A program made the translations under genes and the position numbers. A DNA stretch of 64,000 nucleotides from a virus. Its lineage: Duplodnaviria > Caudoviricetes. The notes under the pieces are model-generated. The model had not been told where the DNA came from and made no database searches. It was given only the letters and a program-made list of their open reading frames with translations. How positions within the stretch are numbered: position 1 is the first letter of the stretch; every line of letters starts with the position of its first letter. The stretch spans positions 106,735-170,734 of IMG/VR virus record IMGVR_UViG_3300028887_000075; one strand, given 5' to 3'. Shown piece after piece: positions 1 to 64,000 of the stretch.

Positions 1-2
1 TA

Positions 3-326
3 TGGGATAATTCCGGCAACACCTGCGATGGGTGGCTACTTGCGTATATTCCCGGGCGAGATAAGCCAGCCATATCAAAACGGCATGTCTGGGTTCACTG
101 TGCCATACTCCCTCCTCCCCGCATTGCGACCAACCGCGAACTGCAGGCATGGTGCGCCCAGGGAAAGGGACAGGTACACTACTCCGGGGCAGTCAACGTC
201 CACTCGTTCTATTCCTACCAGAACGAGGAGGACGACACCCTGGTTACAAAGGATATTTCCGTGCGCAAGTGGGGGGATACCGTCTGGCACGAACCTACGA
301 CCGAATACCTGGGACTTACTGAATGA
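3..326 (+). CDS. hypothetical phage protein, 5'-truncated by window edge
   Basis: Open frame not in the ORF track (WDNSGNTCDGW...RIATNRELQAWCAQGKG...WHEPTTEYLGLTE*); its TGA overlaps the next ATG (ATGA). Confidence 0.7.
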   Translation, partial: WDNSGNTCDGWLLAYIPGRDKPAISKRHVWVHCAILPPPRIATNRELQAWCAQGKGQVHYSGAVNVHSFYSYQNEEDDTLVTKDISVRKWGDTVWHEPTTEYLGLTE

Positions 327-658
327 GCAATCCCGAGTCCATAGACTGGAAGGAAGTCCGCCGGAGAATCGCGGAGACTCCCGTCATCGTCCCTCCCGGT
401 CCCTCCCGGAAATCCCTGGAGAGGCGCCGTAGGAGAGACCGGGAGCGGTGGCGGAAGTACTACAAAGAGAACCCCGAGCACTGCCACGCCAGGCAGAAGG
501 AATGGGAACTGGCGAACCCGGAGAAGGTGAAGGCCAAGAGGCAACGGTGCTACGAGAAAATGAAGCAGGACCCGGTACGCCTCGAGAGGAAGCGCCAGAG
601 GAACCGGGAGTACAAGGCAAGGAAAAGACTTGAGAAACTGACCGCACAGGCGGCATAG
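323..658 (+). CDS. basic Arg/Lys-rich hypothetical protein
   Basis: 111 aa ORF coupled to the upstream gene; helical RK-rich repeats (YYKENPE, WELANPEKVK). Confidence 0.7.
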   Translation: MSNPESIDWKEVRRRIAETPVIVPPGPSRKSLERRRRRDRERWRKYYKENPEHCHARQKEWELANPEKVKAKRQRCYEKMKQDPVRLERKRQRNREYKARKRLEKLTAQAA

Positions 659-665
659 GAATACC

Positions 666-1142
666 ATGGCAAGGAAATACAAGAAATCCGTCTATTTCGG
701 CATAGTGGCAGATTGCGACTGCAGGGCAGTTGCCATGTGCAACCTGTTCTACGAGCCTTCCGGAAAGCCCCGTGTAGGCCATCTGAAGGCCGACCGGTAT
801 CAGGAATTCGACTACGACAGGTTCATGCGGAAAGGATATGCCGAAACCTCCCACGGATACACGGTATTGAAACGGGATGTCGACGTATTTGCCACTGCAG
901 CGAAAGCGTTCGGAAATGACGGGTTCAACCGGTTCATCGCCTCGATAATCCGACTGAGCGCACTGGAAGACGCCCTGGATGCACCGGGAGTGGGTGACCG
1001 GATACTCTACTTGGCCAAGATGAGCCTACACAGGACAGGAGGAAAGTTGGCACACATGGAACTAATGCATGACAGCATGCTCAGGCTGGACAAGTTCGTA
1101 CTGGACCGGGGGTTCGCTGCTACCAAGGAGTCACCCAAATGA
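666..1142 (+). CDS. hypothetical protein
   Basis: 158 aa ORF with AGGA RBS, in operon. Confidence 0.7.
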   Translation: MARKYKKSVYFGIVADCDCRAVAMCNLFYEPSGKPRVGHLKADRYQEFDYDRFMRKGYAETSHGYTVLKRDVDVFATAAKAFGNDGFNRFIASIIRLSALEDALDAPGVGDRILYLAKMSLHRTGGKLAHMELMHDSMLRLDKFVLDRGFAATKESPK

Positions 1143-1369
1143 CCATAGACTTCAACGAGATGTCCGACGACCGGTACTGGAACCAGGAACCGGTCCTTCT
1201 CCTTGTAGGAAATACCGTCCACGAGGCGATGTTCGAGAACAGCCGCGGGTGGTTTTACCTGTACAACCACATGCAGTTCACTGACGAGGGCGAATACGAG
1301 GACCTCCCGGACTATATCGACGAATACGATGAGCGTCTCCGGGGATGGGCGTTCGCCCGGCAGATATAA
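1139..1369 (+). CDS. hypothetical protein
   Basis: 76 aa acidic ORF, ATGA overlap, AGGAG upstream. Confidence 0.7.
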   Translation: MTIDFNEMSDDRYWNQEPVLLLVGNTVHEAMFENSRGWFYLYNHMQFTDEGEYEDLPDYIDEYDERLRGWAFARQI

Positions 1370-1402
1370 AAAACCGGTGTCCCAAAGGACACCGGCTTTT
1401 TC
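1368..1402. terminator. bidirectional intrinsic terminator
   Basis: AAAAAA-CCGGTGTCC-caaa-GGACACCGG-CTTTTTT between convergent genes. Confidence 0.85.
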
Positions 1403-1417
1403 TTATGGCAAACTCAA

Positions 1418-2092
1418 TCAGGCCCGCCGGACATCCACTATATTTTCCAGTTTCTTACTGGCTTCATGCATGTCCCTGGCCATGACCTTGACTTCCTCCT
1501 GTACGAGGTCGCTCCCCTTAATCTTCCTGTCCTGCATCTCCTGCCATGTCAGGTAGCGGGTCACAATGAAGGGGATTTCGGAGCGGTCGTCCTCGAACAG
1601 TTTCCTGACACGGTCGAACTTGTCCTTCGTTATCTCCTTGAACTGGATGTGGCGCATGTTGTTGTAGTCCAGCCTCACGGGGAACCTGTTCCCGAACACG
1701 TCGGTGCACGACATCTCTATGTATCCACGCCCGTACATCTCGTTAACCGCCCAGAATCCGTCGACGTATAGGTACAGCTTCTGCCTCCGGTAGACGGGCT
1801 CGCCACGGTTCGTATAGTTTTTCTCACCGTGGTGCGGCGCATAGGCCGATTCCGGCTTCTGGAAGTACGAACAGTTGTCAAACCTGGTACCTACCTGCTG
1901 TACGTCGATAAAGGCGATGTACCGCATGGCATATCTCTTGAAGAACCGGGCCACGAACCTGTCTCGGTCGGTCAGGTCGGCACCGTCGTTGAACGCGAAC
2001 TCCTTGTACTTCGTGTTGATGTACTCGGAATGCTCGGTGAAAGCCTTCCAGACGCGCTCGACTGTCTTCTGCGGTATCATGTCGTACTTCAT
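1418..2092 (-). CDS. hypothetical protein
   Basis: Likely start MKYDMIPQ at 2092, overlapping the upstream stop. Confidence 0.7.
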   Translation of the reverse strand: MKYDMIPQKTVERVWKAFTEHSEYINTKYKEFAFNDGADLTDRDRFVARFFKRYAMRYIAFIDVQQVGTRFDNCSYFQKPESAYAPHHGEKNYTNRGEPVYRRQKLYLYVDGFWAVNEMYGRGYIEMSCTDVFGNRFPVRLDYNNMRHIQFKEITKDKFDRVRKLFEDDRSEIPFIVTRYLTWQEMQDRKIKGSDLVQEEVKVMARDMHEASKKLENIVDVRRA

Positions 2093-2253
2093 CTGGATTC
2101 CTTTTGGGTAAATATGGCAGGCACCGGGTATATATGGTCGATGTACGGGCAGAATACCTCGGTAGTCACCGGGATGCTGGCACAAAGAATCTTCAGTCCC
2201 TTCTTGATGTCCCCCTCAGCTCCGGGAATCGGGTGTATGCCGATAGCGCTCAT
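2089..2253 (-). CDS. small hypothetical protein (54 aa, not in ORF track)
   Basis: MSAIGIHPIP...QKESR*, with AGGAG RBS and ATGA coupling to the next gene. Confidence 0.55.
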   Translation of the reverse strand: MSAIGIHPIPGAEGDIKKGLKILCASIPVTTEVFCPYIDHIYPVPAIFTQKESR

Positions 2254-2262
2254 GGTGGTCTC

Positions 2263-2625
2263 CTACATTGCGGCATTCATACCGAAGTTTGCGTTCCCCC
2301 AATTGACTGCCTGCTCCCGGGTTGCGAAGAAATGTATCCCTTCCGCGCAGTCGGTATGCGGGTTTGGGTCCAGGCTGGTCATGGCGGTATCGCCGATATT
2401 ATACGGGAATTCCTTGTTGAACCACGAGTGGGCTGCCGGGTCAAGTATCATCATGTTGCTATTCTGGCTAGACCAGAATTTTACCGGTACTATCTTGTCG
2501 GTCCGGTAGAAACCTCCCCCGGAATGCACCACGGTGGCATCCATCGGTATATCCAGTTCCAGGATGTACCATCTGAACTCGGTATAGCGGATAACCGCCT
2601 TGTATCCTTTGGTTGGGCGTTCCAT
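2263..2625 (-). CDS. DUF5758-like protein
   Basis: GYKAV...ILELDIP...CAEGIHFFATREQA resembles the C-x-x-GIHFF motif of DUF5758. Confidence 0.6.
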   Translation of the reverse strand: MERPTKGYKAVIRYTEFRWYILELDIPMDATVVHSGGGFYRTDKIVPVKFWSSQNSNMMILDPAAHSWFNKEFPYNIGDTAMTSLDPNPHTDCAEGIHFFATREQAVNWGNANFGMNAAM

Positions 2626-2626
2626 A

Positions 2627-2809
2627 TTATCTCCCGATGCATCCGATGTAGTCGATGAAAATGGGTTTATTGGCAAGTTCGGTCAGTTCTTCCGGTGACA
2701 GCCCGATGCCTCCACGGGGCGGCTGGGTGGCAGTCACGACAACACACGAATGTTTTATGACAAATTCGCGAATTTCCTTGTATTTCCTTTGTAGTTCGGT
2801 ATAATCCAT
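2627..2809 (-). CDS. small hypothetical protein
   Basis: 60 aa from MDYTELQ, with AGGAGGA RBS. Confidence 0.6.
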   Translation of the reverse strand: MDYTELQRKYKEIREFVIKHSCVVVTATQPPRGGIGLSPEELTELANKPIFIDYIGCIGR

Positions 2810-2810
2810 A

Positions 2811-3053
2811 TTAGTTTTCCTCCTTATGAGGTCCCCTCCGGTGTGCATCGCGTTCGTTGACTATGGAGAAGTCCACGCCGTTCTGCTTGCACAGGGCCTC
2901 GAAGTCGGCTATCTTCTCGTTCAGGTAGTATTCTTCCATTTCAGCCTTGAGTGACTCCCGGTCGCACTTCTGGGTGAGTTCCCTGAGCTGCTTCTGGTAC
3001 TTGCCGCAGAGCGCCTTCAGTTGGTCTATATTGTCAGGTATCTTTATTGCCAT
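2811..3053 (-). CDS. hypothetical coiled-coil protein
   Basis: Start MAIKIPD directly after a TTTGCTATATTTG motif. Confidence 0.65.
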   Translation of the reverse strand: MAIKIPDNIDQLKALCGKYQKQLRELTQKCDRESLKAEMEEYYLNEKIADFEALCKQNGVDFSIVNERDAHRRGPHKEEN

Positions 3054-3059
3054 ATGCCA

Positions 3060-3072
3060 CAAATATAGCAAA
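3060..3072 (-). promoter_or_regulatory. class I promoter motif TTTGCTATATTTG
   Basis: Motif occurs 13 times in the window, always intergenic; an upstream hairpin lies at 3075-3095. Confidence 0.7.
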
Positions 3073-3107
3073 AAAGTGGCCTAGTGCGGCCACTTGACTT
3101 CCTTTAC

Positions 3108-3695
3108 CTATACCTTCGATATGTAGTCGATTAGGTCGTACTTCATCGACTGTATAAGGCAGTTGTTGGTATCGTCCCCTGTGAACCTACCGAGCAGGTC
3201 ACATGACATGTCCTCGCTCAGGTGCAGGTATGACGGAATCTTGTCCGGCATTATCTTTTCCACCATTTCCTTCAGTTTCATAGCACAGGCTTCAAGTGTA
3301 GTCCCTTCCCTCTCGTTCGAGTCGCACAGCTTGCATATGGCAGTTCCACGTATGTAGTCGGCAAATTCATTTGCCAGTTCGGCGAGGAACTGGTTGACCA
3401 TCTCGGTAGTAACCTCTTCCCACGGGACTGGATATCTGCCGCCATATAGTTTGAGTGGAGTATTGGCCTTCCCGCAGTACAGGAAATACTCGCTGGCTAT
3501 GTAGTATTCCGTGCCGTCCGGAGCATACAGGTTTGTCCTGAGGTTCGTAGCATACACTGCCTTGATGTACTTCTCGAGCATATCCAGTTCTGGCCCGGGA
3601 TACTCGGAGATGGCCCGGGAGAACTCGTAGATGTTCCACTTGGGCGGTTCGATAGGCGGTTCCATCGCGTCAATGAAATCTTCTGTGTTGCTCAT
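3108..3695 (-). CDS. hypothetical protein
   Basis: 195 aa ORF in a tightly packed minus-strand operon. Confidence 0.7.
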   Translation of the reverse strand: MSNTEDFIDAMEPPIEPPKWNIYEFSRAISEYPGPELDMLEKYIKAVYATNLRTNLYAPDGTEYYIASEYFLYCGKANTPLKLYGGRYPVPWEEVTTEMVNQFLAELANEFADYIRGTAICKLCDSNEREGTTLEACAMKLKEMVEKIMPDKIPSYLHLSEDMSCDLLGRFTGDDTNNCLIQSMKYDLIDYISKV

Positions 3696-3698
3696 ACG

Positions 3699-4106
3699 TC
3701 ACTCCATCGGCGTCTGCCACATGTAATCATTTGTGAAATACAGGGACCACGGGCCCATCACGATATGCCCGTCGTAGTATCCGTTGAGAAGCACCTTGAA
3801 CGGCTTCCCTTCCTTTTCCATGTACGGGATGAGGGTGTTCAGGGTCTTTCCTGGTGCCGAGTCATACAGCTCAACCTCGACGGACCACTTGCCGTCGGCA
3901 CCCTTCTCGGGCTTCCCGGTTACCTTCCCGGCAACCTTGCCCATGTCCAGCTCGAACGGTGCGCGTACCTGGCCATAGGTGACGTACAGTTCCGCTATCA
4001 CCGGCCAGTCAGTCCTGCGGCGTGCCTCCACCGAAGCCATATACCGTTCCACCAGTTCGTCCGAGGTATGCCCCGGGAGCTCCGGGATAATCATCTCGAA
4101 CTTCAT
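3699..4106 (-). CDS. hypothetical protein, weak resemblance to part of a gp21-type prohead protease
   Basis: FELDMGKVAGKVT...VELYDSAPGKTLNTLI resembles (L/I)DRVSHKIT...ILDTPMGKIL; catalytic residues not evident. Confidence 0.35.
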   Translation of the reverse strand: MKFEMIIPELPGHTSDELVERYMASVEARRRTDWPVIAELYVTYGQVRAPFELDMGKVAGKVTGKPEKGADGKWSVEVELYDSAPGKTLNTLIPYMEKEGKPFKVLLNGYYDGHIVMGPWSLYFTNDYMWQTPME

Positions 4107-4109
4107 ATG

Positions 4110-4454
4110 TCATTCTCCCGTGGCAGGACTGTATTCCTCATGGCCGGTGATGCCAATCATTACTTCCTGCTTGTATATGGTGTATCCTTCTTCTGCAAGG
4201 CGACTGACCTGGGCCTTCGCCTCGCCGATATCCTTGGTTTCCAGGTAGGCTTCCTCGTAAGGCCTTCGGAACTCCACCTGGTTATACCGGGAGGTCAGTA
4301 TGCGGGTGGCCGTACCGTTCTTGCATTCCCGGGAGAACCATACGGTATACTGGGACTTGCCTATAAGCCTATTGCTGGCACTGATACCGTCGGGCAGCCG
4401 GAAACCCGGATACGCCGAAGCTATCATGGAGACTACGGTAGGTACTGCTATCAT
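4110..4454 (-). CDS. hypothetical protein
   Basis: Start MIAVPTVV with AGGAG RBS, ATGA overlap. Confidence 0.65.
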   Translation of the reverse strand: MIAVPTVVSMIASAYPGFRLPDGISASNRLIGKSQYTVWFSRECKNGTATRILTSRYNQVEFRRPYEEAYLETKDIGEAKAQVSRLAEEGYTIYKQEVMIGITGHEEYSPATGE

Positions 4455-4723
4455 GGGTTCTCCTTTCTGAAGTAGATGTTGTTGGCCTTGATGATAGGCT
4501 GACCGCCCCAGTAGCATTTATCACCGAATTTCAGCATGAAGTCCCACAGCTGCATCTTGGCCAGCTGCTTCTTCTCACCATCCACCATGTAGTCGGCCAC
4601 GTGGTACTTGATGAAGTCAGCCAGTCCCTGGGGGTCGTCCCCTAACGCCTCGAGCGTCCCCTTGTTCAGCTCGAAGTAGATTGTATCGTTCAGGTTCACC
4701 GTGCTAAGGTTGAGTTCTTCCAT
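4451..4723 (-). CDS. hypothetical protein
   Basis: Start MEELNLS with GGAGG RBS. Confidence 0.7.
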   Translation of the reverse strand: MEELNLSTVNLNDTIYFELNKGTLEALGDDPQGLADFIKYHVADYMVDGEKKQLAKMQLWDFMLKFGDKCYWGGQPIIKANNIYFRKENP

Positions 4724-4733
4724 GTTGTCCTCC

Positions 4734-5030
4734 CTATATTCTATATTCCTGTATGCTGAGCAGGGTATCGGTTGCCGGTTTCCCGTTACACCTGAACCGG
4801 AAACGGGATGTGCCGGTAAGCATAAGGTGGTCAAGGGCATTCAGCCTGTCGGTGATGCGGTCGGAGGCGAACGTTATTTCGTTGTCCGTATCCGCGTCGA
4901 ATACAGTTACACACGAACCGCTAAGTAATCGGTACGCCTCATCCGTGAAATGTATGGATAGGTCCTCCCGCTTGAACCCGTGCGATACGATATGGCCGGT
5001 ATATAGCGACGATTCCAGTAAAAATACCAT
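4734..5030 (-). CDS. hypothetical protein
   Basis: 98 aa, AGGAG RBS, class I promoter upstream. Confidence 0.65.
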   Translation of the reverse strand: MVFLLESSLYTGHIVSHGFKREDLSIHFTDEAYRLLSGSCVTVFDADTDNEITFASDRITDRLNALDHLMLTGTSRFRFRCNGKPATDTLLSIQEYRI

Positions 5031-5051
5031 GTTTGGCTCCTTGGTTTGCTA

Positions 5052-5096
5052 CAAATATAGCAAAAACTGGGGCTACCGGGAAAATTGCTATATTTG
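5052..5096. promoter_or_regulatory. back-to-back divergent class I promoters
   Basis: CAAATATAGCAAA (5052-5064, minus) and TTGCTATATTTG (5085-5096, plus). Confidence 0.75.
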
Positions 5097-5100
5097 TGGC

Positions 5101-5754
5101 ATGAAGAAACAGGAACTATTCAACCTTCCGGAAGAAGGTGCCGAACTCATCCGGCTATACGATGAAATCAAGAACACTGACGACAGCCAGTTCGTCAACC
5201 CGGCCAGCAAGAAGGAACGCTTGCTTGGTATGGTAGATGAATTGCATGCCGCTCTGCAACAGGTAGATGACGGAAATGCGTCCTTCGACTATGTGGCGCA
5301 TATTGCCTCCGACTTGCTTGCGCAGTGCAATGCCAAGGAAGCAAAGGTCAGGTACGACAAGACCAAGGACCAGATGCTCGGCGAAATAGTGGCCAAGCTC
5401 CGGCCGATTGTCACCGATGCCTTGCTGGGAAAGAACGTATGCGTAAAGGGCGGTCCGGACAATTTTCAGTATTTCAAGGTATACGAGGTCATCGTCAAGA
5501 GGTATGCGTTTAACGAGCTATGTATACTTTTCAAGGGGTTGGGCTTCGAAATATGGCCAAAGGCGTTCAACTGTAAAGGAAATGCTTTCCCTACATTCGG
5601 CGCAAAGTCCGGACATGGCGTGCGGCTTGTACTAACCGGGAAAGACCCGTTTGCCGATGAATGGCTATACGTGCTTTCCGACGAGGAAATGACAAGGGTG
5701 TTCCGCACCACAATCGACGACATGGCCAAGACCATGGAAATACCGGGGTACTGA
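5101..5754 (+). CDS. hypothetical protein
   Basis: Start MKKQELF 4 nt after the promoter motif, so probably leaderless. Confidence 0.7.
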   Translation: MKKQELFNLPEEGAELIRLYDEIKNTDDSQFVNPASKKERLLGMVDELHAALQQVDDGNASFDYVAHIASDLLAQCNAKEAKVRYDKTKDQMLGEIVAKLRPIVTDALLGKNVCVKGGPDNFQYFKVYEVIVKRYAFNELCILFKGLGFEIWPKAFNCKGNAFPTFGAKSGHGVRLVLTGKDPFADEWLYVLSDEEMTRVFRTTIDDMAKTMEIPGY

Positions 5755-5770
5755 TTGGAAGGAGTAATCT

Positions 5771-6226
5771 ATGTGGGGATGCGTAAATGGATATCCATTC
5801 GGCTCGTCCGCCGGAGACAATGAGGTCAGAAATATTCTACAGCCGGTACTGGACAAGTACCCGGAAGCGAAGCTGGACTACGACGAGTTCCATTCGATTA
5901 CCCTGGAGTATTTTGGCCATACAATGCACTTGGAAGCCATATTCTTCCCTTTTGATGAGCGTCATGTGGCCGAGATAGTGGACTCGTGCATACGGTGTGC
6001 TTCAAAGGAACAACTGTTCTACGACCGTCTGGAATATCTCAAGGAGATATTTGATAGGTTCCCAAGCGCGTTCATGGACATAGACAAGGACGGACGGCTT
6101 GTACTGGACTACCACGGTCGGCAGTATGACCTGGAGACCGTATATGACGTGAGGGATTCGCTTAGGCTCCTATTGCTTGCTAAGGACATGAGGGCGAATG
6201 ACGAGTATGACGCGAGGGAAAAGTAA
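5771..6226 (+). CDS. hypothetical protein with internal duplication
   Basis: LDKYPEAKLDYD...LEYFG and FDRFPSAFMDID...LDYHG form a repeat; AGGAG RBS. Confidence 0.7.
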   Translation: MWGCVNGYPFGSSAGDNEVRNILQPVLDKYPEAKLDYDEFHSITLEYFGHTMHLEAIFFPFDERHVAEIVDSCIRCASKEQLFYDRLEYLKEIFDRFPSAFMDIDKDGRLVLDYHGRQYDLETVYDVRDSLRLLLLAKDMRANDEYDAREK

Positions 6227-6255
6227 TACAACAACTAATTAATGGAGATAGCCAG

Positions 6256-6792
6256 ATGATTACCTTTGAAGAAGCACACAGGATACTGGACAGGGTCGAG
6301 CAGAAGAGCAAGGACCAGAAAGCCGTGGCAATCGAGCGGTTCGACCGGTTCATCCACACGATGGCACTGTACCACGAGGACTTCAGCAAGACATGCGAGC
6401 TCGCCATGCGTAGGTACCGCATGAACCATCCTAATGGCGACGACGAGAATTTCTGCTACGGCAGCATCGACACAAATCCCGTATTTCTGCAAGCAGTTCA
6501 TGACGAAGCAGGCAATATGGCCATTTCCCTCGCCGTATTTAAGCATACCGACTATGGCCAGTACCAGATTGTTCTTCTTCCAAACGGGCACATCCGGCTG
6601 GACGGTCAGTGGACTACCATCGAAAAACTCAGGGACCGCCTCTGCGGAACCGACGACCTCAACAGTAACGTAATGGTTAACGTGCCGATTACTTTCATGT
6701 ACCTCCTCGACTGGCTGGAAGTGATGGTTCCAGATAGGCTTGGACAACTGAAAGTTCTACTGCTGGAATTTATAGAAGCACTGGAGAAATAA
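6256..6792 (+). CDS. hypothetical protein
   Basis: 178 aa, GGAG RBS. Confidence 0.7.
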   Translation: MITFEEAHRILDRVEQKSKDQKAVAIERFDRFIHTMALYHEDFSKTCELAMRRYRMNHPNGDDENFCYGSIDTNPVFLQAVHDEAGNMAISLAVFKHTDYGQYQIVLLPNGHIRLDGQWTTIEKLRDRLCGTDDLNSNVMVNVPITFMYLLDWLEVMVPDRLGQLKVLLLEFIEALEK

Positions 6793-6857
6793 CATGACAA
6801 CCCAGAAAAATACACCCAAGAAGACCCTGGATGCCGGCAAACACAAGGAAACGTAAT

Positions 6858-7025
6858 ATGACCAGATTCACGCGTGAACTCGAAGAGCTCAAGAAGCTCG
6901 CCGACAATAGAGATACTGAAGTGGCGCACCTGAACGCTGATGGTATTCTCTGCGATATTCTTAAGAAGCTCGGCGAAGAAGACATAGTGAAAGCGTACAA
7001 TGCCGTCAAGAAGTGGTATGCATAA
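6858..7025 (+). CDS. small hypothetical phage protein
   Basis: MTRFTRELEE...DTEVAHLNADGILCDIL...VKKWYA. Confidence 0.7.
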   Translation: MTRFTRELEELKKLADNRDTEVAHLNADGILCDILKKLGEEDIVKAYNAVKKWYA

Positions 7026-7047
7026 TGAATAACCGAGGAATAGAAGC

Positions 7048-7326
7048 ATGGCCACTCAGAAAAAGACACCCAAAAAGACCCTGGACGACGCCATCAAGGC
7101 GCTATCCAAGGCAAAGACCAAGAAACAAATTTCGAAGTGCGCCGGTGAAGTCATAAAGCTGGCCGAGGAGAAGCCCGAACGGACGAGGACCAGCCCGAAG
7201 TATTCCCGCTTCATAAAGGCCACCCCCGACCTGAAGGGCAGGCTCGTCACCAGGTTCTACGTGGACAGGACCCTCGACTTCTATGTCACCGATGTGAACT
7301 ACCGCCGCCCTTTAGGGCGGCGGTAG
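7048..7326 (+). CDS. basic hypothetical protein; C-terminus supplied by an IS-end palindrome
   Basis: 92 aa; the last codons (VNYRRPLGRR*) lie inside the 7292-7333 palindrome. Confidence 0.55.
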   Translation: MATQKKTPKKTLDDAIKALSKAKTKKQISKCAGEVIKLAEEKPERTRTSPKYSRFIKATPDLKGRLVTRFYVDRTLDFYVTDVNYRRPLGRR

Positions 7327-7333
7327 TTCACAT
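7292..7333. repeat. perfect inverted repeat built from IS200/IS605-type right-end sequence
   Basis: ATGTGAACTACCGCCGCCCT-tt-AGGGCGGCGGTAGTTCACAT with 20-bp arms; same core as 9499-9560 and 33810-33870. Confidence 0.85.
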
Positions 7334-7419
7334 GAAAATGGCTATTTCAGCCAAAATACCCAGGAAAAAAATACATTACCAATTTTCAAAAATCGCGTCG
7401 ATTTCCACAAAAAACGGTA

Positions 7420-7426
7420 TAGTTTC
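7420..7426 (+). promoter_or_regulatory. class III upstream motif TAGTTTC
   Basis: Also at 23611, 45999, 58264 and 60833 (TAGTTTT variant at 13699), each 24-31 nt before an ATG. Confidence 0.5.
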
Positions 7427-7453
7427 CTGTACAGAAAACCAACGAGGCCATCA

Positions 7454-8542
7454 ATGTACAGGGGAATATACAACCTCCGCTCCGCAGACGACAACATTAT
7501 ACTCACCGCCGAGCAACTAGAAGAAAGCATCAAGTGCTCCAAGGACCCGGTGTACTTTTTCAGGAACTACTGCTATATACACAATGCGAGACAGGGACTG
7601 CACCTGTTCCAGCCACGACCCAGACAGCTGGCAGAAATCCCGGTGCTTTCATCGGAGAAGATGGTCAAGTCCGACTGGTACCGGCAATCCGGATATACCA
7701 CGCTGGTACTGGCGCTCATGCTATGGAAGGCGATGTTCACCGCAAATACCGCATGCCTATACATGATACCCAAGAAGGAACTGGCATACGAAAACTTCAA
7801 CGAGAAGGTCCGCCAGATGTACCTCGCGCTCCCTGAATGGCTACAGACGGGAGTCAAGGAATGGACGCACGAGAGGATAAGGCTAGCAAACGGTAGCATT
7901 TTCTGTGCCAAGGCGGCATCCGCCGACAATGCGGCTGGTATAGGATGGGACTACATATTCATCGACGAGTTTGGCTGGATTAAGGACAAGGCCATGATGG
8001 AAATAGTCAACCGGCTGTTCCCGGTCGCCTGGTCCTCGAAGAAACAGCACCTGATACTGGGCCAGAGCCACCGGTTCGGACGGCAGACACCCGCCAACCT
8101 GCTGTTCTGGCAGAACAACACGCTGCCGTTCCACGTGTCCGAGTTCACATGGGACCAGGATGAGCGGCTGGACGCGAAGTGGGCAGAAGCGGAGAGGCTG
8201 CGTATCGGGGACCGGAACTTCGAGAAGCAATACTGCGGGAAGATAGAGATGAAGGACGACCCGGACGGACTCCCTGAACAGTTCGGCAGGTGGACCGTAT
8301 GGGCGGAGGGAAAGTTCCCGGATGTCAAGGAACGCTCCGGAGGAAGATACATTTGTACTGTAGCAATGTTCAGCCGGTCCACCGGCCTGCCGGTAGGCAC
8401 ACCGCATATAGATGTGCTGGCCGCGGATGGCAACGGCGTGTTCCACGGGCTGTTCAGCGACGACGGGACATACGAGAAGGTAGTCGCATGGATGCCAGCA
8501 CCGGAGATACCCGGGGAAGTCCGGGAGATTTACGGGGAGTGA
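7454..8542 (+). CDS. degenerate terminase-large-subunit ATPase domain (gp17-like) fused to a DUF551-like tail
   Basis: KCSKDPVYF..NYCYI, RQSGYTT (Walker A K replaced by Y), IRLANGS, IFIDEFGW; no RNase H nuclease domain; C-terminal VVAWMPAPE. Confidence 0.7.
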   Translation: MYRGIYNLRSADDNIILTAEQLEESIKCSKDPVYFFRNYCYIHNARQGLHLFQPRPRQLAEIPVLSSEKMVKSDWYRQSGYTTLVLALMLWKAMFTANTACLYMIPKKELAYENFNEKVRQMYLALPEWLQTGVKEWTHERIRLANGSIFCAKAASADNAAGIGWDYIFIDEFGWIKDKAMMEIVNRLFPVAWSSKKQHLILGQSHRFGRQTPANLLFWQNNTLPFHVSEFTWDQDERLDAKWAEAERLRIGDRNFEKQYCGKIEMKDDPDGLPEQFGRWTVWAEGKFPDVKERSGGRYICTVAMFSRSTGLPVGTPHIDVLAADGNGVFHGLFSDDGTYEKVVAWMPAPEIPGEVREIYGE

Positions 8543-8576
8543 GTTGGGGGCTACCGGGAGACTACCGGGAGGCCAC

Positions 8577-9122
8577 CTATATCCGGCAGTAAGAGTTGAC
8601 GAACTCCCTTATCGTATTTACCGTGGAGGAACCGTTGTCGAAATCGCAGCATATGCTTTCGTCCCCTTCTCCGGTGTACTTGACGTGCTTAACGCTCCAT
8701 CCCGTAGGACCGTAAAGGTCATAACCCAAGGCGGACTCTGTGATTCTGAGCGATTCCTTAAGTACATTCCTGTATTGCATGACGCCATAGTTCTCCTTGC
8801 AGAATATCTCTATGGTGGGCGAGCCTGCCGTGAAGGTCACCGAGAAAGAGTACGGGGTGCCGTCGGGAGTGCGCTCATCCCGGCGTATCCGGCAAATCTG
8901 CTCCATGAAGTTGTCCACCGCGATGGCTACCAGGGAATGCCTGGCATCGGCTTCGATAGCGGCGATTGCCTCCAGCGAGTCCAGCCTCGTCCTGTACTCA
9001 TGGATTGCCTTGTCCTTCACCTCGGAAAGCTGCTCCGGGCTGATAGGAGTGGGGTATACTTTCAGGTTGCCGTCGTCGAACTTGACCTCGAAACTTAGTC
9101 CTCCGTCTAGCGTTATCCTCAT
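8577..9122 (-). CDS. hypothetical protein
   Basis: 181 aa, AGGAG RBS, class I promoter at 9154-9166. Confidence 0.7.
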   Translation of the reverse strand: MRITLDGGLSFEVKFDDGNLKVYPTPISPEQLSEVKDKAIHEYRTRLDSLEAIAAIEADARHSLVAIAVDNFMEQICRIRRDERTPDGTPYSFSVTFTAGSPTIEIFCKENYGVMQYRNVLKESLRITESALGYDLYGPTGWSVKHVKYTGEGDESICCDFDNGSSTVNTIREFVNSYCRI

Positions 9123-9301
9123 GTGGCGCTCCTTTGCTTATGCGCTATATGGGCAAATATAGCAAATTCCGGCGGGGAGCACCGGGAGGCTTGCCTGCCG
9201 GTACCGGGTCAACCGGGAGGGCCCTAGGTGGTACGCGGGGTATACCGGGGGAGAGTACTGGTTCATAGTGTACAATATTAGTAATCAATATTTTACAATT
9301 A

Positions 9302-9560
9302 TCGGCGGGAAAGATGCCACCCTTCAGGGTGGCATATGAGAGCCGACGAAAAAATAGAAAAAGAACTTGCATTTTTGAAACTGTTAAACTATATTAGGAA
9401 CTGTCAGGCCGAAGGACACTAAATATGCGGGTACCTCCGGAACGGAGGAAACTTATGATGGTGGACTGGTGGACCTATATATCCAAACCTATTCTGGAAC
9501 GGACAAGTTCGCTGGGTTGAAACCAGAAGCTGCCGCCCTTTAGGGCGGTCTGTAGTTCAC
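9302..9560 (+). mobile_element. non-autonomous IS200/IS605-family mini-element (left hairpin, promoter, omega-RNA-like segment, right end; no tnpA/tnpB)
   Basis: Left hairpin ATGCCACCCT-tc-AGGGTGGCAT nested in TCGGC/GCCGA after TTAT; right end GAAGCTGCCGCCCTTTAGGGCGG..GTAGTTCAC. Confidence 0.7.
9367..9395 (+). promoter_or_regulatory. sigma70-like promoter inside the mini-element
   Basis: TTGCAT-17 nt-TATATT. Confidence 0.55.
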
Positions 9561-9580
9561 ATTGTTGAATGGCTACTATG
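9402..9580 (+). ncRNA. putative stand-alone TnpB omega-RNA (scaffold to 9560, guide from flanking DNA)
   Basis: GTACCTCCGGAACGGAGGAAACTTA...TGGTGGACTGGTGG...TGAAACCAGAAGC-hairpin-GTAGTTCAC resembles the layout of IS1341-type tnpB 3' regions; recognised by eye only. Confidence 0.5.
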
Positions 9581-9868
9581 GAAACGCATCTTATCATGTT
9601 GCGGGATGCCTTCGATGCATCCCGGATTGCCGGAGTAAATGTCCGGGAATTAATTGACGCCGGTATACCTGTCGGTGACATGGATATCGGTTTCGCTACT
9701 TACTTCGACATATGTCCGGGCTGGGAGCCAGGTACCGCCTGGCCAGGAACCTCCATGGACGATGGTTATCCGCTTATTGGGATGATGGTGCATAGCTGTC
9801 CTGCCGGCTATAGCGTTTCACATTCGGTTTTCGACAAGTGGCATTTCTACCTCAGGACAAAGGTTTAA
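9569..9868 (+). CDS. hypothetical protein
   Basis: 99 aa ORF between the mini-element and uvsX. Confidence 0.6.
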   Translation: MATMETHLIMLRDAFDASRIAGVNVRELIDAGIPVGDMDIGFATYFDICPGWEPGTAWPGTSMDDGYPLIGMMVHSCPAGYSVSHSVFDKWHFYLRTKV

Positions 9869-9883
9869 ACAAAGGATAATGTT

Positions 9884-11230
9884 ATGGCTGCAGCAAAGAA
9901 AAAGGGAGCAAACGCGCTTGCGGAGAATCCGTGGGCATTTTTCGATACGGTCGTTACGACCGACAAGTTCGTCGACGCGGGTGTTGACCGCCCGACGTAC
10001 GGTTTCGCAGATTCCGGGAGCTACGCGCTGAACGTGCTTCTTTCCGGCGACGTCTATGGGGGATTCCCCAAGAACAAGGTCGTGCAGACGGCAGGCCTGC
10101 AGGGTTCCGGTAAGTCCCTGCTCGGCAAGTACAACTTCTGCCCACCGCTGTTCAAGGACAACTACTTCATCTACTATATCGATACCGAGAACGAGACCAC
10201 CCGGAAGGACCTCGAGTTTTTCGCATCCTTCCCGTGTCAGCAATTCAAGGTGCTTCACTTCCATACGGTAGAGGATTGCCACCACGGTATCTCCACCATC
10301 CTCAAGCAGCTCGAAGATTATATGGAGAAGAACAAGACGCTCATCAACCCGCACAAGGTTGCTTTCGTCCTTGACTCCCAGGGCATGCTGTCCACCGCCA
10401 AGAACATCACCGACGTGCTCAAGGGTGACGACAAGACCGACCTTACCAAGGCAAAGAAGCTCTCTGCGATGTACCGTGACCTTACCTTCCGTCTTGGTGA
10501 ACTCGGTGCCCCGATGTATGTCACCAACCACATGTACCTTGACCCGAACGCGGCCACCACCCATACCGAGACCAAGAAGGTCGCCGGTGGCGAAGGCGCC
10601 AAGTATTCTGCTTCCATCATCCTGTCCGTCTACAAGATTACCGAGCGTGTCGACAGCGGAAAGAAGGATGACTACGGCAACAAGGTCAAGGAGGTCCAGG
10701 GTATCTTCATCCAGGTCGGTAACATCAAGAACCGCCTTGTCCATGAAGGACTTAGCACCCGTCTCTACCTGAGCTACAAGAATGGTCTCAGCCGCTACTA
10801 CGGTCTCCATGTCTGGGCGCAGGAAGCCGGTCTCATCGTTCCCTACACCAAGCAGGCCGACTGGCCTGGCCTGGAACTTCCGAGGAACCCCGACGGTTCC
10901 ACCTTCCTCGGCAAGAAGTGGGTTATCTGTGACCCGCGCAAGCCCCGTACGGAATGGCTGGTCGCTCCGGAGAACAAGATTCATTCCGCCAAGTATATCG
11001 GTACGATTCTTGACCCGATTAACGACTATGTAAAGGCCAAGTACAAGAACCAGAAGATTGGCGTGTTCGGCGACGAGGATACCGAGCAGGCTACCGAGGA
11101 TGAGCTTGCCAACGTAGACGAGGCCGCGCTCGACCAGGCAGACGCCGAACAGAACAGCCGGTTCATCCGGGAGGCTGCCCAGAAGGCGGAGGCCCTCGGG
11201 CTGGTCGCAGAAGGCTCCGCCGAAGACTAA
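9884..11230 (+). CDS. uvsX: RecA-like recombinase (UvsX)
   Basis: DSGSYALNVLLSGDVYGG, Walker A GLQGSGKS, YIDTE, VLDS, VTNH, AGGEGAKYSAS. Confidence 0.92.
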   Translation: MAAAKKKGANALAENPWAFFDTVVTTDKFVDAGVDRPTYGFADSGSYALNVLLSGDVYGGFPKNKVVQTAGLQGSGKSLLGKYNFCPPLFKDNYFIYYIDTENETTRKDLEFFASFPCQQFKVLHFHTVEDCHHGISTILKQLEDYMEKNKTLINPHKVAFVLDSQGMLSTAKNITDVLKGDDKTDLTKAKKLSAMYRDLTFRLGELGAPMYVTNHMYLDPNAATTHTETKKVAGGEGAKYSASIILSVYKITERVDSGKKDDYGNKVKEVQGIFIQVGNIKNRLVHEGLSTRLYLSYKNGLSRYYGLHVWAQEAGLIVPYTKQADWPGLELPRNPDGSTFLGKKWVICDPRKPRTEWLVAPENKIHSAKYIGTILDPINDYVKAKYKNQKIGVFGDEDTEQATEDELANVDEAALDQADAEQNSRFIREAAQKAEALGLVAEGSAED

Positions 11231-11241
11231 TTAAAAAAGTT

Positions 11242-11282
11242 GAAGACCGGCCCCTCTCCGGGTCGGTCTTTTGCTATATTTG
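11242..11282 (+). terminator. terminator hairpin whose U-tract runs into a class I promoter
   Basis: AAGACCGGCCC..GGGTCGGTCTT followed by TTGCTATATTTG. Confidence 0.75.
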
Positions 11283-11311
11283 GGAACGAACGAACTCGGA
11301 TTTTGACTGCT

Positions 11312-12949
11312 ATGGAAAATTTGCAAAATCCTACGTTCGCGCAGCCTGTTCCGGCGATGCAACCGGGGTATCCCCCGGTAATGCAACCGCCACCTCCGCA
11401 GCAGCTACCGGTAGCTCCCGGTGGCTACATGCAGCCCCAGCAGCAGGTATATGCGTTAACGCGGGAAGACTTGGTAATTAGGGTATTCTTCCAGGATTCG
11501 GTAGTGGGACCAAAGCTACGCGATTCCCTGCGTGCGGAACTGTTCCAGGACGTGAACAACCGCAACATCGTGGAAATTATCCGGAAGTACATGCATAAGC
11601 ATGGTCGTGTACCAACGGCACAGGAACTTATCACCGGCATGGGGGCGAACGACTACGCCATACAGGCCCGTGACAAGCTGATATTCATCTACAACACACC
11701 CATCCAGACGATGCATCAGGACTACGTGGTTCTGATGGTTGAGTCCTTCTTCAAGGAACGTCTGGCCGAGGAGGTGTTGGTGTCTGCCGCGGAGCAGATT
11801 CACGACAAGAAGGTTGATGGGATACGTGACCTCATCCCGCGTTTGCAGGCTGCAGTCACGTACAGCCTGCATACCGACCTGGGTCTCAACCTCTATTCGG
11901 ATGCGGATACGGCACTGGCGAAATTGCGCGAGCAGAAACAGTGCATCCCCTCCGGTATCAATGAGATACGATACTACACTGGTCGCCCGGGACTTGACGG
12001 AGTCATGGTCGGGGGCGGATACTACCGCAAGACGCTTTCCCTGTTCGTCGGGCAGCCCAACATAGGTAAGTCCCTTGTCCTCTGCTCGGAGGCGGCATAC
12101 GCATACAAGAGCGGGTTCAATGTCCTCTACATAACCCTGGAACTTGCCGAGGACTATGTGTGGCAGCGTCTCGCGGCCAACATATGCGAGGTGGACTTCT
12201 ATTCGGTGATGAGCCTTACCGGTGACGAGGTCAGGAAGAAGATTGACGAGAATGTCGCCAGGTTCTCCGCTACCGGCGCCCGTCCGGGACAGCTCCAGGT
12301 TCGCTACATGAAGACCACGACCACCCCGGTGGAAATCGAGGCGGTCATCGACTCGTTCGAGATTGCTCACGGTAAGTTGGATTTGCTGGTCGTTGACTAT
12401 ATCGGTATCATGAAGCCGGCGAGCCGTGGCAGGGTCTCGGAGTCAAGCATGTACCAGGACGGTGTCGCCAAGGCCGAACAGCTTCGCGATATCGCCATCG
12501 AGAGGAACTTCGCCTGCCTTTCCGCAGTGCAGTTCAACCGTTCCGGCTACCACAATACCGAGGCGGGCATCGAGTCGGTCGAGGGTTCTTCCGGTTACGC
12601 CGAGACTTCCGACCTGATGATTTCGCTGACGGCGAACGACGTGCTCCGAAGCATGGCGATGTTCAGCCACTATATCCTCAAGTCCCGCCTCGGACCGGCG
12701 CTCGTTACCTTCCTTACACGGTGCGACTTCAAGCAGATGCGCTGGTTCAGCCCGAGTAAGGAGGAGGTCAATGCATACAACACGGCTGCCGCCGAGGCGG
12801 AACCGCAGATGAACGCTCCCCAGAGGAACGGACAGAAGGGACAGCCGAAGCGTGCGGTAAGCAAGCCGGCAGAACCCCAGGCCCTCCCGGAGGCTACCGG
12901 GGAGACCCAGGAGGCCGTCAAGGTAGAGACCGTGGCGGACTACGTATGA
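11312..12949 (+). CDS. replicative DnaB-like helicase (T4 gp41-like)
   Basis: GQPNIGKS, VLYITLEL, LLVVDYIGIM, SAVQFNRSG, LKSR; Q/P-rich N-terminus. Confidence 0.92.
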   Translation: MENLQNPTFAQPVPAMQPGYPPVMQPPPPQQLPVAPGGYMQPQQQVYALTREDLVIRVFFQDSVVGPKLRDSLRAELFQDVNNRNIVEIIRKYMHKHGRVPTAQELITGMGANDYAIQARDKLIFIYNTPIQTMHQDYVVLMVESFFKERLAEEVLVSAAEQIHDKKVDGIRDLIPRLQAAVTYSLHTDLGLNLYSDADTALAKLREQKQCIPSGINEIRYYTGRPGLDGVMVGGGYYRKTLSLFVGQPNIGKSLVLCSEAAYAYKSGFNVLYITLELAEDYVWQRLAANICEVDFYSVMSLTGDEVRKKIDENVARFSATGARPGQLQVRYMKTTTTPVEIEAVIDSFEIAHGKLDLLVVDYIGIMKPASRGRVSESSMYQDGVAKAEQLRDIAIERNFACLSAVQFNRSGYHNTEAGIESVEGSSGYAETSDLMISLTANDVLRSMAMFSHYILKSRLGPALVTFLTRCDFKQMRWFSPSKEEVNAYNTAAAEAEPQMNAPQRNGQKGQPKRAVSKPAEPQALPEATGETQEAVKVETVADYV

Positions 12950-13701
12950 AGATTGCCGGAATAGACCCGTCGATGAACTCGTCAGGAAAGGTCATAATGG
13001 ACCTGGACGACGAGACGTTCGACGTGAATGACATCCAGTTCTACGGGTACCAGCCGAAGCTGAACGCGGTTCTGGAGACCGAGCATGTCCATATCATGTG
13101 CAGCGGGACAGACTACGACAAGGTCCCGATGCTCGTAAGGCAGGAGCGGGCTATCAAGATTCTCGAGCGGGACATGGAGGATGTCAAGTACATCTCCTTC
13201 GAGGATTACGCCTACGAGAAGGCCAACGAGGGCAACAGCAACTCCATTTTCCAGATTGGGGAGTTCTGCGGGGCGTACCGGCGGCACTTCTACCTGCAGG
13301 GGAAGGGCATCATAACCTACGGTATATGCCAGATTAAGCACTTTGCCACCGGGAACGGGGACGCCAACAAGATTGCCATGTGTGAGGCCATGAAGGCGGT
13401 CTACCCCCAGTTCTACTATCCGGAGTTTGAGCAGTTCCCCAAGCAGTACGAGAGTCCGCATTCCGACCTTTGCGATGCCTTCTGGATGTGCGAGATACTC
13501 CGTAACCACATCAAGTATGATATTTTGGGACCGGAGAGCCTCCCGGAGGACACCCTGGCGCTGATGCGGTTCCATACTGCCAAGAAACAGTACGATACCA
13601 GGGCGTTGGTGGACTATTCCATGGTGAGAATGGCCGACTGGCCGGTGGATTTGGAACTTCTTACCCATCGGAAGAAGCCGAAAAGGAAGAAAAAGGCGTA
13701 G
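12946..13701 (+). CDS. RuvC-like Holliday junction resolvase
   Basis: IAGIDPS, FEDYA, IKHFATGNGDANK, DLCDAFW. Confidence 0.85.
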   Translation: MKIAGIDPSMNSSGKVIMDLDDETFDVNDIQFYGYQPKLNAVLETEHVHIMCSGTDYDKVPMLVRQERAIKILERDMEDVKYISFEDYAYEKANEGNSNSIFQIGEFCGAYRRHFYLQGKGIITYGICQIKHFATGNGDANKIAMCEAMKAVYPQFYYPEFEQFPKQYESPHSDLCDAFWMCEILRNHIKYDILGPESLPEDTLALMRFHTAKKQYDTRALVDYSMVRMADWPVDLELLTHRKKPKRKKKA

Positions 13702-13735
13702 TTTTCCGTATGGATATGAACCATACGGTACTACG

Positions 13736-14419
13736 ATGGCCTACACTGTCGAAGAAGACGAAAAAATAGACGGCGACCCGCAGGAAACTGACGGTGTGAA
13801 CCGTGAAGACGAGATTGACACCTCGGGCAAGAGGAGCAAGCTGGGCGACAAGGACATCGCCCACGAGATTGACGAGTTCCTGAAGAAGCCCAGGTTCCCC
13901 GGTGACATCTGTATCACCTTGAAGATGCCCGACAACTACCTGAAGAAGGCACGGGACAAGCTCAACCTAGCACTCTGGAACGCATACCGCAAGTACGCAA
14001 GGACGGTAACCCGTACTGACCGCTACGGTAACGAGTACGAGGTACCGGGCTTCGGCATGTTCGACATACTTATTACGCTCGATTCCTACGTAGACCCGGT
14101 AAAGCTCAGTGCAGTGCTTGACAACGACATCAAGCAGAAGGTTGCCGAGGAGCGCGGCATCAGGATTTCCGATGACGAACTCGAATATGTGGCGAAGCAC
14201 CCGGGAACTGCCAGGGCGGACAAGGACTCCCCGGATATAGTGGAATGTCCCGAGTGCCACGGTACCGGAGAGGTGGACGGTGAGGAATGTTCCCTCTGTC
14301 TTGGACAGGGCAAGGTCGCCCGTGTTGTGGACGATGTTCCGGCAGTCGAAGCCGACGATGACGAACTCGACCTCGCACAACTGGACAGCATGATGCTGAG
14401 GACACTGAAGAATGGCTAG
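13736..14419 (+). CDS. hypothetical protein with DnaJ-type zinc finger
   Basis: CPECHGTG...CSLCLGQG (two CxxCxGxG motifs). Confidence 0.7.
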   Translation: MAYTVEEDEKIDGDPQETDGVNREDEIDTSGKRSKLGDKDIAHEIDEFLKKPRFPGDICITLKMPDNYLKKARDKLNLALWNAYRKYARTVTRTDRYGNEYEVPGFGMFDILITLDSYVDPVKLSAVLDNDIKQKVAEERGIRISDDELEYVAKHPGTARADKDSPDIVECPECHGTGEVDGEECSLCLGQGKVARVVDDVPAVEADDDELDLAQLDSMMLRTLKNG

Positions 14420-15074
14420 GTTCAAGTTCCCTAAATACGCCGATACCCTCCGGGAGGAGAACGAGGAGTTCGAGAAGATGTTCGCCGGCAGGGAAGAGGA
14501 AATCAAGTCCCAGACGGCGCTCATAGTCAATGGCGACCTGGAGGCTGCCGGCCATAACCAGCTCGTAGTCACGGAGAAGGCCAAGAACTGGCTCGCGAAG
14601 CTCCGGGAGGAACACCACAACCCGATGATTGGCAAGGACTACATGATGCGTGCCCCGGAATTTGAGAGAGATTCCGAGGAAGTATCCAAGTCGGAATGCA
14701 TGAGCGACGCCGAGGCCGACAAGATTCTCACCGTGCAGGACGATAAGAACGAGAACGTGCGCCATATCGACGACGACTTTAACCCGAACATCACCGAGGT
14801 CGAGCTGTCCCATGACGAGGTTTCCCGTCGGTTCGTGGAGGCCTGCATCATCGACAACACGACCCAGAAGTGCATCGACTGGAAGTTCGAGGACATCCTG
14901 TCGGAATGCGCGGCTGAACTTGAGAAGGAATTCGGCAAGGAAGACTACAAGATTCCGGATGATTTCGACCAGCTGGTCGAGGCTTCCCTGGAAAAAGCGG
15001 AGAAAATGCAGCTTATCGGCATGGAAACCGCCCCGAAAATCGCCATTCCGCACCTCAATGACGAAAAAAAGTAG
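14412..15074 (+). CDS. acidic hypothetical protein
   Basis: 220 aa ORF overlapping the upstream stop. Confidence 0.7.
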   Translation: MARFKFPKYADTLREENEEFEKMFAGREEEIKSQTALIVNGDLEAAGHNQLVVTEKAKNWLAKLREEHHNPMIGKDYMMRAPEFERDSEEVSKSECMSDAEADKILTVQDDKNENVRHIDDDFNPNITEVELSHDEVSRRFVEACIIDNTTQKCIDWKFEDILSECAAELEKEFGKEDYKIPDDFDQLVEASLEKAEKMQLIGMETAPKIAIPHLNDEKK

Positions 15075-15100
15075 CCGAGTGGCACTTTTTGACAACGCAT

Positions 15101-15205
15101 TTTGCTATATTTACTCGTGAACCGTTAGCCGGGCATGCTAGACGGCTATCGGTTTAATGTAAAACCGGTTAGAAACAAGGCCTTGAAGGGGCCTAGGAAA
15201 CTGCT
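15101..15205 (+). promoter_or_regulatory. class I promoter plus structured 5' leader of the SSB gene
   Basis: TTTGCTATATTT followed by stems AACCG-T-TAGCCG/CGGCTA-T-CGGTT and AGGCC/GGCCT. Confidence 0.55.
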
Positions 15206-16630
15206 ATGACAAACACACCAAACACAATGCAAGCAAATGGCGGTATGCTTTCTGTTACCGCCCCCGCAGCACCCACGGCAGCACCGGGTGCAAACCGCTC
15301 AGCCAACAAGGACGAACGCATGTGGCGCCCGGTTGTCACCAAGGACAACCCGGAATACGTTGCGGTAATCCGTACGCTTCCCAAGGGCCGCGACCTTAAC
15401 GCCTATCCGGCAGTGTGCGTCCTCGTCCACCGCATACGCGACATGGTCACGGGCAAGGTGCTCTACGACAAGTGCTGCAAGAACAACCCGAACGTCCGCA
15501 CCTGCCCCTACTGCGAGGATGCGTGGGGACGCTACAACGAGGCCAAGAAGCGCCCGGGCATCACCAAGGAACAGCTCGGCAAGTTCCTCCAGCAGACTGC
15601 CGACGAGGAATGGTGGCAGAATATCTATGTCCGCCAGGACCAGAACCATCCGGAACTCAACGGTACAGTGAAGGTCTGGGCGATGAGCCGCGGACAGCAC
15701 AACCGCTTCCAGAAGCCGGTCGACAACTGGAACGCCAAGCACGACCCATCCAAGCAGGTACCTGGCGCAATCAATGTCGATACAGGTGACGACTTTATCC
15801 CGTACGACCCGATGCAGGGCCGTGACTACTACATCGCCGGCAAGTGGGATGCCGAGAAGTCTTACGGTGGTCGCCGCAAGGGCGCCCCGACCTATGACGG
15901 AAGCACTTTCGTCAAGGACTCCACCCCGCTCGCCTACCAGATGGTCCAGGACCCGAACACGGGCATGGTCGTCTACCAACCCGACCAGAACCAGATGCTC
16001 GCCATCCTCGACCAGTGCCATGACCTGAGCTTCGCATACGACAATATCCCGACCCCGGAACAGGCTACGGCTAACCTCGCCCAGTTCTGGGACGAGTGTG
16101 CCAAGGCCGCCGCAGAACGCCAGCAGTACGGTGGCGCCCGCGGTGCCGGCAACCAGGGCTACCAGCAGCCCCAGCAGCCGCTCTACGGCCAGGCTCCGGC
16201 CAACTACGGTGCACAGCCGTTCGCTACCGGTATGCCCGGTGTTCCGCAGAACAACATCCCGCAGGTCCCGAGCAACGCCAACATCAGCATGTCGTCCGAC
16301 CCGGCTGCATTCATGGGCCAGGCCGCCCAGATGCCTCCCCCGATTCCCGAGGCTGCCGCTCCGGCTACCCCGGCTTTCGCCCAGGCACCTATCCCGGCAA
16401 CCATGCCCGGCCCGATGGCTACACCTACCGCTCCGGCAGCTCCCGCAGCACCCTCGTTCGTGCCCCCGGCAGCCCCGGCAGCACCCGCTGCTCCTACAGC
16501 CCCGTCCTTTGTGCCACCGGCAGCACCTCCCGTGCAGCAGCCGATGACGCAGTTCGCACAGCCGGCTGCACCGCAGGCTAACCCGGCTCCTATCGTGGAG
16601 ACGGATAGCGACGAAGACCTCCCGTTTTAA
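15206..16630 (+). CDS. single-stranded DNA-binding protein (T4 gp32-like)
   Basis: DERMWRP, AVIRTLP, H..C..CPYCE, NIYV..D..HPELNGTV, PYDPMQGRDY; acidic tip DSDEDLPF. Confidence 0.9.
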   Translation: MTNTPNTMQANGGMLSVTAPAAPTAAPGANRSANKDERMWRPVVTKDNPEYVAVIRTLPKGRDLNAYPAVCVLVHRIRDMVTGKVLYDKCCKNNPNVRTCPYCEDAWGRYNEAKKRPGITKEQLGKFLQQTADEEWWQNIYVRQDQNHPELNGTVKVWAMSRGQHNRFQKPVDNWNAKHDPSKQVPGAINVDTGDDFIPYDPMQGRDYYIAGKWDAEKSYGGRRKGAPTYDGSTFVKDSTPLAYQMVQDPNTGMVVYQPDQNQMLAILDQCHDLSFAYDNIPTPEQATANLAQFWDECAKAAAERQQYGGARGAGNQGYQQPQQPLYGQAPANYGAQPFATGMPGVPQNNIPQVPSNANISMSSDPAAFMGQAAQMPPPIPEAAAPATPAFAQAPIPATMPGPMATPTAPAAPAAPSFVPPAAPAAPAAPTAPSFVPPAAPPVQQPMTQFAQPAAPQANPAPIVETDSDEDLPF

Positions 16631-16689
16631 TTTGTATGTAATGACTCGTAAGTCAATACGACGGATTATAGCGAAAATCTGACCATTTA

Positions 16690-16734
16690 GGGACCGGCAT
16701 CAACTTGCCGGCCCCTTCTTTTTTGCTATATTTG
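16690..16734 (+). terminator. terminator hairpin fused to class I promoter
   Basis: GGGACCGGCA..TGCCGGCCCC-TTCTTTTTTGCTATATTTG. Confidence 0.7.
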
Positions 16735-16742
16735 GTTCAAGA

Positions 16743-17909
16743 ATGGCAATAAGTTTCGACGACATACCCGCGTCGGTGTACGACTCGTTCATACACGAGC
16801 AGTTCGAGCAGTATGCCCTGGATGACTCCCATCCGGGGTTCTACAACTTCGTATGTCCGAATCCCGAGTGCGGGGACATGAACTTCCCTAACAAGAAGAA
16901 GGCGTATATCTATACCGATACCTGGCTCTATGTGTGCTGGAAGTGCGGTGAGCGCATGCATTTCGCCCGGTGGCTGAAGGAGCATGACGAGCAGGCATAC
17001 CAGCGGCTCCTGTTCATGGCCTTCGGAAATGACCGTGGCCAGAAGAAGGAGGCGCCCTCCCCGAGACCAGAGAGGAAACTGGATGCCACCCTCCCGTTCA
17101 AGGACGGGGAACTGATGTCCATTTACGACAGCGACCCTCTTGCACAGGCGGCGCTTGCCCTGTGCCGCTCCCGGAGAATCCGGGAGGAGGTATACTCGGA
17201 GTGGTTTGTGTGCCGCCAGGGCGAGCAGTTCTACGACCGGGACGAGGCAGGCAACATAAAGTATGATGACTATGGCCGTCCGAAGGGAAACGATTACAGG
17301 AACCGCATAATCATCCCGTTCTACAAGTTCGGCGGCAAGTGGGGCCAGTTCGACGCCCGTGCGATAGACCCGAACAACCCACTCCGCTACCGGAACTTTA
17401 CCGGTGTCAAGCGCGGTGCCTACAATATCGACTTCATCAACTACTCCGAGACAATCTACATTCTCGAGGGTACGATAGACTCTACCTTTATCCGCAACTC
17501 CATTGCCATTGGCGGCATCCCGCACTTCGGCGAGGTGATTGCCGAGAATCCGCAGCTTGCTGCCGCCAAGGACAGGATAGTTGTGCTGTGGGATAATGAC
17601 CCGGAAGGGCGCAAGGCGAGAACGGGAACTACCTGTGACCAGGGGTACAAGTGGTTCTCCTGGGACGGGATACACAGCAAGGACGTGAACGGGGCGGTGA
17701 TGTCCGGGGAGTTCCCGGTGGATGCCGACGGTTTCGTCGATAGTAATTTTCTGAAGTCCCGCACGAGGGACCCAGAAGGGGCGAGTATCCTGTTCACCAT
17801 GAAGTACGGCAACATGAAGAAGGAGGCTTCGAGGAAGCGGTTCGACGCACTGAAGGCATTCCGCGAGGGACGGGCGAAGCCGAACAACCGTCCGGAGGTT
17901 CTGTTCTGA
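16743..17909 (+). CDS. DNA primase (T4 gp61-like)
   Basis: N-terminal CPNPECGD...CWKCG zinc finger, RIIIPFY, ILEGTIDS, WDND, KDVN (TOPRIM). Confidence 0.92.
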   Translation: MAISFDDIPASVYDSFIHEQFEQYALDDSHPGFYNFVCPNPECGDMNFPNKKKAYIYTDTWLYVCWKCGERMHFARWLKEHDEQAYQRLLFMAFGNDRGQKKEAPSPRPERKLDATLPFKDGELMSIYDSDPLAQAALALCRSRRIREEVYSEWFVCRQGEQFYDRDEAGNIKYDDYGRPKGNDYRNRIIIPFYKFGGKWGQFDARAIDPNNPLRYRNFTGVKRGAYNIDFINYSETIYILEGTIDSTFIRNSIAIGGIPHFGEVIAENPQLAAAKDRIVVLWDNDPEGRKARTGTTCDQGYKWFSWDGIHSKDVNGAVMSGEFPVDADGFVDSNFLKSRTRDPEGASILFTMKYGNMKKEASRKRFDALKAFREGRAKPNNRPEVLF

Positions 17910-19945
17910 TGGCTAACGTACTCGTGCAGGCATACAGGAACCGGTTCCTCGACCGTGAGTTCATAGACTACAACTTCATTACCAGGATTACCCATATCCC
18001 GTCCGAGCAGTTGAAGCGCCTAGGAGTATTTGACGGGCTTCCTTACAGGTATGACCCGCAGGGGCACAAGGAGTTCCGCATGACGGACGCCATGTCCGCC
18101 CTTGCCAAGGCGAAGCTTACTCCGCCAGACAACCTGCACCCGCTGTACGAGTTCAGTGTAGCCCAGGCGATGAACGAGCTCCGCATCAAGCCGGAGTCGG
18201 TAAATGCGCTGATAAAGAGCGGGAAGCTCCGTACGCATGTTTCGGAATATGACAATTACCGCAAGATTTACCGCAAGGACCTGGAATATTACCGGCGGAA
18301 CTGGGACCCGGTGTATCTTGCTGAATTCATGAAGGTTCCTCTCCGTAGGAGCATGGCCGCGCTCATAATGGGAATCCGTGCATCGACCATATGGAGGCTA
18401 GAAAGGACAAAAGCAATTACACCCATGCCCAGGAAGAAGGGCGAACGGGTAAAGTACAGCAAGGCCGAGGTACTGAGGTACCTGCATAGCCGGAAGGTGC
18501 GCGTGTACCGGAAAGACCCGCTGCCCGAATACATGAACTCCGAGCTGGCTCTGGTATATTCCGGGTTCTCCACCAGTAAGTTCAAGCAGCTTAGCGATGT
18601 AAAGCGGCTGAATGCTGAATGGCATACGTTCCCGGACGGGAAGAAGATGTGGGTATACAGCAAGGCAAGGATTGACCAGATTCGGGAAGAGGAACTAGCT
18701 CGGGAATATTACTGTGAGGGACTGCCTTACTATACACGTAGGGCAATCAAGTACAAGTTCTTCAAGACTGACCGGTGGGTGGACATGTTCATCGTAGGTA
18801 AATGCCGCCGGATGCACGACAAGAAGAGAATACTGTCCCCTGACGAAAAAGGCGTGTCATCGCAGGGATGGGTCAAGGAGGACGTGGAGCAGGTGGTCGC
18901 GTCAGGCGTCGACTTCAAGTTCAGGAAGAAACAGAAGCCACTGTCCCGCGTTACCCGCAAGTACATGAGAGTCGTAGCAGTGGCCAAGCCGCCGGTAGCG
19001 TTCTCCTCCCCGGTCGAACAGATGGAGGAGGCAATCCGGCTGGCACTGGATGAGAAGGCGGAAAAGAAGAAGAAACACATGGCCGACATAAGGGAAAAGA
19101 TGAACTATACGATGGCCAGACGCAATGCAATCCGCAATATCCTCACGACAGGCGCATCCAACACCCCGATGATTCCGTCCAGGAATGACTTCCTCAGGTA
19201 TGCTACTGACCGGCAGATTGTCACGTTCATGATATCGACCGACGGAAAGTCCGGGAGATACCGAGAATATCCGCATACCAAGGAAGAGAGAATTTTCAAG
19301 GCCAGGCCGGGACGTAACCTGGGCAGGCGCAAGATAGCCCCGGTATTCGCACGTGCAATCCTGAACGTGCTGACCACATACAACAGGTACAATTTTGAGA
19401 AGATACCCGCATGGGTTGTATTGGTGTCATCCACCTCCATGATTACTGACCCGATGTTCCATAGCAAGCTAGCCGCGGTCCCGGATAATGTAGGGGCGGT
19501 AGGTCCGTTCGGGTACGGATACATACTTCCGGACGGTTCGTGGGATGCCTGTTCGGAGACATACGGGAGTTACTGGGTGTACAGCGAAATTACCGGGGAG
19601 AACCGGAAGGTGGAAGGACTATCGTCGACCTCGGGTAGTCACCGGGTTGACATGCTCGACGGTCCGTTCATTGCCATACGGGGAGAGTACCTGCAGGAAC
19701 TTACATCGATGAGGTATTTCATGCAGCTGGGCGATGCACGAGGTCTCCTGGCACCCACAGTATCCGCTATAATCAGGAGGCATGGAATACCTATGATGCA
19801 GATACCGGTAGATTGCTGGGCAAGCGCGGAGTTCGAGGTAAGGCCGGGTACACCCGAGATGAACCTGGCAATAGAGCGAATTACACGTTTCGTCAGTCTG
19901 AACGAAGCAGAACTTAATGCATTCCTAAAGAAAAAGAAGGTATAG
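17909..19945 (+). CDS. multi-HTH (MerR/Xis-like repeats) protein fused to a degenerate GT2-like domain
   Basis: Repeats such as SVAQAMNELRIKPESVNALIKSGKL and RSMAALIMGIRASTIWRL...YSKAEV; C-terminal VGAVGPFG...W...VDMLDGPFIAIR. Confidence 0.55.
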   Translation: MANVLVQAYRNRFLDREFIDYNFITRITHIPSEQLKRLGVFDGLPYRYDPQGHKEFRMTDAMSALAKAKLTPPDNLHPLYEFSVAQAMNELRIKPESVNALIKSGKLRTHVSEYDNYRKIYRKDLEYYRRNWDPVYLAEFMKVPLRRSMAALIMGIRASTIWRLERTKAITPMPRKKGERVKYSKAEVLRYLHSRKVRVYRKDPLPEYMNSELALVYSGFSTSKFKQLSDVKRLNAEWHTFPDGKKMWVYSKARIDQIREEELAREYYCEGLPYYTRRAIKYKFFKTDRWVDMFIVGKCRRMHDKKRILSPDEKGVSSQGWVKEDVEQVVASGVDFKFRKKQKPLSRVTRKYMRVVAVAKPPVAFSSPVEQMEEAIRLALDEKAEKKKKHMADIREKMNYTMARRNAIRNILTTGASNTPMIPSRNDFLRYATDRQIVTFMISTDGKSGRYREYPHTKEERIFKARPGRNLGRRKIAPVFARAILNVLTTYNRYNFEKIPAWVVLVSSTSMITDPMFHSKLAAVPDNVGAVGPFGYGYILPDGSWDACSETYGSYWVYSEITGENRKVEGLSSTSGSHRVDMLDGPFIAIRGEYLQELTSMRYFMQLGDARGLLAPTVSAIIRRHGIPMMQIPVDCWASAEFEVRPGTPEMNLAIERITRFVSLNEAELNAFLKKKKV

Positions 19946-19950
19946 CCACT

Positions 19951-20835
19951 ATGGAACCACAGATAATCACAATGAGCCCGCAGTTCTTTGCACTGCTGAA
20001 GAAACTCACCATGGTAAGCAAGTCCAAGGCTACCGTGATGTTTAAGGCCAACGGCAGGTGCAGGATTACCATACCTACGCCGGCTACGTTCCTTCACATA
20101 TCGGCCGGACCGGCTGACCTTAACTTTGGTGGCAACGAGATATGTGTCGCAAACATGATGGAGTTCATCAAGTTCTGCGAGCTGGTGGGATATCCCGGTA
20201 CGGTGAACAGTAACGTCCAGGCGCTGGAACGGACGCTATCCAACGGGCATGTCTACCCGATGCTCCAGTTCATGAACGGCAACGATACCACTGCGACCCG
20301 CACGGCATACACGATTTGTGCCGACCCGACAAGGTTCGACAAGAAGGCCCGTCACGTTCCGGCTGACCGCGACAAGGACATCATGAACTGCCTGTCAACC
20401 ATTTCAATGGGCAAGGACGCACTGAAGACCTTCTGTGACGAGCTCAAGCTGGTTCCCGGCTGTCAGTTCGTATCCGTGGTGTTGAGCCATACGAAGGTGA
20501 AGATTTACATGAAGGGACGTACCGGACAGCAGATTACTGAGGACATCCCCAGGAACTGCACCCGCATGGGTGCCGCCGACCTAATTGATGCCGCCTATGC
20601 CAGTTCTAAGGACAAGTACAGAAAGATTCCTGCCATGTACTTCACCATACTGAAGGGCATCGAGACCGACTACGAGATTGAGGTTCGCCACATGAAGACC
20701 GAGGCCCGTGACAAGATTGCCCTGAAGGCGTTCTCTTCCCTGGCCGGAGCAGACCCGCAGGACCCGATTTCCCTCTACGTGGCCGGCATGGAGAGCGACG
20801 GCGGTGAAATCAACCATGAGGCCCTGGTCGAATAA
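19951..20835 (+). CDS. sliding clamp (T4 gp45-like)
   Basis: MSPQFFALLKKL...VMFKANG, EICVANMMEFI and final YVAGME parallel gp45; located in the replication operon. Confidence 0.6.
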   Translation: MEPQIITMSPQFFALLKKLTMVSKSKATVMFKANGRCRITIPTPATFLHISAGPADLNFGGNEICVANMMEFIKFCELVGYPGTVNSNVQALERTLSNGHVYPMLQFMNGNDTTATRTAYTICADPTRFDKKARHVPADRDKDIMNCLSTISMGKDALKTFCDELKLVPGCQFVSVVLSHTKVKIYMKGRTGQQITEDIPRNCTRMGAADLIDAAYASSKDKYRKIPAMYFTILKGIETDYEIEVRHMKTEARDKIALKAFSSLAGADPQDPISLYVAGMESDGGEINHEALVE

Positions 20836-20858
20836 GCCATAAACTACGGTAGTCGAAT

Positions 20859-22019
20859 ATGGACTGCCGTATGCAAATTGAACTTGATGATATCTTGCTT
20901 GAGGCCCTCGGTGAACTGCCGGACCTCCCGGAATCCCTCGTAGTCGCCCTGGTGGAAGGCGCCCATGCCCTCACCGGTGGTATGCGCAAGTTCCGCCCCC
21001 TCACTCCCGAGGAGACCGATGCGGTTGTCGACTACCTGAGGGGCAACGCCGCCAGGCTTGGAACACCGTTCAACGAGGCCGAAATCCGGGCAGATATCGC
21101 GAAGCATCCGGGAAAGTACCAGAATACCCTGGCGAACATCAAGAAGCGCCGGGAGATGCCGTCTGCCTTTGAAAGGAACATGCGCATAAAGCAGTCTGCT
21201 GACAGGAGGCAGGCCGAGGTGGACAACAAGGCGAAACGTTTCATCTACTATGCGGCCATCGTGGAGCGGCTCAAGAAGAGCTTCTCCCACTTCGGTATTC
21301 CGTTCGACGAGACGCGTGCCATGACGGACATAGCGCGTGACGATGCGAGGTGGCTTGCGCGAGTGGTACTCAGGGATGCCCAGGAGAATCCAGTATTCAT
21401 GTCGCTCGGTATGGCGGCCAAGGACCCGTCCGTAAGCTACCTCCGAATGAAGAATCCTTCCCTTGCCAAGTACATGCAGGATGCATTCAGCTTCAGCCGG
21501 ATGGACGAAAAGGAACTGGAAAGCATGAAGGTCGAATACAGGTACATGCGGCCGGATGTTGCCAAGGAGGCTGCCAGTAAGTCCGGGAAGAATCCTGGCG
21601 AACATTCTACTACCAACACGGAATATGACAGCAAGATAGCTCCATGGTACGGCAAGGGAGTATCGCTAGTTGATGTGGTGATGAAATGCAAGGATGTACC
21701 GTACGACTACATATGTCGGTACTTCGTGGAGCATGGTGGGGCCGACCGGGTCAAGGATGCGCCCAGGGCCGGGGAGGACATCGTGGAATACCTCCGCAGG
21801 CTACCCAGGGGTGACCGGGGTGAACTGGAGTTCACCACCGAGCTCAACCGGCTGTCCGAGGCTGCATTCGGGCGGGCCGTGGTCGACGGTGCTGTCAAGC
21901 AGGTTGAACGGGAAAATCCCGGAAAGTTCGCCGAGATGACGGCGAAATGCTCCCGCAGCATGGTCAAGCCGAAGGATATACCGCTGTACGCCGCGTGGTG
22001 CACCTTGCACGCCAAGTAG
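20859..22019 (+). CDS. hypothetical protein
   Basis: 386 aa, preceded by ATAAACT at 20839. Confidence 0.7.
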   Translation: MDCRMQIELDDILLEALGELPDLPESLVVALVEGAHALTGGMRKFRPLTPEETDAVVDYLRGNAARLGTPFNEAEIRADIAKHPGKYQNTLANIKKRREMPSAFERNMRIKQSADRRQAEVDNKAKRFIYYAAIVERLKKSFSHFGIPFDETRAMTDIARDDARWLARVVLRDAQENPVFMSLGMAAKDPSVSYLRMKNPSLAKYMQDAFSFSRMDEKELESMKVEYRYMRPDVAKEAASKSGKNPGEHSTTNTEYDSKIAPWYGKGVSLVDVVMKCKDVPYDYICRYFVEHGGADRVKDAPRAGEDIVEYLRRLPRGDRGELEFTTELNRLSEAAFGRAVVDGAVKQVERENPGKFAEMTAKCSRSMVKPKDIPLYAAWCTLHAK

Positions 22020-22065
22020 GCCAGCAGTATAAACTACTGGAAAATCGACAGAATCGAGGTTCCAA

Positions 22066-23556
22066 GTGGCCGTATCGCTTACAGATTTCACGAAGACGTT
22101 CCAGTACGTCACCACCAAGAGCGGACCGGTAGTCCCGGCCCGTACGACAACCGTCGACATGATGAAGGGCACGCTGCCCCCAGTAGACGACCAGACCAAG
22201 GAAAAGTTCGACCACCGGACATACGAGAACAAGAACCTCGAGATGAAGAAGAACTACCTCTCCCTCCGCGATATCGGGGTGAAGGTCATGACCGAGGCTA
22301 CTTCCAGTACGTCATATTCCCCGATGCGGCTCAATCTCGCCGGGATGGACATGGACAATACCTCGCTCAACGGGGCCTTCAACTGTGACGGCACTCCGGT
22401 TACAATCAACCTGAAGTATCCCAACAAGAACGGGAACATCAGTGTCGAGCTCACCCTGGACGGCGGTGCGACCATGCTGTACGAGGTATCCCTCGATTCC
22501 GACCAGTTCAAGGGGAACTTCGCCCAGTCAATCCGGGAGAGCGCCAGGAACCTCATCAAGCAGAACAGCGAACCGGCCGACCTGGACGAGATGCTTTACG
22601 GTGTGGGTGCCATCCCGAGCATGAAGGACAACTTCAACGACACGCTCGGCATCGCCAATTCCGACACCAACAACATCACCGCATACGAATCTGTCGACTG
22701 GAAGCTCCAGAAGCTTCTCAATGTATGCAACGAGGCCGCCATGCTCGAGGCCGATGACGACATGGGTGGCGACGCCGGTGCCGACTTCGGTGCGGATGAC
22801 TTCGCCGCCCCGGCGGACGGCGGTGCACCTGCCGGTGGCGACATGGGCGCCCCCCAGGATGCCGGCGATGTCAACGGTGTTACCGATGGTAACGGCAAGG
22901 GTGACGACATGCTCGAGTTCCGCGAGTTCTGCCTCCCGAGCGACCCGGATAACGGCTCCGGCCTATCCCAGGCAGCATGGGACAACATGGCCCAGATTGT
23001 ATCCGACGCAATCAACTACATCAACGACAACCAGGCTGGTGGCGTCAAGCCGTCGGCCAATGAATGGTACGAGGGCTTCCCGGGTGTCAAGAACATGATT
23101 CCGGAAGAAATACTCGAACAGTTCCTGTCGTTTGACGACTACAAGGCGCTCGATACCACTCTCCCCATCGACGGCCTTAGGCAGTTTGCCCATGCCCTCG
23201 AGGGTGGCAAGATTGACATCACCAAGTTCAAGACCGACCTCGGCAAGTGGTTCCCCGAAGTGTACAATACCGACGGTACTGCCATGAGTGACGTGTCCAA
23301 GGAAACTGCCGCCATGACGTTCCCGGCCGATGACCAGACCGGCGTCGGACAGGGTCTCGACATGAACTCCCAGATGGACTTCGGCGGCTACGACGGCTTC
23401 AACGATACCGAGGGCATGATGGACCAGGCCAACGCTATGGTCGGCAATGGCAATACCGACCCGGGCATCGACATGAGCGAGGGCGGTAGCGATTCCGAAG
23501 AACCGGGTAAGGACAAGACCGACATCGCAATCGACTCCTTGGACAACCTGTTCTAG
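22066..23556 (+). CDS. acidic D/G/M-rich hypothetical protein (possibly virion/internal)
   Basis: 496 aa, GTG start, preceded by TATAAACT at 22028. Confidence 0.7.
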   Translation: MAVSLTDFTKTFQYVTTKSGPVVPARTTTVDMMKGTLPPVDDQTKEKFDHRTYENKNLEMKKNYLSLRDIGVKVMTEATSSTSYSPMRLNLAGMDMDNTSLNGAFNCDGTPVTINLKYPNKNGNISVELTLDGGATMLYEVSLDSDQFKGNFAQSIRESARNLIKQNSEPADLDEMLYGVGAIPSMKDNFNDTLGIANSDTNNITAYESVDWKLQKLLNVCNEAAMLEADDDMGGDAGADFGADDFAAPADGGAPAGGDMGAPQDAGDVNGVTDGNGKGDDMLEFREFCLPSDPDNGSGLSQAAWDNMAQIVSDAINYINDNQAGGVKPSANEWYEGFPGVKNMIPEEILEQFLSFDDYKALDTTLPIDGLRQFAHALEGGKIDITKFKTDLGKWFPEVYNTDGTAMSDVSKETAAMTFPADDQTGVGQGLDMNSQMDFGGYDGFNDTEGMMDQANAMVGNGNTDPGIDMSEGGSDSEEPGKDKTDIAIDSLDNLF

Positions 23557-23575
23557 CCCCGGGAGATATCCTTTT

Positions 23576-23606
23576 GAAGGCGGCTGCTACCGGCAGCTGC
23601 CTTTTT
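23576..23606 (+). terminator. intrinsic terminator
   Basis: AAGGCGGCTGC-tacc-GGCAGCTGCC-TTTTT. Confidence 0.75.
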
Positions 23607-23640
23607 GATTTAGTTTCTCTACCGAAAGAGAGGAACTATT

Positions 23641-24801
23641 ATGTCCGAAGAAGTATCTACAGTAGAAGAATCCGCCGGGCCGAGCCTGGTCATGTTCAAT
23701 ACCGTTACCGGTTTCCGCGAGGCGATGACCTTCATCGGGTTCTCGTGCGAGTCAGATGACGTCAAGGTGCACGTCGAGACCTTCGAGAACGAGGAAGAGG
23801 GACTTGTCTACATGAAGCTCACTACGTCCAAGGGTGTCAGCGTGCTTATCGACTCGACCCTGAAGTCCAAGTGCCTGGATAGCGATGCGTATGTCAACCT
23901 CCGCGACCTGTACGTGTTCTGCGACAAGGGTGTGAAGGACGGACTGGTTGCCATGTGGGTGGCCGACAACAGGCTCTATGTCGGTTCGTCGTTTAATGAG
24001 TCGTTCCAGGGGTTCGAGTCCGAGGCAAGTCTCCCGCTGCTCGAACCGTTCGAAACCGAAGCCGAGGAATTCCTGCTGCAGGATAGTATCAAGATTGAGC
24101 AGACCGTGATGGCGTCAATCATCGACAGCGTCTATACGTTCGACTGCATGGAGATTATCAGGAAGGAGGGGACGCTCTCGTTCCGCACCGGGGATGACCG
24201 GGTGACAATCGCTACCCTCCCGGCAAGTACCAAGATGGAATCGTTTACGGAGGACGGCAAGCTGGGTGATTTCGAGGTTTCTGTCCCGCTGTGCATATTC
24301 AAGCTTATCCCGCTGGTAGAAACCAAGTCGGTATGCACGATGGAGTTCGACTGGACCCACGGGACAATCCGTTCACAGGGAAAACTCTATGGGTTTACCT
24401 ACAAGTTTGCGCCGGCAACTCTCCGTACGGGTACCAGTGACGGTATGATGTCCTACATGAAGTTCGACACGCTCGGCATGGCAGCGACTATCGACATGAT
24501 TTACGGGCTCAACTACCGTGACCCGACTGCACCGGTCACCCTTACCCCGCTTGATGAGAAGACTGTCGAAATCAAGTACGCCAACGGTGACCGCTATGAG
24601 GGTGTCATCACGATGACCGGGGTCAAGATGATGGATACTAAAAAGTCCATCGAGTTGCCGATGGACATAAGTACTATGATGGTCAGGAATGCCGGGACTT
24701 CCGTGCTTGAGCTGCTCTATGGCGAAGATGGCCGCCTCTTTATGACATACTGCAACGAGAAGATGGGCTACGCCAGGAAGTGCATGTACTTCGGCGATTA
24801 G
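23641..24801 (+). CDS. hypothetical protein, possibly DnaN/clamp-like fold
   Basis: 386 aa, acidic, alternating helix/strand periodicity; fold assignment is a guess. Confidence 0.4.
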   Translation: MSEEVSTVEESAGPSLVMFNTVTGFREAMTFIGFSCESDDVKVHVETFENEEEGLVYMKLTTSKGVSVLIDSTLKSKCLDSDAYVNLRDLYVFCDKGVKDGLVAMWVADNRLYVGSSFNESFQGFESEASLPLLEPFETEAEEFLLQDSIKIEQTVMASIIDSVYTFDCMEIIRKEGTLSFRTGDDRVTIATLPASTKMESFTEDGKLGDFEVSVPLCIFKLIPLVETKSVCTMEFDWTHGTIRSQGKLYGFTYKFAPATLRTGTSDGMMSYMKFDTLGMAATIDMIYGLNYRDPTAPVTLTPLDEKTVEIKYANGDRYEGVITMTGVKMMDTKKSIELPMDISTMMVRNAGTSVLELLYGEDGRLFMTYCNEKMGYARKCMYFGD

Positions 24802-25409
24802 AGCTCGGCCAGGTCGTCGCTGCCGCCGAGGTCGAAATCCTCGGCAGGACCTTCATCGGAACTGCCATTGTCGAGCGGTTCCGTTTCAGTATCCGGGCTT
24901 CCCGGCTCGATTTCGGACATCGCATTGACGCTGTCACCGTCCAGTTCGGAGCCGAAGTCGCCAAAGTCGTCATTCACCTGGTCGAACGAGGCCATACCCT
25001 CGTCGGAGAATCCCAGGTCCATGTTGTCGATTCCGCCGCCGAAGCCGCCGCCGAAACCGCCCGCATCTTCACCGAAATCACCCGGGGCGGCGAACATGTC
25101 CGCACCGGGAGGCGGGACGTTGGGGTCGAACCCCATGAGGTCGTCATACTCGGTATCTTCGTCGGATTGTTCCTCGGGATGTTCCAGTTTTTGCCGGAGG
25201 GAGTTGACCGCGTCGTGGACCATGTCCTGCTCGGTACCTCCCAGTACCTGATTGGATGGGTCGTCCATGGCCTCCTTGTGCTTCTCGAGCATCTCGTTGC
25301 GGAAGCGTGCCTTGATTTCGCTGACAGGGATGCCGGAATCCCGGCTGAGCTCGGTAAATATAGGGAGCTCGTGGCTCACCGTGGATGATTTCGGTATGTT
25401 CAGGTCCAT
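24798..25409 (-). CDS. highly acidic low-complexity protein
   Basis: 203 aa, D/G/F-rich C-terminal half, GGAGGA RBS. Confidence 0.7.
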   Translation of the reverse strand: MDLNIPKSSTVSHELPIFTELSRDSGIPVSEIKARFRNEMLEKHKEAMDDPSNQVLGGTEQDMVHDAVNSLRQKLEHPEEQSDEDTEYDDLMGFDPNVPPPGADMFAAPGDFGEDAGGFGGGFGGGIDNMDLGFSDEGMASFDQVNDDFGDFGSELDGDSVNAMSEIEPGSPDTETEPLDNGSSDEGPAEDFDLGGSDDLAEL

Positions 25410-25422
25410 CCTGCTAGTCCTC

Positions 25423-26019
25423 CTAAAGTTCCTTTTCCTCGTCGGTCCACCACTCGTTTCCGCCTATTCCTGGCTTGGTGGCCATAAAACGTTCTCCCGG
25501 GTCGACCGACGGATATTCCTTGAACCCGAGCCTTGAATAGAGGCGGTAGGCCCCGTCGTTGTCCTTGGCCGTATGCAGGGATATTCCCTGTGGGGAGTCC
25601 TGGATGGCCTGCCTGATGAGCAGGCTGCCGGTGCCGGTGCTACGTTCGTCTTCCGGTACGTATACCAGGTAGATGTAGGCAGTCCCGTCCTTGTTAGTTA
25701 CCGTAACCAGGCCCTGCCGTCCGTCTATCGTGTATGCGTGGATTCGGCGGTCCCAGGTATGCTGCGCGTTATCCAGACACTCTGCCAGGAACTTATCGCT
25801 TTCCTCCGGGTTGTCATGGTAGCATTCGGCCTCGTTCTCCGTTACCTTGCGGTATATGGCCATGAACTCGCCATAGGTCATCTCCCTGATACCGGAAACA
25901 ACCGGTTCCTGGGATTCCAGACATACCCGGTATCCTGTGCCAAGGGTTTTGGCCAGCTCGTGGGGAATTCCGGTAAGTATGTGGTTGATTGTCATGTTTG
26001 CAAGTTGGTTGATTGTCAT
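25423..26019 (-). CDS. GNAT-family acetyltransferase
   Basis: YIYLVYVPEDERSTGTGSLLI...LHTAKDNDGAYRLYSRLGF; start at 26019 or 25995. Confidence 0.8.
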   Translation of the reverse strand: MTINQLANMTINHILTGIPHELAKTLGTGYRVCLESQEPVVSGIREMTYGEFMAIYRKVTENEAECYHDNPEESDKFLAECLDNAQHTWDRRIHAYTIDGRQGLVTVTNKDGTAYIYLVYVPEDERSTGTGSLLIRQAIQDSPQGISLHTAKDNDGAYRLYSRLGFKEYPSVDPGERFMATKPGIGGNEWWTDEEKEL

Positions 26020-26030
26020 GTTTGCAAGTT
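25983..26030. repeat. 24-bp tandem duplication at the GNAT start
   Basis: GGTTGATTGTCATGTTTGCAAGTT twice. Confidence 0.9.
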
Positions 26031-26091
26031 TATCGCCCCAGGCAGTATCCCGGAAACTGCCGGAAAATACTTTTTGCCACCTGTATAAACT
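26027..26091. promoter_or_regulatory. divergent class II (late-like) ATAAACT motifs
   Basis: AGTTTAT 26027-26033 (minus) and TATAAACT 26084-26091 (plus). Confidence 0.55.
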
Positions 26092-26126
26092 TACCGTCAA
26101 ATAACCTTTTACCGGATGGTATCCAA

Positions 26127-26759
26127 ATGGCATATTCAATCGAAGAAGAAGATAAGATGCTCGCGATGATTGAGGCTATCGCTAACCAGCCTATCGAAGA
26201 GCAGCGCCCGTACAACGAGGTCAAGGACCCGAAGCCGATTGTTGAGTCCGCCTGTTTCGAGGGCGTCAAGGTCGACTTCTCCGGCTGGACCGAGGACAAG
26301 AAGAAGGTCGGCAAGGCCAAGACCGCCGAGAACCCGGACCTCGCCAAGCAGTCCAAGGATGCACCGAAGGTGACCGACGTGGACACCAAGGGCACTGCGG
26401 TTGCTACGGAAGGTACCGAGAAGCCGGTTACCGAGAACGACACTGTCACCGAGAAGAAGGAAGACAAGCAGGTCACCGAGCTCGTCACCGAGGATGCCAC
26501 CCACGAAGCCAAGGGCGAACCCAAGGCAAAGACCGGCAGCTTCGACACGAAGGCCAAGTCTACCGCCTCCGCCCAGCGTTCCAAAGCTGACTCCAACAAG
26601 AAGTTCTCCGAGGAAAGCAAGCGCCAGCGCAAGATTGACATGTTCAGGGACTTCGTGAAGTCACTGGGAGTCGACAAGGAATCCAAGGAAGCTGCCGAGA
26701 AGGTGCTGAAGAAGTTCGACGAGATTTCCAAGCACATCGGTGAACCGGGCGAAAAATAA
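26127..26759 (+). CDS. K/E/T-rich hypothetical protein
   Basis: Start MAYSIEEED; charged low-complexity sequence. Confidence 0.7.
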   Translation: MAYSIEEEDKMLAMIEAIANQPIEEQRPYNEVKDPKPIVESACFEGVKVDFSGWTEDKKKVGKAKTAENPDLAKQSKDAPKVTDVDTKGTAVATEGTEKPVTENDTVTEKKEDKQVTELVTEDATHEAKGEPKAKTGSFDTKAKSTASAQRSKADSNKKFSEESKRQRKIDMFRDFVKSLGVDKESKEAAEKVLKKFDEISKHIGEPGEK

Positions 26760-26783
26760 CAACCTATTCATTTTTTATCATCG

Positions 26784-26818
26784 AATGCCTACCCTAGGTA
26801 GGCATTTTTGCTATATTT
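26784..26818 (+). terminator. hairpin fused to class I promoter
   Basis: AATGCCTACC-ct-AGGTAGGCATT then TTTGCTATATTT. Confidence 0.7.
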
Positions 26819-26830
26819 CCGGTAGCTGCT

Positions 26831-29764
26831 ATGGAAACTATGGAATTGGCCTCGCCGGACAAGAAGTCCGACGAGCACAGGATGTGGTCGGCGATATACC
26901 ACGACAGGGATACTGACAACCTGTTCCTCTGGTACGACGACGGGACGATGGAGCAGAAGCGCATCGTCAATACCTTCTACACCCCGAATCGGGGCGAGTT
27001 CGGCGCCATGCCGTGCGGAATGAAGGACATATACGGAAGGGAGATGTATGCCGTCCAGAGGCATACCGCCCAGGAACAGGACATACGAAAGCGCTATATC
27101 GGACCCAATAACCACCTGGCCGAAATCGATATAGACCCGAGGGCCAGGTTCCTCCAGCAGCACTATGCTAACACCGGCATGCTCAAGCCGGACATGAGCA
27201 AGATTAACATCTGCTTCCTCGATATAGAGGTGGAGACTACCGGTCGCTTCCCGATGGCCCACCGTGCCGAATACCCTATCAACTGCGTTACCATCTACTT
27301 TTCTGCTACCGACAACTACTTTACCTACGGTGTTGGACGTGACATTGAGGACTGGGTCAAGGAGAAGATGGCCAAGGAGAACTGCCAGTACGTGCTGTGC
27401 GAGTCCGAATCAGACCTGCTTACCCGATTATTTACCGAGATTGGCCGAAATGACGTAGCCATTCTCTCGGGGTGGAACTTCTCCTACGATACCACGTACA
27501 TGGTCAACCGGGCCCAGAAGCTCGGTATCGACATCAAGCTCATGTCCCGTCTCCCGGCTCAGTTCAAGAAGGCCTGGGTCAACAACGACGGCGAGCTGCA
27601 GATTGCCGGAACGGAGGTCATCGACTTCCTCGCCCTCTACCGCAAGTACACCTTCTCCGAGCAGCCTTCCTACAAGCTTGACTACATCGGCGGGATGATT
27701 ACCGGCGAGCACAAGGCTCCCCTTCCCGACGGATACAAGTCCTGGAAGAACTACTGGTCGCAATTTATCTTTTATAACTGGCAGGACGTTCGCCTGCTCA
27801 AGATGATGGAGCTGGAAGTGAAGATGTTCCAGCTGTGCGTCACTGCTGCGGCGGAGGCCCACGTCCCGTTCTCCTTCGTGTTCGAGTCCAAGAAGATGCT
27901 GGTCGGCTTCGTTATGAACCACCTCCATAAGAACGGCATGGTGTTCCCGGCCTACCGCCAGCAGTCCAAGGAAGAGTATCCCGGTGCCTTCGTGTATTCA
28001 ATCCCCGGTTTCTACAAGTGGCTCGTGTCGTATGACTACCGCTCGCTGTATCCGTCCATAATGATGACGTTCAATACCTCGCCGGAGACCAAGGTCACCA
28101 AGCCGATGGACTACATCATGACCGAGGAGGAACGCGCCACGCTCATTGAGAGCCCGTGGACGCACAACGGCAGGTACAAGGTATACTTCCGGAAGGACAA
28201 GGAGGGCATCGTCCCCCAGGTAACAAGACTTCTATTTGATGGCCGTGCTAACCTGAAGAACAAGATGAAGGCTGCGAAGAAGGCGGGCGACCACGAAATG
28301 ACCGCCGTCTACGACATGATGCAGAAGGTGTACAAGGTGCTCGGAAACTCCCTGTACGGTCTGCTCGGTTCAAACTTCTTCCCGTTCTACGACGTGGACA
28401 ATGCCGCATCCATTACCGCATTCGGCCGCAACCTCATCAAGTTCACCATCGAGCAGCTTGCCCACTACCTCAACGAGGAGGTGGCCCACGACGAGCGCTT
28501 CATCAAGGCGTTCGGGTATGTCCCGGAAATCGACCAGTCCTTCCTGGGAACTACCATGGACGATGACGGCCAGGTGCTGTTCAAGAGGATGTCCCACGGC
28601 GATACCGACTCGTTCTACTGCAAGGTGGGCGACCTGTTCGAGGAGTTCCGCAAGAAGCAGGGGACCGGTACGGAGGTCATCGTCTATACCGGACACGAGG
28701 AGACCGAGAGGTATTCCTTCGGCAATTCTCCCGAGGAGGAACTGGAGTCCCGCAAGTGCTTCAACCGCATGTGCAACAAGTACGCGCATGCCCAGTGGCA
28801 TGACCCGGAGAACCGGGCGATAGACAAGAAGACCGGCCTTTCCAAGGTCAAGATTATGTTCCACGACGGCATCGTGTGGGGTAAGGGCTGCAGGATTATA
28901 TACAACCGGTACAGGCTCACCGACTTCTGCCGCATCATGGACGCCGTTATCCTAGAAGAGAAACTGGACGAGTTCATGCTCGCCTACGCCACCAAGTGGG
29001 GATATCTGACGAACGAGCTGTTCCTGAAGCGCGAGAAGTGCATCTACAAGGCAATCGTCACGGCAAAGAAGAAGTACATCTGCGAGGCGGAGTCCAACGA
29101 GGATATTGTCTACCTTGACAAGGAGCCGAAGAAGGACGAGCAGGGCAACGTTGTCGAAATCGGCTCGATGGAATTGACTCCCGACTTTGCCGTTACCGGC
29201 CTTGAAATCGTCCGCAGTTCCACCACGCTGTTCTCCCGCGAGCGCATGATGGACATGGTTAAGCTGATGCTGAAGACCATGGACAAGGGCGTAGTGCGCG
29301 AGAGGCTTCTGGAAATCAAGCGCGAGTTCTTCCAGGCGGTCAAGGACGGCAAGTACTCCTACATCTCCATGCCTTCCGGCATGAAGGAGGAGCCCGTCCC
29401 GTATGCGATACAGTGCCACCTGCCAAAGGATGAACTCTCCAAGCTGGACTGGCGCCGCAGGGCGGCATCCGTGTGGAACTACCTTATCGAGTTCGACCCT
29501 ATCTTGTCCAAGGAGCCTTACGAGCCAATCGTTGCCGGTGAGAAGATGAAGTTCATCAAGAAGGCTGACGACGACTACGGCGTATCGATTATCTGTTACA
29601 CCGGAGAGGAGTGCCCGCAGCGTCTCATTGACATGTTCCATATAGACTGGGACCAGCAGTGGAAGGTTTCCGTGGCCCAGATTCTGGGAAGACTGTTCGG
29701 AGCCGTGGGGTGGCCGGAAGAATTGGAATATGACGAGACCGACGCGATGCTCGAACTGATTTAG
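26831..29764 (+). CDS. family B DNA polymerase (T4 gp43-like)
   Basis: Exonuclease motifs DIEV, GWNFSYD, YNWQD; polymerase motifs YDYRSLYPSIM, KVLGNSLYG, GDTDS, KKKY, GLEIVRSST. Confidence 0.96.
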   Translation: METMELASPDKKSDEHRMWSAIYHDRDTDNLFLWYDDGTMEQKRIVNTFYTPNRGEFGAMPCGMKDIYGREMYAVQRHTAQEQDIRKRYIGPNNHLAEIDIDPRARFLQQHYANTGMLKPDMSKINICFLDIEVETTGRFPMAHRAEYPINCVTIYFSATDNYFTYGVGRDIEDWVKEKMAKENCQYVLCESESDLLTRLFTEIGRNDVAILSGWNFSYDTTYMVNRAQKLGIDIKLMSRLPAQFKKAWVNNDGELQIAGTEVIDFLALYRKYTFSEQPSYKLDYIGGMITGEHKAPLPDGYKSWKNYWSQFIFYNWQDVRLLKMMELEVKMFQLCVTAAAEAHVPFSFVFESKKMLVGFVMNHLHKNGMVFPAYRQQSKEEYPGAFVYSIPGFYKWLVSYDYRSLYPSIMMTFNTSPETKVTKPMDYIMTEEERATLIESPWTHNGRYKVYFRKDKEGIVPQVTRLLFDGRANLKNKMKAAKKAGDHEMTAVYDMMQKVYKVLGNSLYGLLGSNFFPFYDVDNAASITAFGRNLIKFTIEQLAHYLNEEVAHDERFIKAFGYVPEIDQSFLGTTMDDDGQVLFKRMSHGDTDSFYCKVGDLFEEFRKKQGTGTEVIVYTGHEETERYSFGNSPEEELESRKCFNRMCNKYAHAQWHDPENRAIDKKTGLSKVKIMFHDGIVWGKGCRIIYNRYRLTDFCRIMDAVILEEKLDEFMLAYATKWGYLTNELFLKREKCIYKAIVTAKKKYICEAESNEDIVYLDKEPKKDEQGNVVEIGSMELTPDFAVTGLEIVRSSTTLFSRERMMDMVKLMLKTMDKGVVRERLLEIKREFFQAVKDGKYSYISMPSGMKEEPVPYAIQCHLPKDELSKLDWRRRAASVWNYLIEFDPILSKEPYEPIVAGEKMKFIKKADDDYGVSIICYTGEECPQRLIDMFHIDWDQQWKVSVAQILGRLFGAVGWPEELEYDETDAMLELI

Positions 29765-29772
29765 GAGATGTT

Positions 29773-30774
29773 ATGGCTGAATTCAAGGTAGAAGTGTTGA
29801 AGTACCCGACTGACGAGGACTGGCAGTGGGTGAAGAAACTCGCTCTAAATACGATGGGGAAGAATTATTTGATGGACAAGGATATGTCTATCGAACTCAA
29901 GAAGAAGTACTTGACATCGGAGCATTCCCCCATCCGTTATCTGCGCTTTATCATCAGGATGGAAATTCCCTATTGTAACTCGGTGCATTTCGTCCGTCAC
30001 AAGCTCGGCGTGGAGCATTTCGTGCAGTCACAGCGGAATGACCGGCAGGACAACTATGACCGGACGAAGGCACCACAGGACGCCCCGGTGTCGCACATGA
30101 TGGTAGTCAACGCACAGGAACTGATGTTCATGGCAAGGAAGCGCCTGTGCGGGAAAGCCGATATCGATACGCAGAAGATTATGCGTGCCATAGTGAGGGA
30201 AGTGCTGAAGACCAACCCTGAATTCAAGGATGTTCTTGTGCCCCAGTGCCAGTACCTCCACGCATGCCCCGAGTTCGTATCGTGCGGCAGATGGATTAAG
30301 TCGGACAGTTCGCTTGAGGGTGTACTGGACCTGCGCGGCCTATATGAGCCGACTTGCTTTGCTCGGCTGGATGCCTACGACATTTCCCGGATAGAGGACA
30401 AGGTAAAGGAAGCGACCGATGTATCTAACCTGACCACGTTTGGCCCGGATGCGACCTGGCGACGCCGAGAAATATGCATGCTGGAGATATTCCTGGATAT
30501 CTCCCGGTGGCTAAATGAGGATTCCGACGTTGAGATTCTCGACGAAGATGTGGTACTACAGGACAACAACCGGCTTTATATTACAGCCACCTGCATGAAC
30601 AATAAGAAGACTGTCAAGATGGAAGTGGCTACCCTTAGTCTGTTACATGATATGAATACCGGTGGAGTCAACTGGATACTTAATTCAGGAGACCGGACCT
30701 TGTTCACTGCGGAGAACTGTGCCAAGATGATGAGGAGATTCTTGGAGTCCTTGCCGTGGAAACCTTCGAAGTAG
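29773..30774 (+). CDS. thyX: ThyX-like flavin-dependent thymidylate synthase with C-terminal extension
   Basis: EHSPIRY, HFVRHK, VQSQR, NAQELM..RKRLC, CPEF; about 150 extra C-terminal residues. Confidence 0.8.
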   Translation: MAEFKVEVLKYPTDEDWQWVKKLALNTMGKNYLMDKDMSIELKKKYLTSEHSPIRYLRFIIRMEIPYCNSVHFVRHKLGVEHFVQSQRNDRQDNYDRTKAPQDAPVSHMMVVNAQELMFMARKRLCGKADIDTQKIMRAIVREVLKTNPEFKDVLVPQCQYLHACPEFVSCGRWIKSDSSLEGVLDLRGLYEPTCFARLDAYDISRIEDKVKEATDVSNLTTFGPDATWRRREICMLEIFLDISRWLNEDSDVEILDEDVVLQDNNRLYITATCMNNKKTVKMEVATLSLLHDMNTGGVNWILNSGDRTLFTAENCAKMMRRFLESLPWKPSK

Positions 30775-30805
30775 CAGGTCCCGGCAGCGAGACTACCGGC
30801 GAATC

Positions 30806-31159
30806 CTAGGACTCCCCGGACTGTGTCGAGGAGTTGACGTTTTCCGGACCGGTACCTCCCCACATTCCGAGGGAGGTCCTTCCCGGTGACACCACGCCCT
30901 TCCACTGTCCGAACCTGTTGGCATATGATTGTTTCATCAGCTTAGCCACTGTCTGGTCGCTGGGCATTCCCTTGTACAGAGAAAGGTTGCCGTTAGGCAC
31001 GATGCCCTGCTGGCAGGTTCCCGGCTGTGCGGCCACCTGCTTCACGTTGATGTCCGTGGCGGAGTTCTCGAATATCGACCGGTACAGGCCGGTGACCTTC
31101 CTTCTCAGTTCCGGGTCCTTCCTGGTGACACCCTCGATGAATTCAAGCATCGTATTCAT
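30806..31159 (-). CDS. hypothetical protein
   Basis: Start MNTMLEF directly after TATAAACT (31167-31174, minus). Confidence 0.6.
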   Translation of the reverse strand: MNTMLEFIEGVTRKDPELRRKVTGLYRSIFENSATDINVKQVAAQPGTCQQGIVPNGNLSLYKGMPSDQTVAKLMKQSYANRFGQWKGVVSPGRTSLGMWGGTGPENVNSSTQSGES

Positions 31160-31223
31160 AACCGGGAGTTTATATTGGATGCACCGGGTAAATTTGCTAT
31201 ATTTGCCGTAGAGGAATTTTGAT

Positions 31224-32297
31224 ATGCCGCAGGAAATCGACCTTATAACTGGAGAAGTGATAGAGACCGCAGGAACCCCGGTAACTACGGGACAGGACGA
31301 CCTTTGGCCGGAGAAATACCGCCCCAGGAAGCTGGAGGACTTCATCCTTCCCACGAAGCTGGAGAACATGGTCCGTACGGCACTGCAGGTGAACTCGTTC
31401 AACAACTACATACTCTACTCGGGAGCACCGGGAACCGGGAAGACGAGCCTAGCCATGGCCATCCCTGAGATGCTCGGTGCCGAATCCAAGTTCCTCTACG
31501 CGAAGCGCGACTCCGAGATTCTCGAGGAGATTGACGAGAGCGCCACCTACCGGAGCCTGAACGGGCGTCCCAAGTTCTTCATCATCGACGAGGCGGACTA
31601 CCCGTCCCAGCCGGACAGCTTCTACCGCAAGCTCCAGTCCTGCGTGGAGGCAACATCGTCCAACCTACGCTTCATCCTTACTTGTAATGAGCTCTTCCGC
31701 ATACCTGACGCAATCAAGTCAAGGTGTACCCCCATAGCGTTCGACCATCCCGGTGACGACCGTGACCTCAAGAACCGCATGTTCAAGCGTCTCATGAAGA
31801 TAGCGAAGATAGAGACCAAGCCGCTGAACGGGGAGGTATCCAAGGATACCGTAGTGGAAATCCTTACTACCTGCTATCCGGACATGCGCATGATGATTAA
31901 CGTGATGCACAATACGTTCCTGGAGAACTCCGGGAGCATCGTGGGGCATCCGAACATCGTCACCGATGAACTGATATCCAATATATACAGGCTGACCATA
32001 TCGATGGACCCGAGAAGGCTCCGTTACTACCTGTCCGCCAACGCGCACGACTTCAGGGGAGTCTACATCCCGTTCGGTAAGTACTTCATGGAAAGGATAC
32101 CGGTACCTGCCGGTGGCACCGTGGACTACATGTACATCAAGTTCGCCTCCATGCTGGGGAAGGCATACCGCGCCAGCCTGACACAGGTGAACCAGGAGGT
32201 ATCCCTGATGGAGTTCCTGTGCGACGTGATGGAACTCATCATGCAGTGCCAGATGGTCGGCAAGATGCCGATGGATGCACCGCCGGAAAATACATAG
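31224..32297 (+). CDS. clamp loader large subunit (T4 gp44-like AAA+)
   Basis: LWPEKYRP, GAPGTGKTS, IIDEAD, RFILTCN, IKSRC, YPDMR; class I promoter at 31193. Confidence 0.93.
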   Translation: MPQEIDLITGEVIETAGTPVTTGQDDLWPEKYRPRKLEDFILPTKLENMVRTALQVNSFNNYILYSGAPGTGKTSLAMAIPEMLGAESKFLYAKRDSEILEEIDESATYRSLNGRPKFFIIDEADYPSQPDSFYRKLQSCVEATSSNLRFILTCNELFRIPDAIKSRCTPIAFDHPGDDRDLKNRMFKRLMKIAKIETKPLNGEVSKDTVVEILTTCYPDMRMMINVMHNTFLENSGSIVGHPNIVTDELISNIYRLTISMDPRRLRYYLSANAHDFRGVYIPFGKYFMERIPVPAGGTVDYMYIKFASMLGKAYRASLTQVNQEVSLMEFLCDVMELIMQCQMVGKMPMDAPPENT

Positions 32298-32337
32298 ACT
32301 ACGTAAACTTCAAACAACCGAAAGGTAAACCTAAATC

Positions 32338-32607
32338 ATGGTCGAACAGATAAAAGCTCGCTGCGACAGCAACCTATTCAACAAATGGGGCGCCACTAAC
32401 GACCCCAAAGACCTTACGGTCGGCAAGGAATACGATGTCGACTTCGTTCTAATCCACGGCAGTTACACACAGGTCTACCTCGTCGGTGACAACCGTGCCT
32501 ACAACTCGGTCAACTTCTCCTTCTTCAACAAGGAAGGGAATGAAATCGACCTCATAGAGTACTTCAACCACCAGCTCGGCATACACAAGTGCTGGCCGAG
32601 GAAGTAG
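32338..32607 (+). CDS. small accessory protein
   Basis: 89 aa (LTVGKEYDV...YNSVNF). Confidence 0.7.
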   Translation: MVEQIKARCDSNLFNKWGATNDPKDLTVGKEYDVDFVLIHGSYTQVYLVGDNRAYNSVNFSFFNKEGNEIDLIEYFNHQLGIHKCWPRK

Positions 32608-32693
32608 AGCATGATGGTTTAGGTTTAACGGAGCTGTTATAATAAGAAATTAAAACTGGAAACCGCACAGGCTTAGGTACCAAAGGAGAAGAA

Positions 32694-32945
32694 ATGTACA
32701 TCGAAAAAATGACCGTAGGGGAACTCAGAAAGGCTCTCGAAGGCATCCCGGACGACTACTCGATTTCCCTTGAATCTGTCGAGGACGGAATATATGTCCC
32801 GAACGGCGAAGACCGCATCGGAACAACCTACAATAACAGCAGATACGAAATCAACTCTCGCATCAGCGAGCTTAAATCAGTTGACCGTGACGACGATTGT
32901 CGTGACGTAACCATCCAGATGTCCATAACATTGGAGGAGGTTTAA
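32694..32945 (+). CDS. small accessory protein
   Basis: 83 aa MTVGELRKALEGIPDD type, AAGGAG RBS. Confidence 0.75.
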   Translation: MYIEKMTVGELRKALEGIPDDYSISLESVEDGIYVPNGEDRIGTTYNNSRYEINSRISELKSVDRDDDCRDVTIQMSITLEEV

Positions 32946-33132
32946 GGTTTAATTGGGATTTCATTACGAGGAGAAGGGGTCAGTAAAGATTCTCATGACA
33001 ACGGAAACCAACCATATCCTCCCTAACCTTATCGTGCAGACTGTCTCGTTTTCCGAGTTTCGCTCGGAATACAAAAAACTGGCGAACTCAGTCATTCCCG
33101 ACAAGTCCGCTTTCTAGGTTTAACGGGGAAAC

Positions 33133-33600
33133 ATGGATAATTCTGAATTATATAGGTCCGTATGTAAACTACGGATAGAGCATGCCAAGTTGAAAAAACA
33201 CTTGGCATTTGAAAAAATCTGACTATAAAAAATATGAAGATTATATGCGGGAGCATTATTTTTGGAAGCATGTAGAAGAATACTGGCGCTCTAAATTATT
33301 AAGTTTTCTTAGTGTGATATCTATGAAATCAATTTTGCAAAAGGATGCCCAGCAACTATCCTCATATTAAATGAAAATTGTTATAAACTATTGATAACTG
33401 TATAAAAAAATGTATATTTAATATAGTTATTGGTAGGAAACTCAATTATGAGAGCAAAATCCAGAATGCAGTCTTCAGCAAGAACTATATACAAAAGTGC
33501 TATAATATTTACACTTTTGCATAGTTATATATAGTTTTTGTATTTTATGAGAATCATCCAGATGCGCTAATGCCTGATGATATCTTGCAAAAAACATTTC
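33133..33600 (+). pseudogene. AT-rich decayed ORF
   Basis: Protein-like fragments in shifting frames (MDNSELYRS..., DYKKYEDYMREHYFWKHVEEYW..., CDIYEINFAKGCP...). Confidence 0.4.
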
Positions 33601-33624
33601 TATAGCAAGGAATTAAAAAAAAAT

Positions 33625-33795
33625 ATGTCCACATCGGCAATTGTACTTATCATCGCCATCTGCACCATGGTGTGCATTCTTGTCTACTGCCATAAGACGC
33701 ATTACATCCTTGGCGAAGAGGACGAGCTTGGCATATTCACTGGGCTTGTCGGATTCGTAATCTTCGTGTCGGCATTACTCACGCTATTCTGTTAA
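33625..33795 (+). CDS. small two-TM membrane protein
   Basis: MSTSAIVLIIAICTMVCILVY...LGIFTGLVGFVIFVSALLTLFC. Confidence 0.55.
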   Translation: MSTSAIVLIIAICTMVCILVYCHKTHYILGEEDELGIFTGLVGFVIFVSALLTLFC

Positions 33796-33809
33796 CCGCT
33801 TCCGTCACG

Positions 33810-33870
33810 ACGGACAAGTCCGCTGGGGTGACGCGCGAAGCTGCCACCCTTTAGGGTGGCGGTAGTTCAC
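33810..33870 (+). mobile_element. solo IS200/IS605-type right end / omega-RNA 3' portion
   Basis: ACGGACAAGTCCGCTGGGGTGA..GAAGCTGCCACCCTTTAGGGTGGCGGTAGTTCAC aligns with 9499-9560. Confidence 0.75.
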
Positions 33871-33951
33871 ATATGAAAGTTTTTGCTATATTTGTGGAAA
33901 AAGACACCTATAGAATAGGTTATAGTATAACTGTTCAAATAGTGGATACTG

Positions 33952-34401
33952 ATGAGCATAAAATTTGACCCGTTCAGGTTCCTGGAGGAACGCCGGAACT
34001 GCCTGCCTGTCTCCGATATGGACAAGGTGGAGTTCCAGCTGTACAATGTCGTACAGGCAATCAGCATGGACCCGAAGATGAGGAAGGTCGCCCACGAGCT
34101 GAACGAGCTGTCCTTCAGCCATCTCCCTAGGGATATCCAGGCGATGGCCATCCAGGGGCTCAACGGGGTGAGGATGGATACCCGGTGGTGCAGGGCGAAG
34201 ACGTCGTCCCTGCAGGAACGGGACTCCCAGATAGACCACGCGATGAGGGTGCTGAAGATGCCCCACCATGACGTGCTGGAGGCGAAGCGCTACGGGCTGA
34301 TAAAGACCGAGGAGGTGGAGGACACCTACTTGCGTCTTTACGAGCCGGACAAGCTGCTGGCGAAGTACTCCTCGAAGAAATCCACCAGGAGGAAAAAATG
34401 A
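33952..34401 (+). CDS. clamp loader small subunit (T4 gp62-like)
   Basis: FDPFRFL, YNVVQAISM, AHELN, RWCRAK; size and position after gp44; class I promoter at 33882. Confidence 0.7.
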   Translation: MSIKFDPFRFLEERRNCLPVSDMDKVEFQLYNVVQAISMDPKMRKVAHELNELSFSHLPRDIQAMAIQGLNGVRMDTRWCRAKTSSLQERDSQIDHAMRVLKMPHHDVLEAKRYGLIKTEEVEDTYLRLYEPDKLLAKYSSKKSTRRKK

Positions 34402-34667
34402 GTTCCTTCTGGGTCGTTGTCCTTATTATAATGAGTGTAACTACCGGTGCGCTCGGCACCTGGCTGGTCATGATGTTCCGCAGGGGAGAGGTCAAGGTCG
34501 AGGCCGACCCGGGCCAGCTGTCGGTAATTCTGAAACTGCACGAACTTGAAACTTACCTGGAGGCAAGGGGTGACTACTACGAACAGGTCGCGAAAACAAG
34601 GGGAATGCCGAGGAAGGACAGGTACCCGTCGTACGAAGTCTGGAGAAGGCTCCGGAAAAGAACGTGA
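34398..34667 (+). CDS. small membrane-anchored protein
   Basis: N-terminal hydrophobic helix; ATGA overlap. Confidence 0.6.
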   Translation: MSSFWVVVLIIMSVTTGALGTWLVMMFRRGEVKVEADPGQLSVILKLHELETYLEARGDYYEQVAKTRGMPRKDRYPSYEVWRRLRKRT

Positions 34668-34689
34668 ACTCCCTCCCGAGGTCCGGTTC

Positions 34690-34860
34690 ATGATGGAGAA
34701 GTTCGGGTTGGACGAGGAGAAGGCCGGGATGGCCATAAGGGACGGGTTCCGTGTAGGTGCACTGATGGACGGGTCCGCGATGGACAGGTTCATGGACGAC
34801 TCGGGCATAAACGCCCGGGTGAACAGGATGAAGAAGGAAACCGATATTAAGGAAGATTAA
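34690..34860 (+). CDS. small hypothetical protein
   Basis: MMEKFGLDEE...; start uncertain. Confidence 0.45.
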   Translation: MMEKFGLDEEKAGMAIRDGFRVGALMDGSAMDRFMDDSGINARVNRMKKETDIKED

Positions 34861-35741
34861 ATCATTCCACGGAGGGTCTCGAGGATGGCGTTATCGCCGT
34901 CCTCTCTTTCTTTTTCCTGGCAGTTGGCCTGGGCCACGCCGATGGCTGCGGTGACCTCCTTCTCGGGGGCTGCACCTGCATCCTTGGCGTCCTGCGTGTT
35001 CTGGGCTACCGTAAGGTCAATCTGCTTCTGTTCCTGCGGACTGGGCGGCTGGGCCGGTGTTCCGGCTGCCTGCGGGTTGACCTCTCCTTCCGGGGTAATC
35101 CCGGTCTGCTGGTCCACGGCCATGAGGTCGTTGTTAGATACCGGCATCTGCGGGGTGTTGTCTACCGGTGTCTCCTCGGTGGGGCTCTGGGAGAATTCCG
35201 CTAGCAGTTCCTCGAGGACCGGGTCCTCGCCCATGCCGTTGTCTCCGTTGGCGAACTCGATGAGGTAGTCCATGGCGGTCTTCCCGGCGGCATCCACGGC
35301 GAACCAGGCGTTTCCCTCTGCCTTGGAGTTGATGTCGTTCGGGCGGGTCATCTCGATGTAGGACATGTTCTTGTCGAGCATCTTCTTTATGAAATCATAG
35401 TCTACCTGTTGGGTAAACTTGCCGGTAGCGGCAAAAACCAGGGCATGCAGCACGGTCTCACCGGCGGAATCGGTGCAGGTGAGCATCAGTGGGTCGATTT
35501 CCAAGAGGTCCTCGACGAGGTTGTCGGCCCACATGTGGAGGGTCGTTGTCCACTCGCCGTCACCCAGGTTGACCCGGCGGGTGAACTGCAGGGGGAACTG
35601 CCGGAGAGCCCGGCGGTTCTTCTCGGAAATCACCTCCAGCTTCTTGTTGACGATGTTCTGGATGCCCTCGATGAGCGCCAGTTCGTTCGGGTAGGCGTCC
35701 TTCAGCCCGTTAAGCCTGCTGTTGAATTCCCTCTTGTCCAT
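34857..35741 (-). CDS. ankyrin-repeat-like protein
   Basis: TTTLHMWA, DSAGETVLHAL, DAAGKTAMDYL; ATAAACT upstream (35775-35781, minus). Confidence 0.6.
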   Translation of the reverse strand: MDKREFNSRLNGLKDAYPNELALIEGIQNIVNKKLEVISEKNRRALRQFPLQFTRRVNLGDGEWTTTLHMWADNLVEDLLEIDPLMLTCTDSAGETVLHALVFAATGKFTQQVDYDFIKKMLDKNMSYIEMTRPNDINSKAEGNAWFAVDAAGKTAMDYLIEFANGDNGMGEDPVLEELLAEFSQSPTEETPVDNTPQMPVSNNDLMAVDQQTGITPEGEVNPQAAGTPAQPPSPQEQKQIDLTVAQNTQDAKDAGAAPEKEVTAAIGVAQANCQEKEREDGDNAILETLRGMI

Positions 35742-35857
35742 GCTATTTACCCGTTAAAAGTGCCGTTTTCTGCAAGTTTATGATATCCGAGCCGAAAAAC
35801 GGAGAAAAAATGTGACCACGGGATAAACTTCCGCCAGAATCAATATAACCATGAGGT

Positions 35858-38800
35858 ATGATTATGGCAACTAGGATGGGAAGTCCCGGAGTCCGCATAG
35901 AGCTCCACGACAAGTCCGGCTACAGCCTGGTCGAGACCCCGAACGCTGTCGCAGGCGTGGTTGGCTTCGCCCCGAAGGGGGAACTGAACAAGATTCAGAA
36001 GCTCACCAATACCGCTGAGCAGGACATGTACTTCGGCCTCGGCTTCAACAACTCCCGGTTCAACCAGGGAATGTACGCGGCCCGCGCCGTCATCAACGCC
36101 GGCGGTCACGTCGAGTTCGTCCGCCCCTACGGCGAGGAAATCGACAAGACCGACGACTTCAAGCGCGACCTGAAGACCGACGCATATGTCGTTGCTTTCG
36201 ACCGCGACGCCATCAACAACGACCAGAACGCGGACAAGACCTCCCTGAAGATGGAGTACTTCGCGTCCACCCGTTACAAGGTCGACGGTGCCGCCAGGTA
36301 CGGTGCTACCCGCAAGATTAACAATATTGCGGAAACAATCGTCAAGAACAGCAACGTGGACTTCAACCTGGATGCCTCCGAAGATTTCACCAAGGAAGCG
36401 AACTGGGAAGCCAACAACGGCGTTGCCAGGGGCAAGACCGATACGGTCCTCTTCAGCATCATGAATGCCGACCCGAGCGGAGCCAACCGTGCGTACAGTA
36501 CGTTCCCGGTCAGTGCGGCCGATGCCACCAAGAAGGCTGACGGCGTCCTGGTTGTCACCTGTGCCTCCAAGGTCGGGTTCGCCGTGGGTGATACCGTATA
36601 CGGCCCCATGGGCAAGCTCAAGGTCCTCGGCAAGTTCGAGGTTACCAGCATCGTCGACAAGAAGGTCACCATCGAGGCGGCCGACGAGGATACCAGGACC
36701 GCAGTGGGAACACTGGGAGGAATCCCGGAAGTCCTCATCTACAGCGAGGGTGCCGACGCGGTGAACACCGGGAGCGACTACCTGACTGTCAAGACCGCGG
36801 TCACAGGTGCCGGTGCCAAGACGTTCAGCGCCATCCAGCTCGACGATGCCGGACTGGCTATGCTCAAGGGAACCGATGCATCCAACAAGGTCTATTCCGG
36901 TACGCCAATCGAGTTCGCCAATTCCGAAGGCGAGGCGGTATACGTCCGTATCGACAACGGCGTCAAGATGGAAGCTGACTTGGATATTGCCGATGGCATC
37001 GTTACTGCGACCATCAATGCCAAGAAGGCCGCTGCACTGTTCGTTGGCGATGTCGTCATTGCTGAATGGACGCAGTCTAACGAAAAGAAGACCGCCGAGC
37101 TTACTGTATTGTCAGTGACTGACACGACCGCTACGTTAAGTACTGCAACCGAGATTTCTGCGAGTACGCTCAATGGTGCCACATTGACCAGCCTCCGGGA
37201 GAACTGGGCTGATTCAGTTAACACCCTTGCCCTGGTGGTCAATGCCGATTCCACGGTTAAGAGCGTGGCAGAGGACATCGTTGCCCTGGCCGGAAGCGAG
37301 GAAATCGGCTTCGGTGTGGCGCCGACCATCGGTGACATTATAGAAGTCAGCGCTACCGACCGTACGGTTGTTACGTTGGCTCCGGGAGCAGCAATCGAGT
37401 TCGTTGTCGGCGACCGTGTCGCCGTTACTCGTAGCAGTGTGGCAATCGGAAGTGAAACTTCCTATACCACATATAGCGCTACGACCGATGCGGAATTCGG
37501 CAAGACCCCGATTGTCATGGTCACCACGGTAAAGAGCTCCGACCCGATTACCAACACGGTCGTGCTCAATGACGCGGTCCCGGCCGATGAAGATGCCGAC
37601 ATCGGCAAGCAGCTTCTCAACCTCACCCAGACAACCCGTACGGTATTTGCTGCCAAGGACAGCTACACCTACGTGGCCGACCCGGTTAGTGTTACGAATA
37701 TTAGCAAGGCGCAAGCTGCTGATGCAGCATGGACAGAGGCGGGAACCAATATCTATACGACGGATATTGTTGTCACTGGGACAACTACCGATGCTTCGGT
37801 AGCCGGTTGCACTGAGGTTACGTTTAAAACCCAGAAGCTGGAAGGTACGGAACTTGTTGTTGATACCAGGACGGTTGAATGTACGTTATCGAAGACCGGT
37901 GATACGTATACGCTAACGTTCCGCGTTAATGGGGTTTACCTGAGTTCGGAACAGGTGCCGGTTAGTGCTGATGGCGTAGAAATAGACAATGTCCAGGCAT
38001 TAATCTCGGTTCCAAACGTCAAGGAATACGCTGACATCTACTTCGTCGGTAACTTCACTGTTTCCGTCCCGAGGGCTACCCAGGATGCCACCACGATTGT
38101 CAAGCTCGACAACATCGTGGCGGGTAGCAAGGGCACCGCGAAGGTTCCGTTCCAGTACACCCCGGCGATTGCCACGGAGTCTTCCGCGGTGGTCGAACGT
38201 TCCGAGAAGGTCCTTACCGATACCTCAATCGGTGCCACCTTCGTCGGTCTCGGACTCGCCAACATCCGCTACATGGACGTGAACTTTACCGGCTCCACGG
38301 TCAAGGTCTACGACCTTACTGAGGAAGGTGAAGCTGTCGCAAGGCTCTACCTCTCGGTGGCCTACATGTACAACGGTGTCCGCTACGAGTTCGACGGTAC
38401 AATCATCAAGTACGTGTACAACGACATCCAGCTCTACATCGGCGATACCGCCGAACGCGAGCTCGTGGGTAGCGGCGTGCAGTTCGTGCTGAATGACAGC
38501 GGCGAGCTCGACATGTTCCTCGAAGACAACTCCTACGACCTATCCGGCACGGTGATGGGCGGCAAGCCGTCCAGCACGATGACCTGCGTGTCGTTCAACG
38601 AGAACGACCCGGCAATCATCAATAACGCCGTGTGGACGTATGACCCGAAGAACAACATGAACACCAGCACGCTCTCCAACGCGTTCAACCTGTTCATTGA
38701 CAAGGACAAGTCCGATGTGACGTTCTTCGTCGGTGCAGGTCTCGGCATCAACAACTTCGGTATGCGCAAGTACGAGACGCTGAACACGCAGCTCATGCAG

Positions 38801-39613
38801 GCCGTGTTGAGCATCTGCGAACTCCGCAAGGACTGCTTCGCTCTGTTCGATGGTGTTGCCGAACCGCGTATCGAGCAGGCTCTCAAGCTTGACTCTCCGG
38901 CAAGCCGCTTCGGTTCTACCCTCGGCCGCTGGGGTGCAATCTATGACGCCCGTCCGATTTTCGCTGACCGAGTGGTCACGATGTCCAACGTCGAGGCTGC
39001 CCCGTCCATCGCGATGGCTTCCCTCATCACGGCCAACCGCCGCGGGGCCATCTGGTGGCACGTACCGGCTGGCGAGGACACCGGCATGATTCCTGGCGCA
39101 TGGTGCACCAAGGTCAAGTACGAACGTACCTTCAACATTCCTGAGGACCCGGATTCCGATATCGCCCGTCTGTGCGACATCCATGTGAACCCGTTCCGCA
39201 CGAACAAGAAGGGCATCTACGCGTTCGGTGACTTCACCATGCAGATGGAAGACACCGCGTTCAACGCGATTAACGTGACGATGCTCGTTGCCGGTATCCA
39301 CAAGATGTACTACGACTATCTCGACTCCAAGGTGTTCCGTCTGAACACGGCCGCGCTCCGCGCCCAGATTACGACGGACCTGCAGGAAAAGCTCGACGAG
39401 ATTATCTCGTCCAATCCTGCCGGACTCGAGTATGGCGTGGTCACCTGCGACGACACCAACAACACGCCGGAAGTCATCAAGGCCCACAAGCTCTTTGTTG
39501 ACCTTGACCTCATCCCGACTGCAAGCACCCGGTACATCACCCTTCGCACGAACGTCCTTTCCAGGACGAACGGCAAGACGATATCCACCGAAATCAGCAC
39601 GCGTAACCGCTAA
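35858..39613 (+). CDS. contractile tail sheath protein (gp18-like) with very large insertion
   Basis: SPGVRIELHDKS, GVVGFAPKG, CELRKDCFALFD, WWHVPAG, NPF, INV..L, VTCDDTNNTPEVI, LIPT; ATAAACT at 35823. Confidence 0.93.
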   Translation: MIMATRMGSPGVRIELHDKSGYSLVETPNAVAGVVGFAPKGELNKIQKLTNTAEQDMYFGLGFNNSRFNQGMYAARAVINAGGHVEFVRPYGEEIDKTDDFKRDLKTDAYVVAFDRDAINNDQNADKTSLKMEYFASTRYKVDGAARYGATRKINNIAETIVKNSNVDFNLDASEDFTKEANWEANNGVARGKTDTVLFSIMNADPSGANRAYSTFPVSAADATKKADGVLVVTCASKVGFAVGDTVYGPMGKLKVLGKFEVTSIVDKKVTIEAADEDTRTAVGTLGGIPEVLIYSEGADAVNTGSDYLTVKTAVTGAGAKTFSAIQLDDAGLAMLKGTDASNKVYSGTPIEFANSEGEAVYVRIDNGVKMEADLDIADGIVTATINAKKAAALFVGDVVIAEWTQSNEKKTAELTVLSVTDTTATLSTATEISASTLNGATLTSLRENWADSVNTLALVVNADSTVKSVAEDIVALAGSEEIGFGVAPTIGDIIEVSATDRTVVTLAPGAAIEFVVGDRVAVTRSSVAIGSETSYTTYSATTDAEFGKTPIVMVTTVKSSDPITNTVVLNDAVPADEDADIGKQLLNLTQTTRTVFAAKDSYTYVADPVSVTNISKAQAADAAWTEAGTNIYTTDIVVTGTTTDASVAGCTEVTFKTQKLEGTELVVDTRTVECTLSKTGDTYTLTFRVNGVYLSSEQVPVSADGVEIDNVQALISVPNVKEYADIYFVGNFTVSVPRATQDATTIVKLDNIVAGSKGTAKVPFQYTPAIATESSAVVERSEKVLTDTSIGATFVGLGLANIRYMDVNFTGSTVKVYDLTEEGEAVARLYLSVAYMYNGVRYEFDGTIIKYVYNDIQLYIGDTAERELVGSGVQFVLNDSGELDMFLEDNSYDLSGTVMGGKPSSTMTCVSFNENDPAIINNAVWTYDPKNNMNTSTLSNAFNLFIDKDKSDVTFFVGAGLGINNFGMRKYETLNTQLMQAVLSICELRKDCFALFDGVAEPRIEQALKLDSPASRFGSTLGRWGAIYDARPIFADRVVTMSNVEAAPSIAMASLITANRRGAIWWHVPAGEDTGMIPGAWCTKVKYERTFNIPEDPDSDIARLCDIHVNPFRTNKKGIYAFGDFTMQMEDTAFNAINVTMLVAGIHKMYYDYLDSKVFRLNTAALRAQITTDLQEKLDEIISSNPAGLEYGVVTCDDTNNTPEVIKAHKLFVDLDLIPTASTRYITLRTNVLSRTNGKTISTEISTRNR

Positions 39614-39631
39614 TAAAAGGAGGACTAGAAT

Positions 39632-40369
39632 ATGTCAACTTACGGACTCGACATTAGCGACAAGAAGAAGGTATTCTATGCTGCGAACATCGACAAGCTG
39701 CCGGACCCGGTGCGAAGCACCCGCTGGCGCATGTGCGTGGACCAGGGTATCTTCAAGGCAATCGGCATCAAGCCCTCCAACGGCGAGGACTTCGGTACCA
39801 ACCCGGAAACTGCGAAGGAGTTCACCCTTCACATATCCAGCGGGGCCAAGATTCCCGATGCGAACATCAAGGCGGACAAGATATGGTACATGGGATACGA
39901 GAAGAAGTACCCCGTGCAGCAGGAACAGCTGGCTGGCAGTATGCCTATCACCGCCCTTCTCCTTGAAGACGGCCGTGCATACGAGACCATGATGGCCTGG
40001 AACCAGTGCTGCCTCAACAGTGGTATCCTGAATACAAAGGGTACCGGGGACACGAACTCCGATACGAACCGAATCGAGCAGGGCAACAACAAGCTCTACC
40101 TCGGTCTCGGCCAGCAGGAGAACTACGGTAACTCTACCGCGGTGCTCCTCCGTAACGCCCACGTGACCCTGGAACTCTACGACTGGATGTACGGCGACGT
40201 CATCATGGGCATCAGGCTCATTAACGCCTGGCCGTCTAAGGTTGGTGTCAGTGATAGTCTTACCTATGACAGTGCCAAGCTGATGCACTTCCAGTTCACC
40301 CTGGAGTACGACAGGTGGAACATCTGGTTCAACCCGAACTACAAGGTCATCGGCGCTGGCAACAAGTAG
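39632..40369 (+). CDS. tail tube protein (gp19-like)
   Basis: Follows sheath; DPVRSTRW, LINAWPSKV, LTYDS, FTLEYD. Confidence 0.85.
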   Translation: MSTYGLDISDKKKVFYAANIDKLPDPVRSTRWRMCVDQGIFKAIGIKPSNGEDFGTNPETAKEFTLHISSGAKIPDANIKADKIWYMGYEKKYPVQQEQLAGSMPITALLLEDGRAYETMMAWNQCCLNSGILNTKGTGDTNSDTNRIEQGNNKLYLGLGQQENYGNSTAVLLRNAHVTLELYDWMYGDVIMGIRLINAWPSKVGVSDSLTYDSAKLMHFQFTLEYDRWNIWFNPNYKVIGAGNK

Positions 40370-40390
40370 CCGTAGCCTACAAATTCAACT

Positions 40391-40420
40391 AGGGAGCCGG
40401 GAAACCGGTTCCCTTTTCTT
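40391..40420 (+). terminator. intrinsic terminator
   Basis: GGGAGCCGG-gaaa-CCGGTTCCC-TTTTCTT. Confidence 0.85.
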
Positions 40421-40465
40421 GCAATTTCTGGAACAATAATGTATTTTTGAAGCAGAGGAAATTAT

Positions 40466-40993
40466 ATGGCTGCAGGATTTCATATAGACGAGGACGCACT
40501 CAACGAGATGGTGGGCGACCAGAACGCCCCGGTTAACATCCAGATGCAGAGGCTGCGCGAATGGTGCGCTAATGCTCTTAGGACTACAAACGAGAAGGGC
40601 GAGGTGGATGCCCAGGTTGTTTACAATCAAGGCAACTACAACATGGGTGAAAACGCGGTGCACATCGCCATGCTCGCCTTCAAGAACAAGTTGAAACTAA
40701 TCGCCCTAAAGAAGGAAGTAAAGACCAAGCGTAGCGAGGTGTACCAGAAGATGGCCACCACGAAGCACAAGTGGATTCCCTCCAAGGAAGGGGAAACCAT
40801 CATGGTCGAGGGTGACCCGGACCTTGCCGACCTCCAGGAACGCCTGGATTGCCAGGAGGAGTTCGTCAAGTTCCTGGAGGACATGCAGGACAAGATTCGC
40901 TATTATCCGAGGAACGCCGACGCCATGGTGCGCGTCCACAACTTCGGACAGGAAATCGGCCAGATTATCGTGGGGGTACACAAATGGGGATAA
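40466..40993 (+). CDS. UvsY-like recombination mediator
   Basis: Helical; MVEGDPDL...VKFLEDMQDKI resembles the UvsY C-terminal pattern. Confidence 0.55.
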   Translation: MAAGFHIDEDALNEMVGDQNAPVNIQMQRLREWCANALRTTNEKGEVDAQVVYNQGNYNMGENAVHIAMLAFKNKLKLIALKKEVKTKRSEVYQKMATTKHKWIPSKEGETIMVEGDPDLADLQERLDCQEEFVKFLEDMQDKIRYYPRNADAMVRVHNFGQEIGQIIVGVHKWG

Positions 40994-41130
40994 TCAGGAA
41001 AATCAAGGAATTATTTCTCCCGGTACCTCCCGGTGAACTCCCGGAGCAGACCACTAGGCAGCTGGCGGAGGGCAAGGAGCCACTACCGGAAGGCAAGCCC
41101 AAGGAAACGAAAAGGGCACTACTGGGATAA
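40984..41130 (+). CDS. small hypothetical protein
   Basis: 48 aa MGIIRKIKELFLP... Confidence 0.45.
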   Translation: MGIIRKIKELFLPVPPGELPEQTTRQLAEGKEPLPEGKPKETKRALLG

Positions 41131-41146
41131 CTCAAGGAGACACATT

Positions 41147-41977
41147 ATGAATATAAGTCTGTTCAAGACATACCTGCCATATAACCGACAGGAGCCATTT
41201 GCACTTGCTGTGATGGGTAATTCTGCCCGTCGCAAGGTAAAGAAACTAAATTCTCGACTAAATAAGGTCATATTCGACCTTAGGCCATACAATTTACCGA
41301 AAATGAAATTCAATGAACTATTTAAATTAAAGGTTACACGGGATTTTCGGTCACCAATCGACACGACGATTGACTTCAAAGTCACCTATGTAGGAATCGA
41401 GCTTAATCCTAGCAGCCGGCATGACCTAATATCCTTTTGTGCGAGATTGATAAAATATGATGATGGCTGTCTACGTAGTCAACTATATGCGTGGCAGTTA
41501 GCATGTGATAATATATTCGGTGGCATGATGGATTGCCTTACGTCATTTCTCCGGTTTCTTCTTGAGGATTTATACGTGCAAAACCAACAGCTTTCATCTA
41601 TACCTGACTCTATTGACGTGTGTTGTAAGTGGTGTGGCGACCTTAGACGTTACGCGTTATATGCTCATACATATCCAAAAGATGTAGAGGTTCTCGTTGA
41701 TGTGGCCAAGAAAACGAATATTAATGGACTTTATGAAGTTGATGCTGTGCAGGGATACGAACGGTATATAATAGACGAGCTCGCTACGTCGGCCATTAAG
41801 AAGAAAATCAGTAATGCCGACCTTACCGAGCCTGATGCGAATGTGCTATTATTTCAACCATGGTATGAACAATATATGGCGAATAAGGCATGGGTTGATA
41901 AGAAAAACAACTGCACAGAAACAATTGATAAGATATCTAAACGCATCATTGAACTTAAGGATGTAGCCAACACTTAA
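41147..41977 (+). CDS. AT-rich accessory hypothetical protein
   Basis: Start MNISLFK, AAGGAG RBS; visibly lower GC than flanks. Confidence 0.7.
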   Translation: MNISLFKTYLPYNRQEPFALAVMGNSARRKVKKLNSRLNKVIFDLRPYNLPKMKFNELFKLKVTRDFRSPIDTTIDFKVTYVGIELNPSSRHDLISFCARLIKYDDGCLRSQLYAWQLACDNIFGGMMDCLTSFLRFLLEDLYVQNQQLSSIPDSIDVCCKWCGDLRRYALYAHTYPKDVEVLVDVAKKTNINGLYEVDAVQGYERYIIDELATSAIKKKISNADLTEPDANVLLFQPWYEQYMANKAWVDKKNNCTETIDKISKRIIELKDVANT

Positions 41978-42073
41978 CGAATAAAGGATAGATTGAACAT
42001 GGTTATAATCGAAACAATAGTGCCGTATTTGGTTCAGCAATGGAATGCATGTCGCAAACTAGAGAGTTCTGGG

Positions 42074-42143
42074 TATAATGATATGCAGAAATCTAGAGTT
42101 TCTAAGTATGATGATATGCAGCAATCTAGAGTTTCTAAGTATG
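42074..42143. repeat. 33-bp tandem repeat (2 copies)
   Basis: TAT(A/G)ATGATATGCAG(A/C)AATCTAGAGTTTCTAAG twice. Confidence 0.9.
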
Positions 42144-42195
42144 CAACAGGTTATACACGAAAATGGGCAAAGGTGTTGCGGGGAGTTTCGTTACG

Positions 42196-42972
42196 ATGAG
42201 CGAGAAGATACCTACAGATACGACGGACGCCTCCGAGCTGTTCGACGTAGACTTCGGGAGCAACCCGGTATCTTCCGGTACTCCCAAGGAAAATCCCAAG
42301 GATTCAGGCAAGAATCCCTACGAGGCGGTCGAGGACGTGCTGGGAATACCCCGCGGTTCCACCAAGGAGGGCATCGCCGCTGCCAAGAAGGAGGTCAAGC
42401 GCATCACCGACGAGGCCAAGAACCTCAAGGTGCAGAAGGATATCCTTGTCCGCAAGGAGAAGATGTCCGACACGCTCGACCTTGTGCCCGGTTTCAACAT
42501 GGACGACCTGGCCAACGACCGGAAGGTGCTCCGCCAGGAGTACATGGAACTGTTCAGGCGCGGCAAGAGGATGCTCGACCGCATCGAGAAGGACGTGGAG
42601 GACCTGGTCAACCCGGAACCGGACGACTACGCCAACTACCAGAGGCAGTATCTCGCCCTCCTGAAGACCCTGGACAGCATCCGGGGAGCGCTCGTTACCC
42701 TCCGGGAGGAGGAGGAGAAGGCCCTGCTTACCCGTGCGAAGGACGCTCCCGCAGGCATCGCCGGTGCGGGCGGGGAGTCCGCCGGGGGAGCCCAGGTTGC
42801 CGCCGACGGTTCAGTGGAGGTGACACCGCAGGACACCAACGCGTGGATTGCCAAGTGGACAGCCGAGCTGGATGCGGAGGTTGCCGACCAGATTCAGAAG
42901 GACTTCGACAACCGGAATGCGCCGAAGGCCATCACGGATGGCACCGGGGAACCTCCGGACAGTAAAGAATAA
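42196..42972 (+). CDS. possible terminase small subunit (gp16-like)
   Basis: Helical core DRKVLRQEYMELFRRGKRMLDRI...PEPDDYANY..LLKTL resembles the gp16 helical hairpin; weak. Confidence 0.45.
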   Translation: MSEKIPTDTTDASELFDVDFGSNPVSSGTPKENPKDSGKNPYEAVEDVLGIPRGSTKEGIAAAKKEVKRITDEAKNLKVQKDILVRKEKMSDTLDLVPGFNMDDLANDRKVLRQEYMELFRRGKRMLDRIEKDVEDLVNPEPDDYANYQRQYLALLKTLDSIRGALVTLREEEEKALLTRAKDAPAGIAGAGGESAGGAQVAADGSVEVTPQDTNAWIAKWTAELDAEVADQIQKDFDNRNAPKAITDGTGEPPDSKE

Positions 42973-43048
42973 TTTACTTGATTGCACCTACGATAATTAA
43001 TACATTTTCATTAGCATGTGATAGTTTTGTAATACAAAAAATAAGACA

Positions 43049-44662
43049 ATGGAGATGCATATGCCCACCGAGCGCCAGGTAGTGTCGGTTTCGCTAACTC
43101 AGCAACAAAGTGAATTCTTGAAGACTCGTCCAGAGGGACAGTCTCAGTTCATACAGAATCTAATAAATGAATATATCGGGAAAGATGCTCTAGAGAAAGC
43201 CGGTATTCCGATATTGCCGACTGCCCTGGAGAAATATATAGTTGCAGAGGCGGAAACCGCTGTCAGGACTGACGGTAATAGCCCCACACATAATACATTC
43301 AGTTGGACTCCGGGTCCGGTTCCTGAAATGTGTCTAAGCATATTCCAGGAAGGCGGGCATGGGTTGAATGCATGGCTGGTATGTAGAATGACCCTAAACG
43401 GGATAAAGGATGCTAACGCGAACATGTATAAGCTCAGGGTGAATCTACATAGTAATGCCGTCCCCTGTGGCGAATACAGCATCATACACACAAAGAGCGA
43501 CACATATGAGTTTTGGATAAGACCTGGTTCCGGCATAGAGAAAACGTTTTTCGGACTGAAGGATAAGCTCTATCCGGATGGGAATATTTGTTTTGACTCT
43601 AAACATGATAGCCATGTCGACATTGACAATACCGGAGATGCAATCTATCGGTCCCGGTTTAGATTAGTGGCATATTCCCCGATGGATAAATCTGTATGGA
43701 ACCTGCCGGAGCTTTCATTGTACGTCAGCAAGATAGAGTTTGGCGAGCATGATGACCTATTCATCACGTTCATTAATACAAACACTTTCTGTCTTCACAA
43801 ATTCTGCAAGGTGGATAAGCATGAATGCATGACAACGGCATGCTATGTCACATTGGATATCAGTAGTTACGACTGGAAACTTGGGACGCTTGTTGAGACT
43901 ACCAGGTACAATGTATGGGTATCGTGTCGGATACCAACAAGGTCCAGTTTAATGTACAACTCCTCGGAAGGTAACCCGGTTACCACTACTACCGTCCATT
44001 GTTTCATTGTAGATAGCGGTGACCCGGGCGAGATATGCATGGTTACTGGGGAAGATACCGCCAATGCCCGGAAAAACATATCAAAATTCACATATGACAA
44101 TGAACTTGGGATGAGCCGGGGGCTGTATTGGAACAACCGTCGGGAAGACATTAATAGTAAGAAAATTGACCATTATAGTCATGAAACGGTGGAAAATCTT
44201 GGCGGATATTGTATTTTTTCCGATAGTGACAAAGCGCGGATACTTAGTGCGATAGACAATGCAGACCAGGAAAAGTCCGTCATAATACGGAGTAATAATG
44301 GAATGCAACCATACAAGGGGAGTTTCTATATTTCGGAAAGGGAATACCTGTATATTGAGGTAAACAGGTTATATGATGTTCCACAAGGCGCTCCAAATAT
44401 AATAGTTAAGACCTCATGGACAACTACGATGACGGAAAATGATGTCATTAAGCATCAAACCTGGTGGCGCGGGGAGAACATTGGATGGTTAACTGACAGA
44501 TTGGATGAATTACAAATATGCGAGCAGGAAATGTTTCCGTCCGCTGAAGAAATTGATATAGTCAATCCACACCTAGCAGATGAATTGGCTAAAGCGCTAA
44601 GCTTGCAACATTCGGATGAAAATAAACGTGCAGATTTGCTGACCGCATCTGGATTAAAGTAA
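43049..44662 (+). CDS. AT-rich accessory protein with N-terminal ribbon-helix-helix-like domain
   Basis: RQVVSVSLTQQQSEFLK...QSQFIQNLINEY (CopG-like); remainder unrecognised. Confidence 0.6.
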   Translation: MEMHMPTERQVVSVSLTQQQSEFLKTRPEGQSQFIQNLINEYIGKDALEKAGIPILPTALEKYIVAEAETAVRTDGNSPTHNTFSWTPGPVPEMCLSIFQEGGHGLNAWLVCRMTLNGIKDANANMYKLRVNLHSNAVPCGEYSIIHTKSDTYEFWIRPGSGIEKTFFGLKDKLYPDGNICFDSKHDSHVDIDNTGDAIYRSRFRLVAYSPMDKSVWNLPELSLYVSKIEFGEHDDLFITFINTNTFCLHKFCKVDKHECMTTACYVTLDISSYDWKLGTLVETTRYNVWVSCRIPTRSSLMYNSSEGNPVTTTTVHCFIVDSGDPGEICMVTGEDTANARKNISKFTYDNELGMSRGLYWNNRREDINSKKIDHYSHETVENLGGYCIFSDSDKARILSAIDNADQEKSVIIRSNNGMQPYKGSFYISEREYLYIEVNRLYDVPQGAPNIIVKTSWTTTMTENDVIKHQTWWRGENIGWLTDRLDELQICEQEMFPSAEEIDIVNPHLADELAKALSLQHSDENKRADLLTASGLK

Positions 44663-44871
44663 GATTCTATCAAGACTCGGAATGAACTTATCGCTGATTG
44701 GTTGAACGAGTATTCATGTCAGAACGGCGACCAGGGCATGACAAAAATATATCATACCGGATGAGTCAAGGATAGGCCGATATAGAGGGCTTTCTATTCG
44801 TCTAATCAAGGATTAATTTGCTATATTTGGGGGTACCGCTGGTCGGTACCCTTTATTTTTTGGAGATTTGT

Positions 44872-45987
44872 ATGCAGATTGGTATAGTTGGAGACCTCCA
44901 CCTCGGCCCGAAGTGCCAGAAGACACCTATCAAGGACGCCGTAGTGGCCGGGCAGAAGGCCCTGCACAAGCTGATGATTGAGGATTTCCGCTCCCGCGGT
45001 ATCAAGACGGTGCTATTCAGTGGCGACGTGTTCACCGTGCATGCCTTCATGACCATCGACGTGATGGCCTACGCGATACAACTGTTCCGGGACGACATGA
45101 AGGACTTCGACATCCATGTAATTGCCGGAAATCACGACTATGTCTACGAGAACAGGGACTCTCTTACCTCCCTGCAGCTGCTGGAACTCCTCCCGAACGT
45201 CCACGTGTACCGCACCTCGATAGTTCCCCTGGAACTCCTGGGCAAGAAGTGGTACATGGTGCCCTGGATTTTCCCGGACAAGATGGAGGCGACCAGCGAG
45301 TGGCTCTCCAAGTTATCCAGGCAGGCGAAGGCGAAGCGCGAGAATACCGTCCTGTTCGGCCATTTCGACATAATGGACATGCTGATGGAGGCCGGACAGG
45401 TTTCTACCGAGGGCCTGCCCCCGGAGAAGTTCTACAAGGCGGCCAGCCATACCTTCAGTGGCCACTACCACTGCCGTTCCTTCAACAAGGGCAAGGACGC
45501 CGACTCGTCAATCCTCTACATGGGCACCCCGTATCACCTGTCGTTCGCTCACGTTGGGACGGACTGCGGGTACTATATCCTGGACGACAAGATGGAGATA
45601 GAGTTCGTAGAGAACAAGGTATCCCCGAGGTTCATCGACGTGGACGACGAGCACCTGGAGGGACTGGGGGACCTGTCCAACTGCATCGTGAGGTACTTCT
45701 CGCTGAACGGGCGAAACTTCGACGAGGCGGTGGCCCGCAAGAAGGTCCTGATGGACGCCCACCCGATTTACGTAAATACCGTATGCTACGGTGGCGCCGC
45801 CGGTGACATCGACGATGCCCGCCGGGTGGATGACGAGGAGGCCCGGAAGCTGCTGGGAGCGGACAACCTGACCATGGCGAGCATGTACATGGACAAGTTC
45901 CCCGAGCAGCTGCCCACTTTCTGGTCCGGGGAGGACCCGAAAAAGAAGATAATGCAGATTTTGAGCACCTACGGCGAAAAAATCTAG
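44872..45987 (+). CDS. Mre11/SbcD-like recombination nuclease (T4 gp47-like)
   Basis: GDLHLG, GDVF, GNHD, GHF, SGHYH, YMGTPY; class I promoter at 44817. Confidence 0.92.
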   Translation: MQIGIVGDLHLGPKCQKTPIKDAVVAGQKALHKLMIEDFRSRGIKTVLFSGDVFTVHAFMTIDVMAYAIQLFRDDMKDFDIHVIAGNHDYVYENRDSLTSLQLLELLPNVHVYRTSIVPLELLGKKWYMVPWIFPDKMEATSEWLSKLSRQAKAKRENTVLFGHFDIMDMLMEAGQVSTEGLPPEKFYKAASHTFSGHYHCRSFNKGKDADSSILYMGTPYHLSFAHVGTDCGYYILDDKMEIEFVENKVSPRFIDVDDEHLEGLGDLSNCIVRYFSLNGRNFDEAVARKKVLMDAHPIYVNTVCYGGAAGDIDDARRVDDEEARKLLGADNLTMASMYMDKFPEQLPTFWSGEDPKKKIMQILSTYGEKI

Positions 45988-46034
45988 CGCAAATGCATTA
46001 GTTTCCTGAGCAAAGACAAGGAAACTTTTGCATT

Positions 46035-47375
46035 ATGGACTTTTCCAAGAAGATTGAAACACGAATCGGCGAGCTTCTCGAGAAGAAGCGCGAGTTCAAC
46101 GTCCTCTACGTCGGGGACAACACTTCCCGCCTGTCCTGCGTGCGCGGACTTACCGCCATGCAGCAGTTCAAGTCGTTCTACAGCTCCATTGCGAGCGTGT
46201 CGGTCACTACGATGGACAGCAAGACCTTCTGCAAGTCCAGGCCGAACCTCGACAGCTTCGGTATCGTCTGGGTCGACAACGTAATCAACCGCCAGTTCAA
46301 CGACACGCTCCTCGCCCTCATCGGCGAATCCTTCGACCGCAAGGAACCGGGATGGCGTGACGAGGGCAAAGCTCTTGCCGGTGACCTCCGCGCGCAGTTC
46401 GACAAGGAAGCCAACGAGTACCGTTCCCTCCTCACCCACGTAGTATACTCCCTGGATGAGTTCGTATGGGATGCCCCGGCTGCCCGCAATCGTACAATCA
46501 TCGAGGCCCGCACGGTGGCCGACTGTGTGAGCTACGCCGACACGGTGGTCGTGCCGAACAACGAGATGCGCACCGCCCTCGTCCAGCTCCAGCTGGCCGA
46601 CGAGGACAAGGATATCCAGATTATCCCGAGCTTCGTATCCTCCCAGTTCTACCCGACGCACAAGGTTTTCCTCAAGTCGAAGACCGGGTCGACCGTAATC
46701 AACCGCCCGAAGGTGCTCGTCAAGGGAACGGAAATCCCGAAGAATGTCCAGAACTTCATCATTCACGGAACGGACGACTACGACTTCACAATCTGCACCG
46801 TCGGTGAGCTCGACCAGCGCCTGATGGAACTTCTCCGTCCGCGCAGCAAGAAGGAAGGACCGCTTGTCCGCAACCTGATGCACTGGGCCAACCCGTATGT
46901 GACCGCCGACAACATGGCGGAAACCATGGCTATGGAACGAGACGCCGGCTTCGACTTCGTTATTCTCACAGGTCCAGACGACTATGCCGACGATATCTAC
47001 AACGTCACCATTACCGATACCGATGCCCTGCTTGCCATCTCCGCAGGTTCTGTAGTGTTCGCCCAGATTGAAAAGGCTGGGTTCGCCAAGGGAATCCACC
47101 TCTGCAACGAGACGGGCGAGGACTTCATCTTCAGCGAAGAGACCAAGGTCAAGGAACTGAAGGACCGTATCGAGAAGTGGCGTATCACGGTCAACTGGGA
47201 CGAGGCCTACACCAAGCAGCGTACCCTCCTCGAACACCGCCTGGTGTCCGACCCGCAGGTTCTCGCAGGATTCTTCCACGCGATGCTCGGCCGCAGGGTC
47301 AGCACCGAGATGAAGGGCCGTTTCGACGAGGCGATGGCCAAGTCAAAGAAGGCTGAAGACAATGCCGACGTTTAA
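46035..47375 (+). CDS. divergent glycosyltransferase-like protein
   Basis: VVYSLDEFVWDAP..N, ADTVVVPN..M, IQIIPSFV echo phage GT-B type motifs. Confidence 0.45.
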   Translation: MDFSKKIETRIGELLEKKREFNVLYVGDNTSRLSCVRGLTAMQQFKSFYSSIASVSVTTMDSKTFCKSRPNLDSFGIVWVDNVINRQFNDTLLALIGESFDRKEPGWRDEGKALAGDLRAQFDKEANEYRSLLTHVVYSLDEFVWDAPAARNRTIIEARTVADCVSYADTVVVPNNEMRTALVQLQLADEDKDIQIIPSFVSSQFYPTHKVFLKSKTGSTVINRPKVLVKGTEIPKNVQNFIIHGTDDYDFTICTVGELDQRLMELLRPRSKKEGPLVRNLMHWANPYVTADNMAETMAMERDAGFDFVILTGPDDYADDIYNVTITDTDALLAISAGSVVFAQIEKAGFAKGIHLCNETGEDFIFSEETKVKELKDRIEKWRITVNWDEAYTKQRTLLEHRLVSDPQVLAGFFHAMLGRRVSTEMKGRFDEAMAKSKKAEDNADV

Positions 47376-47634
47376 TTACTACGCGGTGAAATACGACGTC
47401 AGGAGCTTCGAGGCCGACCCGGAAAGACCGGGCCGGTCCCTTTCTTACGCGGATAGGGATGTTGCGGCTCCAGTAATTCTTGATAAACGGTTTGACACCC
47501 CGGAATCTGCTCAGGCATATATCGATGCGCTGATGTCCGGTGACCGTGGCGAGGAGGTCGAGCTGACCCTCGCGAACGGGGGACAGTACAAGGGTCCCAG
47601 ATACTTTTATACAATGGGGAGTTCAATCACATGA
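47362..47634 (+). CDS. hypothetical protein
   Basis: 90 aa, overlaps both neighbours. Confidence 0.65.
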   Translation: MPTFNYYAVKYDVRSFEADPERPGRSLSYADRDVAAPVILDKRFDTPESAQAYIDALMSGDRGEEVELTLANGGQYKGPRYFYTMGSSIT

Positions 47635-49421
47635 GCGAAGAATTTAACCAGTACGACACTGCCAGGTTCGGCGAGGAGACCCGCCAGCTGCTGGCTACGG
47701 GAATATCAGCCCTGGCGGCACAGGAGTCCATGGGCCTGGCTACCGATGCCAACGCCGAGATTCGCCGCCGGGAGGCCGCGGAACTTGCCGCGGACATGGA
47801 AAGGAAGAACAAGGAGAACCAGCTCCGCAGGGCTGCCGCGGTTACCGGTGGCCTCCCGGAGACCCCGGCTACTGCCGACCAGAAGCCCAAGCTGAAGGGC
47901 CGCAGGAAGAAGTCGATGCCCAAGCAGGAGCCGTCCAAGATTATGCCCGCTTCGCATATCCCGGAGCAGCCGGTAGCGGCCCCGCAGGCCCCCGCCCCGC
48001 AGCCACAGCAGCTGCCTCCAGGCCTTACCGAGGCGGACCTGGCGCTCATCGAGCAGGTGAAGGCTTCTCGCAACAGGGCTGTAGGCAATTTCCTGGAGTC
48101 GCATGATACCGTTCATCCGAACGCCTATGATGCACGTCCCGTGCAGCCGGCACAGCAGCCGGTACAGCAGCCGCAACATCAGCAGTGGGCATCGAATCCT
48201 GGACAGCAGGAGCGTGCCGTGCTGAACGAGCGCCAGGCCATGGCATACAACGGGCAGGACAATCCCGCATACGGACAGCCGGCACAGTTCGGCGCCCCGG
48301 TGCAGTTCCAGCCGGCCCAGCGGCAACAGCCGCAGTTCAATTTCCAGCAGCCTCCTGTGCAGGCCCCGGTGCAGCCACAGTATACCTATGTCCAGCAACC
48401 GTCTCAGACTGCAGTGCTTCCCCCGGAGATGTCCTATGTCCCCCCGCAGCCGGCTCCCCAGCAGGTACCGGAATATTACTGGTGGGAAGACGAGGTAGAC
48501 CCCGATGCTCCCGAGGATGAACCGGAAGGCTCCGGGACGGCACCGGAAGCCCCGGTGCAGGAAATGAAGCCGTCCGTCGAGCCTACGGTCGTGCATGCCA
48601 CCAGTCCGGCCCCGTTCGACCCGGGAGTTCCCGACAGGGCCTTCGCCGCGTTCAGCGAGATTACCGGGTTCCCGTCGCAGGGACTGTTCTATACCGACAG
48701 GCTGTTCGGCCAGGGCCTTACGACCGTCGATGCCGACATGCTCAGCGCGATGGACCCGGACGACCCGCTGGAGGTGGCCAACACGTTCACCGCAATAATC
48801 GGCCGCAGGGTACGCGGAATCAACCCGGAGGACATCCTGTCCGCCGACGAGGAGTTCCTCGTCTACTGGCTGAGGGAGTCGACGTACCTTACCGAGTCTC
48901 TTCCCAAGCCGAGGTTCAAGTGCGAGCACTGCGGGACATACGTTACCAACCGGGAGCAGTTTGACGTGATTGGACGGCTAGGCTTCACCAACCAGGAGTT
49001 CACCACGGAGAGCGACCCTGCTGCCGTAGCGGCCATGCATGCAGCCGAGGGATTCGTCAGGTACACCCTGTTCGACGGGAGGGAATGCGCCATCTACCTG
49101 CGCCGCAGGAAGCACGACCGCGCCATCGCCGAGTACATGGACAGCTGGGAGAAGGCCAACAAGAAGATTTACCCGGTATACCGGGCGTTCAACACCAGCA
49201 TAGCCTCGTTCATCGAGATTGAGGACTGCGATACCATGAGCGAGAAGATTAGGTTCCTCGAGGAATACCCGCTGTCCAAGAGGCAGGAATTCCTCAAGGC
49301 CGTCTACGACGCCCAGGTGGTGTCAAAGACCTTCCTGAACATCAAGTGTCCGAAGTGCGGAGGTGTGGCCCGTGTGCCGTACTCCTTTCAACCCGCACCG
49401 TTCGTGGCCAGTCTACGATAG
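47631..49421 (+). CDS. baseplate hub / tail assembly chaperone (gp26-like) with long Q/P-rich N-terminus
   Basis: FPSQGLFY, LTTVDADML, DILSADEEFLVYWLR..TY, CEHCG, CPKCG. Confidence 0.7.
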   Translation: MSEEFNQYDTARFGEETRQLLATGISALAAQESMGLATDANAEIRRREAAELAADMERKNKENQLRRAAAVTGGLPETPATADQKPKLKGRRKKSMPKQEPSKIMPASHIPEQPVAAPQAPAPQPQQLPPGLTEADLALIEQVKASRNRAVGNFLESHDTVHPNAYDARPVQPAQQPVQQPQHQQWASNPGQQERAVLNERQAMAYNGQDNPAYGQPAQFGAPVQFQPAQRQQPQFNFQQPPVQAPVQPQYTYVQQPSQTAVLPPEMSYVPPQPAPQQVPEYYWWEDEVDPDAPEDEPEGSGTAPEAPVQEMKPSVEPTVVHATSPAPFDPGVPDRAFAAFSEITGFPSQGLFYTDRLFGQGLTTVDADMLSAMDPDDPLEVANTFTAIIGRRVRGINPEDILSADEEFLVYWLRESTYLTESLPKPRFKCEHCGTYVTNREQFDVIGRLGFTNQEFTTESDPAAVAAMHAAEGFVRYTLFDGRECAIYLRRRKHDRAIAEYMDSWEKANKKIYPVYRAFNTSIASFIEIEDCDTMSEKIRFLEEYPLSKRQEFLKAVYDAQVVSKTFLNIKCPKCGGVARVPYSFQPAPFVASLR

Positions 49422-49596
49422 GAAGGCGCTCATAAAGAACAAGTGCATCATTTCCGAGATGACGTCCAACACGTTCGCCGACTGCGACAGGATGTTCTTC
49501 TCGGAGTTCCTCGAACTTGCCCGGTATGCGGCGAAGCGGTTCACCGCCGAGCACTACATACCCGACCAGGGGGAGGAACTGTCCAATTATGGATAG
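49363..49596 (+). CDS. small gp51-like chaperone segment, possibly a frameshift extension of the upstream gene
   Basis: KCIISEMTSNTFADCDRMFFSEF; no convincing start of its own. Confidence 0.5.
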   Translation: MWPVCRTPFNPHRSWPVYDRKALIKNKCIISEMTSNTFADCDRMFFSEFLELARYAAKRFTAEHYIPDQGEELSNYG

Positions 49597-49614
49597 TTTG
49601 CTATATTTGTGGAT

Positions 49615-50097
49615 ATGATTGAACGGCTCTATATTGACATGGACGGCGTGATGGTCGACTTCGACGGGCGCGTGGACGAGCTCGGGTGCCGGCTGGCTCC
49701 CGGTAAGCACCCGTCGTATGTCGACTGGAACCGGGTTAAGGAAATCGGGCCGGACTTCTGGGCGACGATGCAGTGGTTCCCGGAGGGGAAGGCGTTCTTC
49801 GAGGAGTGCCAGCGGGTCTGCCGGGAGAACGGCATCGAGATGGGAATCCTTACCGCCATATCCATTCCTGCCGGTGTCAAGGGGAAGAGCCTGTGGGTTC
49901 ACTGGAATACGGACCTCGACAACGAGCACCTGATTATCGTGCCTCATGGATATGACAAGTACCGCTTTGCCGCTCCCGGGCGTGTCCTGGTGGATGACGA
50001 CCCGAGGAACATTTCCGACTGGAATGCCGCCGGTGGCACCGGGATACTCTACAAGGACGCTTCCGGCGCCTTCCGGGAGATTCTCGGGCTAATCTAG
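49615..50097 (+). CDS. HAD-family 5'(3')-deoxyribonucleotidase
   Basis: LYIDMDGV.VDF, ILTA, K..W, LVDD..N...W.AAGG.GI; class I promoter at 49597. Confidence 0.85.
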   Translation: MIERLYIDMDGVMVDFDGRVDELGCRLAPGKHPSYVDWNRVKEIGPDFWATMQWFPEGKAFFEECQRVCRENGIEMGILTAISIPAGVKGKSLWVHWNTDLDNEHLIIVPHGYDKYRFAAPGRVLVDDDPRNISDWNAAGGTGILYKDASGAFREILGLI

Positions 50098-50121
50098 CAG
50101 AAATCAGGTTTTTCCATAGAA

Positions 50122-50160
50122 CGGGGCCGCCTTCCGGGGCGGCCCTTTCGGGTATAAACT
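50122..50160 (+). terminator. hairpin followed by class II motif TATAAACT
   Basis: GGGCCGCC-ttccgg-GGCGGCCC-TTT, then TATAAACT at 50153-50160. Confidence 0.6.
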
Positions 50161-50181
50161 ACCGAATTGAGGATATACCCC

Positions 50182-52194
50182 ATGGCAAATACCGCACAGA
50201 CATCAGCGGCTACCGCTGCCGAGCAGGAAACGATAAAGGCTATCGAGCAGAAGCTTTCCGGCCTCAGTTCCATAATGGAAGGCTTCAAGAACGGCATGAC
50301 CGAATTTGCCAAGGTAATGACCGACGAGAAGAGCCAGTTCTTCCAGAATATGTCTAGCATCATGTTCGGCTCTATGCAGAGGAACGATGCCGACCGTCGT
50401 GCATACGAGGAGGCGAAGGCCCAGCACGAGGAAACCAGGAAGATGGCTATGGGGGCCAGGGGTCCAGAGCGGGGACAGGCGGGATTCTGGGAAGCGGCCT
50501 TCGCGGCCACCCCTGATAAACCGGAGGAAATTCAGGCAAGGGCCACCATCAAGGCACTTACTTCTGACGACGTCAAGAAGCATATGCAGGAGGCTTTTTC
50601 CACCGCTACCATAAAGAATGCCGTGAGTGAAGGCGATTCGCGCACTACAGGCGAGAAGGCACTGGATTTCATGGGTTTGGGATTCATTAACAAGATTAAG
50701 AACCGAATTCAGGACCGTGACATCATACATGAGGAAAAGGCCAACAAGAAGGACAAGGATTCCATTGCAAGGGATATGCGCGAGAAGGCGAGGTTGGAAG
50801 CGGCAATCAGGAAAGCAAAGGGTCCGGACGGTACCGGCGAGGATGCCATTGAGCTCGTTGAACGGCTGCGCGAGGTAAATTCCAATATCAAGGATGCCGA
50901 AGGAAGGCTCGATGCGCGAAAGCGTGCCGCCGACCCGTATTCTGACCTTATCGAGGGTGACGGGCTTGATGCCCGGTTTATCGACGGCAAGGGCGTGGTA
51001 ATAGGCGATTCCAAGGGGAAACTGGCCGATACACTTGACAATCCAAGTTCACCCCTTAAGGTAACCGATTCAAAATCTGATAAGGACGACGATAAGAAAC
51101 GGTCGATATCAGGAGTAGACGAGGAAGCTGCTGCGGAGGTCGAATATGAACTCAACACTAAGGCCCGTCCTGATTTCTACAAAGAAGGCACCGAGGCATT
51201 CAAGGCTATTAATGATGGAGAACTTAGTTCCGGCATAGCATCGTCGGTGAGCAGCGGATTGATGTCAGGTGTAGGTAGTGGGGTCGGCAAGGGAATTGCG
51301 GACAGCCTGATGCCTACATTCATGGACAAGGCAAAATCCAAGTTCTTCCGCAAGGATGCAGAGGGCGCATTCCCGTCAGGCGAAACCGGCGACGCAAAGG
51401 AGATTGCCGACACCGAAAGATACCTAAATACCCAGTTAAGGCCGGACTTCTACAAGGAAGGCATACGGGCATTCAAGGTAATTAATTCCGGTAAGCTCAA
51501 AGTAGGCGAAGGTGAGTCGGGGAACAACGAAAGCCTGATTGATACGTTCAAGGACATGGTGCCGGATTTACCTGAGCTACCCGGTAAACAGAAGGTCAAG
51601 GAAGTGGTTGACTTCATTAAGGAAGGACCAAATGGCGCCTCAAAGAATATCAAGGCATTTCTTGATAGTACCGTTGAGAATCTGGAAAATAGTAAACGTG
51701 GTTGGGATAACGAGCAGAAAGATGCCATGATAGCTCATACCAAGGCTGAAAAGGAGCTAGAAGAAGGCAAGCTGTTCGGATTTACGATGCCATGGCAGTT
51801 CCGGCAGGTAGCCAAGGTTAAGAAAGCCAAGGTAGAAATGGATGAAGCCTCTAAAAAGTTTGGTGAATTCACCAAGGCGGCAAGGGAAAGGGGAATATCG
51901 TTCGATGACCAAGAAGCTATGATGAAGTTCAAGGACGAGTATGACCATGCTAAGGGTGGAACGGGCACTGCAGGAAATGCAGGCAAGCAGATGCCGCCAA
52001 ACGCTACTACTCCTGGAGAATCGGTTGACCCCCGCAAGTCAGAAACTGCTGATGAAAAGACAGCGCGCGAAGAGGAGACTCTGTTCCGTGCCGTCAAACG
52101 AGCATTGACGGATGTCGATGTGCAGAAGCAGAATTTGGAAAATGCCAAGGTGACTGGCCAGCAGATTGACCAGTCATTGACCGGGAGGAAGTAA
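50182..52194 (+). CDS. putative tape-measure / baseplate hub (gp29-like) protein
   Basis: 670 aa helical, charged; lies between chaperone and baseplate genes; internal repeat LNT..RPDFYKEG..AFK.IN.G.L. Confidence 0.5.
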   Translation: MANTAQTSAATAAEQETIKAIEQKLSGLSSIMEGFKNGMTEFAKVMTDEKSQFFQNMSSIMFGSMQRNDADRRAYEEAKAQHEETRKMAMGARGPERGQAGFWEAAFAATPDKPEEIQARATIKALTSDDVKKHMQEAFSTATIKNAVSEGDSRTTGEKALDFMGLGFINKIKNRIQDRDIIHEEKANKKDKDSIARDMREKARLEAAIRKAKGPDGTGEDAIELVERLREVNSNIKDAEGRLDARKRAADPYSDLIEGDGLDARFIDGKGVVIGDSKGKLADTLDNPSSPLKVTDSKSDKDDDKKRSISGVDEEAAAEVEYELNTKARPDFYKEGTEAFKAINDGELSSGIASSVSSGLMSGVGSGVGKGIADSLMPTFMDKAKSKFFRKDAEGAFPSGETGDAKEIADTERYLNTQLRPDFYKEGIRAFKVINSGKLKVGEGESGNNESLIDTFKDMVPDLPELPGKQKVKEVVDFIKEGPNGASKNIKAFLDSTVENLENSKRGWDNEQKDAMIAHTKAEKELEEGKLFGFTMPWQFRQVAKVKKAKVEMDEASKKFGEFTKAARERGISFDDQEAMMKFKDEYDHAKGGTGTAGNAGKQMPPNATTPGESVDPRKSETADEKTAREEETLFRAVKRALTDVDVQKQNLENAKVTGQQIDQSLTGRK

Positions 52195-53358
52195 ATGGCT
52201 AACCAGAAGACAGTGAATAGGTACAAGCAGTTTCCGCTGCATACCGACACGAAGTATCATTCGTCGCACCTCCCGTTACCTAACGTAGTGAGGATAGAGG
52301 TCCTTTCTCCTGCAGCGAAGGCCAGGTACCTTGGTAAGTTCCATAGTATGATGGACGGTTTCCGGCAGAAGCTGACGGAATCAATGATGCCGCCCGATGC
52401 CAACATGCCGTTTTATGCCTTCTTTGACCCTATGGAGAACGGCGACATCGGGTTTGATGTTAGTTCCACCTGGGATACTACGCAGAATGCTGGGTTGAAT
52501 GCCGGCGTTGCCCTGGTAAAGAAACTGCCTGTTATTGGTGATACAGTCGGTGGCGTAGCCGAGAAGGGCGCCAGCATATTCAACCAGGGTGCACGGTTCA
52601 TGGGGTTCAACAACGACAGTACCGGTTCCTGCACTATGAAGGAATTTACCAAGTCCGAATTTACATTCACCAAGAACATCAGGTGCAGCTGGTATATGCC
52701 GGAACAGGAGGATATGGCCCGTGTTTCACTTTCCCGGCTTATCCGTATGGCCTATGTGCGTAACTTCGACATGGACAAGCGAAATAACTTTGGCACCAAG
52801 CTGGCCGAGGCATTGAAGACTATTCCCAAACAGATTAACGCAGTAAACCAGGCAGGTGAAGGAACTAGTAGCATGGCAGGTGATTTCGTCGGTGGTCTGG
52901 CCGATAAGGGTATTGCATGGGCATCAAGCAAGGTGGGTGGGCTAGTTGATTCAGGAATAGTGAATAAGGTCATTTCCGGCGCGGCCAGAACAGGCATCTC
53001 ACTGAATGAATATTTCGGAGGGTCACTGACCGTTAACCCGTTACCGGTAAGGTTGACTATGGGCCACCAGCTTGATATTGAACCACTGGTGATTACTAAC
53101 ATCAAGATATCGGGTAGTCAGGAACAGTTCATGACCACTGATGGAAGCAATATCCCGTTGTTTGTCAATGTAGATATTACATTCGCAATGTGGATGATAC
53201 CTGACCCGAACAAGGGCTTCGTACAGTACCTGGGAGATGATATTTTCAATGTCGGGTATTCTGCTGGTAAGTCAAGCAAGAAGCAGAGCAAGGAGAGTGA
53301 GGATGGCACTCCTCTCCCGGAACTTTCCAATCCGTCTGACAATAAAACCAAGAGATAA
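52195..53358 (+). CDS. baseplate / tail-tube initiator (gp48-like)
   Basis: NPLPVRLTMG, PLVITNI.I, PLFVNVDITF; synteny. Confidence 0.55.
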   Translation: MANQKTVNRYKQFPLHTDTKYHSSHLPLPNVVRIEVLSPAAKARYLGKFHSMMDGFRQKLTESMMPPDANMPFYAFFDPMENGDIGFDVSSTWDTTQNAGLNAGVALVKKLPVIGDTVGGVAEKGASIFNQGARFMGFNNDSTGSCTMKEFTKSEFTFTKNIRCSWYMPEQEDMARVSLSRLIRMAYVRNFDMDKRNNFGTKLAEALKTIPKQINAVNQAGEGTSSMAGDFVGGLADKGIAWASSKVGGLVDSGIVNKVISGAARTGISLNEYFGGSLTVNPLPVRLTMGHQLDIEPLVITNIKISGSQEQFMTTDGSNIPLFVNVDITFAMWMIPDPNKGFVQYLGDDIFNVGYSAGKSSKKQSKESEDGTPLPELSNPSDNKTKR

Positions 53359-53361
53359 GCT

Positions 53362-53802
53362 ATGGCAAAGGAAATATTTCCACGTCTAAGGAACAAGGAT
53401 TTTGGGTACATGGACACGTTCAGCGTACCGTCCTACCAGGCAGGCAGGCTCGACCTTATCTGTTCCGAGCGATATGACGAGCCAAGGACCTACAAGGTGC
53501 TTGCCGCAGCAAACGGCATAGTCGATACCATGACCAACCGTCCAGGTATCCGGCCTGCCACCGAGGCCCTGGAGAATGAGCTAGTTTTGAGGGGGGTAAA
53601 ACCCAAGGATGCGCCGCAGGCTGCGAAGGAAATCGATGAAATCCGGATACTGGGCATAATGGACTGGAAGTCCTACGGTAACGTGACCGACGGTAACATT
53701 ACCGACGTCGAACATGGCCGGATTATGTTCGTCCCGACACCTGACAGTGCGGTCGCCTGGTTTGAAAGATACAACACCCTTCAGGAAGAGGATGAAGACT
53801 GA
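53362..53802 (+). CDS. baseplate wedge subunit (gp53-like, LysM-type)
   Basis: GRLDLICSERY....YKVLAAANGIVD...G.IMFVP. Confidence 0.7.
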   Translation: MAKEIFPRLRNKDFGYMDTFSVPSYQAGRLDLICSERYDEPRTYKVLAAANGIVDTMTNRPGIRPATEALENELVLRGVKPKDAPQAAKEIDEIRILGIMDWKSYGNVTDGNITDVEHGRIMFVPTPDSAVAWFERYNTLQEEDED

Positions 53803-55145
53803 TGGCACATACCAAGGTAGGGGAACGTTATTCGGTAAACATAGGCATATCCAAGGGTGGAAGTGCCGACCGCAAGGACCTTGTCATTTACAATGACGCG
53901 GCTGTGCCGGAGTTTACACTGAACTGCGTCTTGAACCGGTTCCCTACCGGTAGGGCCCGTCTGGTAAGCCAGGCAAAGGATACCATCGCACCTTCCAGTG
54001 GCACATACGGTACACTTACGTTCAGCGGCATCGACACTTCTGGAAAGGACCGGGTGATGCCCATATACATAACTAAGGCCGACCGTAAGGTGCTGTCTGC
54101 CAGTGTATCCGCAATTGACATCGAGTTCGAGGTAGGCTATGACCGTACCCAGTCGGTAATGGAAAACGATGCATTCGAGGGGAACAGCATAGAGGCCATG
54201 AACCGGCTCTTTACTACGGCAAAAATGGACGTGGTCGACTACGTTACCCAGGGAAAGGGTCCTAACGGGGTAGGCGACAGCATGGTATGGCGCTTTGTCG
54301 AGGGTACGCTTACGGAGCATCTCGACACCGTCGTGCAGCATTGCGTGATTCCGGGAGACATCGCCTACTGGGCATACGACGAGGGACTGGGCAAGGTGAA
54401 GATTGGGACATTCAATCTGTCCAAGAGTTCGTCGTTCAAGCGGTTCCTGATGTACACACACGATGCCGAGCAGGCTACCAGCAACGCATACAAGGACCTT
54501 TCCGGCTCGAACACCAAGATATGGTACTATTCCGGCTATTCTCCCGAGGACTTGTCCGGTGCGCTCAGGGGAGAACGGTCACCGAACCTGTTCATAGACA
54601 GCCTAGGTCCCAATGGGGAAAAGGAAGTAGGTGACTGCGCCGCGGAATGCTGGGCGTCCATACTGAAGACGATGGGGGCCAATCCGGACTACATGGAGAC
54701 CGGGAAGTATTCCAAGCAGCAGGTGGTCAAGACGTTCCCGATGAATACACACAAGATGTATGCCGTGGCGCCTTATGTGCGGCGCTACATGCTTGCCGAA
54801 TACTCCAAGCAGGTAATACTTAATATCTACAACCATACCGGTCCCAAGCTGGGCGCATGCATGCACTTCTATGCCGAGTCACCCAATAAGCGCGAAGGTG
54901 ACTTTCTCCCGGACGAGGAATATACTGCAAAGTACGTAGTAGTCGAGAAGACAATCACCAAGAATTCCACCACGAAGGTAGGCCTGCTCAGCAGGACGGT
55001 TGATACTACCAGTTCCGACATGGTGACTACGATACGCATGGTGAGCAATACGGGATATTCCGGATTGCTGGGGAAGGAGTACAGGGAAGTGAACGACCTG
55101 GCGGCTGCAATTACCAGGCAGCTGGTGCACGGGGGTACTAAATGA
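53802..55145 (+). CDS. baseplate hub (gp27-like)
   Basis: 447 aa between gp53-like and gp5-like genes; C-terminal PKLG...YTAKYVV. Confidence 0.55.
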   Translation: MAHTKVGERYSVNIGISKGGSADRKDLVIYNDAAVPEFTLNCVLNRFPTGRARLVSQAKDTIAPSSGTYGTLTFSGIDTSGKDRVMPIYITKADRKVLSASVSAIDIEFEVGYDRTQSVMENDAFEGNSIEAMNRLFTTAKMDVVDYVTQGKGPNGVGDSMVWRFVEGTLTEHLDTVVQHCVIPGDIAYWAYDEGLGKVKIGTFNLSKSSSFKRFLMYTHDAEQATSNAYKDLSGSNTKIWYYSGYSPEDLSGALRGERSPNLFIDSLGPNGEKEVGDCAAECWASILKTMGANPDYMETGKYSKQQVVKTFPMNTHKMYAVAPYVRRYMLAEYSKQVILNIYNHTGPKLGACMHFYAESPNKREGDFLPDEEYTAKYVVVEKTITKNSTTKVGLLSRTVDTTSSDMVTTIRMVSNTGYSGLLGKEYREVNDLAAAITRQLVHGGTK

Positions 55146-56347
55146 CGGCCGAAGTAAATACAGCTACTAACAGGCTTACCCACCCGTATTATTATGGCGA
55201 AGTCGTTGGTGGCTCTGTCGACGCTGCCCGTACCGGTGCCGTGCAGGCAAGGATTATTGGGGTGACCGACAAGTGGGATGCGAAATTGCAGCCGTGGGTA
55301 TACCCTCAGCTTATGCAGGGTGTGGTCCAGGTTCCGCAGAACGGGCACTGGCTGCTTATCAAGTTCAAGGACGGTGACATCAACCAGGGAATGTACTACG
55401 CTATTTCCCCCACGAAGAGCTTCACCCCGGAACAGTACATGGCCGGCTACCCGGACATCGCCGTGATGAACATGGGGGAGACCGGTTACCTGTATACGCA
55501 CAACCGGGCGTCCCATACCAGCACCATTACGAACCCCGGTAACGATTCTACCTTGACCTGGACGGACACCGGGGAGCTCTCCCTGTCATCGACAAGGAAC
55601 TCCGACGAGGTCGGACGTATGACCGTCCCGGTGCTTACTGAGGCAACAATAGACATATTCACCTGCATGCCCGTAGGACATCCGTCAACCGGAATCAGGG
55701 CAGGCTCGGAGTACCTTAGCGTGTCACACATTTCCAAGCAGACTATTGATACCCTCCGCGGGAACGGTTCCGGGGAAGTTAAGCGCGCGTCTATATCCGC
55801 CGACCAGGCGGCTGACGGGCAGGAAACGAGGGATATCCAGGGAACCGACCGGGAATACGGCATACCGTTCATCGAGTCCCCCGCTTCAGTGCGCAGGAGC
55901 GCCAAGACGGCCAAGAGGATTATCGTTGCTGCCACCGGGAGTACTCCGATTGCCGAAACCCTTGCCATGTATGAGGATAGTGCGGCAAAGACCTGTGCCC
56001 ATTACATTGTCGGACTCGGTGACGGGAATATGGACGTCATGTCCGAACTCCACGACAGGAAGGATGCAAGGAACCTCGGCTTCGTACAGTGCGTGGAAAC
56101 GTCATACGATGCTACGGTGGGTTCGGACATGAAGGGTAAGCCGAACCTCGACGCAATTAGCATAATGTTCTACGGTGACGGTAACCTGAACGAGTACCAG
56201 ATGGCAAAGTTCAAGGACATCGTAAACAACGTGAAGAAGTCCTTTAACCTGGATGCAATCGATGTTGTCGCATACAAGCAGTCGGCGGCGACCCCGCAGC
56301 AGATTTCGGTATGGAACAACCTTACTGCGATGGAGGGTGAATACTGA
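55142..56347 (+). CDS. baseplate spike (gp5-like OB-fold) with C-terminal amidase_2-like domain
   Basis: YYGEVV..D..RTGAVQARI.G..D...PW..P...VP..G.W..I.F.DGD; later KRIIVAATGS, AHYIVG, N..AISI. Confidence 0.75.
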   Translation: MTAEVNTATNRLTHPYYYGEVVGGSVDAARTGAVQARIIGVTDKWDAKLQPWVYPQLMQGVVQVPQNGHWLLIKFKDGDINQGMYYAISPTKSFTPEQYMAGYPDIAVMNMGETGYLYTHNRASHTSTITNPGNDSTLTWTDTGELSLSSTRNSDEVGRMTVPVLTEATIDIFTCMPVGHPSTGIRAGSEYLSVSHISKQTIDTLRGNGSGEVKRASISADQAADGQETRDIQGTDREYGIPFIESPASVRRSAKTAKRIIVAATGSTPIAETLAMYEDSAAKTCAHYIVGLGDGNMDVMSELHDRKDARNLGFVQCVETSYDATVGSDMKGKPNLDAISIMFYGDGNLNEYQMAKFKDIVNNVKKSFNLDAIDVVAYKQSAATPQQISVWNNLTAMEGEY

Positions 56348-58197
56348 TGGCCGCACGTACCTGTGAAGAAGTCCTGATGGGGCTGAATTTCGCCGAGGAC
56401 GGCACCACTGGCAAGAAAGTGACCCGTTCAAGTTCGCAGCAGGGTGACTCTGGGGATTTCCTTGACGCAGTAATCAAGGAGGCCGGGAACATACGTACCG
56501 CCGCGATGGGATTGTATGAGTATGATTGCTCCGAACACCTTCTGGAATGGCTGTATAGCGCATGTCCGGCACTCAAGACGGCAAGCAAGGACATAGACCG
56601 GATTTCCAAGAATATCGGCTCGATAACTTCCGGCATCAAGCTGGGTGAGCTTATCCAGGGAAACGACTTTACCAAGGAATTTTGCAACCTGGTAGTCACC
56701 GTGTTCGGCTCGGTGAACGCTTTCCTCGAGGTAATATCGAAGGCAGCGTTTGCCTTGTTTGACAAGATTGACACTGCTAGGGAGAAGCTGCAACAGTCCT
56801 TGAAACTGCTTACCGATGCCGTACAGGAATGCATCCTGGACGTGTACGACATGATTGACAAGTACCTTGGTGGATTGCTGAAGGTGACCCTGAATTGGAA
56901 CTGGGAGGCTCTGGAAAAACTTCTTATTGACTGCCCGTGCATCTGCCGGTTCGTATCGTATGTTACCGGGTGCGACAGGGATGAGGACGGCAACAGCATT
57001 TCGGACCAACCGGACCTGGTAATCCGTTGTATCCGCGACAAGTTCTGGTACATGGACGGAATCAACCTCGCTACGGGACTGTCCGCCATAATGGATACCT
57101 ATATCAAGCAGTATGTAATCCTATTCTTCGACATGATTAAGCTCTCCCTGGACAGCTTCTTTACCGTCCTGGTGATGCCGCTCCGCTGGTTAATCAAGCA
57201 GTATGCTGACCTCCTCCGCAAGAAGATGGACGTGTCGTTCCTGCTGGAGCCACTTAGGACCTCCCACATGGACTGCCTGCTGGTATATACCAGGGAGGAA
57301 GTTGATGGCAAGATGGAATACCGTATGAGCGTGCTAGACATGATGGAGAGCATGAAGATGTGGGTGAACTGCCTCGAACATGCATGCCCGGCACTCACCG
57401 AGCGCATCAAGAACAAGGTCAAGCAGTACAACGAGGAATTCAGACTATCAGGAGAATACTGGAACCGTGCGTTCGAGGCCGACATCTACTTGTGCTGCAT
57501 GAGGGCGGATTCCGCCTACGAGAACGGATATTCCCTAGAGGACCTGGCAAATATGTGGGACGACCTGTTTGACCGCCTCCGTGCGGCAAATGACCGGGTA
57601 AAGAGCAAGGTGTACAAGGCAAAGTGGACCTATGGCCTATACCCGTCAAGCACCGGCGGCATACAGTACTATACCGAGGACATGCGGGGTGAGCCCGAGA
57701 CTGGGTCCGTAGGAGAGGCGGCTGCCTCCGCGGTGACTGCCGTACAGTTCGCCGGTTCAATCGACAACGAGAACAACCTGCAACCCGGTATCTACCCGTT
57801 GAGCGACCGGGAGGACCGGGAGCTCCGTTCCATGGGACTGTCTCTTGCCGACGGCATGAGGGAGGACGCTTACTTCGGCGAGAAGTGGGCCCAGTTCATC
57901 AGGTTCCTGGGATTCTACGCGTTCTCCGACGAGACGCTTAATGCGCTAAAAGAGGCCAGCGAGAAGGGTTCGACGTCTACCGGTGCTTCCCGGGAGGGAA
58001 GCGGTATACAGGTACGGGTAATCACCGTGAGGGAACCTGTGGAGGACGACGAGGAATCGTCCGACGTGAACTACTGGGTAGATTCTGACTACGACCAGGG
58101 AAACGTTGATGCCATATCCAACATAGAGTGGACCGAGCGCAGGTCCAACGAGAGCCTGGCGGCATATTACGCGAGAATGTATTCCACGGCGGTGTGA
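56347..58197 (+). CDS. Cys-rich helical hypothetical protein in baseplate cluster
   Basis: 616 aa, coupled to the gp5-like gene. Confidence 0.7.
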   Translation: MAARTCEEVLMGLNFAEDGTTGKKVTRSSSQQGDSGDFLDAVIKEAGNIRTAAMGLYEYDCSEHLLEWLYSACPALKTASKDIDRISKNIGSITSGIKLGELIQGNDFTKEFCNLVVTVFGSVNAFLEVISKAAFALFDKIDTAREKLQQSLKLLTDAVQECILDVYDMIDKYLGGLLKVTLNWNWEALEKLLIDCPCICRFVSYVTGCDRDEDGNSISDQPDLVIRCIRDKFWYMDGINLATGLSAIMDTYIKQYVILFFDMIKLSLDSFFTVLVMPLRWLIKQYADLLRKKMDVSFLLEPLRTSHMDCLLVYTREEVDGKMEYRMSVLDMMESMKMWVNCLEHACPALTERIKNKVKQYNEEFRLSGEYWNRAFEADIYLCCMRADSAYENGYSLEDLANMWDDLFDRLRAANDRVKSKVYKAKWTYGLYPSSTGGIQYYTEDMRGEPETGSVGEAAASAVTAVQFAGSIDNENNLQPGIYPLSDREDRELRSMGLSLADGMREDAYFGEKWAQFIRFLGFYAFSDETLNALKEASEKGSTSTGASREGSGIQVRVITVREPVEDDEESSDVNYWVDSDYDQGNVDAISNIEWTERRSNESLAAYYARMYSTAV

Positions 58198-58298
58198 TAT
58201 CATTTCAACATAAATATAGCAAATAATTCGCTAATAGCGTATAATAAATGCAAAAAACTGGCATAGTTTCATTACCAGAAACATATAAACGGTAATAT

Positions 58299-58922
58299 AT
58301 GAAGCAGAGAATGAAGCTATCGAAGTACGCGAAGCAACTTGGTTGCAGTTACCAGAGTGCCCTGAAGAAATTCCACAAGGGACTCATACCGGGAGCCTAC
58401 CAGGAGAAGGATACCGGGTCAATCTATGTGGAGGACCCGGACGTTGACCCTACCAGGGAGCGGCCGGAACGTACTTGCATATACTGCCGTGTCAGCAACC
58501 AAAGCCGGAGGAAGGAACTTGAGTACCAGGTCAAGCGCTGCCAGGACTTCTGTGCGACTAACGGGTTCAAGGTAGACGGCGTGTACAAGGAAGTCGCCAG
58601 CGGGATGAACGACAGTCGCAACCAGTTCTGGCGGATGATGTCGTCGCGTCCGACACGCATAGTGGTCGAGAACAAGGACCGTCTTACCAGGTTCGGATTC
58701 GAATATATCGACAAGCTGTACGCCGACCGTGGAGAAATCATAGTGATGAATCCCAACGACAACGACGAGCACGACCTGATGCAGGACATGATTTCGATAG
58801 TAACCAGTTTCTGCTGCCGGCTGTACGGCATGCGCCGGGCAAAGAACAAGCTCGACCGTATCAAGAAGGCGCTCGAAGATGAAGGAAAGGATGAAGGAAA
58901 GGATGAAGGAAAGGTAGAATGA
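58299..58922 (+). CDS. tnpA: IS607 serine recombinase TnpA
   Basis: N-terminal HTH, IYCRVS, EVASGMND.R, VENKDRLTRFGF, DLMQD..SIVTSFC.RLYG.R. Confidence 0.95.
   Translation: MKQRMKLSKYAKQLGCSYQSALKKFHKGLIPGAYQEKDTGSIYVEDPDVDPTRERPERTCIYCRVSNQSRRKELEYQVKRCQDFCATNGFKVDGVYKEVASGMNDSRNQFWRMMSSRPTRIVVENKDRLTRFGFEYIDKLYADRGEIIVMNPNDNDEHDLMQDMISIVTSFCCRLYGMRRAKNKLDRIKKALEDEGKDEGKDEGKVE
58878..58914. repeat. 12-bp tandem repeat x3 at the tnpA 3' end
   Basis: GATGAAGGAAAG three times (DEGK x3). Confidence 0.9.
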
Positions 58923-60259
58923 TGCCCACAGTTCCCGAGACATACGTACGCAGTACGGCGCACAGCCTGAAGTTCGCCAATGCAGGCAAGCGAGATGCCG
59001 TGGCCGACTTCCTTACGGAATACAGGAAGGCGGTCGGTGTGTACGTAGACGTCCTGTGGAACTGTCCAAGGGAATGGAATCCGGGCAAGATTCTCGACGT
59101 ATATCACGACTACCTGGACGTGCCGTCGATGATAAGCACGGCCGATATACCCATAGAGACAAGACTGAGCGCACGCGCACTGAAGTGCGCGGCTACGCAG
59201 GCATGCGGAATAGTGAAATCTGCGCTTAGACGAAGGCAGAAGGACCTGCTCGTGCAGGCGAAATGCCGCGAGGAAGGAAAGGATATTCCCAAGAGAGCAA
59301 GGTACAGGCTAGAGCATCCTCCATCAATGCCTAGAACTGAGAAGGCCAATGCCGAGATAAATTCAATCTGCTGTTCCATCCAGGATGCGAAGCATACTTC
59401 ATTCGCCATGTGGGTTGACCTGAAATCATTGTTCAGGGAGGACAAGTACGGTCGCGGGTTCCATGTACAGGTTCCTATAAAGAGAACCCGCATGGACGAC
59501 AAGTGGAGCAGCGGCGAGCACGAAGTGCTCCCTTCCATATTGCTGTCTGATGATACAATACACATAAGGTACCGGAGACCGGTTCCACAATGCAAAGGAA
59601 CTAGGGAGGTCGGCCTGGACCAGGGAGTCAGGAAGATGCTGACCGCATCGGACAGCACCGATATTCCCGACCTAGGCCACGGATATCAAAATATACTACG
59701 AAAGATTGCCAGGAAGAAGCGGGGTAGCAAGTCATACCGGCGTGCACTACAGGAACGCGAGGACTACGTATTCCGCACAATAAAGCAGGTGGACTGGTCC
59801 GTATACAGCCTAATCAACCTGGAAAGACATTTCGATACGAAACGGGGAAAGAACAACGGCAGGCTGCTGACGGCTTTCTCCAACCCGCAAATCCGCAACG
59901 CGCTCTACATGCGGGCTTCCGAGGAGATGGGCGTCCCTATCCAGGAAGTCGACAACGTATGCAACTCGCTGCGGTGTCCTATGGACGGCTGGGTTCACGT
60001 CAGGAACAGGCCCCGAAAGGGTGTCCTGTTCCGCTGCATAAAGTGCGGATACGTCGACAACGCGGACGAGGTTGGCGCAATAAACGCCAACCTCCACGCA
60101 GACGGACTGCCGCCGTGCAGCCATGAGCTCGTATTCAGAAGGAAGCTACATAAATCGTCCGGGTTCTTCTGGACGAAGGAAGGCTTCTTCGATGAAAAAG
60201 GGGATGTAATCCCCGTGGCAGGGAGTTCACAGTTCCCTGTAGGCAATAATAATGGGTAA
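58919..60259 (+). CDS. tnpB: RNA-guided nuclease TnpB
   Basis: RuvC-I VGLDQG, RuvC-II INLE, zinc finger CPMDG/CIKCG, RuvC-III NADEVGAIN. Confidence 0.9.
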   Translation: MMPTVPETYVRSTAHSLKFANAGKRDAVADFLTEYRKAVGVYVDVLWNCPREWNPGKILDVYHDYLDVPSMISTADIPIETRLSARALKCAATQACGIVKSALRRRQKDLLVQAKCREEGKDIPKRARYRLEHPPSMPRTEKANAEINSICCSIQDAKHTSFAMWVDLKSLFREDKYGRGFHVQVPIKRTRMDDKWSSGEHEVLPSILLSDDTIHIRYRRPVPQCKGTREVGLDQGVRKMLTASDSTDIPDLGHGYQNILRKIARKKRGSKSYRRALQEREDYVFRTIKQVDWSVYSLINLERHFDTKRGKNNGRLLTAFSNPQIRNALYMRASEEMGVPIQEVDNVCNSLRCPMDGWVHVRNRPRKGVLFRCIKCGYVDNADEVGAINANLHADGLPPCSHELVFRRKLHKSSGFFWTKEGFFDEKGDVIPVAGSSQFPVGNNNG

Positions 60260-60290
60260 TCATTTTATATGATTACTTGTAACTGTAGAT

Positions 60291-60830
60291 ATGGCCAGGA
60301 AGCGCAAGAGCTACTATACGGATACCGAGAAGGGCAACTACCAGCTTCTCAACCCCACCAAGTACATGGTTGAGGGGGTTACCGAGGTTCCGTACAAGTC
60401 CAGCTGGGAGAAGCGCTTCTTCGGCCTGTGTGACGGCAACCCGTTCGTCACCAGGTGGGCATACGAGCTCTTCGAGATTCCATACAGTTCTCCCGTATAC
60501 CTCAAGCAGTCCCTGTACAAGCCGGACATCTACCTGGAGTGCCAGTACGAGGACGGCCATACGGAGAAGTGGCTCATCGAGGTCAAGCCGGTGGCATACT
60601 CGGTAGTCCCGGTGGCCCCCAAGCCGCCCCCGCAGGGATGCCAGGACCAGAAGAAACTGGATAGCTACCGGAAGCGGCTGGCGACATACGAGCGCAAGAG
60701 CGCTGACGTTGCCGCCAACTACGCCAAGTGGGCTGCCGCCGAGGCGTGGTGCAAGAGGCACCAGGTGAACTGGTGGATAGCCAACGAGAAGAATACCCGA
60801 GACCTGTTCAAGCGTTCCGTTTCGGTTTGA
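60291..60830 (+). CDS. head completion nuclease (T4 gp4-like, TnsA-type)
   Basis: NPTKY, YKSSWE..F...CD.NP.V..W.YE, IPY.SP, YKPD, LIEVKP, N.AKW.AA..WC. Confidence 0.88.
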   Translation: MARKRKSYYTDTEKGNYQLLNPTKYMVEGVTEVPYKSSWEKRFFGLCDGNPFVTRWAYELFEIPYSSPVYLKQSLYKPDIYLECQYEDGHTEKWLIEVKPVAYSVVPVAPKPPPQGCQDQKKLDSYRKRLATYERKSADVAANYAKWAAAEAWCKRHQVNWWIANEKNTRDLFKRSVSV

Positions 60831-60862
60831 ACTAGTTTCATAACCGTAAACGGAGGCAAAGT

Positions 60863-61294
60863 ATGGCGAAACCGTGCTGCGGCGACCCGGTCGAGATTGA
60901 CGGGATATACCAGCCGCTGAGCCTGAGGCTGCTCAATTTCGGCAAGGAAGTGTACAAGGAGACCACCAGCACCCAGCGGGTGTTCATGTGGGTGTTCAGC
61001 TTCTACAACGCGAAGGACGAGTGCCCGGTGTGCAAGCACGGCATAGAGCGCCTGTTCGGCTGGTTCCAGAAATACGGCCTGACGGACGACCCGGCGAGGG
61101 GAGTCAGGATAGTGCTGGACGACGAGGCCGACACCAACAAGATTTACAACGACCTCCACTTCGACATCGCCCCGGTGAACATATTCACCGACTCCGAGGG
61201 AAAGGTAATCGACATACTGTTCGAGTTCCCTGACGAGGCGTGGCTCGACAAGTACATTCTTCCCTTCGTGCAGAAGGACATGAGGATTCTATAA
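60863..61294 (+). CDS. thioredoxin-like protein
   Basis: WVFSFY...ECPVCK, cis-Pro region APVNIF.D.EG. Confidence 0.7.
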   Translation: MAKPCCGDPVEIDGIYQPLSLRLLNFGKEVYKETTSTQRVFMWVFSFYNAKDECPVCKHGIERLFGWFQKYGLTDDPARGVRIVLDDEADTNKIYNDLHFDIAPVNIFTDSEGKVIDILFEFPDEAWLDKYILPFVQKDMRIL

Positions 61295-62334
61295 TGGAAC
61301 GGGTATACATAATCGGATACACAATGGATGCCGTCATGGAGGCGGTAAGTCTTGCTACACAGGGCGACAAGGAGGTTATCTTCCTCGCCACGGCCGAAGT
61401 CGGCCAGACCCTCGACGACTACGGCGACCTGATTTCCCAGGCATACCGGGAGGTGCTGGATGCCGTCCTCCCGGGAATGCTCGAGTTCACCGAGTACGCG
61501 AACCCGAGATTCTTCTACATCCCGTACGAGAAGGTGGCCATATCCAACAGCACCAACGGGGTCATACAGTATCCGCTATCCAAGAAGTCATTCAATGACG
61601 AGTCCGAGTGGAAGGAGTGCGTGGAGAAGTTCGCCGACCCTGCAATCCAGGAGGTAATCAACAACCAGGCAAACGCCCCGTCGAAGCTGGTCACCGTCCT
61701 GAAGAACAAGATGCCGCCCAAGTTCGTCAATACCTTCTGCAAGGCATTGCAGGCTACGCGCTGGAGGGGAATCCAGTTATCCCACCTTTCCATGAACGCG
61801 TTCCTGTACGAGTTCCCGTTCACCGAACTTGCCAACGAGAACTACAACGAGTTCTACTACCGGCCAAACCATACTTACCACGAGATTTGCGCCGCGCTTA
61901 CCAACGTGTTCAACATAACGGTTGAACGTGCAGACGACGCGATAGCCAGGAAGTACATCACCGACAGGAACATTGACGGCAAGGTAATCATAATGGATAA
62001 CCGGGTGGACCAGTATCTTGACTACGTGGCTGGCAGGTTCGACCGGGTTCGCATGTGGAGCGTTAACGAGAAGGTCCCACCCGAACTCCGCTACTCAAGG
62101 GACGGCCTCTACTATACCCCGCTGAATTCATGCTGGGCGGTCACCCTCTTTGATGGCAAGTGCAAGAAGTACATGGCCGAGGAGATGACCACCCTGTACG
62201 ATGACTTTGCTTCCGAGATTCCGTCCACCAAGACCAACCTCAAGCTGCATAACCAGTACTGCGACCTCGTCGGCCACTATGGCGACAAGAAGCTCGACCT
62301 GGGACAGAGGGTGCTTACCCTGGTCAAGGCATGA
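61294..62334 (+). CDS. highly diverged UDP-galactopyranose mutase-like protein
   Basis: YIIG..., P..TY.EI..AL, KVI....VDQYLDY..G.F, N.KL..QY, LG.R parallel Glf; GxGxxG lost. Confidence 0.5.
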   Translation: MERVYIIGYTMDAVMEAVSLATQGDKEVIFLATAEVGQTLDDYGDLISQAYREVLDAVLPGMLEFTEYANPRFFYIPYEKVAISNSTNGVIQYPLSKKSFNDESEWKECVEKFADPAIQEVINNQANAPSKLVTVLKNKMPPKFVNTFCKALQATRWRGIQLSHLSMNAFLYEFPFTELANENYNEFYYRPNHTYHEICAALTNVFNITVERADDAIARKYITDRNIDGKVIIMDNRVDQYLDYVAGRFDRVRMWSVNEKVPPELRYSRDGLYYTPLNSCWAVTLFDGKCKKYMAEEMTTLYDDFASEIPSTKTNLKLHNQYCDLVGHYGDKKLDLGQRVLTLVKA

Positions 62335-63110
62335 TTGAGTGCATGGCCATAGTTCCCTGTAGGACAGGGAAACACCTGCCGTTGATAGTGGACAGGCTGA
62401 AGGCGCAGGGTGCGTTCGTTACCGTAGTAAGAGACCGTTGCGACGTGGAGTGCCCGGGAGCTGACGCCATTCTCGACAATAAGGACGGTGACGGGTTCCT
62501 TGCCGGGAAATGCCGTGATATCGGTATTGACTACGCGCTGCTGCTGGGGGCTACCGGGGTAATATTCGTTGACGAGGACTGTATCCCCCAGGACGAACTG
62601 GTGAAATCCCACATGGAATACCTGAAGAATGACCTCCCGGTGATTTCCCTTGGCCGGCGTCTCGAGGAGAAGTTCAGATGGAAAGACCCGAGGGAATTCG
62701 GCGATGCCGGCAACCTGCACCTGTTTTCTTCCCGTGGCTCCATCGTGCAGAACCCTACCGTGCTAGCCAGCTGCCTTGCTACATGGACTTGCAACATGGG
62801 AATGAATGCCAGGGCTCTCCGGGTGATAAGGGGTGCGATGAAGCGTTTCTGCAGGGAAGACCGGGCATTCCACCCGGCATTCGACGGGAGATGGGGAGGC
62901 GAGGACGCATTCCTTGGATATGTCGCCTGGGCGTACCGGGTGACGATGGCGTATCTTCCATACGGGGCCAACGCGGTAAAGCACATGGACCACCCGAGGC
63001 CACCGGGAGAATACAACAAGGGCTTCAAGGAACGTCTTGAAGCCGAAGTTGCAAATTTCAGGAAATTTCTTACGAAAGAACCGCCGGCACTACATGAAAT
63101 ACTAGGCTAG
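62331..63110 (+). CDS. glycosyltransferase family 2-like
   Basis: GKCRDIG, IFVDEDCIP, WTCNMG, FDGRWGGEDAFLG, HMDH. Confidence 0.8.
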   Translation: MIECMAIVPCRTGKHLPLIVDRLKAQGAFVTVVRDRCDVECPGADAILDNKDGDGFLAGKCRDIGIDYALLLGATGVIFVDEDCIPQDELVKSHMEYLKNDLPVISLGRRLEEKFRWKDPREFGDAGNLHLFSSRGSIVQNPTVLASCLATWTCNMGMNARALRVIRGAMKRFCREDRAFHPAFDGRWGGEDAFLGYVAWAYRVTMAYLPYGANAVKHMDHPRPPGEYNKGFKERLEAEVANFRKFLTKEPPALHEILG

Positions 63111-64000
63111 GAACTGCGGTTCCCGTGCATGTCGTACTTGTATTCCACCTTGTTGAAGGCGGCCTTCCCGGTCTGTATGTATCGTTCATACACGTTCGGC
63201 TGGAATGCATCGTATAGGGCCACGTTGTACCTCTTCTGCCAGGTATCGTGGTCGACCTCGAAGAATCCCTTGTTGTATTCCCCGTAGGGGTTGTACCTGG
63301 CATCCTCGAGAGTGCGAGGACAATCGGTCCAGCCGCGCTCCTTTACCTTTGCCGGGTCGACTCCGCGGGTGGTTTCGTCGCGTAGGTATCTCATCTGGTC
63401 CTTGAAGGTGCCCTGGTAGGCGTTCGGATACTTGAAGTCAACGGTAAATGTATACGGGCTTGCATTCTCGTAGTTTGCACTAAGGTTAGGTGCCTTGGTC
63501 GTGATACAGGAGTTGAACTCGAACATCTGTCCGACGACAAGGTCGGTCTGGCAAGCGTTGCCGCCGGTCCTCTCGTAGATGCTCTTCATGGAGTTGCCGA
63601 CAGTAAGTCCTTCGGAATACAGGTTGACCATGATATTGATTTTCTGCAGGGTGCTCTTCGGCTTCAGGAGGAGCGGGGAGTACTGCACGTTGAACAGCGC
63701 GTTGAAGAAGTTGTACCACATCATGTACGGGTCATCGGTCACTTCGATGCTCAGAGTGTTCTCACAGTTGACCCCGGTAACTACAGGGTACCTTATCTGC
63801 TTGGTGGAGTCCATCATGACTTGCTTGGTCTGCGCCGACGGTGAAGGTATGGTAATCTGCTTAGCCGCCCAGTACATGTTCAGTACGCCGCTGGTCTTGT
63901 CGTAGCACATGGAGAGCCACTGGTCGAACAGGGTCTTCCTGAAGTTGTCCTTGCTGTCGTAGAACGGTTTCTGCCTCTTCAGGTTGTACTTGTCGGCATA
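63107..64000 (-). CDS. tail-tube-fold protein (gp19/gp54-like), 5'-truncated by window edge
   Basis: Frame open to the window end; AKQITIP, LSIEV.DD, F.SC..T.APNL..NY, FTVDFKY. Confidence 0.55.
   Translation of the reverse strand, partial: YADKYNLKRQKPFYDSKDNFRKTLFDQWLSMCYDKTSGVLNMYWAAKQITIPSPSAQTKQVMMDSTKQIRYPVVTGVNCENTLSIEVTDDPYMMWYNFFNALFNVQYSPLLLKPKSTLQKINIMVNLYSEGLTVGNSMKSIYERTGGNACQTDLVVGQMFEFNSCITTKAPNLSANYENASPYTFTVDFKYPNAYQGTFKDQMRYLRDETTRGVDPAKVKERGWTDCPRTLEDARYNPYGEYNKGFFEVDHDTWQKRYNVALYDAFQPNVYERYIQTGKAAFNKVEYKYDMHGNRSS

What the first reader, a model, noticed from the sequence alone, without database searches (positions are those of the whole stretch)
9299..9580. Promoter-equipped, TnpB-less omega-RNA unit: a candidate trans-acting guide RNA gene in a phage
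Seen: a ~260-bp non-coding element with a left hairpin after TTAT, a TTGCAT-17-TATATT promoter, ~160 nt of structured-looking sequence and a right end ...GCCGCCCTTTAGGGCGG..GTAGTTCAC, with no protein gene. Known: in IS200/IS605 elements the tnpB 3' region plus right end forms the omega-RNA scaffold, and flanking DNA supplies the guide. Inference: tnpB was deleted while promoter and scaffold were kept, giving a guide RNA (guide about ATTGTTGAATGGCTACTATG) usable by a TnpB encoded elsewhere, e.g. to cut related phages lacking the insert or to regulate transcription. It sits just upstream of the replication module.
Basis: partly seen in the sequence, partly recalled or inferred. Interest (0 to 1): 0.75.

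Follow-up and report, generated by a model that had tools for sequence, protein, structure and literature searches.

The report
Gene-less IS605 mini-element carrying TnpB guide RNA
This 264-base stretch in a cattle-rumen phage is a protein-less miniature jumping element that keeps only its two ends, the promoter of the lost nuclease gene and the guide-RNA scaffold of the RNA-guided nuclease TnpB; a full-size parent-type element with TnpA and TnpB lies 22 kb away, so this is a clean new example of an element type already described.

Summary
Window 9297-9560 is an ORF-less IS200/IS605-family mini-element of the PATE type. It has a left-end hairpin, a conserved TTGCAT-N17-TATATT box pair, about 130 nt homologous to the 3' end of a tnpB gene, and a right-end hairpin that ends in GTAGTTCAC.

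The same virus record holds a full-length element 21.7 kb upstream. It carries a Y1 tnpA and a 425-aa tnpB with an intact RuvC triad, and it has homologous ends, the same promoter boxes and a guide-RNA (omega) region 78% identical to the mini's.

- **Model match:** a covariance model built only from tnpB-linked copies hits the mini at 66 bits (E about 7e-19). Rfam has no match.
- **Other copies:** the mini occurs at two other insertion sites in other rumen phage contigs, and contig ends in rumen metagenomes show further flanks.
- **Insert-free relative:** one contig reads TTAC followed directly by the predicted guide sequence.

Expression and TnpB loading are not shown. The element's promoter may also drive the downstream recombination/replication genes. 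PATEs that encode omega RNAs used in trans were already proposed (Meers et al. 2023), and this scan has noted similar elements in other phages and archaea. Verdict: a new member of a known kind.

The parts
9293..9296 (+). TTAC target / transposon-adjacent motif directly 5' of the left end
   Evidence: TTAC precedes the left end in the window copy, the full-length copy of the same record, L006-L008, L013, L021/L023 and L022. L009 has TGAC. It also precedes most of the alternative left flanks seen in metagenome contigs.
9297..9350 (+). Left end (LE) with subterminal hairpin (9314-9322 / 9327-9335) and an outer pairing at 9303-9306 / 9342-9345
   Evidence: Homologous to the LE of the full-length element and of L006-L009. 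49/54 identical to L013.
9367..9395 (+). Promoter boxes TTGCAT (9367-9372), 17-nt spacer, TATATT (9390-9395), inherited from the tnpB promoter of full-length elements
   Evidence: The same boxes at the same spacing lie upstream of tnpB in the full-length copy and in L006-L009, and they are conserved in all minis while the spacer varies. The same promoter type sits upstream of the orthologous 99-aa gene in insert-free relatives. The generic sigma-70 scan does not call it.
9396..9430 (+). Leader between promoter and omega scaffold; possibly a remnant of the first tnpB codons. The predicted transcription start near 9402 is inferred only.
   Evidence: Conserved 26/28 among minis. Only weak similarity to the tnpB 5' end.
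9431..9560 (+). Omega-RNA scaffold and right end (RE): stem 1 at 9434-9439 / 9443-9448, RE hairpin at 9532-9538 / 9543-9549, terminal GTAGTTCAC at 9552-9560
   Evidence: 78% identical to the last 131 nt of the tnpB element of the same record. A covariance model built from five tnpB-linked copies hits 9418-9560 at 66.3 bits, E 6.9e-19. Compensatory changes occur in stem 1, an internal stem and the RE hairpin.
9561..9580 (+). Predicted guide (first 16-20 nt of flanking DNA); it overlaps the start codon (9569) of the 99-aa ORF
   Evidence: Homology among all copies stops right after GTAGTTCAC, and the flanks differ. An insert-free contig in run X23 reads TTAC followed by this sequence, with no differences listed up to 9636. 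No second target lies in the 170-kb record.
9569..9868 (+). Downstream 99-aa ORF of unknown function, first gene before the UvsX-like recombinase (9884-11230) and the DnaB-like helicase (11240-12949). It is context, not part of the element.
   Evidence: ORF list, Pfam and PHROG hits, homologues upstream of uvsX in L016, L018 and L019.
33812..33870 (+). Solo right-end fragment identical to the end of the full-length element of the same record (100% over the 60-nt match, window 33812-33871, which includes one flanking base)
   Evidence: blastn of the full element against the record, sequence view, covariance-model hit at 39 bits.
7296..7332 (.). Perfect 17-bp-stem palindrome made of the RE hairpin plus the GTAGTTCAC terminus and its inverted copy
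   Evidence: 25.7 bits.

Best explanation
Window 9297-9560 is a non-autonomous, protein-less IS200/IS605-family element of the PATE type. It arose from a tnpA/tnpB element by internal deletion.

What it keeps:
- the left and right ends that the Y1 transposase TnpA needs;
- the tnpB promoter boxes;
- the roughly 130-nt omega-RNA scaffold that normally overlaps the 3' end of tnpB.

Inferred mechanism:
1. TnpA supplied in trans peels the element out and pastes it 3' of TTAC sites.
2. The retained promoter transcribes the scaffold plus the adjacent flank.
3. TnpB, made by a full-length element such as the one 21.7 kb upstream in this record, loads this RNA.
4. TnpB then cuts TTAC-plus-guide sites, meaning insert-free copies of the locus in sister or co-infecting phages.
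5. Recombinational repair copies the element in or restores it.

Shown here: anatomy, homology, multi-site distribution, the TTAC rule, the presence of a related intact TnpB and TnpA, and an insert-free TTAC-plus-guide site. Inferred only: transcription, processing, loading onto a TnpB whose own scaffold is 78% identical, and cleavage.
For: - A full-length element lies in the same record at C1:92420-94284. Its tnpA matches Y1_Tnp (E 1.6e-30) and its 425-aa tnpB matches OrfB_IS605 plus the TNB domain.
- The TnpB aligns with solved TnpB structures, and the three RuvC acidic motifs are in place.
- The mini aligns to that element at the LE, at the promoter boxes and over the last 131 nt (78%).
- Four IMG/VR elements whose TnpB is 87-91% identical share the same LE, promoter boxes and RE terminus.
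- Further minis of the same architecture lie at different sites: L013, L022, and L021/L023. Several alternative flanks appear in rumen metagenomes, and the mini unitig has about 2.4 times the depth of its flanks.
- A covariance model built from tnpB-linked copies only scores the mini at 66 bits and the other minis at about 80 bits.
- Compensatory base changes occur in three helices.
- An insert-free junction reads TTAC followed by the guide.
- Meers et al. 2023 (PMC10055086) state that PATEs often encode omega RNAs that must be used in trans by TnpB.
Against: - There is no evidence of RNA from the element. The only RNA-library contig laid covers an insert-free relative of the downstream gene.
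- Rfam has no match.
- The single-sequence fold is no better than shuffles (z = -1.0).
- No tnpB-linked copy with the mini-type scaffold was found in IMG/VR. The nearest is 78-80% identical, so compatibility with the resident TnpB is unproven.
- The 85%-complete record that carries the L013 mini has no close TnpB; its best is 37% identical.
- Part of the covariation lies in the RE hairpin, which TnpA also needs as DNA. In full-length copies the region is also coding.
- The linkage of this copy's left and right flanks may be an assembly join across a repeat.
Confidence: 0.7

Rival explanations
1. The mini acts mainly as a mobile or co-opted promoter. It supplies the promoter for the downstream 99-aa / UvsX / DnaB gene block, and the omega scaffold is merely a structured 5' leader. 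This does not exclude the guide-RNA reading.
For: - Insert-free relatives (L016, L018/L019, and the X23 contig) have a native TTGC(A/T)T-N17-TATATT-type promoter directly upstream of the orthologous gene.
- The mini sits right after that promoter's -10 region and carries a look-alike promoter.
- In the window no other such box pair lies in 9123-9296.
- The RE hairpin has no T-run, so read-through is expected.
- All mini copies are co-oriented with their downstream genes or tRNAs.
Against: - Promoter activity is not shown, and the generic scan does not call the promoter.
- Co-orientation is also expected from the strand-specific insertion of IS200/IS605 elements.
- The promoter alone does not explain 92-94% conservation of the 130-nt scaffold among minis at unrelated sites, or the model match.
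Confidence: 0.35
2. It is an inert, decaying miniature element. It may be moved by TnpA, but its RNA is not made or not used by any TnpB.
For: - There is no expression data.
- The scaffold is 22% diverged from the only TnpB-linked scaffold in the record.
- G001 carries a mini without a close TnpB.
- Decayed relatives exist in the same record: a solo 60-nt RE fragment and a palindrome.
- L022 has lost its LE hairpin.
Against: - The promoter boxes and scaffold are conserved across copies at unrelated sites, while spacer and flanks vary.
- The deletion end points leave the promoter boxes and stem 1 of the scaffold intact, with only a 35-nt leader (9396-9430) between them.
- The L022 copy kept the promoter and scaffold after losing the hairpin needed for mobility.
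Confidence: 0.2
3. It is a domesticated regulatory guide that works like TldR. The RNA would direct a TnpB-like protein to bind the start region of the 99-aa gene and tune the replication module of the phage's own genome.
For: The guide overlaps the start codon at 9569.
Against: - The related TnpB keeps all three RuvC acidic motifs.
- The resident target is preceded by TCAC (the RE terminus), not by the TTAC motif seen at all insertion sites.
- The element is multi-copy, with different flanks and hence different guides.
Confidence: 0.03

Closest known systems
PATEs / PATE-like minimal IS200/IS605 elements that encode omega RNAs (Geobacillus stearothermophilus; Meers et al. 2023, PMC10055086; term from Haloquadratum, PMC3119063)
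   Same: They have no protein gene. The LE and RE hairpins match those of tnpA/tnpB elements in the same genome. They carry an omega-RNA region at the RE. They are presumed to depend on TnpA and TnpB supplied in trans.
   Different: This one lives in a large rumen phage and recurs in related phage contigs. It demonstrably keeps the tnpB promoter boxes of the parent type. It is inserted right after the -10 region of a native phage promoter, in front of a recombination/replication gene block.
IS608 (Helicobacter pylori) and ISDra2 (Deinococcus radiodurans), the reference IS200/IS605 elements with TnpA and TnpB
   Same: The target is TTAC 5' of the LE, as I recall for IS608. There are subterminal hairpins and no target duplication. 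The omega RNA overlaps the tnpB 3' end and the RE, and the guide is taken from the flank. The TnpB aligns to the solved ISDra2 TnpB (8EXA/8H1J, E 5.6e-9).
   Different: The mini lacks both genes. The full-length relative here has divergently oriented tnpA and tnpB. The scaffold sequence is unrelated to any Rfam family.
Stand-alone omega-RNA loci and orphan CRISPR arrays used in trans
   Same: The guide-encoding unit is separated from its effector gene.
   Different: This unit is still a bounded transposon with both ends and a target-site rule. It carries one guide fixed by its insertion site, not an array.

Membership tests
IS200/IS605 family, non-autonomous PATE type | Subterminal hairpins at both ends, related to those of a tnpA-bearing element | tested here: met
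   The LE hairpin (9314-9335) and RE hairpin (9532-9549) are homologous to the ends of the tnpA/tnpB element at C1:92420-94284 and of L006-L009.
IS200/IS605 family, non-autonomous PATE type | Insertion 3' of a conserved tetra- or pentanucleotide without target-site duplication | tested here: met
   TTAC precedes the LE at every distinct site but one, which has TGAC. The right flanks are unrelated and show no duplication. An insert-free junction reads TTAC followed by the right flank.
IS200/IS605 family, non-autonomous PATE type | No protein-coding gene | tested here: met
   Only a 31-codon remnant frame at 9425-9520.
IS200/IS605 family, non-autonomous PATE type | Copies at several unrelated sites (mobility), with a Y1 transposase available in trans | tested here: met
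   Copies in L013, L022 and L021/L023, plus extra flanks in metagenomes. A Y1_Tnp gene lies in the same record. Actual excision was not tested.
TnpB omega RNA (OMEGA guide RNA) | Scaffold derived from the 3' end of tnpB plus the RE, ending at the transposon boundary | tested here: met
   78% identical to the tnpB 3' end and RE of the same record. The custom covariance model built from tnpB-linked copies gives 66.3 bits, E 6.9e-19.
TnpB omega RNA (OMEGA guide RNA) | Conserved secondary structure supported by covariation | tested here: inconclusive
   Compensatory pairs occur in stem 1, an internal stem and the RE hairpin. Only 9 related sequences were available, the region is also coding in full-length copies, and the RE hairpin is also a DNA signal. 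The single-sequence fold has z = -1.0.
TnpB omega RNA (OMEGA guide RNA) | Match to a curated RNA family | tested here: not met
   No Rfam hit at gathering score, and only chance-level hits at E up to 10. Omega RNAs are very diverse, so this weighs little.
TnpB omega RNA (OMEGA guide RNA) | Transcribed, bound by TnpB and directing cleavage next to the TAM | not testable with these tools
   No RNA data cover the element.
Bacterial sigma-70-type promoter | Two hexamers near consensus at 16-18 nt spacing | tested here: inconclusive
   TTGCAT-17-TATATT matches 8 of 12 positions and is not called by the scan. The boxes are invariant in 8 element copies and recur at orthologous native sites in L016/L018.

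The most novel reading that the evidence does not exclude
The mini may have become a dual-purpose phage module. Its promoter would now drive the recombination/replication gene block. The 5' part of the same transcript would be cut out as a guide that lets the phage's TnpB destroy or convert co-infecting sister phages lacking the insert at that same promoter/start region. That would make it a guide-RNA-only gene drive and exclusion device among rumen jumbo phages. The elements would also serve as portable recombination points that reshuffle phage genomes.
Probability: 0.15. Interest if true: 0.7.

Novelty: new member of a known kind. Interest (0 to 1): 0.38.

Why it matters
It adds a well-delimited phage example to the idea that TnpB guide RNAs and their nuclease are modular and can live on separate mobile elements. 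All the pieces needed for a test are in one record: TnpA, TnpB, a full-length element, a guide-only element and a natural insert-free target. If the guide is used in trans during co-infection, this would be RNA-guided homing or exclusion between phages driven by an element that encodes no protein. The promoter-replacement and synteny-break observations suggest such minis also rewire and reshuffle phage genomes. The short promoter-plus-scaffold unit is also a compact natural design for expressing TnpB guides.

Tried and rejected
- **Rfam:** the gathering search on the whole window gave no hit, and the permissive search on 9000-9900 gave only chance-level ryfA and HgcC matches driven by the hairpins.
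- **INPHARED phage collection:** no match for 9123-9568.
- **Gapped LE-RE pattern in IMG/VR:** six hits, five of them chance matches inside a coding region. Only L013 is real.
- **Exact search for the insert-free site in IMG/VR:** it found only an unrelated coding match, L031, with no TTAC.
- **TnpB relatives in 185,579 reference prokaryote genomes:** the peptide-pattern search found none, so no host copy was identified and no host is named.
- **Tnpb-linked parent with the mini-type scaffold:** not found in IMG/VR.
- **Second target of the guide inside the 170-kb record:** none with fewer than 4 mismatches over 16 nt, and none preceded by TTAC.
- **Expression:** the single RNA-library run (X23) holds only an insert-free relative of the downstream gene at depth 2.3, and it may be carried-over DNA. 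It says nothing about transcription of the element.
- **Decayed mini remnant upstream of the L016 homologue:** considered and rejected. The alignment scores no better than shuffles, and the similarity is explained by a native promoter of the same type.
- **Left flanks of WIN and L013:** they look alike for about 20 nt, but other copies do not share this. I treat it as T-rich target context.

Full report
**What is there.**

The flagged stretch lies in a 446-bp gap between a minus-strand 181-aa ORF (8577-9122) and a plus-strand 99-aa ORF (9569-9868). The 99-aa ORF is followed by a UvsX-like recombinase (phrog_97, E 1.9e-37) and a DnaB-like helicase (phrog_19, E 1.5e-62).

The window is the last 64 kb of a 170,734-bp virus record that CheckV rates 41% complete. 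Near-identical DNA is held by bovine gut metagenomes.

- the left hairpin, 9314-9322 pairing with 9327-9335;
- TTGCAT at 9367-9372, a 17-nt spacer, and TATATT at 9390-9395;
- the right hairpin, 9532-9538 pairing with 9543-9549;
- the terminus GTAGTTCAC at 9552-9560.

The only internal ORF is a 31-codon frame at 9425-9520.

**The parent-type element.**

A search of the whole record with 9299-9580 found a second copy of the right 131 nt at 78% identity, at C1:94155-94285. Reading that place shows a complete IS605-type element at C1:92420-94284.
- Its left end is homologous to 9297-9345.
- It has a minus-strand Y1 transposase gene (134 aa, Pfam Y1_Tnp, E 1.6e-30).
- An intergenic region carries TTGCAT-N17-TAAATT.
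- It has a 425-aa tnpB (OrfB_IS605 and Cas12f1-like TNB domains). The tnpB reading frame runs through the region homologous to 9431-9549 and stops in the loop of the right-end hairpin.

The TnpB aligns with solved TnpB structures, including ISDra2 TnpB, and the three RuvC acidic motifs are in place.

A gapped alignment of the mini against this element matches three parts: the LE, the promoter boxes, and the last 131 nt. The mini is therefore what remains when tnpA and almost all of tnpB are removed. The 31-codon ORF is the remnant of the TnpB C-terminal tail frame.

The mini lies 21.7 kb downstream of the full-length element in the record.

**Boundaries and target motif.**

Four IMG/VR elements whose TnpB is 87-91% identical (L006-L009) share three things: the LE, the promoter boxes and the RE terminus.
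- In all of them homology starts right after TTAC (TGAC in L009).
- In all of them homology ends at GTAGTTCAC, after which the flanks are unrelated.

The same holds for the other mini copies and for most of the loose contig ends in rumen metagenomes.

The element is therefore 9297-9560 (264 bp). The guide begins at 9561.

**It is a mobile family.**

A junction-specific pattern found further minis of the same architecture at 89-100% identity:
- L013, in a 185.7-kb IMG/VR record;
- L022, between co-oriented tRNA genes, with its LE hairpin deleted but promoter and scaffold kept;
- L021 and L023, which have the same right flank as the window.

In run X1 the mini unitig has about 2.4 times the depth of the flanks, and two left and two right flanks are seen. 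Runs X4 and X5 show still other flanks.

Among minis the promoter boxes are invariant while the spacer varies, and the 130-nt scaffold is 92-94% conserved.

**Is the right half an omega RNA?**

Rfam gives nothing, and a single-sequence fold is unremarkable (z = -1.0).

I built a covariance model from five tnpB-linked copies only. It hits the window mini at 9418-9560 with 66.3 bits (E 6.9e-19) and the other minis at about 80 bits.

The consensus fold of nine sequences has four parts:
- a 5' stem (9434-9439 pairing with 9443-9448);
- a long-range stem enclosing two small stems;
- a short hairpin;
- the RE hairpin, enclosed by a pairing of GAAGC with the terminus.

Compensatory changes occur in the 5' stem, one internal stem and the RE hairpin. 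This evidence is modest. There are few, related sequences, the region is coding in full-length copies, and the RE hairpin is also a DNA signal for TnpA.

By position and homology this is the omega-RNA region of this TnpB family. Whether it is expressed and bound is not shown.

**Target of the guide.**

No other TTAC-flanked match to 9561-9576 exists in the record.

A 233-nt contig from a bovine metatranscriptome library (X23) matches 9559-9724 at about 91%. No differences are listed before 9637. Upstream it continues into different sequence, so that the junction reads TTAC followed directly by the guide sequence. This is an insert-free version of the locus with TAM and target intact, which is what a homing guide would cut.

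More distant relatives (L016, L018/L019) read TTAT plus a diverged sequence at the same place.

**Two further observations.**

First, the insert-free relatives have a native TTGC(A/T)T-N17-TATATT-type promoter immediately upstream of the orthologous 99-aa gene. The mini sits right after that promoter's -10 region and brings a look-alike promoter. In the window no other such box pair lies between 9123 and 9296. The mini's promoter may therefore now drive the downstream genes, with the scaffold as 5' leader. I keep this as a non-exclusive rival.

Second, L021 is 99.3% identical to the window from 9293 rightwards, but its left flank is unrelated to the window's. L021's left genes are syntenic with the insert-free relatives L017-L020 and are absent from this record. 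So the window shows a synteny break exactly at the mini's left end. This is either recombination between mini copies or a chimeric assembly join across a 264-bp repeat. None of the alternative flanks is in the record, so I cannot decide.

Both junctions exist in raw contigs: window left flank into the LE, and RE into the 99-aa gene. A mini copy therefore lies 21.7 kb from the tnpB element in any case, and a mini lies in front of the 99-aa gene in any case. Only the pairing of the two flanks on one copy is uncertain.

**Comparison with what is known.**

Meers et al. 2023 (PMC10055086) found PATE-like, gene-less IS200/IS605 elements in Geobacillus. They state that PATEs often encode omega RNAs that must be acted on in trans by TnpB of other elements. 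TnpB is also described as frequently phage-encoded (PMC12607003).

Earlier notes of this scan describe similar guide-only minis in another rumen jumbo phage, in a 422-kb phage and in Asgard archaea. I did not test those.

The present element passes the structural membership tests for a PATE of the IS200/IS605 family and for a TnpB omega-RNA region. The functional tests could not be run. It is a new member of a known kind.

Its particular points of interest are these:
- the complete set of parts in one phage record;
- a natural insert-free target;
- the retained tnpB promoter placed in front of a replication/recombination gene block;
- the coincidence with a synteny break.

**Verdict.**

Interest is moderate to low at 0.38.

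Noticed in passing
window 9293 (left end of the mini), compared with L021/L023: Synteny break exactly at the element boundary. L021 is 99.3% identical to the right of 9293 but has a different left flank, which is syntenic with insert-free relatives. This is either recombination between mini copies or a chimeric assembly join across the 264-bp repeat.
   Followed up: partly
window 33812-33870: Solo right-end fragment identical to the end of the full-length element (100% over the 60-nt match, 33812-33871). It lies after a small ORF and just upstream of a TTGCTATATTTG motif.
   Followed up: partly
window 7296-7332: Perfect palindrome with a 17-bp stem, built from the right-end hairpin plus the GTAGTTCAC terminus and its inverted copy. 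It lies at the 3' end of ORF 7048-7326, upstream of the terminase N-terminal half (7454-8542).
   Followed up: no
window about 58900-60260 (C1:166652-166819 is the TNB-domain hit): A second, unrelated tnpB (446-aa frame) with a different 3' end and hairpins. It is not the cognate of the mini. An 84-nt regulatory-looking repeat at 58192-58275 ends in TTAC and is 93% identical to the left flank of the mini in L021/L023.
   Followed up: partly
window 9154-9165 (minus strand) and near 33884 (plus strand): The motif TTGCTATATTTG, which contains a TAnnTTTG-like box, points into adjacent genes. It is probably the phage's common promoter type and hints at a Bacteroidota-like host transcription signal. 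This is inference only.
   Followed up: no
window 7454-8542: The terminase large-subunit homology covers only the N-terminal ATPase part (362 aa). No nuclease half was identified next to it.
   Followed up: no
L022 (Ga0129307_1027807), 293-560 minus strand: This mini copy sits inside a co-oriented phage tRNA array (Tyr, Phe | mini | Leu, Ser, Arg). Its left-end hairpin is deleted, but the promoter and omega scaffold are intact.
   Followed up: partly
L024 and L028 (record G001, which also holds L013): TnpB genes that are only 26-37% identical to the query still end in a near-identical right end: GAAGCT or CAAGCT, then a hairpin, then GTAGTTCAC (L024) or GTAGTTGAC (L028). The last roughly 35 nt of the scaffold is therefore conserved across distant TnpB subfamilies.
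   Followed up: no
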